Shown piece after piece: positions 1 to 24,988 of a stretch of DNA of 24,988 nt (positions are counted from its first letter, which is position 1; each line of letters opens with the position of its first letter). The DNA comes from a virus (lineage: Duplodnaviria; Caudoviricetes). Below the pieces are notes generated by a model. The model did not search any database. It was not told the DNA's origin and saw nothing but the letters and a program-made list of their open reading frames with translations. The position numbers were made by a program, and so were the translations under genes. The stretch lies in the IMG/VR virus record IMGVR_UViG_3300025084_000208, positions 1 to 24,988 of that record; one strand, given 5' to 3'.

Positions 1-968
1 TTGGAGTATAGTTTTGTTCCTTCGCCTTCGCCCGGAGCATTAGGATCAATTCCGTCTCCGATATAAGGACTTTGAGAAATAATTAAACTGTCATCTACTC
101 TTACACTGTTTGTACCAGTTGCTGCAAGAATGAGATCTTCGCCAGTATTGTTATCACCAACTTGAATAGTTGATCCTGATATAGTAACACCGTGTATTTG
201 TGTTTGTTCGGCTGTAAATACAGTAGTTAATACACCATTTGCTGTTAAATGAACTTCGCCTCGACCGTCTGGATCTGGGCCTGGTTCAATTACTTCTACG
301 TTTGATATACCTTTTTCTATTTTATAACTAAATGTCGAAGAAATCTTTGCGTCAACAAAATCTACTACTGCTTTAGCATTTGGAATAACGTCATCAGTAT
401 TTTCAGTAAGCAAAATTGGTGTTGTTTGTGTTACTCTTGCTGCGCCATATGACGAATCTAATGAGCCGTTAATATAAGCAAATACTCCAGTTTCGTAAGA
501 GTTAGTACCTTTTACTAATACTCTACCACTACCGCCACCGACTAAGTTTAAATCGTCGCCGTCTGAATCAATATCGTATGTTCTTATTCCTAATACTCTT
601 GTTGGGTTATTTGTATATCTGGCAACAAAAAGACCATCTGAGTTATTACTACCTAATCTTGATTCGTACCAATTACCTATATTTTCTGCATATACCCATT
701 CAACGTCACCGGTAGTTGCACTTCCTCTGTCTACTTGTATTCCAGAAAATCCTGCAGATACTTCTGTAGCAGTTTCATTTCTGTTTAAAATAATTACGTT
801 ATCTTCAATTTCTAAATTTACTGTGTCAATAGTTGTTTGACTACCAGTAACATTCAAGTCACCAAGAATGTTAACTGTACCAGATCCCGTATCTAACGTA
901 ATCTCCTGGCCAGAGTCAACTTTTATTTTATAGTCTCCGCCGCCGGTAATTTTTAGAAATTTTGACAT
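1..968 (-). CDS. Putative virion structural protein (tail/fibre-associated type), runs off the left edge; missing from the ORF track
   Basis: ATG at 968 preceded by AGGAT. Hand translation gives MSKFLKITGGGDYKIKVDSGQEITLDTGSGTVNILGDLNVTGSQTTIDTVNLEIEDNVIILNRNE...GFSGIQVDRGS. G/T/S/N-rich beta-type composition, downstream of the head genes. Function is inference. Confidence 0.7.
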   Translation of the reverse strand, partial: MSKFLKITGGGDYKIKVDSGQEITLDTGSGTVNILGDLNVTGSQTTIDTVNLEIEDNVIILNRNETATEVSAGFSGIQVDRGSATTGDVEWVYAENIGNWYESRLGSNNSDGLFVARYTNNPTRVLGIRTYDIDSDGDDLNLVGGGSGRVLVKGTNSYETGVFAYINGSLDSSYGAARVTQTTPILLTENTDDVIPNAKAVVDFVDAKISSTFSYKIEKGISNVEVIEPGPDPDGRGEVHLTANGVLTTVFTAEQTQIHGVTISGSTIQVGDNNTGEDLILAATGTNSVRVDDSLIISQSPYIGDGIDPNAPGEGEGTKLYS

Positions 969-981
969 TTTTTATCCTATG

Positions 982-1008
982 TAAAATAGGGGGAAGTTAC
1001 TCCCCCTA
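982..1008 (-). terminator. Intrinsic terminator after the 134-aa gene
   Basis: Minus strand TAGGGGGA-GTAACT-TCCCCCTA (8-bp stem, 987-1008) followed by TTTT. Confidence 0.75.
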
Positions 1009-1016
1009 ATCTATTC

Positions 1017-1421
1017 TTAGTCAGCTTCGAAATCGTCTGCGCCAGTGAAGTCATCAGCTGTACCAGCTTCTTCAATTTCAACTTTAGCATCGTCTACTGC
1101 ATCATCAAACGACCAAGCAATCTTTGTGCCTGAGTCAAGTGTTACCATACGTCCTGCAATTTTAACTACTTGACGAGCTGTTCCGCCATCGTCTTTAACT
1201 GTAATAGTCATATCGCCTACTGCTAAAGTACCTTGTGCTTTATCAACTAAAGTACAATCCATTGTGTTAGTACCATCGTAGCAACGGAACTTCTTAGATC
1301 CTAATTGCTTTACAATCCAGCCGTTTGCTTCTGCTTCGCCTGTAGCACGATAACGTACTTTGATTTCGTTGCCACCTGCTGTAGGCTCTCCGAAAAATCT
1401 TTTATTAATTGGTCTTCCCAT
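1017..1421 (-). CDS. Hypothetical late/virion protein, 134 aa (MGRPINKRFFG...)
   Basis: Strong SD (TAGGAGAAAACAAATG), upstream late-promoter-like GATAAATA, own terminator, acidic C-terminus. Confidence 0.8.
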   Translation of the reverse strand: MGRPINKRFFGEPTAGGNEIKVRYRATGEAEANGWIVKQLGSKKFRCYDGTNTMDCTLVDKAQGTLAVGDMTITVKDDGGTARQVVKIAGRMVTLDSGTKIAWSFDDAVDDAKVEIEEAGTADDFTGADDFEAD

Positions 1422-1435
1422 TTGTTTTCTCCTAT

Positions 1436-1512
1436 TTAAGTAGTCCTATGCCCGTTCTATGGGCTACGCTGTGGGTACAGCATAAGTCTGCTTTGCAGCA
1501 CACTATCTGACA
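1436..1512 (-). promoter_or_regulatory. Structured 5' leader (three adjacent hairpins) of the 134-aa gene
   Basis: Minus strand: CTGC-AAA-GCAG (1488-1498), TATGCTGT-ACCC-ACAGCGTA (1465-1484, one G-U) and GCCC-ATAGAAC-GGGC (1450-1464). GC-rich in an AT-rich genome, between the promoter motif and the SD. Confidence 0.55.
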
Positions 1513-1516
1513 CAAG

Positions 1517-1524
1517 TATTTATC
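1517..1524 (-). promoter_or_regulatory. T4-type late promoter variant (GATAAATA)
   Basis: 7/8 match to the gp55 consensus TATAAATA, just after a terminator and upstream of a late-type gene. Confidence 0.6.
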
Positions 1525-1536
1525 AAAGGTTTAAGA

Positions 1537-1576
1537 GAAAAGAAAAAAGGCCTACCGCATTAGTGGGTAGACCTTT
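1537..1576 (-). terminator. Intrinsic terminator closing the non-coding unit
   Basis: Minus strand AAAGGTCTACC-CACTAATGC-GGTAGGCCTTT (11 bp with one G-U) continuing as TTTCTTTT. Confidence 0.85.
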
Positions 1577-1790
1577 AATAATAAAGTGATAGGTTGGACT
1601 CTGTGAATACCAACAATCCTTCTGTAGAGCCACGCTCAAATCCAGAAACTTCATATTAAACAGTTACGTTTAAAAATACAACTTCGTATCTCTACGCTCT
1701 TGCATTGCCACCACAGCTATGAATCAAGTTACGACCTCTACGGATCGCCATTCCTTGCACTATCTAACTTAGGATATCTCCTAACTTATG
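1540..1790 (-). ncRNA. Candidate stand-alone ~250 nt non-coding RNA, family unknown
   Basis: Bounded by a near-consensus sigma70 promoter and a strong terminator, with no SD-led ORF. Hairpins TTAGGA-GATA-TCCTAA, CGATC-CGTAGA-GGTCG, TTAAAC-GTAACT-GTTTAA and GTTGG...CCAAC; possible 5'/3' closure GATAG/CTATC. Confidence 0.6.
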
Positions 1791-1795
1791 TATTA

Positions 1796-1824
1796 ACTAT
1801 AGCAGATAATAAATATAATGTCAA
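1796..1824 (-). promoter_or_regulatory. Sigma70-type (early) promoter
   Basis: TTGACA (1824-1819), 17-nt spacer ending TGC (extended -10), TATAGT (1801-1796). Confidence 0.8.
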
Positions 1825-1851
1825 CCACTTTTTATAAAAAAGGAGAAAAAA

Positions 1852-2034
1852 ATGCGGTTTAAAATTATTACATGGGCCGATGTATCAATCGATGACGGCA
1901 GATACGGGTTAACTGATCATCCTGTAAAAGACACTGTTTCTAATGAAGTAAGACTTTGGCACTCAGGACAACAAAGAGTACGATCAACAGATATTACAAT
2001 TGAAGAATTTAATACTTGGGAAAAGATAAATTAA
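1852..2034 (+). CDS. Small hypothetical protein, 60 aa, oriented against the late genes
   Basis: Strong SD AAGGAG followed by an A-run and ATG; ends at a bidirectional terminator; TATAAT at 1814-1819 upstream. Confidence 0.6.
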   Translation: MRFKIITWADVSIDDGRYGLTDHPVKDTVSNEVRLWHSGQQRVRSTDITIEEFNTWEKIN

Positions 2035-2040
2035 GTCGTA

Positions 2041-2066
2041 AAAAAAGGCGCCGTAGCGCCTTTTTT
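2041..2066. terminator. Bidirectional intrinsic terminator between gp23 and the 60-aa ORF
   Basis: AAAAAA-GGCGC-CGTA-GCGCC-TTTTTT: GC stem with a U-run on each strand, between convergent genes. Confidence 0.9.
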
Positions 2067-2082
2067 ATTAAACAGTTATAAC

Positions 2083-3249
2083 TTAGCTGAATGTTACTGC
2101 GCTGTTGGTAATTCCAACTTTGCCTAAGTAATCAGCTGCATTGCCTAGAGACGATGCTGTGTTTGATAACTCAACATATCCGTAACGTGTCATGAAGCTC
2201 ACAACTGGTTCGAATGATGTTGGATCAAGTACAACTCCTGAGCTCATTAGTGGGATGTATGGGCAATAGAATGCCGCTGCATCTGATTCACTTGAGCCTT
2301 TATAGCCAACTAGTACTGCTGAACTATCTGCTGCATATGTGTTTACATATACTTTCATAGCGTTGTTCAATGTACCAACCATTTTAGTGTTAGTTGGTGC
2401 TTCAAACGAACCTTCAGTTGTACGAGCAAACGCACTTGTAGTTGCAGACTGTAGGATTGTAAGTGCTAATGGACTTACAACTGCCCAGTTACCTGCGCCA
2501 CGTCTTGTGCGCTGTGCAATGATATTTGCAACACGGTTGATTTGAACAGCTAATGCAGCATGTTCGTCACCAACGAATGTAGCAGTACCACTTACTGCAG
2601 ATTGGTCATATGTTTCAATGTTGTTGCCTGCAAGCGAATCTAAACTTGATAGAATCTCTTGGTCAATCTCAGCAGTAATCTCTTGTGCAAGAGCTGCCAT
2701 GATTTCTGCTTCAACATCGATGCCGTGCATAGACTGTGCATCTTGAGCTGCTTCGAATGTCCAGCGAGCTGATAGCTTGCGTGACTTTGCTTCCACAGTT
2801 TGTTTCAAGATTTGGATTGACATTCTGTTTCCAGCTGTGCCTTCCATTGCTGCTGTTGCACTTGGAGCATCGTTAGTACCGGCTGCTCCTGAGTATGATT
2901 CAGCGATTTTGAATGGGCTTAGAGCCTCTTCACCTGCCGCTGCGCCGTTGTCTCCATCAGCATAACGTACTCTTAGTGTGTGGATCTGACCCACTGGACC
3001 TGTCATCGGCTGTACGCCAACAAGTTCATTTGCAATTACTGTCGGCATTACACGACGAATAACTGGAAGAATAACACGATTAAGTGTCGCAACATTACCG
3101 GCGGAAGTTGCACCAGCGGTGGCTGATTCTGACAAATACGAACGTGTATTTTCCAGTGTAGCTGCCATTACGCTTTTCTTATTGCCCTGAAGGCCTTCAA
3201 GAAGTGCAGTTTTTGTCTCCTGCCAGCGACTTTCTAGTAGTTCTGACAT
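2083..3249 (-). CDS. gp23: Major capsid protein, T4 gp23 family
   Basis: Motifs VIRRVMP..IA.ELVGVQPMTGPVGQIHTLRVRY, VEAKSRKLSARWTFEAAQD..HGIDVEAE..AL..EI.AEID.EI, YCPYIPL and SFEPVVSFMTRYG; SD AGGAG. Confidence 0.97.
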   Translation of the reverse strand: MSELLESRWQETKTALLEGLQGNKKSVMAATLENTRSYLSESATAGATSAGNVATLNRVILPVIRRVMPTVIANELVGVQPMTGPVGQIHTLRVRYADGDNGAAAGEEALSPFKIAESYSGAAGTNDAPSATAAMEGTAGNRMSIQILKQTVEAKSRKLSARWTFEAAQDAQSMHGIDVEAEIMAALAQEITAEIDQEILSSLDSLAGNNIETYDQSAVSGTATFVGDEHAALAVQINRVANIIAQRTRRGAGNWAVVSPLALTILQSATTSAFARTTEGSFEAPTNTKMVGTLNNAMKVYVNTYAADSSAVLVGYKGSSESDAAAFYCPYIPLMSSGVVLDPTSFEPVVSFMTRYGYVELSNTASSLGNAADYLGKVGITNSAVTFS

Positions 3250-3261
3250 TGGTTTCTCCTC

Positions 3262-4359
3262 TTAAATTCCAGCTAGACGACGAATGTCTAATACATTACC
3301 ATCATCTGCTTTATTACTAATATCATTTTTTGTTTCTCTATTGCCTGTTATTTGTGTGCCTTCTGTAATTTTAGCCTTTTGCTTTGTCGAGGTTCTCTTA
3401 CCATCTATTACCGCCGGTAAGTACTTGTCAAAAGCTTCATTTAGTTTTGATGTTTTCACTGTTTCTAGTAAATCCATCATAATGTCTTTCTGACTCGCTG
3501 ATAGCGGACCAGTTAGCTCATTTAGTCTGTCTTTTCTTTGTGCAGTTTCAACTATAGTAGCAATCTCTTTTTCTTTGGATTCAACTATCTTAGCAGATTC
3601 AGCTGCTGCTGTTTTTGCTTCTGATAATTGAGCGTCTTTAACATCAATTACTTTCATTAGTTTTGCAGTTTCGCTCTTCTCATTTAAATGTGAAGTGCTA
3701 TACTCTGATGCAAATGCTTCAAATAATTTACGTCCGAAGTCGTTTTTACGTGCTTCGTCAATATCTTCTTTTAGCTGACTAATTTCAGACGAAAGTGTTT
3801 TACTTACTGTTTTTTCAACAAGTGACGCACTCTTCGTAATAAATGCTGTTTTGACCTTTTCAAAGTGTGATTTTGCTTCTCTAATTAAACGCACTTTAGT
3901 TTCTGCAAGATCTTTCTTGTCAGAATGGAACTCTGCAATTTCTTTTGCTAGTGCTTCAACTACAAATTCTTGTAGTTTACCGAAGTTTTCTGCAATATTC
4001 TTTTGATCATCATGTAGTTCTTTCACTTCGTTAGATAGTGACTCCACTACAAAGTTTTTCATAAGATCTGCGTTTTCACGCATTGCAACTGCATATTTTG
4101 CTTTTGCTTCTGCTAGTTGTTTACGGTCTTCTACGAATTCCTCAACTTCTGCGCTTAGTCTTTCTTCAAGCATTTGATCAATAGATTCGATCATAACAGA
4201 TTTGTCATGCTCGTACTTTTGTGCAAATTCTTCACGCAGTTCAGCAGTAGCAGCAAGGCGATTTTCTTTCACCCTGGCATTCCATGCTTCTTCGATTTGT
4301 GCTCTAACTTCTTCGTTAACTACATCGTTTTCAAATAGTGTTTTTAGTGCATCAATCAT
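3262..4359 (-). CDS. gp22: Prohead core scaffolding protein, gp22-like
   Basis: E/K/A-rich coiled-coil located between protease and capsid genes, as in the T4 21-22-23 order; SD AGGAG. Confidence 0.85.
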   Translation of the reverse strand: MIDALKTLFENDVVNEEVRAQIEEAWNARVKENRLAATAELREEFAQKYEHDKSVMIESIDQMLEERLSAEVEEFVEDRKQLAEAKAKYAVAMRENADLMKNFVVESLSNEVKELHDDQKNIAENFGKLQEFVVEALAKEIAEFHSDKKDLAETKVRLIREAKSHFEKVKTAFITKSASLVEKTVSKTLSSEISQLKEDIDEARKNDFGRKLFEAFASEYSTSHLNEKSETAKLMKVIDVKDAQLSEAKTAAAESAKIVESKEKEIATIVETAQRKDRLNELTGPLSASQKDIMMDLLETVKTSKLNEAFDKYLPAVIDGKRTSTKQKAKITEGTQITGNRETKNDISNKADDGNVLDIRRLAGI

Positions 4360-4372
4360 TACCTTCTCCTGG

Positions 4373-4996
4373 TTATTGGAGCTTGTTGATTATATTAATC
4401 AACGATTCCTTTAGATACTTTTGTGCCTTTGTGTCTTCTTTAGTTGCCTGTGCTAGTTCGTATGCCTTCATACCACCACGAGCGTTCATTAGATGTTCGT
4501 AGATTGGTGTAGGGTAAGCGCCGGGCGCACTTGGTTGCGCCACAACGTCGACTGTTATAATTTCAAAATCTGAGACGGTATTACTGCCGTCTTCTGATAC
4601 ATTACCAGAGCCCCTACTGGAAACACCTAGTTTAACTCCGCTTTCCAACATCGTCTTTACTAGTTGTCCCATAGGGGTTGGTAAAATTTTTAATTTTCCG
4701 TAACCGTTATTGTCATCCATCCAGCATTCACTGATCATATGACTCACGCGGTCTAGGTTAATGTTTAGTCCTTCAGGATGATCAACTTCTCCGAGAACAC
4801 TATATCCTCCAGTTATTTGATCATTGAGAGTTTTGACAGCCCTGCCAATTTCATTTACAGGATACACACGCTGATTAGCATTGCGCACACCGCCTTGTAT
4901 ACAAATACCCTTCATATACAAGTCTTTTCCTTCGTTGGCGTTCTCAACAACTATTTTAGCTTGATCGAATGTCAAATGCTCTCGTAAGTTTCTCAT
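4373..4996 (-). CDS. gp21: Prohead protease, T4 gp21 family
   Basis: GICIQGGVRNANQRVYP, LGEVDHP (catalytic His), LDRVSH, LGVSSRGSG (catalytic Ser), DVVAQPSAPGAYP. Confidence 0.96.
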   Translation of the reverse strand: MRNLREHLTFDQAKIVVENANEGKDLYMKGICIQGGVRNANQRVYPVNEIGRAVKTLNDQITGGYSVLGEVDHPEGLNINLDRVSHMISECWMDDNNGYGKLKILPTPMGQLVKTMLESGVKLGVSSRGSGNVSEDGSNTVSDFEIITVDVVAQPSAPGAYPTPIYEHLMNARGGMKAYELAQATKEDTKAQKYLKESLINIINKLQ

Positions 4997-5009
4997 CTAG
5001 ATTTCCTAA

Positions 5010-5960
5010 TTAAGATCCAATAGTGCTTTTTGAATTTGCACCGTTATCGCCGGATCCTTTTTTCTCAGCGCCGTGTCCTTTAGGCTGTGCCTTCATTGAC
5101 TTCGATGCTTTACCACCTGGTACATTTACGTTACCAGCTGATTCCTCTGACGTAGCTGGGTTAGCTAATCCACCGGCTGTTCCGCCTGTGTTGCTTTCTC
5201 CACCTTTTGCAATATTAGCTGCTGTTCCGCCCATATTGTTTGCGCCTGCTACTGTTGACTTGGTGTTTGCACCGTTGTCGCCCATTGTAGCTGATACTTT
5301 TTCTACATACTCACGCATTGTTTCGCCTGCTGATTTAGCTGACTCATCAGTTTCTTCTTCTGATTCGTCTACTTCTTCGTCAGTTGCTTCATCAACTTCT
5401 TCGTCAGTTGCTTCAAATGCGAATGATTCTTCTTCAGCTTCTTCGTCGTCGCCGCCCATGTCCATGTCCATGTCGCCTTCGTCTTCGTCGCCTTCGTCGT
5501 CACCCATCATTTTTTCAAATTCTGCTTTTAATTCATCTAGAGCATCTTCTAGATCAACTACACGATCTTCCATGTCGCCTTCGTCTTCGTCGCCCATATC
5601 TGCTTCGTCGCCGTCTGCTTCAATGTCGCCCATCATGTCGTCTGCTGGGTCACCGCCCATATCCATTGGGTCTGCTTCGACTTCAAACTCGTCTAGGTCA
5701 AAACCTTCGTCGACTTCTTCGTCAGTTGCTTCGTCGACTTCTTCGTCAGTTGCTTCGTCGACTTCTTCGTCAGTTGCTTCATCAACTTCTTCGTCAGTTG
5801 CTTCGTCAACTTCTTCTTCGTCTAATTCATCTTCTAAAAGATTTTCATATATTTTTCTTGATTTCTCTACTACTAGCTCGTGAAACAGACTTTCTGCTGC
5901 TGCACGGTCTTCATTAACAAGTAGCTCGAGCATTTCTTCGAACTTATTGCGGTCAGACAT
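5010..5960 (-). CDS. Extremely acidic, repeat-containing protein; likely prohead core component (position of T4 gp67/gp68)
   Basis: SD TAGGAG; D/E-rich with ATDEEVDE repeats and a G/A/N/K-rich tail; between portal and protease. Function inferred from position and composition. Confidence 0.7.
   Translation of the reverse strand: MSDRNKFEEMLELLVNEDRAAAESLFHELVVEKSRKIYENLLEDELDEEEVDEATDEEVDEATDEEVDEATDEEVDEATDEEVDEGFDLDEFEVEADPMDMGGDPADDMMGDIEADGDEADMGDEDEGDMEDRVVDLEDALDELKAEFEKMMGDDEGDEDEGDMDMDMGGDDEEAEEESFAFEATDEEVDEATDEEVDESEEETDESAKSAGETMREYVEKVSATMGDNGANTKSTVAGANNMGGTAANIAKGGESNTGGTAGGLANPATSEESAGNVNVPGGKASKSMKAQPKGHGAEKKGSGDNGANSKSTIGS
5364..5414. repeat. Second block of the 24-bp coding repeat (about 2 copies)
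   Basis: TTCGTCTACTTCTTCGTCAGTTGC then TTCATCAACTTCTTCGTCAGTTGC; encodes ATDEEVDE twice. Confidence 0.9.
5706..5816. repeat. 24-bp coding tandem repeat, about 4.6 copies
   Basis: Unit TTCGTCGACTTCTTCGTCAGTTGC three times exactly, then synonymous variants; encodes ATDEEVDE on the minus strand. Confidence 0.95.
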
Positions 5961-6025
5961 AATGTTTCTCCTATAAATGGTTATACTTCTGCTATAAGCA
6001 CAAGTATGGCTTTGCTGTCATATAG

Positions 6026-6033
6026 TATTTACT
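6026..6033 (-). promoter_or_regulatory. Late promoter variant (AGTAAATA) upstream of the core-gp21-gp22-gp23 run
   Basis: TAAATA core ~65 nt before the ATG at 5960; the leader contains a hairpin ATACTT...TGCT-TAT-AGCA...AAGTAT. Confidence 0.5.
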
Positions 6034-6091
6034 AATTTTGTCAGAAAGGGGCAGATAATAGGCTAAAAACTGGCCATTTTATAAAATTTGG

Positions 6092-6676
6092 CTAGATTTG
6101 TGGAAATCTGTCTTTAAATTCATGAATATTTATATGTTTAAGATTAGAAATATGTGCTAATTTATCTGGGATAAAAGTATATTTTTCTGTCAAGATCCTA
6201 TAAAACTTTATAGTTTTGTGAGAAGTTATACATTCCATAGTCTGTCTTTCCCAGTTTCCAAAAAATGTATATACTGCATTTTTATCTTTGTAATTGTCAG
6301 TTGACCCGTATACATTATTAAGTTTTTTATCTATACTAGCATAATCAAAACCTAATATATAAATTTTAGTATGTTTACGTTCACATGCCATCCATAATGC
6401 TGTTGGTCCGCTGCTCCAACCTTTTCCTGGTCTAAAAAAGTTTACATTTTTATATTTTTCATTTGCTTTTCTAGGATTTGACCATACATTAGTTTTTTCA
6501 GGTATCCCCTGTTCAACAATTTCTTTTAACATAGGAGGATCAACTGCAACTAAGTGATCAGGAATAAAGTCTCTGTATAGTGCATTGCAGCCGTATACAG
6601 TTCCATAATTTTTTAAAGATGTAATATTGTATTCTAGGCGACTCTTACCGTTACCTAACATAAATGCATTAGACAT
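6092..6676 (-). CDS. Putative nucleotide-sugar transferase-like protein (Maf/DUF115/MptE-like or sialyltransferase-like Rossmann fold)
   Basis: AFMLGNGKSR, VYGCNALYRD..PDHLVAVD, WSSGPTA and IYILGFD match the GNGPS / N / D / SG / GFD motif series of that group, recognised by eye. Confidence 0.6.
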   Translation of the reverse strand: MSNAFMLGNGKSRLEYNITSLKNYGTVYGCNALYRDFIPDHLVAVDPPMLKEIVEQGIPEKTNVWSNPRKANEKYKNVNFFRPGKGWSSGPTALWMACERKHTKIYILGFDYASIDKKLNNVYGSTDNYKDKNAVYTFFGNWERQTMECITSHKTIKFYRILTEKYTFIPDKLAHISNLKHINIHEFKDRFPQI

Positions 6677-6695
6677 ACATTATATATTTAATTAC

Positions 6696-6938
6696 TTAAA
6701 TTGCTGCTTCAGCATTGGCAGCCATGCCGTACATTTGTCTTACAAATTCTAATTCTTTAGCTTTTTCTTCTTCACTAAACTCAGCTGACATTCTTGCTTT
6801 TTTAATTTGTTTAAGAGTTAGCTTTGTTTTTCGTGTATCAGAACGCTTACGAGAAGATTCTTCGTTAGGAATGAAAGCCTTGTCAATTATAGGCTCTTCT
6901 GAGTTTTTATCAAAGTAATATAGTTCTCTTAGTATCAT
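6696..6938 (-). CDS. Small hypothetical head-region protein, 80 aa
   Basis: Directly after the portal gene, preceded by a perfect TATAAATA; basic DTRKTKLTLKQIKK segment and VRQMYG. Confidence 0.75.
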   Translation of the reverse strand: MILRELYYFDKNSEEPIIDKAFIPNEESSRKRSDTRKTKLTLKQIKKARMSAEFSEEEKAKELEFVRQMYGMAANAEAAI

Positions 6939-6943
6939 ATTAT

Positions 6944-6951
6944 TATTTATA
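6944..6951 (-). promoter_or_regulatory. T4-type late promoter TATAAATA overlapping the portal stop codon
   Basis: Exact consensus, 5 nt from the downstream ATG at 6938. Confidence 0.7.
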
Positions 6952-8677
6952 TCGTTTGGTCCGTTGTTGCTCCAGCATCTGCACCTGTAGGTTCATCTAC
7001 TGTAGTAGTTTCAGGAGGAGTATCTTCACCGCCTTCGATACTATCATCATTTGGAGCTTCTGCATCTATTGCACCTAAGTCAGAACTAATACCAGCTCCT
7101 GATACACCTGCACCTCGAAGTGCTGCATCAGAATCTTCTTGCGGCATTGTAATTTCTTCTTCGTTTTCTTCTCGCCATAATCTTTCATTTTCAGCAATTT
7201 CAGCTTCTGACAATCCAAGGAATCTGCTTAGTGCAAATCTATTTGAAATATAAGGTATAGCACTCATTTGTGTATATGTTGGTACACGAGCATTATCTAG
7301 TTCTGATTGTCTATATGCTGCAAAGTTTTGCGGTGGCTCAAACTTAAGATCAAACATTGACACATCAAGATTAACACCTTCATCCATCATATATTTTTTA
7401 AATTCTTGATCAAAAACATTTGCTACTAGGCTTTGTAATCTTTCACAGTATGTATTAAAACGTAATTCTTGTATGTACGCAGTTCCTACACGACCGTCAT
7501 TAAATTGAGCATTTCCATCATCTGCTGCTGTTGGCAAGTAACTACTTGGAATACGTAAGCCTCTAACAAGTTTGTTGGTAAAATATTTTAAATCGTCAAT
7601 TTCACCTAAGTTTGTACCGCCTGGTAGTGTTTCAACTTTAGATCCTCTGCCTTCAGCAGTTTGTGGGAAAAAGTAATCTTCGTTAATTGACAGAGGGTTA
7701 TAAGAACTGTCTATGACACTTTTTCCTCCTCCTGTCGCCGATGGGATTCGTCTTTGATGAATTTCCGTTTTTACACGCTCCACAAACTGCATAGCAAGGT
7801 GTGAAGGCATGTTGCCCACATCAACGTAGAATACTCTGCGCTCTGGCGCACGTTGTACTCGATAGATAATAATAGCATCTTCGAGTAATTCTTTTTGTTT
7901 GTAAACTTTAAAAATACTTTCAAGTAAACTGTTTCCAAATGGGTAATTGTTATCTAAACCTTCACTTAGACTAAGATGTATAACATTGTCTGCATTAATA
8001 GCAACTTCGTTGTCGCCTTGTTGAAATCTACTGCTACTTTGTTCAGGTCTTTGTTGACCAGTTGACTGTCCAGTAAAATAACCTGTTCCGCTTCCAGTTG
8101 TTGTAGTATTTGTAATATTAATTTTTGTAGCAACAAGGCTTTCAAAATTTAAATTTATGTCTTTGATAAAATATTGCTCAGGGCGCTTGCCTTCTGATTC
8201 ATTTACAATAATACGTGTTACTTTTGCAGGATCAACAAAAAACCATTTTTTAGTTTCAGGATCTCTAATGAAAAATGCATCTCCGAATTTAAAAACATTT
8301 CGAAGTATTCTAAACATACGTGTGTCAAATTTTTGAAGTCCACACCACTGTATCAAGTATTGTTGTAACAATGTTATTTCAGTATTAGTTGCTTTTCTTT
8401 TAAATTTTAGTTCAAAAGGTAAATCACTTTCTTTATCTTTTTGCGAACAAAATTCTGCTAGAATATCAAGCGCAGCATTAACTTCTGAATCTTGATCCAT
8501 TGTTTCGTATTGACTATAACGGTCAATTCTATTTGGTGCGCCAACATATACATCGGGCAAGTATGAACTATAGTTTGTTCGAGCTGGTCCAGGATTACTA
8601 CTAGAACTGCCTACAGGACTATAAGTTCCTGCTTGTGTGCCATCTGTAACTGGCGTAAAATATTTTTTCCAACTCAT
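6947..8677 (-). CDS. gp20: Portal vertex protein, T4 gp20 family
   Basis: LLEDAIIIYRVQRAPERRVFYVDVGNMP, EDYFFPQTAEGRGSKVETLPGGTNLGEIDDLKYF and LRIPSSYL..ELRF are gp20 hallmarks. Confidence 0.97.
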   Translation of the reverse strand: MSWKKYFTPVTDGTQAGTYSPVGSSSSNPGPARTNYSSYLPDVYVGAPNRIDRYSQYETMDQDSEVNAALDILAEFCSQKDKESDLPFELKFKRKATNTEITLLQQYLIQWCGLQKFDTRMFRILRNVFKFGDAFFIRDPETKKWFFVDPAKVTRIIVNESEGKRPEQYFIKDINLNFESLVATKINITNTTTTGSGTGYFTGQSTGQQRPEQSSSRFQQGDNEVAINADNVIHLSLSEGLDNNYPFGNSLLESIFKVYKQKELLEDAIIIYRVQRAPERRVFYVDVGNMPSHLAMQFVERVKTEIHQRRIPSATGGGKSVIDSSYNPLSINEDYFFPQTAEGRGSKVETLPGGTNLGEIDDLKYFTNKLVRGLRIPSSYLPTAADDGNAQFNDGRVGTAYIQELRFNTYCERLQSLVANVFDQEFKKYMMDEGVNLDVSMFDLKFEPPQNFAAYRQSELDNARVPTYTQMSAIPYISNRFALSRFLGLSEAEIAENERLWREENEEEITMPQEDSDAALRGAGVSGAGISSDLGAIDAEAPNDDSIEGGEDTPPETTTVDEPTGADAGATTDQTI

Positions 8678-8688
8678 TTATTTTCCTA

Positions 8689-11205
8689 TTAACCTACGCC
8701 TTGGAATAGATTTCCTGTCATTGCTTGTTGTGCCCTAACACTATCTTTACCATAACGGTTAGATTGAGCTAAATGAGCTACTGCTGACTTCATAGTAGTA
8801 TTTAACTCTTCTAAGCGTCTTACTACCTCTTGATTGGGCGCTTGATTACCATATTGTGCATTTTCTGTATTGCTATTTTCGTTTTCAGTATTAGATGATA
8901 CTATAGTATTTAAACCTTCAATTGCTTTTAACATTTGAGCTTCGGCACTTAATGATGTTCCTAACATTAGTTGTTCCATATTTCCAATAGCAGCAGTGAA
9001 AGCATGTGTCATATTATCTAAAGGTAATCCCATAGTATCAAGGCCTGATGATCCTAGTGTGCCATTCATAAATGAATCAAGAGTACCGTTGTGAAATGCT
9101 GAAAGCAATTTGCCTTCAACAGAATTTTTAGGAATAACTGCTTCTTCTCCATGTAGCATAGCAGGAGTACCTTCACCGAAGTCTCCAAATAACTTCCCTG
9201 TTTCTCCAAGTGTACCTGTGCTAAATGGCAAGAATTGCCGCAATTCATTCAAAAAGTTCGGATCAGTTTCCGCATTGTCGAGGATAGTTTGAGTATTTTC
9301 ATCGTCAGGAACTGTTCCTTGAAGTATGCCTTCTTTGATTGCTTCTACTAATGCTCCTGAGTTTACGTCACCTAATTCTCCAAATATTTTTGCAACGTCT
9401 GGCGAAATGCCTATAAGTGTTAAATCTTTGTTTACATTAGCTAACAAGTTTTCTGCCGTAGTACGCTCAGCTCCAGTTGACCCTGGATCAGCTAATGTCT
9501 CTCTTGCTTGAATTACTTCAGCAAGAACACCTTCTAAAGCTAAAACATCACTTGCATCTAGATTAAATGCTGCCGGGTTTGACAATAACGTTTCTAGTCT
9601 TGCTTCCATATTATCATCTCTGATAATCATGTTGCCTACAGTGTCCATAAAATTATTAAGTTTTGATGGATCATTTATGCCGCCTATTGATTCCGATGCA
9701 CTCTGAAGTCCTGACACTACTTCTGGTCTACTGAATATTTGTGCAATTTCTGTATTAAATGCACTGCTTGAATTTCTTAAGAATATTTCTGCTTCTCTAG
9801 TGATGCTTAGTGCAGAGTTACCATCTTCAATTTGTTGTCTTTGGTCTTCTCTAAGCCCTGTCATTATTGCATTTAGGCTTTGATTGAAATTTTCAAAAAT
9901 TGTAACTGTTTCGCCTGTTAGTTCATCAAATCTTGTCATATTTTGACTTAGGTTATCTATCAGCGGTCCAATTTCTTCAAGTGCGTCTGCTTGAACTCTT
10001 GCTACATCGCTAATTCTACCCATCGCAGAAACACTTAAATTTGCAACACTATTACCTTCTTCAGCAGCCATTGCAGTAATTTGTTGTGAAAGCTCGTTTG
10101 CACGAGCTACTCTCTCATCTTCACTTAGTGAACTATCTTTAATAACAGATTCAAGATCTTTTACTAATCCATATGTGCCGCTGTTCAATGATGTAAATGC
10201 TCCTGTTGTTTCATCTAATGGCACACCAAGATCTACAACTTGACTTACTAAATCTCTAACTACGTCTGGTGCTCCTGCTAATCCTCTTATTGCTGTTGTA
10301 AAGGCTTCACCTGCGCCTTCTACACCTTGTTTTTCAAGTAAACGTATTCTTGCTTGAGTTGATCCTTGTTGCAATCTTGCTCTTGCTTCGTCTCTAATTG
10401 CGTCTACACTTTTTCCTGTGAGCTTTGCTAATAGATCTTGTTGCATTGCTAACGCTGTTGCACTTTTGACAGCATCGGCACGCTGTTGTTCTGTAACAAG
10501 TTCGCGTCTACGTGTTAGTGCAATATTATCAGCAAGTAATTCATTCATAGCTTCAAAGGAATAACCTAAGTTATATAATGATTGCACGTTTGCGCCTTCG
10601 TCAAGTTCAAATAATGTTTTTGTTAACTTAGCAAACTGTGCTCTACCCTGAACAACTCCGCCTGCAAACCCTGCAAAATTTTCTGTATTTTCCATTATAA
10701 TCTTATTAAAATCATCAAAACTTATTCTTGCAGCCGCAGCTTGCTCTCTCAATAAATTTAAGTTGCCGGCAGCACCTGCGCCTACAGAACTTAAATCTCT
10801 AAATGCATCTACACTTCCTTCAAGATATTCAGAAACTGCTTTACCACTCATTCCTATTATACCAAATGTTCTTGATAGAATATTTCCGCTGCCGCCTAAT
10901 GATTTTTCTAATACCTCAAAGCCGTCGCTCATTCTTGCATTGCCCTGAGTAAGCATACCAGCTGAACCTATAAGTGCTGATCCTGCTGCACCTACAGCAC
11001 CAGTAAATAAAGTAGCCGCTTTGCCTAGTGCATTTTCTAAGACGTCGGTGGTCTTTAGTAAAGCACTTTTATCAGATTGACGATTGCCATCTGCAACTGC
11101 TCTTCCAACTGCACCAGGTAATGCATCGCCAAATGAAGCTAAAGTTGTTTCTCTTGCTACTTTGTCAAGTGCTCTTACAATTTTTTCTACTTGTTCTTCT
11201 TCCAC
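8689..11205 (-). CDS. Tape-measure-like protein, 838 aa, GTG start
   Basis: Long A/G/L-rich helical protein with a late FSTGTLG...GTPAMLHGEEAVIP motif of the kind seen in tape measure proteins; adjacent to a chaperone-like frameshift gene. Confidence 0.7.
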   Translation of the reverse strand: MEEEQVEKIVRALDKVARETTLASFGDALPGAVGRAVADGNRQSDKSALLKTTDVLENALGKAATLFTGAVGAAGSALIGSAGMLTQGNARMSDGFEVLEKSLGGSGNILSRTFGIIGMSGKAVSEYLEGSVDAFRDLSSVGAGAAGNLNLLREQAAAARISFDDFNKIIMENTENFAGFAGGVVQGRAQFAKLTKTLFELDEGANVQSLYNLGYSFEAMNELLADNIALTRRRELVTEQQRADAVKSATALAMQQDLLAKLTGKSVDAIRDEARARLQQGSTQARIRLLEKQGVEGAGEAFTTAIRGLAGAPDVVRDLVSQVVDLGVPLDETTGAFTSLNSGTYGLVKDLESVIKDSSLSEDERVARANELSQQITAMAAEEGNSVANLSVSAMGRISDVARVQADALEEIGPLIDNLSQNMTRFDELTGETVTIFENFNQSLNAIMTGLREDQRQQIEDGNSALSITREAEIFLRNSSSAFNTEIAQIFSRPEVVSGLQSASESIGGINDPSKLNNFMDTVGNMIIRDDNMEARLETLLSNPAAFNLDASDVLALEGVLAEVIQARETLADPGSTGAERTTAENLLANVNKDLTLIGISPDVAKIFGELGDVNSGALVEAIKEGILQGTVPDDENTQTILDNAETDPNFLNELRQFLPFSTGTLGETGKLFGDFGEGTPAMLHGEEAVIPKNSVEGKLLSAFHNGTLDSFMNGTLGSSGLDTMGLPLDNMTHAFTAAIGNMEQLMLGTSLSAEAQMLKAIEGLNTIVSSNTENENSNTENAQYGNQAPNQEVVRRLEELNTTMKSAVAHLAQSNRYGKDSVRAQQAMTGNLFQGVG

Positions 11206-11238
11206 AGCCAGGACCTTTTATATACGCATATTTCTTAA

Positions 11239-11263
11239 CATAAATATGTTATATGTATTTACC
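11239..11263. promoter_or_regulatory. Overlapping divergent late-promoter variants
   Basis: CATAAATA on + (11239-11246) toward the gp26-like gene; GGTAAATA on - (11263-11256) toward the tape measure/portal genes. Confidence 0.55.
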
Positions 11264-11275
11264 AAGGATAATAAT

Positions 11276-12112
11276 ATGAGTAGTTTTCTTAATGAGTTTA
11301 AAAGGCAGCCAAAAGTGTATGTTGACCTTCCGTGTCAAGGGAATTACTGGCAAGAAGGAACATTAGAATCTTTTTCTAACGTCCCTGTATATGGCATGAC
11401 TGCTATGGACGAAATACTAATTAAAACTCCTGATGCATTATTTAGTGGAGAATCAACTGCAAAAGTTATAGAAAGTTGCGTTCCGTCGGTCAAAGACGCT
11501 TGGGCAATGCCTTCATATGATCTTGACTTTTTGTTAATTGCAATTAGAATTGCCACTTATGGAGAGGCCATGGATATCGAAACAACATGTCCATATTGTA
11601 AACAATCAACTCAATCAACAATAAATTTAAATGTGTTATTAGAAAACTTTGCTTCTAAAAATCCAATACAGACATTTTCAATTAAAGAATTAACAATTAA
11701 TATCAAACCTTTAACTTATCGACAATGGTCAAAATTTAATATCGATGAATATACTAGTCGTAGACAAATTTTAAATTATCAAAAACAAAATTTAGACGAA
11801 ATTGAAAAAGAAAAAATAATTAGAGAATTACTAGATGGTATATCAACACTAAGTTTAAATAGTGCAGTAGCACAAATTGATAGTATACAAAGTTCAGATG
11901 GACGACAAGAAAAATCACCGAGTGAAATTTTAGATTTTATTACTAATACAGATCAACTCTTTTATAAGCAATTACAAAACAATATTGAGCGTATTAAAGA
12001 TGAGTGGACTTTGCCTCAAGTAGATGTTAAGTGTACAAACGAAGAATGTGACAAAACATACTCTACAAGATTGACAATGGATTATTCAAATTTTTTCGTA
12101 AACAGATCTTAG
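11276..12112 (+). CDS. T4 gp26-like baseplate hub / tail assembly chaperone protein, 278 aa (start corrected from 11084)
   Basis: SD AAGGAT before ATG 11276; motifs RQPKVYVDLP, PVYGMTAMDEI, DLDFLLIAIRIATYGE and CPYC, with C-terminal CTNEEC...DYSNFF. Confidence 0.8.
   Translation: MSSFLNEFKRQPKVYVDLPCQGNYWQEGTLESFSNVPVYGMTAMDEILIKTPDALFSGESTAKVIESCVPSVKDAWAMPSYDLDFLLIAIRIATYGEAMDIETTCPYCKQSTQSTINLNVLLENFASKNPIQTFSIKELTINIKPLTYRQWSKFNIDEYTSRRQILNYQKQNLDEIEKEKIIRELLDGISTLSLNSAVAQIDSIQSSDGRQEKSPSEILDFITNTDQLFYKQLQNNIERIKDEWTLPQVDVKCTNEECDKTYSTRLTMDYSNFFVNRS
12091..12097 (+). other. Putative programmed -1 ribosomal frameshift site T TTT TTC
   Basis: X XXY YYZ heptamer in the correct phase (AAT TTT TTC), four codons before the TAG; the -1 frame is open to 12330. 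Confidence 0.65.
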
Positions 12113-12330
12113 ACTTACCGGAATCTGAGATTGTAGAGCTTGCAAAGCGGTACGAAAGCGAATCAAAGCAAATTAAAAATGACATGTATCGTATTGCTTG
12201 GTATATGCGTGGAAGTTTAACTTATGATGATATATTCTACAAGATAAGTGCTGAAGACAAGGAAATACTAAACGGAATTATCAAAGAAAATATAGATTTA
12301 ACAACTAAAACTAAGATGCCTTTGATTTAA
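12097..12330 (+). CDS. Unannotated -1 frame ORF (gp51-like / gpT-like C-terminal extension), 77 aa
   Basis: RKQILDLPESEIVELAKRYESESKQIKNDMYRIAWYMRGSLTYDDIFYKISAEDKEILNGIIKENIDLTTKTKMPLI*. No ATG/GTG/TTG in frame until 12184, and that ATG lacks an SD. Confidence 0.7.
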   Translation, partial: RKQILDLPESEIVELAKRYESESKQIKNDMYRIAWYMRGSLTYDDIFYKISAEDKEILNGIIKENIDLTTKTKMPLI

Positions 12331-13174
12331 TTGCTTTCTTAACTTTTATTAATTCTTGCTTACCTCTTGGATCTTTTACAAGATCAGCAAACGCCTTTTT
12401 CATGTCAGCACTAGCATTTGATTTAAGACTTTCTAATAATGCATCAGATTCTTCGTCAATTGATTCTTCAACACCGCAATCTTTTTCTATTAGAGTAGCT
12501 ATAGCATTTGCAATAAATGTTTGTAAAAACTGCTTTACACTATCACGTTTTAAAAGATAGTCCATACCCCAACTGATGAGATATGTTGAACCGGCTGCAA
12601 CAGCAGCAAGAAACCATCCTGCACCAGGGAGTGCCATAAATGGTGTAGCAAGCAATCTTATAATTGGAAGAGCAAGGCGGCCACCAAGCATTGTTCCAAG
12701 AAAATTACCAACTGTTAACCCAATATCTTTACCTAAATTTCGTCTTGCCTGAGCAACTATTAGTACAGTTCTGTCACAGTTATTATCTGTTAGTGCTGTT
12801 CTATATGTATCAATTCGGTTATGTGTTGTTATTGCACCGAAACCTAGCTGAAATAAACCATATAACCACAGATTTGCTTTACCAGCACGTTTCAGCATTT
12901 TAAGGTTTTTTTTCTTTATTTCATCTTCATTTGGTTTATTTTGGGCAGGCGTATTTCTGTTATTTCTGTTGTTACTATCGTCAGGAGTTTGTGCAGGAGT
13001 ACGTCTTGCTCTCTCTTGATCTCTAAATTCTTCAGCCGATCCTGCATCTGGAAAAGTTTTTAAAGTTCTATTTCCATCTGTATCAATTACATTAAACCCA
13101 GCAGGCTTACCGTCAGAACCTAGTGTAGCAGATGGCGTTATCTCTATAGCTTCAAATATTTCATAGACCTTCAT
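12311..13174 (-). CDS. Hypothetical late protein with hydrophobic helices, possible internal head protein, 287 aa
   Basis: SD AAGGAT; late motif CATAAATA at 13202-13209; N-terminus MKVYEIFEA; hydrophobic segments LWLYGLFQLGFGAI and LPIIRLLATPFMALPGAGWFLAAVAAG. Confidence 0.75.
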   Translation of the reverse strand: MKVYEIFEAIEITPSATLGSDGKPAGFNVIDTDGNRTLKTFPDAGSAEEFRDQERARRTPAQTPDDSNNRNNRNTPAQNKPNEDEIKKKNLKMLKRAGKANLWLYGLFQLGFGAITTHNRIDTYRTALTDNNCDRTVLIVAQARRNLGKDIGLTVGNFLGTMLGGRLALPIIRLLATPFMALPGAGWFLAAVAAGSTYLISWGMDYLLKRDSVKQFLQTFIANAIATLIEKDCGVEESIDEESDALLESLKSNASADMKKAFADLVKDPRGKQELIKVKKAIKSKAS

Positions 13175-13201
13175 GATTTATCCTTAATAGTATGTTATGT
13201 A

Positions 13202-13209
13202 TATTTATG
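13202..13209 (-). promoter_or_regulatory. Late promoter variant CATAAATA
   Basis: 7/8 match to TATAAATA, 27 nt upstream of the ATG at 13174. Confidence 0.6.
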
Positions 13210-13299
13210 TATTAACTTCGTTAATACAAGTTTTCGCTATCGCTCAAACTATACACTTCGTTTATGTATGATAGAAATAAATGAATATAAAGATATAAA

Positions 13300-13719
13300 T
13301 GCATTATTACGAATGTAATAATGTTTAAGTTTCATGTAGATTGTTTCAGTCAGACGGAACCTGTTACGGTCCCATCTAATCTCAAAATGCGCTTCATGTG
13401 AGTCTGCACCAGCCGAGACATTGGAAGTAGGTAATTGTTTATACACAAAGTACAATGGGCTCTGACCTTTCCCAACCTACGTCGACATTGTGTTGCTTAT
13501 AATATACATTAATCTAGTTAATGTACAGTTTAAGTAACATTATTCCCTCGCTTCGTTCCTAGTGCTAAAGGGTTTTTATGTACTGTGTTGTGTTTTTCGA
13601 CTGCTAACATTCAACCTATACCAATCCAACGCCTTATTACCAGACGCAGCTCAGCATGTTACGTGTGCTCCTATACGGTAGCTTTTTCCACAGCGGTAAA
13701 TTAATCTGGCCCGCCAACC
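13300..13719 (-). ncRNA. Candidate large structured non-coding RNA directly downstream of the GIY-YIG gene (3' boundary uncertain, between ~13210 and ~13330)
   Basis: No credible ORF in ~500 nt of an otherwise tightly packed genome. Stems: TTAGATGGGACC-GTAACA-GGTTCCGTCTGA (13350-13379, 12 bp, three G-U on minus), GCGTCT/AGGCGT (13629-13647, two G-U), GTAGGT/ACCTAC (13475-13480 with 13427-13432) and a long AU hairpin at 13491-13539. Confidence 0.6.
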
Positions 13720-14169
13720 TTATGTGTTAGATTGTTTTGCCTGGATGTGATGTTCTAGCAATGCCTGTTTGAGTTTGTCTGATCCGCCTACTCTAACATT
13801 AATGATACCATTATAGTATTCATCAGTTTCAAGTACACGCCTATCAAACTGTTCTCTTGCCTCTATGTAGGACATTTCGCCCCTACCTTTACATAGGTAT
13901 AATATTTCTCTTGTAAACTTGTCTTCGCCTAGTGCAGCTACGTCTGCGTTTAGTCTATCACTGGATCCCCAGTAAGTACGCCAATCGCTTTCTTTAGTGC
14001 CGCGCCTTTTGTTTTTCTTGCCTTTGAGTGGTGGCTTAGTAGTTTTAAATTTTGCTAGTTTTTTGCCTATGTATTTTTGATCTGTAGTGGTATTTGTGAT
14101 AAGATAAACAAAGCCTTCGTACTCGTCTGGTATTTCGTCAATTTGTTTACCGTTATATGTCCACTGCAT
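13720..14169 (-). CDS. GIY-YIG family endonuclease, 149 aa (start corrected from 14280)
   Basis: GFVYLITN...KYIGKK (GIY-YIG hairpin), WRTYWGSS, FTREIL, E in SYIEAREQ and YYN; basic insert KFKTTKPPLKGKKNKRRGTK. The longer start overlaps the upstream gene. Confidence 0.85.
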   Translation of the reverse strand: MQWTYNGKQIDEIPDEYEGFVYLITNTTTDQKYIGKKLAKFKTTKPPLKGKKNKRRGTKESDWRTYWGSSDRLNADVAALGEDKFTREILYLCKGRGEMSYIEAREQFDRRVLETDEYYNGIINVRVGGSDKLKQALLEHHIQAKQSNT

Positions 14170-14200
14170 CAAATATATATGTATGCCTAAAGTTTTTTGC

Positions 14201-14398
14201 CTATTTTCTGGTTGTTCTTGTAGTGTTATGATGAACATGTATTTGTTCTGCACGAATCTTTGCCAATGCACGTATTTCACGTAAACATTTTCTTACTGCA
14301 CGATGTGTTCTTACACTATTTTTAGCTACAAATTTTTCGTTTGCTTTAAAATAATCAAGATATGCATTTACAAGAGAATCATGTATATCGTTAGGCAT
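14201..14398 (-). CDS. Small basic helical protein, 65 aa, possibly DNA-binding
   Basis: ATG overlaps the gp46 stop (TAATG coupling); R/K-rich amphipathic helix RAVRKCLREIRALAKIR. Confidence 0.7.
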   Translation of the reverse strand: MPNDIHDSLVNAYLDYFKANEKFVAKNSVRTHRAVRKCLREIRALAKIRAEQIHVHHNTTRTTRK

Positions 14399-16170
14399 TA
14401 ATCCATTACCTCGATGTCATTTTCGTAACTTGTAAATCCGTTTTCTTTGATAACCTTCATTACAAAATTAACTCTTCCAATCAATTCATCTTTGTGTGAG
14501 ATAAGATAGATATTTTTATCACGCTCTCTACCAATCTTTTTAAGAACACTTAGAGCATTTTCTACTCCAGCAGTATCCATGCCACTGTCGATAAGTTCGT
14601 CAATGAATAATAAATTAACATTTTGATATAGGCTTTCCCAAACATCACGGAACGCAAAACTCATGCCTAGTATAAGTCTGTTGCGTTCACCGCGTGACAA
14701 GTTATCAAAGTCTAAGTCTTGTCCTAGTTGTGTAATTTCAACACTTAGGTCATTTAAAAATTGTACTTGATGAGGTAAGCCTAGCTTGTCAAGATAGTAT
14801 GTAAGTCTATTATTTAGATATGTAAGATTTTGTTCAATGATCTTTTTACGAATAAAGCTATCTTTGTTTGTAAGTAGTTTTAATAAAAATTCTTGATGTT
14901 CTTTATAAGACGTTAGCTCATTAACTGAAGCCCAGTCAATTTCTTGTAGTGCAGTATTAGTTAAGTCATCTACTTGAGTTTGATACGGGTCAACATCAGA
15001 TTGTTTTAAGTCAAGAGCTTGTTTTAAATTATCAACATTTTGTCTATGATCATATGCTTCTTTAGCAGTTTCATAGAATGTAGTAGGACGTCCATTGATG
15101 TTACCAATCTTTTCGAGTGCTGTAGTAACTTCTAAACATTTTGTATTAATCTCTTGTGCATATGCAGTTGCATCAACAAGTTCTTTGTTTTTACTTTCAG
15201 CAATTTCAGCTTTTTTGTCTGCATGAAGCTCTTGTCCACAAGTATAACAAGTTGCATCTTCAAGATTTGCGATGTCTTTTTTTGCTTTTTCTACACTCTT
15301 GTCGGCACGTAATAGTGCTGGCTCTAATGTGCTTAATTCTTTTTTAAGAGCCAAAATAGAGTTGTTATGTTCGTTCCAATTTGCTAATTTATCGTGTGAA
15401 TCTAATTCAGAATCAATGTCTAAATGTTCTAACTCTTCTATAGATTTAGATAATCTTTCAGTGTCTAATGTTTGTTTTGCACGCCATGCACGTTGATTCT
15501 TCTTCAAACTTTCAATTGTAACTTCAATTTTTTCATTAGCTGCTTGAATAGCTTCAATTTTTAAAGTTTCTGATGTTATTGCATCTTTTGTTTGTTTAAC
15601 TTGATCTTTAAGATTATCAGCCTTTTCGCTAAGGATAGTAATACCTAACAGTTGTTCAATGATTGCACGTTGATCGTTCTGCCTCATACTTAAAAAAGGT
15701 TCAGTATATGTGTTTAGCGCAACAATATGCTTAAACATATCGTGACTCATGTTCAGTAGAACATTAATTGATTCTTGCGTTTTACGACTGTCGCCTTGTG
15801 ACTCGTCGATCATCTCTTGTTCTTGATCATTGATATAAAACTTGAGTACGTTAGGCGATCTACCACGTTCGATTCGATAATCAACACCATCTTTTTCAAA
15901 ATGTAATGTAACTAACATACCTTTTGAGTTAGTTTTGTTAATTAAGTTATTGCGTTTGATATTTGTAAGTGCTGTACCATACAATGCATATGATAGTGCA
16001 TTAATAATAGTAGTCTTACCAGTACCATTGCGTGATCCTGTGTCATCGCCGCCTTGATCTAAGTTCTCACCAAGCACAAGTGTTAGTTGTTCTTTGTTAA
16101 AGTCTACAGCCTGGGTTTGATTGCCCACACTCATAAAGTTTTTTACGGTTAAGTCTTTAATTCTTATCAT
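14398..16170 (-). CDS. gp46: Recombination ATPase, gp46 / SbcC / Rad50
   Basis: Walker A NGTGKTT, coiled coil with zinc hook CYTC, signature LSRGE, Walker B LFIDE, D-loop SGMD, H-loop LISH. Confidence 0.96.
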   Translation of the reverse strand: MIRIKDLTVKNFMSVGNQTQAVDFNKEQLTLVLGENLDQGGDDTGSRNGTGKTTIINALSYALYGTALTNIKRNNLINKTNSKGMLVTLHFEKDGVDYRIERGRSPNVLKFYINDQEQEMIDESQGDSRKTQESINVLLNMSHDMFKHIVALNTYTEPFLSMRQNDQRAIIEQLLGITILSEKADNLKDQVKQTKDAITSETLKIEAIQAANEKIEVTIESLKKNQRAWRAKQTLDTERLSKSIEELEHLDIDSELDSHDKLANWNEHNNSILALKKELSTLEPALLRADKSVEKAKKDIANLEDATCYTCGQELHADKKAEIAESKNKELVDATAYAQEINTKCLEVTTALEKIGNINGRPTTFYETAKEAYDHRQNVDNLKQALDLKQSDVDPYQTQVDDLTNTALQEIDWASVNELTSYKEHQEFLLKLLTNKDSFIRKKIIEQNLTYLNNRLTYYLDKLGLPHQVQFLNDLSVEITQLGQDLDFDNLSRGERNRLILGMSFAFRDVWESLYQNVNLLFIDELIDSGMDTAGVENALSVLKKIGRERDKNIYLISHKDELIGRVNFVMKVIKENGFTSYENDIEVMD

Positions 16171-17177
16171 AATTCGTTATAAATGTCCAGTAGCATTTTC
16201 TTATTAAAGTTTTCAGAGTCAATTGCAGTAATTTCTTTAGACACAATTTCGTCAACGCTTTCAAATGTTGAAATATCAAGTTCGGTTGAAATTTCTTCTA
16301 TTTGTTTTTGTGGAATAAGAGTAATCTCTCTACAATGATGTTGACTGATATAAGTTTCTTTTATGAACTGTGCTTCTTCGTAGCTAATCGGAACATCAAT
16401 AGTAACACGTAGATACATATTATTTTTAATAATATCTTGATTAGGATCTAGTAACTTACTAAGTGTAGTTGTACGATACTTAGGACAGTCTTTCCAGTCT
16501 AGATATACTGGCTCAGCATCGTTTTCTCGGTCAAGTATCATCATACCACGATTGTCGTCCCAAGCATCTGCATAGTTGTGTGGAAAAGCATTACCAATAT
16601 AGTGTACTTTACCCTGTTGTTGACGTTTATGGAAGTGTCCACTAAACACATACTCTTGATTCTGGAAATGTTCTGCTCTAAGCTCACCGTGATCGGGCAT
16701 CTGTACCATAGCGTTCATATAGAATGACGGAAGTTCGAAGTGACCAAACATATACTTTGCTTTACAGGAAGCCATATTACGCCACTCGTCGCCGACTAAC
16801 CACGGAACAAGAGCAACATCTTCAATTTCAGTAAAAGAGTCTACTACAGTTATTCCAGGAATGTGTCTAGCAAACTCAGTAGAGCTTACATCACGTTTGT
16901 CTTTATAGTACAAATCGTGGTTTCCTGCAAACATATAGAACTTATCAAACGCTGCACCTAATTTTTCAAGACACTTTATAGTTGTGTCCATAGTAGTTAA
17001 GTTTAGACTGTTTCGATTATGATGCCAGTCACCACAAAATATACCAGTTTCACAATTATTAGCCTTAGCTTGCTCAATATACCAATCTATAAAGTTTTCA
17101 CCATCAAGATTGTGTTGTTTAGAGTTGCCTTTTAGGCCAAAATGTATGTCAGTAAAGACTGCTGCTTTTTTAAACAC
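16167..17177 (-). CDS. gp47: Recombination nuclease, gp47 / SbcD / Mre11
   Basis: Metallophosphoesterase motifs TDIH, GDWHH, GNHD, GHF and SGHFH; overlaps the gp46 start. Confidence 0.96.
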   Translation of the reverse strand: MFKKAAVFTDIHFGLKGNSKQHNLDGENFIDWYIEQAKANNCETGIFCGDWHHNRNSLNLTTMDTTIKCLEKLGAAFDKFYMFAGNHDLYYKDKRDVSSTEFARHIPGITVVDSFTEIEDVALVPWLVGDEWRNMASCKAKYMFGHFELPSFYMNAMVQMPDHGELRAEHFQNQEYVFSGHFHKRQQQGKVHYIGNAFPHNYADAWDDNRGMMILDRENDAEPVYLDWKDCPKYRTTTLSKLLDPNQDIIKNNMYLRVTIDVPISYEEAQFIKETYISQHHCREITLIPQKQIEEISTELDISTFESVDEIVSKEITAIDSENFNKKMLLDIYNEL

Positions 17178-17199
17178 TTAGAATAACCTCATTTTTAAT

Positions 17200-17228
17200 A
17201 GTATAGCACTATTTTTTAAAGATGTCAA
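17200..17228 (-). promoter_or_regulatory. Sigma70-type promoter for gp47-gp46
   Basis: TTGACA (17228-17223), 17-nt spacer ending TGC, TATACT (17205-17200); SD GAGG before the GTG. Confidence 0.8.
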
Positions 17229-18046
17229 GATTTATTGGATTCTCTTCGGACTGCTGCGTCCCATTCGCCGCTGTGCAACCTTGTATGAGAAGGATTTAAG
17301 TTATTCATCTCAAGAATATCGTCTCTAATGTTCTGCGCTCGTTTTTCGATGTTGATAATCCGTACAAAACTGTTAGTAACTGCTGCCGTGTAGTAAGCAA
17401 ACGGATTATTTGACTTAGATTCGTCAAATTGTAGGCCAATTTGTGATAATTGTAATATCGCCTGTCCTTTCATCTCGTCATTGTATGTGTAACCACGTAC
17501 ATTGCCACGGGTAGCATAACGATCAACAAGTTTCATCCACATCATTGCAAGTTTATTTGTTGCTTTACCGCCTGTCAAGCTAAAACAACCGTTTTCTAAA
17601 CCGCCTTCCCAATGGCTTTTTCCAACACACACTAATTCTCCGTCAGGTGTAAATTTATAATGTTTATACGGCGGAAAATTAAGTTTTACTTTAGTATCTG
17701 CAACAGTCTTTGGATTCTTTTTACGTCCAGGATGTTCCGGTATGTGGTCAAAAGTGTAAATTCTAAAAATTAACTCTTCTTTTGTAATTTTTTTATAGTC
17801 AACTTCACATTCTGCCATTTTAAGTTTTTTACCAGAAGCTTTTGCTTCGTCGTAAGCAAGGGTGCTTAGCCGTTTTGCTTTATTTCGTTTAGCTTCAGCT
17901 ATGGTCCTAATGTTGACTTTTTCAACACTAGATAAAATGATATCAAACTGATGATAATCTTGATCTATAAAACTGCAAAACGTACTTTTAGATTTGTGAA
18001 TTTCTTTTAGTATGTCTTTGTTATTGAGGTAGTTGACTCTTTTCAT
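17225..18046 (-). CDS. gp55: Late transcription sigma factor, T4 gp55 family, 273 aa (start corrected from 18112)
   Basis: NYLNNKD at the N-terminus, YATRGNVRGYTYNDEM and FDESKSNNPFAYYT; gene order 55-47-46; SD TAGGA before ATG 18046. Confidence 0.9.
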   Translation of the reverse strand: MKRVNYLNNKDILKEIHKSKSTFCSFIDQDYHQFDIILSSVEKVNIRTIAEAKRNKAKRLSTLAYDEAKASGKKLKMAECEVDYKKITKEELIFRIYTFDHIPEHPGRKKNPKTVADTKVKLNFPPYKHYKFTPDGELVCVGKSHWEGGLENGCFSLTGGKATNKLAMMWMKLVDRYATRGNVRGYTYNDEMKGQAILQLSQIGLQFDESKSNNPFAYYTAAVTNSFVRIINIEKRAQNIRDDILEMNNLNPSHTRLHSGEWDAAVRRESNKS

Positions 18047-18071
18047 ATTGGTTCCTATTAATTTACTTAAT

Positions 18072-18100
18072 ATTATAATATCAGTTGTACAAAAAGTCAA
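18072..18100 (-). promoter_or_regulatory. Sigma70-type promoter for gp55
   Basis: TTGACT (18100-18095), 17-nt spacer, TATAAT (18077-18072). Confidence 0.8.
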
Positions 18101-18115
18101 GTAAAAATGCACATG

Positions 18116-18123
18116 TATTTATA
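18116..18123 (-). promoter_or_regulatory. Late promoter TATAAATA pointing at gp55
   Basis: Exact consensus on the minus strand, upstream of the sigma70 promoter. Confidence 0.5.
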
Positions 18124-18153
18124 AAAAAGAAAACTACGCACTTAATTTAAAAC

Positions 18154-18161
18154 TATAAATA
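18154..18161 (+). promoter_or_regulatory. Late promoter TATAAATA for the baseplate operon
   Basis: Exact consensus followed by SD TAGGAG and ATG 18179. Confidence 0.8.
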
Positions 18162-18178
18162 CACTATAGGAGTAATCT

Positions 18179-19072
18179 ATGGCAGGAATTTTTAATACAT
18201 TAAACAGGGTTGCTAATCAGTTTCAAAGTTTACAACAAAGCATTGGAAGTGAATTTGTTAATACAATTGCTAACTCAAATTTTAGCAACTTAGCACAAGG
18301 TGCCAGGTCTTTACAAGGAATAGCACAAGGTGTCTCTGCATTTGCAAGCGGTCTTGCTGACCCTTCACAATTAATTGCACAGTTTAGGTCACGAAACATT
18401 TTTCCAGGAGCCGAGCCGCAACAAAGTTCACGAGTTAGTGCAGAAATTGCAGGTGGACAAGAACGAGATTGGAGAGTACGATTGAGTATACCGGGATCAC
18501 TATCTGCAAGCCCGATGTTTTCTCCGTTAAAAAGAACTGCCGGATTTGTATTTCCATATACTCCAACAATTTATGTACAACACAGTGCAGATTATAATAA
18601 TCTACAACCAGTACATTCAAATTATCCGTTTCCAGTTTACGAAAGTAGCAGAACTGATCAATTTACAGTAAGTGGAGAATTCTTAATTGAAACAGCGTTT
18701 GAAGCAGAATATTGGGTAGCAGCAGTTCACTTCTTGAGAACTATTACAAAAATGGATTATGGCGGAACAGGCGCACCGCCGCCAATTTGTAGATTAAACG
18801 GATACGGAGATTTTGTTTTTAATAACGTTCCTGTTGTTATAACTAACTTTCAGATAGATTTACCTTCAGAAGTTGACTACATATCTACAAGTTTAGAAAA
18901 TCAAGGAGTGTCGCAAAATAGTGCAAACTCAGGAGCAATTAGTTGGGTACCTAGTCAAAGTTTAATTAGTATTACATTGCAGCCAATTTACAGTAGAAGA
19001 AAAGTAGAAACATTTAATTTAAATAACTTTATGAATGGTGGATACATTTCGGGCGGAGATGGATTTATCTAA
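18179..19072 (+). CDS. Baseplate tail-tube initiator / tube-fold protein (gp48/gp54-like)
   Basis: FPYTPTI, FTVSGEF and PPPICRLNGYGDFVFNNVPVVITNF resemble tube-initiator proteins of contractile tails; first gene of the baseplate operon. Confidence 0.65.
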   Translation: MAGIFNTLNRVANQFQSLQQSIGSEFVNTIANSNFSNLAQGARSLQGIAQGVSAFASGLADPSQLIAQFRSRNIFPGAEPQQSSRVSAEIAGGQERDWRVRLSIPGSLSASPMFSPLKRTAGFVFPYTPTIYVQHSADYNNLQPVHSNYPFPVYESSRTDQFTVSGEFLIETAFEAEYWVAAVHFLRTITKMDYGGTGAPPPICRLNGYGDFVFNNVPVVITNFQIDLPSEVDYISTSLENQGVSQNSANSGAISWVPSQSLISITLQPIYSRRKVETFNLNNFMNGGYISGGDGFI

Positions 19073-19368
19073 TGGCATCAAATAATAGTCCGTATTACAA
19101 AACAAGAATCATTAATGGAGAATATTTAGATATTCTCACAATTAGACCAGTACCTGCTGATCCTGACGATTTATTATATAGTATTGAACCTCAATACAAT
19201 TATCGCCCGGATTTACTAGCACACGATTTGTACGGATCATCTAAATTATGGTGGGTGTTTACACAACGAAATTTAGATGTACTTTCAGACCCAGTTTATG
19301 ATTTTAGAGTAGGAACTTCGATATATCTGCCTAAGAACAGTCGAATAAAAGACGTATTAGGATTATAA
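19072..19368 (+). CDS. gp53: Baseplate wedge protein, gp53 / LysM-like
   Basis: YNYRPDLLAHDLYGSSKLWWVF...N...P....G..IYLP motif; TAATG coupling to the upstream gene. Confidence 0.8.
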   Translation: MASNNSPYYKTRIINGEYLDILTIRPVPADPDDLLYSIEPQYNYRPDLLAHDLYGSSKLWWVFTQRNLDVLSDPVYDFRVGTSIYLPKNSRIKDVLGL

Positions 19369-19369
19369 T

Positions 19370-22087
19370 ATGACAACAGATTATGAAAGAGAAGCATATG
19401 GAACAACTAGACAAAATCTTTCTAATAAAGTAAACAACGCTATTAATGCTACTCCTCCTGGAGTTGGTAGTTTAGATGCAGCGGCAGCATCAGCACAGCA
19501 ATCAATATCAGATGCTCGAGCCCGTGTTGCAACAATAGGGTTTGGTGATGGACAAGTTGATCCTGCTTTAGCAAGAGCCGCTGCTGCGATCGAAGGAGTA
19601 ACAGATGCTGATACATGGATTGAAGGTATAGGATGGGGATCTACTCCTGCTGATAATATTAATGTTGGCGGAACACCATCTAACAATGCAACAACATCAC
19701 CGTTGTCTGCTGGACAACAAGGAGCCAACAGATTTGTAAATGCATTTGAACAATTTTCATATACTGGATCTAATCCCCTACAACCTAATCCTTTAGAAGA
19801 GTTTGCATCTTTTAACAATATTTTTACATTAGGAGTTCTTACTCCAGAACAAATGAATTTTCCTGACCGTACATATCGACAGAATGGATCAGACGCTATA
19901 ATTTTAAAGTCTGGTGGCGGTGCCGGAAGTAAAAAAGTAACAACAGCTTTTGAGTCACAGGGTAAAGTAGAATATTTTATTGATAACCTTGATATTGATA
20001 GTGTTATAACCCCAAGACGCAATATAGGTTCAACTAATGCAACTGCAATAACTTTTGAAGTTATGGAACCATATAGCATGGGATTATTTCTACAATCTTT
20101 AATGGAAGGAGCATTACAAGCAGGATACGCTAATTATATAAATGCTTCTTATCTTTTACAAATTGACTTTGTTGGTTACGATGATGAAGGCAATGCTAAA
20201 AAGATAGACGGAACAACTAGATACTATCCAATAAAATTTGTAGATATTAAATTTAATGTTACAGGAGGAGGTTGTGTATACCAATGTCAAGCAATACCTT
20301 ACAACGAACAAGCATTTAGTGATGTAGTACAACAGATAAAAACAGACGTTTCGCCAACCGGTGCTACAGTATACGAATTATTACAAACGGGAGAAAATAG
20401 TCTTACAAGTATCATTAATAGACGTGCAAGAGAGCGTGCTAGTGCAGGAGAAATTAGTACCCCAGACGAAGTAGTCATAATTTTTCCTAATGCTGATTTA
20501 AAATTAAGTTCAGCAATAGCTACACCCGGCGCAAATAGTGCAACTGTTTCGCCTGAAGATTCTGCAAGAAGTTTAGGACAAGTTAATTTATTAGGTGCTG
20601 CTAATATAGATAAGATATCTGATTTACAACAAAATAAATCTATAGGTGCCGGCTCTGGTAGTATTGCTGAAAGACTAGTATCAGTAAGTTCGCGAAGTGC
20701 AAATGTTATTGCTAACAGTAAAATTGTAAAAAGTATACTAGATCGAGGCATATCACCAATGGGTATCGATGCATTTGTAATTGACGAAAATACAGGAAAT
20801 TATTCAAGAGGAAAAATAAGTATATCATCAGATCTACGACAGTTTACATTTGGCCAAGGAATGAAAATACAAAACATTATCGAAAGTGTAATTCTTACTA
20901 GTGATTATGCTAGGAGTATTGCTGATTATAATATTGATACTGTTGGCATGGTCGATTGGTTTAGAATTGAAACAGATGTTTATATAAATCAAGATCTATC
21001 AAACGAAGCAAGACAAGGTCGCCCTGGCCTAGTATATGTTTTTAAAGTTATGCAGTATAAAGTTCACAGTAGTATTTTTAACAGATCTAGTACCGGCGGC
21101 GCAAACTACGCAAATTTACAACAAAAAATTGCTAAAGAATACAATTACATTTACACAGGTAAAAACAAAGATATATTAAATTTTGATATTGATATTAACT
21201 TTGCATTTTTTACGGGATTGCAAGATGATAGGGGACAAGGTTCTCCAGATGTTACACAAGGCGGCGCTGATTCTGCTCTCCCAGGTGATCCTGCAATTTA
21301 TGGACAAATTGAACCTGGCGGCGAATTTCAACCCGACGGCCAATCTACAAGAGAAAACACAATTGAACCTGATACACAAACAACTCCAGGAACCGAAGTT
21401 GACGATCAAAAAATTAGAATCGCTAGACAATTTCATGATGCAATTGTTAATAGTGATGTTGATTTAATTCAGTTAAAATTAGATATAATGGGAGATCCGT
21501 ATTTTATTGCTGATAGCGGAATGGGAAATTATTCAAGTCAAAATATTGGATTACTAAACATTAACGGTGATGGCACCATGGAATATCAAGGCAGCGAAGT
21601 TGACATATTAATTAATTTTAGGACACCTATTGATTATAAAGACGATGATACTGGAGGAATGTTGTTTCCAGAAGATACTGTTAAATTAACTCCGTTCAGC
21701 GGGTTGTACAGAGTAATCTTTGTACGAAATACTTGGCAACAGAATAAATTTGTACAACAGTTAACATTAATTCGTAGACCTTATCAAGAAAAAGAAGGTA
21801 CAGTAACCGATCAACGACTATTTACAGAAGCCAGTACTTCAATTGGTGAACTAAATTTAATTCCGCCTGCAGAGATAATACAACAGGCAACTGCAAGTTT
21901 AGATAGGCTTGAAACTACTATTGCAGGATTTGCTGCTGGTATGGTCGATCCTAGATTACTTCAAGCAGCAAAACAATTACAACTAGGGAAAATAAATCTT
22001 GCCCAACAAGCACAAACGCTAATTAATACTAATAGAGTTCAGTCTTCTTTAACTGATTTAGCTAGAGGCATTAGGAGAGGTTTTTAA
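19370..22087 (+). CDS. Large baseplate hub-like protein (gp27 / Mu gp44-like), 905 aa
   Basis: Located between gp53-like and spike genes; C-terminal LDIMGDPYF...FSGLYRVIFVRNTWQQNKFVQQLTLIR resembles hub proteins. Confidence 0.65.
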   Translation: MTTDYEREAYGTTRQNLSNKVNNAINATPPGVGSLDAAAASAQQSISDARARVATIGFGDGQVDPALARAAAAIEGVTDADTWIEGIGWGSTPADNINVGGTPSNNATTSPLSAGQQGANRFVNAFEQFSYTGSNPLQPNPLEEFASFNNIFTLGVLTPEQMNFPDRTYRQNGSDAIILKSGGGAGSKKVTTAFESQGKVEYFIDNLDIDSVITPRRNIGSTNATAITFEVMEPYSMGLFLQSLMEGALQAGYANYINASYLLQIDFVGYDDEGNAKKIDGTTRYYPIKFVDIKFNVTGGGCVYQCQAIPYNEQAFSDVVQQIKTDVSPTGATVYELLQTGENSLTSIINRRARERASAGEISTPDEVVIIFPNADLKLSSAIATPGANSATVSPEDSARSLGQVNLLGAANIDKISDLQQNKSIGAGSGSIAERLVSVSSRSANVIANSKIVKSILDRGISPMGIDAFVIDENTGNYSRGKISISSDLRQFTFGQGMKIQNIIESVILTSDYARSIADYNIDTVGMVDWFRIETDVYINQDLSNEARQGRPGLVYVFKVMQYKVHSSIFNRSSTGGANYANLQQKIAKEYNYIYTGKNKDILNFDIDINFAFFTGLQDDRGQGSPDVTQGGADSALPGDPAIYGQIEPGGEFQPDGQSTRENTIEPDTQTTPGTEVDDQKIRIARQFHDAIVNSDVDLIQLKLDIMGDPYFIADSGMGNYSSQNIGLLNINGDGTMEYQGSEVDILINFRTPIDYKDDDTGGMLFPEDTVKLTPFSGLYRVIFVRNTWQQNKFVQQLTLIRRPYQEKEGTVTDQRLFTEASTSIGELNLIPPAEIIQQATASLDRLETTIAGFAAGMVDPRLLQAAKQLQLGKINLAQQAQTLINTNRVQSSLTDLARGIRRGF

Positions 22088-24457
22088 ATGGCAATTAACA
22101 GGCGTAGTCTAAATGATGGAAAAATTAGAAATCCAGGGCCATTTTTAGCAAAGGTTATAAGTCACCTTGACCCTAGTTACATGGGAAATTTACAAGTACA
22201 ATTACAAAAAATAAGTTCAAGCAGCAATACACCTGATGCATACGGAGAAAGTGTTACAGTACGATATTTAAATCCATTTTACGGAGTAACTCCATTAAGC
22301 GGAAATTTACCATCAGATAAGTATCAAGCAAGTCAGCAGAGTTACGGTATGTGGTTTGTACCGCCTGACGTAGGACAAAAAGTTTTATGCTTTTTTGTTG
22401 AAGGTGATTTAAGTAGAGGTTACTGGGTAGGATGTGTTCAAGACGAATTTATGAATATGATGGTTCCCGGAGCTACCCCTGCTACAGATTTTAGTATAGC
22501 AGGAGATAAAGTTCCTGTAGGAGAATACAACAAAAGAATTGATCGTCCTGCACAAGCAGATGCTACCCGTTATATAAAACCTGTAAACGAATTTTTCTTA
22601 AACAAGTTAATTCAACAAGGTTTGGATCTAGACGAAATAAGAGGACTTACAAGTTCAAGTGCAAGGCGTGAAGTACCTAGTATGGTATTTGGTGTTAGTA
22701 CTCCAGGACCACTAGATAAAAATGGGCCACAAACTCCTATAGGTACAAGCGATGTTAGAGCAACACGATATACTAGTAGATTAGGCGGCAGCAGTTTTGT
22801 AATGGACGACGGCGATGTTAGTCTCATAAGAAAAACACCAGCAGGTGGCCCAAACCAAGGTCCGTCAGAGTATGTAAATGTTGAAGGTGGTGAAACAGGA
22901 GGTGATCCAACCTTACCGCATAATGAGTTAATAAGATTTAGAACACGCACCGGGCATCAAATATTAATGCACAATACTGAAGATTTAATTTATATCGGTA
23001 ATGCTAGGGGAACTTCGTGGATCGAAATGACCAGTAATGGTAAAATAGATATCTATGCTCAAGATAGCATAAGTGTGCATTCTAATCAAGACTTAAATTT
23101 TACAGCGGATCGAGATATAAATTTTACAGCCGGTCAAAATGTAAATTGGGTTGCTGGTAAAGAATGGAAGCAAGATATCGGAAGTAGTATTAATGTTACT
23201 TCAGGAGATTATATATCACAAAATGCTGCTGAAGCTATTACAAACAATGCGGGAAGTTTTATTAATAATTATGCAGGTGATAGTATTACTTGTACAGCCC
23301 AGGGAAAAATTGCAATATTAGCAGCAGGTAATTTAAATTTAGGATCTACAGCAGAAATTGGTATTGAATCATGTGGTGATTTAAAATTAAGTACAGACGG
23401 CAATTTTCATAATAAAGCTCTTGGTAATATGAATACACAAGCTGATTTAGAAATAAATTCGTTATCTGGATTAGCAACAAAAATAACAAGCGGCGAAGTT
23501 ATGGGAATAAAAAGTACAGGAGCAAATGTGCTGTTAACTGGTGGTACCGACATACATTTAAATGGACCTGTAGCACCGTCGGCAACAGAAGCAGTTTTAC
23601 CATCGATTGCAGATCCTACAGATCCAGTTGCTCCATTACGTGCTGCACAAACAGCAAGAGTTCCGCAGCATGAACCTTGGCCACAACACGAAAATACTGA
23701 TCCGAGTATGTTTACACCAGATAAAACAAGAGCAGGACTTGAGCAATCTACAGCATATCCGCCAGAAGTTTATGATACTTTTAGAAAAAATGTTGCTCGT
23801 ACACCAGCACAGCAGAATGTTACAAGAGGAACTAATCCGGATCCAGGATCTAATTATGATGCAACACAAAATGTTCCACAAGGTGAAAGCAACAACAGAA
23901 CATCAACAAGTGGTACATCATCTCCACCGTTAACTTCTCCTCCTGCTGGAGTAATAACAGGATTAACAAACGATCAAACTGTTGCGTATCTTAATACTAT
24001 TGGAAAACGAGAAAGTGAACTTGCATATGATGCTGTAAACACTTTAGGATTTAGCGGAAAATATCAATTTGGTAAATTAGCATTATATGACGAAGGTTAC
24101 TTAAAAAGTACAAGCGGAACAAATAAACAAGCAATTGAAAATGCATCTAATTGGACAGGCACAGACGGAATGACCAGTCAGCAAGCCTGGCTTGATTCGG
24201 TTAGTGTTCAAGAAGCAGCAATGATATCATATACAAATAAAAATCTTAAAGCTCTTAAACGTAACGGCGGAATAAGAGACAGCGATAGTGTTGCTCAAAT
24301 TATGGGTATGCTGGCAGGATCACACTTATTAGGTGCCAGAGGGATGAATGAATGGCGTCGAGGTGAAGGCGGTAAAGATGCATACGGAACAACCGGCGAT
24401 GAGTATTTTGCGTTAGGCGCTAATGCAGCGGGAGGAGCAACAAGTAATGTTGTTTAG
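22088..24457 (+). CDS. Baseplate central spike, gp5/VgrG-like, with C-terminal lysozyme-like domain
   Basis: OB-fold motifs DPSYMGNLQV and YGMWFVPPDVGQKVLCFF..GYWVG; RTRTGHQILM then beta-helix repeats ending IHLNG; P/T linker; RES..YDAVNTLGFSGKYQFG...AGSHLLG muramidase-like motifs. Confidence 0.85.
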   Translation: MAINRRSLNDGKIRNPGPFLAKVISHLDPSYMGNLQVQLQKISSSSNTPDAYGESVTVRYLNPFYGVTPLSGNLPSDKYQASQQSYGMWFVPPDVGQKVLCFFVEGDLSRGYWVGCVQDEFMNMMVPGATPATDFSIAGDKVPVGEYNKRIDRPAQADATRYIKPVNEFFLNKLIQQGLDLDEIRGLTSSSARREVPSMVFGVSTPGPLDKNGPQTPIGTSDVRATRYTSRLGGSSFVMDDGDVSLIRKTPAGGPNQGPSEYVNVEGGETGGDPTLPHNELIRFRTRTGHQILMHNTEDLIYIGNARGTSWIEMTSNGKIDIYAQDSISVHSNQDLNFTADRDINFTAGQNVNWVAGKEWKQDIGSSINVTSGDYISQNAAEAITNNAGSFINNYAGDSITCTAQGKIAILAAGNLNLGSTAEIGIESCGDLKLSTDGNFHNKALGNMNTQADLEINSLSGLATKITSGEVMGIKSTGANVLLTGGTDIHLNGPVAPSATEAVLPSIADPTDPVAPLRAAQTARVPQHEPWPQHENTDPSMFTPDKTRAGLEQSTAYPPEVYDTFRKNVARTPAQQNVTRGTNPDPGSNYDATQNVPQGESNNRTSTSGTSSPPLTSPPAGVITGLTNDQTVAYLNTIGKRESELAYDAVNTLGFSGKYQFGKLALYDEGYLKSTSGTNKQAIENASNWTGTDGMTSQQAWLDSVSVQEAAMISYTNKNLKALKRNGGIRDSDSVAQIMGMLAGSHLLGARGMNEWRRGEGGKDAYGTTGDEYFALGANAAGGATSNVV

Positions 24458-24466
24458 GAGAAAAAT

Positions 24467-24988
24467 ATGTGTCAAGTAGTTATACCAAGTAGTCCAGTAG
24501 TCAATCCTAACATAGTAATCACAGAACAAGATACTGCTGGATTTGCACAATCTTTAAGAGCAAGCAGAAATACCGGTGAAGGCTGGGGAGATCTTGCAGG
24601 CAACGGTGATCTTTCTACAGGGTTTTATGGTGCTTCAGGTGGTGCTGGCGCACAGGGCAATTTTACCCAAGTAATACCTCCTGCAGAAACTGTGCCTGAA
24701 GGAGAAGGGTTTGACGCTATTAACAGTGTCTTAGAACAAAACTTAAATCAAAATTGGACAGAACAAGGAACACCAGGAAATCCTAATATTCTTAGGTGTT
24801 ACGAAGTTGCTGGCGAAAACTATCGTGGAGACAATACTCCGTGGTGTGCCGGGTATGTAAGTTATGTTTTAAATACAGCAGGGATTGATTGTTTACGAAC
24901 TCTAAGTAGCCAAGGTTATAAACAATATGGTTCAGAAATTGACTGGAGGACATTTGAAAATGTTCGCACTAATGACATAGTGATTTTA
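24467..24988 (+). CDS. Cysteine peptidoglycan peptidase/amidase (NlpC/P60-CHAP superfamily, TIGR02594-like), truncated at the right edge; missing from the ORF track
   Basis: SD AGGAG, ATG 24467, open to the window end; ...NPNILRCY...DNTPWCAGYVSYVLNTAGI...SSQGYKQYG...NDIVIL. The catalytic His would lie beyond the window. Confidence 0.8.
   Translation, partial: MCQVVIPSSPVVNPNIVITEQDTAGFAQSLRASRNTGEGWGDLAGNGDLSTGFYGASGGAGAQGNFTQVIPPAETVPEGEGFDAINSVLEQNLNQNWTEQGTPGNPNILRCYEVAGENYRGDNTPWCAGYVSYVLNTAGIDCLRTLSSQGYKQYGSEIDWRTFENVRTNDIVIL

Follow-up and report, generated by a model that had tools for sequence, protein, structure and literature searches.

The window, a stretch of 24,988 nucleotides from IMG/VR record IMGVR_UViG_3300025084_000208, comes from an uncultured virus and contains T4-like head genes. 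Its capsid protein is 70.9% identical to the counterpart in Vibrio phage 2.275.O, whose genome measures 349 kb. Completeness is estimated at 49-60% for related records of 176-210 kb, which would correspond to genomes of about 350 kb. The phage appears to be a giant of the marine type, a jumbo relative of Vibrio phage 2.275.O.

The RNA studied here is encoded on the minus strand behind the gp23-like capsid gene (Table 1). An earlier note, made from the bare sequence, had described it as insulated upstream by the gp23 terminator. A terminator-like hairpin is indeed present, but a divergent 60-codon ORF (1852-2034, plus strand; no Pfam or PHROG match) sits between this hairpin and the promoter of the RNA. 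The late-promoter motif of the ORF (1809-1815) lies on the opposite strand within the spacer of the sigma70 promoter of the RNA, so that the two promoters overlap. The late promoter that the note had placed just behind the RNA corresponds to an ATAAATA motif at 1523-1517. Six of the eight ATAAATA sites in the window are found at most 110 nt upstream of a gene start on the same strand, a zone that comprises ~5% of positions, and a late sigma factor is encoded in the window; the late-promoter reading is therefore reasonable. The total number of such sites in the window is not above chance (8 versus 11). Elsewhere in the window, a SegE-type GIY-YIG endonuclease gene (13720-14280, minus strand; PF19835, E 5e-35) adjoins SbcCD-like genes.

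Table 1. Features of the locus (window coordinates) and glnA elements at related loci
Feature	Position	Strand	Basis or remark
Major capsid protein gene (gp23-like)	2083..3249	-	phrog_138, E 1e-100; landmark
Bidirectional terminator-like hairpin common to gp23 and the 60-codon ORF	2037..2069	.	Directly from sequence
Divergent 60-codon ORF, no known family	1852..2034	+	Shine-Dalgarno; late-promoter motif 1809-1815
Sigma70-type promoter, extended -10; predicted start near 1789	1796..1824	-	Consensus and conservation
manA-like RNA core, helices P1-P9	1583..1789	-	Rfam RF01745 match and covariation
P1, 5′ hairpin	1769..1784	-	Fold, alignment
P2, closing helix (arms 1764-1760 and 1592-1588)	1588..1764	-	97.9% of cells paired
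P3 with loop L3; kissing segment 1741-1736	1725..1757	-	Loop matching
L5 loop, partner of L7	1710..1714	-	Covariation
P6 with internal loop and GNRA tetraloop L6	1675..1706	-	GNRA in 36/38; 9/9 tested pairs with both-side changes
L7 loop, partner of L5	1661..1667	-	Loop matching, covariation
P8; tandem kissing segment 1633-1624	1619..1648	-	4 nt matching L9, then 6 nt matching L3
P9 with loop L9; kissing core 1606-1603	1593..1614	-	Loop matching, covariation
Intrinsic-terminator-like hairpin and U tract	1537..1576	-	Sequence, folding
Late-promoter motif ATAAATA of the next gene	1517..1523	-	Upstream position; late sigma factor of the window
Freshwater-2 RNA leader (RF02980) of the next gene	1419..1502	-	72.2 bits, cut-off 49.9; separate element
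glnA (RF01739)	L008:4234-4281; L019:4233-4280; L025:3972-4021; L035:4236-4282		
glnA (RF01739)	L053:4666-4713; L076:4454-4503; L079:4254-4303; L122:1276-1323		

That the RNA matches nothing known is not supported by the Rfam search proposed in the note. The whole manA model (RF01745, model positions 1-192) matches 1784-1583 on the minus strand with 46.5 bits (E 2e-10), below the gathering cut-off of 55.2 bits. The exclusion of a tRNA, tmRNA, RNase P or ribozyme agrees with ARAGORN and Rfam, which report none. Copies of the element were collected from 80 capsid-gene loci and 120 pattern loci, yielding 120 full copies (84 distinct) and 38 representatives at no more than 93% identity. The relatives score 30-80 bits with the Rfam model: in a first locus set two of 20 loci exceed the cut-off, in a second set 16 of 18 loci have a match and four exceed it. 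Six relatives at or above the cut-off are L019 (79.9 bits), L076 (58.6), L098 (58.0), L027 (56.4), L053 (55.7) and L025 (55.5). Conversely, a model built solely from the 38 phage copies (R1, filters off) detects both Photobacterium manA RNAs tested (85.3 and 80.9 bits) and the single cyanophage one tested, that of S-CREM1 (47.6 bits). Since matches run both ways, homology to manA is established. Two estimates, about 290 and about 360 stretches, put the number of phage contigs missed by the Rfam cut-off in the hundreds.

The RNA shares with manA the full-length match, the order of the nine helices, the L5-L7 and L8-L9 loop matches, a similar 3′ P9/P2 sequence and a marine phage setting. In contrast, its P2 reads GAUAG/CUAUC in place of GGGAG/CUCCC, the junction after P2 is AAGGAA and not of the GAAUAA type, and P6 is longer. 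These departures from the consensus letters (GGGAGUG...CUCCC, GAAUAA) occur clade-wide. Furthermore, the RNA has its own promoter and terminator where manA is placed in a 5′ UTR, and its phage is the jumbo relative described above, no known cyanophage. Given the score below the cut-off and the variant P2 and junction letters, we class the RNA as a manA variant and not as a strict member. Judged by sequence comparison, the element is a divergent relative of manA RNA and no new RNA class.

Several other matches were discarded. Weak Rfam matches (STnc40 and others) are terminator look-alikes, and manA-II (PMC11109978) is set apart by its description as a different motif, from Leptotrichia. A blastn search against 50,697 deposited phages returned chance matches at the promoter end alone, and the capsid locus of Vibrio phage 2.275.O has no model match. 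A pattern scan of bacterial and archaeal genomes, with R1 run on 80 of 120 flanked loci, gave one strong match; the Photobacterium pattern matches among the loci searched are not manA. The strong match (L249:1840-2071, minus strand) is a longer variant with 91 bits for R1 and no Rfam manA match. It lies in a dense tRNA array, ends just before a tRNA and belongs to a contig of a Marinifilum MAG. It was left out as host evidence because this is likely a binned phage contig.

The existence of a structured body of ~250 nt, proposed earlier, is borne out by folding: the region 1790-1537 has a z-score of -2.86 and none of 200 shuffles folds equally well. For the 38 copies, RNAalifold gives 42 pairs, 33 of them with changes on both sides. 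The final structure, to which P7, one P5 pair and the L5-L7 kiss were added, has 52 pairs, of which 38 show compensatory (both-side) change, and 92.1% of cells are paired. Slid partners are 34-41% paired and none of 500 shuffles reaches the observed pairing, a contrast which is inflated because the structure came from the alignment on which it was counted. All 12 helical segments tested are 76-100% paired and P1-P9 follow in manA order; the covarying nine-helix fold decides the test of structural conservation in relatives that the note had set in favour of the first reading. The end pairing of GATAG (1764-1760) and CTATC (1592-1588) is manA helix P2, with 97.9% of cells paired in the 38 rows. 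The two small ORFs seen earlier (19 codons at 1751-1692 and 43 codons at 1654-1523, minus strand) are present. They are rejected as genes, in line with the first reading: their starts are kept in 4/38 and 3/38 copies, 174 of 189 indels break the frame, and neither ORF is conserved.

The promoter is found as described, with TTGACA at 1824-1819, a 17-nt spacer containing TG, and TATAGT at 1801-1796 on the minus strand (11 of 12 consensus matches). It is the best of 13 promoter-like sites in 1-5000. This number is at chance level (12.3 expected), so that support for the promoter comes from its conservation. The pattern is kept in 38/38 representatives, compared with 88/19,000 shuffles, and in 13 of 18 unseen metagenome copies. 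The TG occurs in 31/38, and the distance from the -10 element to the 5′ ATA of the RNA is 6 nt in 37/38. At the other end, the terminator (1576-1537) consists of an 11-bp stem, including A-U pairs, and an adjacent U tract, as noted before; a simple scan did not list it, probably because the loop exceeds the 8-nt limit of that scan. A terminator-like hairpin stands behind 26/38 representatives. Where none stands directly behind (12 copies), the downstream neighbours include tRNAs, short leader ORFs and a further structured element. The RNA is likely its own transcription unit, delimited by host-type promoter and terminator motifs.

Expression records speak for a transcript in part. Contigs of close relatives, which carry no information on strand, ends or level, cover the RNA in three of five runs on record as RNA, whereas the runs X3 and X8 do not cover it; support for the predicted transcript is accordingly weak. 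Run X4 holds a 192-nt contig (depth 654) at 1587-1769, wholly within the RNA, and in run X6 a low-depth contig spans the promoter. The lack of cover at 1846-2080 is uninformative because the relatives differ there. Contig depths did not serve to rank genes. In run X2, a viral metagenome whose RNA status is a guess, deep contigs lie over manA and the freshwater-2 leader (window 1385-1780).

Beyond the helices, three loop pairs are matched within each copy: L5-L7, L8-L9 and L3-L8 (loop numbers deduced from the Rfam helix order). The variable position of L5-L7 is A-U in 22, G-C in 10, G-U in three and unpaired in three of the 38 rows. The two other pairs meet in P8, where four bases are matched to L9 and the four to six after them to L3. 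In the window this tandem consists of GUGG/UCAC (L8-L9) followed by CUCUAC/GUAGAG (L3-L8). Seven copies of type B, in which ACC/GGU recurs in several loops and makes the partners ambiguous, were excluded. The tandem rule holds in 26 of the 31 type-A representatives, compared with a mean of 2.9 and a maximum of 10 when P8 is shuffled among copies (20,000 shuffles), and the type-A tandem comprises seven L8/L9 and 15 L3/L8 sequence versions.

Since the rule had been drawn up with the data in view, it was applied unchanged to new metagenome copies. The 119 loci of this set include 100 full copies, 18 of them new at no more than 93% identity and 15 parsable as type A; the 3′ motif is missing from 10 of the 119, one of which is a full copy and nine of which have no strong model match. 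Eight of the 15 unseen copies follow the rule (shuffle mean 1.1, maximum 6). The misses (5/31 and 7/15) form one subgroup, in which L3-L8 is kept and L8-L9 is weak at best. Taken alone, L3-L8 is matched in 31/31 type-A representatives (shuffle maximum 26) and in 15/15 unseen copies, a value equalled by some shuffles (maximum 15). Three control loop pairings are at chance level (p 0.72, 0.21 and 0.23). The shuffles take no account of relatedness; a better argument is how many distinct matched versions occur. By eye, the same tandem arrangement is seen in three Photobacterium manA RNAs. The accessible text of Rivas (10.1101/2020.02.04.933952) and of Rfam 14 (PMC7779021) reports further, unnamed covarying manA pairs, and L3-L8 and L8-L9 may for this reason already stand in those supplements. 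In our alignment, the matched changes show the loop pairs as putative interfaces under selection.

A recent preprint (bioRxiv 10.64898/2026.07.01.735769) provides a structural frame for these contacts. By cryo-EM, in vitro and at about 3 mg/mL, manA RNAs form pentamers, decamers and a 60-mer cage. In the 60-mer, pentamers are held by L5-L7′ and L8-L9′ contacts; in the decamer they are joined via L6-P6′, L5-L7′ and L3-L8′. The main text of the preprint contains no covariation analysis, expression or function for manA. All four contact types of the manA_pho34_A767 decamer and the manA_A0F1 60-mer have counterparts in the window by sequence and inferred numbering, namely L5-L7, L3-L8, L8-L9 and a GNRA L6 on a long P6. 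The structures of those two RNAs are solved, whereas the window subfamily is known from its sequence alone. The manA of Photobacterium sp. SKA34, from which manA_pho34 presumably derives to go by its name, has the tandem L8 as in the window.

Taken together, the RNA is real, conserved, non-coding and probably stand-alone. Our main reading, to which we assign a probability of roughly 0.6, is a stand-alone, trans-acting manA-type RNA able to oligomerise. Host RNA polymerase would make a free transcript of about 250 nt early in infection; that the transcript is discrete and early we consider likely. Copies of the RNA would then join by loop-loop contacts into pentamers and larger closed particles. 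The chances that the contacts form between copies are slightly better than even, and from the likeness of the long GNRA-capped P6 and the tandem L8 to the Photobacterium type we predict a dome pentamer or decamer as for manA_pho34. Finally, the RNA would work in trans, offering a host factor a multivalent decoy or scaffold. Trans action in preference to a riboswitch has good odds, comparable to those of the early transcript; a protein-sequestering role is a tentative suggestion by analogy with ROOL and GOLLD. These nanocage RNAs are, according to the accessible part of their description (10.1101/2024.12.08.627333), likewise phage-borne, often near tRNAs and multimerised via kissing loops, and ROOL is reported to be abundant yet non-essential. 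In contrast to the window RNA, they are three to four times longer, and the window has no Rfam match to them.

The alternative that stands up best is a trans-acting RNA that remains monomeric. All contacts would then be intramolecular, a compact, nuclease-resistant fold would bind a protein or metabolite, and cages would form in vitro only. The covariation suits contacts within one molecule and between molecules equally well. The manA preprint deposits two manA variants as monomer models, and the loop pairs that act between copies differ among its variants. However, five of five described variants formed closed oligomers. Moreover, L5-L7′ connects different copies in both pentamers with described interfaces, and the window RNA keeps L5-L7 and the GNRA L6. 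We consider a purely monomeric RNA rather unlikely.

Control of the downstream terminator and gene in cis, by a riboswitch or an attenuator, is what was first proposed for manA: the available text of Weinberg 2010 (PMC2864571) rates it as cis-regulatory and a probable riboswitch, and the consulted part of PMC9964418 classes the S-CREM1 manA as cis-regulatory. The terminator close behind the RNA agrees with such a role, as do the IbpA/Hsp20-like genes further downstream of two copies, a type named by Weinberg 2010. Nevertheless, the terminator lies outside the fold, at least 12 nt behind it, and no expression platform overlapping or competing with the aptamer is found. A cognate anti-terminator, sought by pairing the terminator arms with their own RNA and with other copies, has no clear support. 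One arm slightly favours its own RNA (p 0.045, in one of two tests), the other has no preference (p 0.79), and the arm-RNA duplexes average -8 to -10 kcal/mol, weaker than the hairpin (-14 kcal/mol).

The surroundings also argue against cis-regulation. The RNA does not occupy the position of a 5′-UTR regulator, as it is followed by its terminator and then by a separate late-promoter motif and leader. This leader is a true freshwater-2 member (RF02980) 80 nt downstream and belongs to the next gene. Having its own late-promoter motif and leader, that gene does not fit a riboswitch label for the RNA, and its leader or Shine-Dalgarno anchor is retained in 28 loci that lack the RNA. Downstream neighbours of manA copies vary and include tRNAs; in GenBank, the S-CREM1 manA lies flush between two tRNAs. 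A riboswitch is therefore improbable at this locus. The literature searched, with most subscription papers outside it, contains no manA function and no stand-alone manA in jumbo phages.

The distribution of the RNA bears on two further alternatives. Of the 80 capsid-gene loci, 26 carry the RNA and 28 extend as far as the next anchor but lack it. The remaining 26, of which 20 were too short and six had no anchor, were excluded. The resulting presence in 26 of 54 callable loci leans high, since short contigs show presence but never absence. On the capsid tree, presence requires 16 changes, compared with a shuffled mean of 18.6 (71 of 500 shuffles are as low), and at least seven changes are forced by well-supported branches. 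The RNA behaves as an accessory gene that was repeatedly gained or lost.

As a virion-associated structural RNA, it might form a pentameric ring at the capsid vertex or portal, or a cage released with virions. The phi29 pRNA is the model for a ring RNA acting at such a position. The pentamer is the manA building block in the preprint, and the gene lies directly behind gp23 in 59 of 83 distinct copies tested, the remainder including loci too short to tell. In addition, a contig of 251 nt and depth 1685, from one viral-metagenome library that was guessed to be RNA, overlaps the RNA in part. Against this, the RNA is missing from the 28 callable loci mentioned, scattered on the capsid tree, and none of four records tested that lack it at gp23 has a copy elsewhere (records 17-60% complete). 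Furthermore, its promoter is of the host type and not late, and manA is found in tRNA arrays and in Photobacterium genomes as well. A virion function is very improbable. Lastly, a neutral passenger of an insertion hot spot at the gp23 end would agree with a presence no more clustered on the tree than in shuffles and with locus L033, where an ORF replaces manA (about 5000-5330) and just the last bases of manA remain before the terminator, but it is largely refuted and barely credible, because compensatory change in every tested helix, three tertiary contacts and a promoter at fixed distance require selection on the RNA itself.

The reading as an oligomerising trans-acting RNA invites a bolder and, in our view, unlikely extension. 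Marine jumbo phages would make an abundant RNA-only particle in infection, and the tandem L8 would serve as a lineage self-recognition code: through its matched loop pair, each RNA would join exclusively with RNAs of its own lineage, giving pentamers or cages. These particles would sequester a factor of host defence or stress, or transport cargo. The matched loop versions underlying the proposed code number seven for L8/L9 and 15-16 for L3/L8. If true, this would give a biological role to a natural RNA-only closed particle and offer ready-made orthogonal assembly codes. Since 2010 manA has had the status of an orphan riboswitch candidate, and the cages of the 2026 preprint came without biology. 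The present clade extends the family beyond the Rfam cut-off, and its context argues against a riboswitch for manA. Its value would be that of a test bed for manA cages in cells, where natural lock-and-key variants ease mix-and-rescue testing of contacts between copies.

The neighbourhoods of other manA copies hold further elements. A conserved element of ~100 nt lies directly behind manA in L117 (1220-1334, minus strand) and, by eye, in L135, L147, L186 and L197. Its long closing stem encloses three short complementary pairs that cross in the manner of a pseudoknot, and its Rfam matches are chance matches of hairpin type only. Behind it, L135 and L147 carry a 65-codon ORF and a gene that we take, from its N-terminal sequence, to be IbpA/Hsp20-like. 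In L098 and L158, a 19-20-codon ORF with a WPP..WG motif and a Shine-Dalgarno sequence lies behind manA and precedes tRNA genes; it could encode a leader peptide, and L172 has by eye a similar sequence. At the loci given in Table 1, the interval from gp23 to the RNA contains a glutamine riboswitch (glnA, RF01739) that scores above its cut-off and lies 140-300 nt upstream of manA. Two more shared elements, one in L037 and L107 and one in L414 and L432, are found behind copies with no terminator directly behind manA and are possibly other structured RNAs.

Follow-up and report, generated by a model that had tools for sequence, protein, structure and literature searches.

A covarying multi-pseudoknot element behind a SegE-like GIY-YIG gene of T4-like phages, a candidate replication pre-primer

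Does the lone GIY-YIG nuclease of a marine phage work together with the large structured tract that lies directly behind its gene, or does the tract serve a purpose of its own? The locus lies in a window of 24,988 nucleotides (IMG/VR record IMGVR_UViG_3300025084_000208), the whole stretch of DNA that was analysed. The window covers part of the genome of a T4-like phage, with portal-like and major-capsid-like genes (named from their translations), and it also encodes an SbcC/gp46-like gene, a late sigma factor and a baseplate hub gene. The records that carry the window sequence are marine. An earlier note, made from the sequence alone, proposed that nuclease and tract form a ribonucleoprotein, with an independent large phage RNA as the fallback. 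The following features border the tract.

14201-14398, minus strand: 65-aa ORF between the gp46-like gene and the GIY-YIG gene.
13720-14169, minus strand: SegE-like GIY-YIG protein of 149 aa (PF19835 SegE_GIY-YIG, E 2.8e-35; phrog_447).
13202-13207, minus strand: TAAATA in the sequence, a motif like a T4 late promoter, belonging to the next gene and outside the RNA.

The reading of TAAATA at 13207-13202 follows the T4 late promoter consensus. The next gene 3' of the tract begins at 13174. The tract itself has no credible ORF, as had been noticed; the sole candidate is a 68-aa frame with a TTG start (13455-13249), where homologs show many frame-breaking indels. Likewise, no terminator-like site was found in the tract. 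The further argument that genes elsewhere in the window overlap or abut has an exception in a second long non-coding gap at 1422-2082. At 1419-1784 (minus strand), between the capsid gene and a 134-aa gene, Rfam places a manA-like RNA (46.5 bits, under the cut-off of 55.2 bits; E 3.5e-9) in tandem with a freshwater-2 RNA (72.2 bits).

The tract folds better than shuffled sequences on the minus strand (z -2.96, with 2/100 shuffles as good) but not on the plus strand (z -0.14). When alignment columns of 86 homologs were ranked by covariation in an unbiased way, stacked base-pairing columns came out on top, and a 68-pair model was drawn from these columns. Across 58 deduplicated homologs, 98.5% of the cells in the model are paired, compared with 29-43% when the partners are slid by 1-3 columns. 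The homolog alignment contains a covarying structure, with two-sided change in 28 of the 68 pairs. On the tree, 134 compensatory events were counted against a null mean of 3.4 and a null maximum of 28, a large margin for a model that was partly derived from sequences overlapping the test set and is favoured by that overlap. The modelled pairs contain 362 G-U and 8 A-C cells over the 58 homologs, which fixes the minus strand as the sense strand and bears out the earlier assignment from G-U pairs. The tract at 13742-13331 (minus strand) is a real, conserved, covarying multi-pseudoknot fold of ~410 nt. Its parts are as follows.

13331-13742, minus strand: structured RNA body of ~410 nt, defined by covariation, with a 68-pair model and four predicted pseudoknots.
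13604-13730, minus strand: first pseudoknot (PK1), 13730-13725 (the last nuclease codons) with 13604-13609, the loop of the hairpin 13616-13599.
13450-13583, minus strand: second pseudoknot (PK2), long-range, 13583-13579 with 13450-13454; three of its five pairs have 16-18 two-sided changes.
13545-13572, minus strand: hairpin with an invariant loop and a covarying stem.
13559-13556 with 13423-13426, minus strand: third pseudoknot (PK3), predicted, formed by loop bases and invariant in type A.
13489-13541, minus strand: variable self-paired hairpin, ~10 to >100 nt in homologs and not a guide.
13412-13486, minus strand: core helices 13486-13482/13412-13416 and 13480-13475/13427-13432, enclosing a near-invariant purine-rich segment.
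13348-13467, minus strand: fourth pseudoknot (PK4), predicted, 13467-13462 with 13348-13353, paired in 58/58 sequences.
13354-13375, minus strand: final hairpin, between two direct repeats, with eight conserved pairs and a variable loop.

PK1 spans the helices 13714-13693, 13691-13663, 13682-13667 and 13657-13618, and all six of its pairs are kept in 58/58 sequences, three of them with two-sided change. Because 13730-13725 pairs with 13604-13609 with compensatory changes, the fold starts ~20 nt before the nuclease stop. The tract had been taken to begin at that stop (13720), which is correct for the non-coding part but not for the fold, whose start lies within the last nuclease codons. In 55/84 loci the first helix overlaps the end of the GIY-YIG ORF, and where the nuclease gene ends earlier the bases of this helix persist 3' of the stop. 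PK3 shows matching changes in two loci (L398 and L401, read by eye). PK4 has one position that is G-U or G-C (42/16) and zero two-sided change. PK1 and PK2 covary, whereas PK3 and PK4, which are invariant or nearly so in type A, are predictions.

The smaller pairings proposed before the homologs were aligned have mixed fates. The repeats ACATGAA and CAATGTC and the three copies of AGGTTG are present as described. The hairpins at 13629-13647 and 13491-13539 exist as stems, but they are variable and replaceable. In the 12-bp hairpin at 13350-13379 the inner 8 bp are paired in 55-58/58 sequences, but the outer four in only 33-54/58, and these outer pairs compete with the invariant pseudoknot 13467-13462/13348-13353. 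The pairing of ACAATG with CATTGT can form in 31-58/58 sequences per position, but its bases have better-kept partners elsewhere. The pairing of CCAGAT with GTCTGG is not conserved (10-37/58 paired per position).

It is likely that the fold acts as RNA. The alternative is that single-stranded DNA adopts the fold, which would then be a packaging signal or a complex single-strand origin. Mini-hairpins of a DNA type flank the fold and also occur within it (0.79 per kb), and in two small phages the element is directly upstream of the terminase genes. Yet several pairs are kept as G-U in most sequences (53-54/58 at two positions), the fold has four pseudoknots, a dedicated promoter is occasionally present, and a related motif has been rated probably RNA (Weinberg et al., PMC2864571, Table 1), so that a DNA fold is highly improbable. 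Among assembled contigs of 8 runs, some from several RNA libraries cover the tract as well as the neighbouring genes, a coverage that does not bear on expression, strand or ends, and the contigs of these runs contain no joint matching an excision between the repeats. About a dozen contigs (L001-L080) break off at one shared position in the RNA, 135-150 nt past the nuclease stop; these shared ends are probably assembly breaks at a block common to many co-occurring phages.

The GIY-YIG protein belongs to a family with relatives in 768 annotated phage records. The family is widely named 'NAD synthetase' in phrog_447 and in GenBank records, which contradicts the Pfam assignment. An active GIY-YIG endonuclease is expected to have a catalytic set of Tyr, Tyr, Arg, Glu and Asn. 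Residues Y22, Y33, E103 and N120 are invariant, and E106 is nearly so; the position expected to hold the catalytic Arg by I-TevI spacing is Asp62. A sequence search with the protein matched no solved structure. In an AlphaFold2 model (mean pLDDT 91) the basic segment is a beta-hairpin with strands 40-45 and 55-60. The gene was found in 31/31 close relatives located via the neighbouring 65-aa ORF and, for this reason, behaves as a resident and not as an optional homing element, in this clade at least; none of these 31 close relatives has an empty, gene-less site. The 65-aa ORF and the GIY-YIG domain are fused, through differing linkers, in five database proteins of 221-224 aa (P0012, P0016, P0034, P0035, P0046), which may be natural fusions, products of recoding or assembly errors.

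Linkage of the RNA to this gene is strong and not obligate. In three overlapping sets of loci collected by motif first, a GIY-YIG gene lies upstream in 85/87, 92/94 and 71/74 loci with enough flank, after 33, 14 and 46 loci were left out as too short. This amounts to ~97% of informative loci, over 51-99% protein identity. The same type of RNA also occurs in four contexts without a nearby GIY-YIG gene: two different small phages (L109 and L116), a second site in a 300-kb phage that is ~180 kb from the GIY-YIG gene (L248), and a site upstream of a clpP-like gene (L493 and L500). A profile of 60 members of the GIY-YIG family found no homolog in these four contexts, and one of the nuclease-free small phages has no GIY-YIG homolog in a record that is 85% complete. 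Where gene and RNA are neighbours, they are separated by >150 nt in 11/84 anchored loci, often with an ORF between them. In L093, L097 and L100 a ~100-aa ORF that overlaps the nuclease stop lies between nuclease and RNA, ~240-580 nt upstream of the core motif.

The protein is also found alone. Seventeen Melnitz-type loci, with nucleases 66-72% identical, have no RNA detectable by type-A profiles; they are the 20 'no gp46' loci minus L349, L370 and L375, which carry diverged RNA. Among 11 deduplicated representatives, other subtype profiles and the hairpin motif were negative, and 7 were also negative with a covariance model. The nucleases of these loci share the invariant residues and the basic insert. 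Apart from these, 28 syntenic loci are missed by the type-A profile, and all 19 that were read by eye carry diverged versions of the element. The diverged elements have other 5' domains and cores and the same 3' layout, which consists of a repeat, a hairpin, a short pairing strand and a repeat. In the jumbo phage G001, a diverged copy lies 1.1 kb downstream of the GIY-YIG gene, behind an inserted ORF. G001 has two element subtypes, at ~76.3-76.7 kb and at 255.8-256.3 kb, which differ in their repeat version and are each followed by a hairpin of their own.

A complex of RNA and GIY-YIG protein, in which the RNA would scaffold, aim or inhibit the nuclease, or in which the nuclease would be an optional helper that nicks the R-loop or displaced strand, is consistent with the linkage, with the overlap of the first helix and the ORF end, and with the basic beta-hairpin predicted in the protein model. 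In one of the nuclease-free small phages, an ORF ~1.5 kb upstream weakly resembles HNH (E 7e-4, below the cut-off). Nevertheless, the four GIY-free contexts, six Polynucleobacter-1 loci that also lack a GIY-YIG gene, the insertions in 11/84 loci, and the recurrence of the same protein features in 17 RNA-less Melnitz-type loci make such a particle quite unlikely. The guide-like segment that such a system might have is absent; the variable parts are self-paired stems, with no long unpaired variable stretch. RNA types are furthermore mixed on the protein tree, though only 7/89 of its branches are well supported and ~11 RNA-bearing loci are mislabelled 'none', so that no firm conclusion is drawn from it. 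The locus resembles HEARO/OMEGA loci in that a nuclease gene adjoins a large structured RNA. Unlike those, its nuclease is GIY-YIG (PF19835) and not HNH/RuvC, RNA and protein each occur alone (in four contexts and 17 loci, respectively), no guide segment is present, and neither empty sites (31/31 close relatives carry the gene) nor transposon ends were seen. The GIY-YIG protein is probably a conserved neighbour of the RNA element, not its partner. The fallback of an independent large phage RNA agrees with the covarying, RNA-like nature of the element.

What such an RNA might do is suggested by its 3' end and by the DNA that follows.

13393-13399, minus strand: direct repeat copy 1, whose proposed role is invasion of the template strand at copy 2.
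13331-13337, minus strand: direct repeat copy 2, at the end of the conserved body, the proposed start of a persistent hybrid.
13251-13330, minus strand: AT-rich tract, a candidate unwinding element.
13229-13250, minus strand: hairpin with the DNA mini-hairpin GCGATAGC (13243-13236), a candidate primosome or primase site on the displaced strand (PMC13037366).
13208-13228, minus strand: second hairpin, with a C-GAA-G triloop (a DNA-type loop).

The two 7-nt repeats are identical in 115/117 type-A loci, though eight different 7-mers occur; six further type-A loci without an anchor were left out of this count. Both copies have changed in 23 type-A loci, and one copy in two. Copy 1 changes 19 times on the tree; 16 of these changes share a branch with a change in copy 2, and 14 of them go to the same base. 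Among 32 loci picked by hand from the repeat listing there are 20 repeat versions, and 27 of the pairs are identical. The copies lie 51-67 nt apart, and they change together even among phages whose nucleases are >90% identical. Self-pairing of the repeats as a dyad was ruled out, since many variants are not self-complementary. An exact complement of the repeat within the RNA was found in 1/32 of the hand-picked loci. The template DNA strand is the only complement common to all variants and, because it is always complementary, the site that copy 1 of the RNA invades is suggested to be the template strand of copy 2.

Past copy 2, the next 50 nt have a mean AT content of 75%, compared with 56% in the body (123 loci; the body, not other intergenic tracts, is the reference). 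A hairpin motif follows within 300 nt on the same strand in 93/104 type-A loci, and on the opposite strand in 3, with a background of 0.003 per 300 nt for a pattern that was designed post hoc, after these loci and ColE1 had been viewed. The motif is missing after 11/104 type-A loci and after type C, most of type D, and the L116 and L493/L500 copies. The loops of the downstream hairpins are mostly GTTA, GATA or GTAA, and the second hairpin has a C-GNA-G triloop in 66/110 loci. Mini-hairpins number 5.7 per kb in the 150 nt past the RNA versus a background of 0.23 per kb (~25 times the flank density). DNA mini-hairpins, whose stability in DNA far exceeds that in RNA, are found at the origins of G4, St-1 and alpha3 (PMC13037366). 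RNA, repeats, AT tract and hairpin stay together in the relocated jumbo-phage copy and in Polynucleobacter integrative elements.

The element could be read as a cis-regulatory 3' element, or as a site at which a dimeric phage or host protein binds both repeats. It would then control where the gp46-operon transcript terminates or how stable it is, or how the following gene is transcribed late. Such a role would suit its fixed place, which closes the gp47-gp46-GIY block and precedes a late-type promoter, and the Polynucleobacter-1 motif was scored as probably cis-regulatory (PMC2864571, Table 1). However, the flanking genes differ completely between contexts, and a fixed protein reader would not easily allow the repeats to change together at >90% nuclease identity. 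A regulatory site of either kind is very unlikely.

By analogy with ColE1 RNA II, the fold at 13742-13331 may instead be a cis-acting DNA-replication pre-primer that works at its own locus, as an R-loop origin, independently of the nuclease; this is the best of the readings, at about even odds. Transcription would read through from the gp46-operon, or start at a local promoter where one is present. The RNA would fold co-transcriptionally, and the last pseudoknot would close just before repeat copy 2. RNA copy 1 would pair with the template strand at copy 2 and seed a persistent R-loop, a pairing suggested alongside the observed co-change of the copies. The displaced strand would expose the DNA mini-hairpins ~80-120 nt downstream, whose motif and strand are observed, and these could load primase or a primosome.

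Support for the pre-primer reading comes from the covariation, the co-change of the repeats, the AT tract, the same-strand hairpins and the joint movement of these modules. It also comes from a small phage that has the element and no recognisable replication gene. The 25.6-kb record of this phage and an overlapping contig close the gene circle at a terminase protein. None of its 38 ORFs matched a replication gene, the matches being to virion, packaging and unrelated proteins, with several ORFs unannotated that could be initiators. Against the pre-primer reading, the invariant unpaired bases exceed the obvious needs of a primer, linkage to GIY-YIG reaches ~97% of informative loci, and T4-like phages have a replisome of their own. 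In two large phage records, codon-position skews do not switch at the element; genes in these records are mostly on one strand.

The likeness to ColE1 extends to several parts. The hairpin motif has a single match in the 6.6-kb ColE1 record, at 1332, on the same strand as the RNA II region and downstream of it; this match is probably pas-BL/ssiA. ColE1 (L411) has G-runs at 929-934 and 1176-1181, one inside the RNA and one just before its end, in the manner of the element's repeats, and the pairing model for these G-runs is like that proposed here. The G-runs are ~245 nt apart, whereas the repeats are freely varying mixed-sequence 7-mers ~60 nt apart. Seven profiles and one covariance model gave no match to the ColE1 RNA II region. 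The element occurs in phages and integrative elements and has no identified RNA I or Rop, while RNA II belongs to plasmids. In size the element is similar to other long structured RNAs of this kind, ColE1 RNA II at ~550 nt and that of pB1067 at at least 465 nt (PMC5043065, PMC3035462). ColE1 exposes ssiA downstream (PMC3167613), and replication of ColE1 and MRB plasmids from RNAs of this kind needs no initiator (PMC5043065, PMC3035462, PMC5703827, PMC6380287). T4 origins work via transcript R-loops in AT-rich elements; oriF and oriG, like the element, have a transcript followed by an AT-rich tract in a T4-like genome (PMC3016281). The minimal T4 origins, in contrast, are ~100 bp and form an R-loop without a specific sequence, whereas the element places a 410-nt knotted RNA and co-changing repeats before the tract.

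The knotted core, with its many invariant unpaired purines, is also what would be expected of a free, trans-acting large phage RNA or ribozyme, a scaffold, multimer or catalyst in the manner of GOLLD, ROOL and OLE, cut from the operon transcript. The repeats would then act as a pair of docking or substrate sites, and the hairpins downstream would form an element of their own. Swappable 5' domains, peripheral stems that vary, the presence of two unlike copies in a single jumbo phage and a sigma70-like promoter of its own in a few loci are consistent with this, as is the general likeness to GOLLD, ROOL and OLE, which are large, multi-pseudoknot and phage-associated. Such an RNA is unlikely, given that the repeats have no complement inside the RNA (exact in 1/32 loci), that no terminator was found, and that the AT tract and DNA-type hairpins travel along on the same strand at a nearly fixed distance. 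Rfam gave no match to any of these three families, and the co-changing repeats and the module of DNA-type hairpins set the element apart from them.

The element appears to have a distant relative in Rfam. Rfam found nothing in the tract, and RF01718 (Polynucleobacter-1; gathering threshold 37 bits) gave no match in 13150-13800 at E up to 10. However, diverged RNAs at the same gp46-GIY-YIG locus (L363, L365 and L382) score 63-108 bits on RF01718, within their first 145 nt. The description of the RNA as undescribed therefore holds for the window, which fails the RF01718 model, but not for its same-locus relatives. The type-A covariance model finds the 3' module in 3/3 RF01718-positive RNAs (E 8e-4 to 0.014, rough E-values), and a profile of the RF01718-positive RNAs matches the window (E 3e-5) with no decoy match. 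Seven Melnitz-type control loci gave no 3'-module match. The window's 3' module thus appears to be distantly related to RNAs with a Polynucleobacter-1 5' part, by matches that are weak and position-correct.

Six loci in bacterial genomes score 75-104 bits on RF01718, and none has a GIY-YIG gene. Four that are long enough have the same 3' layout and a downstream hairpin, and two adjoin integrase and AAA genes. These chromosomal copies are linked to the others via the type-C profile only (E 3e-6 to 7e-3), not by the type-A model. In Polynucleobacter integrative elements (L406:3865-4050, L410:5991-6161, L409), small ORFs lie next to DUF6641, integrase and AAA genes, and their first residues resemble those of genes 3' of the RNA in T4-like phages. 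These integrative elements are possibly phage satellites; no plasmid match was found for the Polynucleobacter element. The longer alignment rows of Polynucleobacter-1 (RF01718; Weinberg et al. 2010, PMC2864571) show the downstream core of the window. RF01718 itself is 141 nt of the 5' domain only, and the window has another domain in its place. The full ~400-nt element, the repeats and the hairpins are absent from the RF01718 model, and the available text of Weinberg et al. assigns no function to the motif, which its Table 1 rates as probably RNA and probably cis-regulatory (PMC2864571).

Other families were sought without success. Rfam gave nothing on 12 diverged loci at E up to 0.5, the window has no tRNA or tmRNA, and blastn of the tract against annotated phages and plasmids returned short chance matches only. 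Other pattern scans gave no matches, or chance ones inside genes. A group I intron was rejected, with no Rfam match and with flanking genes that are whole and variable, and readings as group I P7, RNase P or group II domain 5 were dropped on consensus features. A template RNA of a retron or DRT-type reverse transcriptase was also rejected, with PF00078 in 0/5 phage records (46-95% complete) and a control positive in 3/14. An exact-motif full-text search of the literature found no paper, and the available part of the Minerva preprint does not cover the element. The element may be among the candidates of Fremin et al. 2023 (PMC10690425), whose supplements are partly searchable. The RNA family is otherwise largely undescribed in the searchable literature and databases.

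It is conceivable, though somewhat short of an even chance, that the element represents an independent family of RNA-primed replicons, the third alongside those of ColE1 and MRB. It would be a mobile, pseudoknotted RNA of ~400 nt that includes Polynucleobacter-1 as one of its 5' variants, with a freely reprogrammable 7-nt repeat that clamps its own template. Replication would start in this way in marine T4-like phages, which are abundant, in small phages that lack an initiator, and in integrative elements of chromosomes. If the pre-primer reading is correct, an orphan RNA motif of 2010 gains a function and a full-length form, and replication origins are marked in a group of uncultured phages that is very common and has no known origin. 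Reviews describe the trigger for the persistent hybrid at ColE1 as still speculative (PMC5043065) and the rules for R-loops at T4 origins as not known (PMC3016281). The ~20 natural repeat variants that change in pairs bear on this question of the R-loop trigger. If the function differs, what is left is a large knotted RNA that is widespread and has an unusual signature of co-changing repeats.

Some minor features were seen at individual loci. Sigma70-like promoter boxes lie between the upstream gene and the RNA in L121, L154, L344-type loci and L116, and in L121 and L154 a duplicated gene tail lies beside them; a strict sigma70-like pattern was found in 1/71 loci tested. The small phage G004 encodes a 96-aa SET-domain protein (L429:1729-2016; Pfam E 8e-10). 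Several tandem copies of AGGCA occur just upstream of the RNA in L143, L384, L394, L493 and L500, and the motif is kept once in the window, at 13742-13738.
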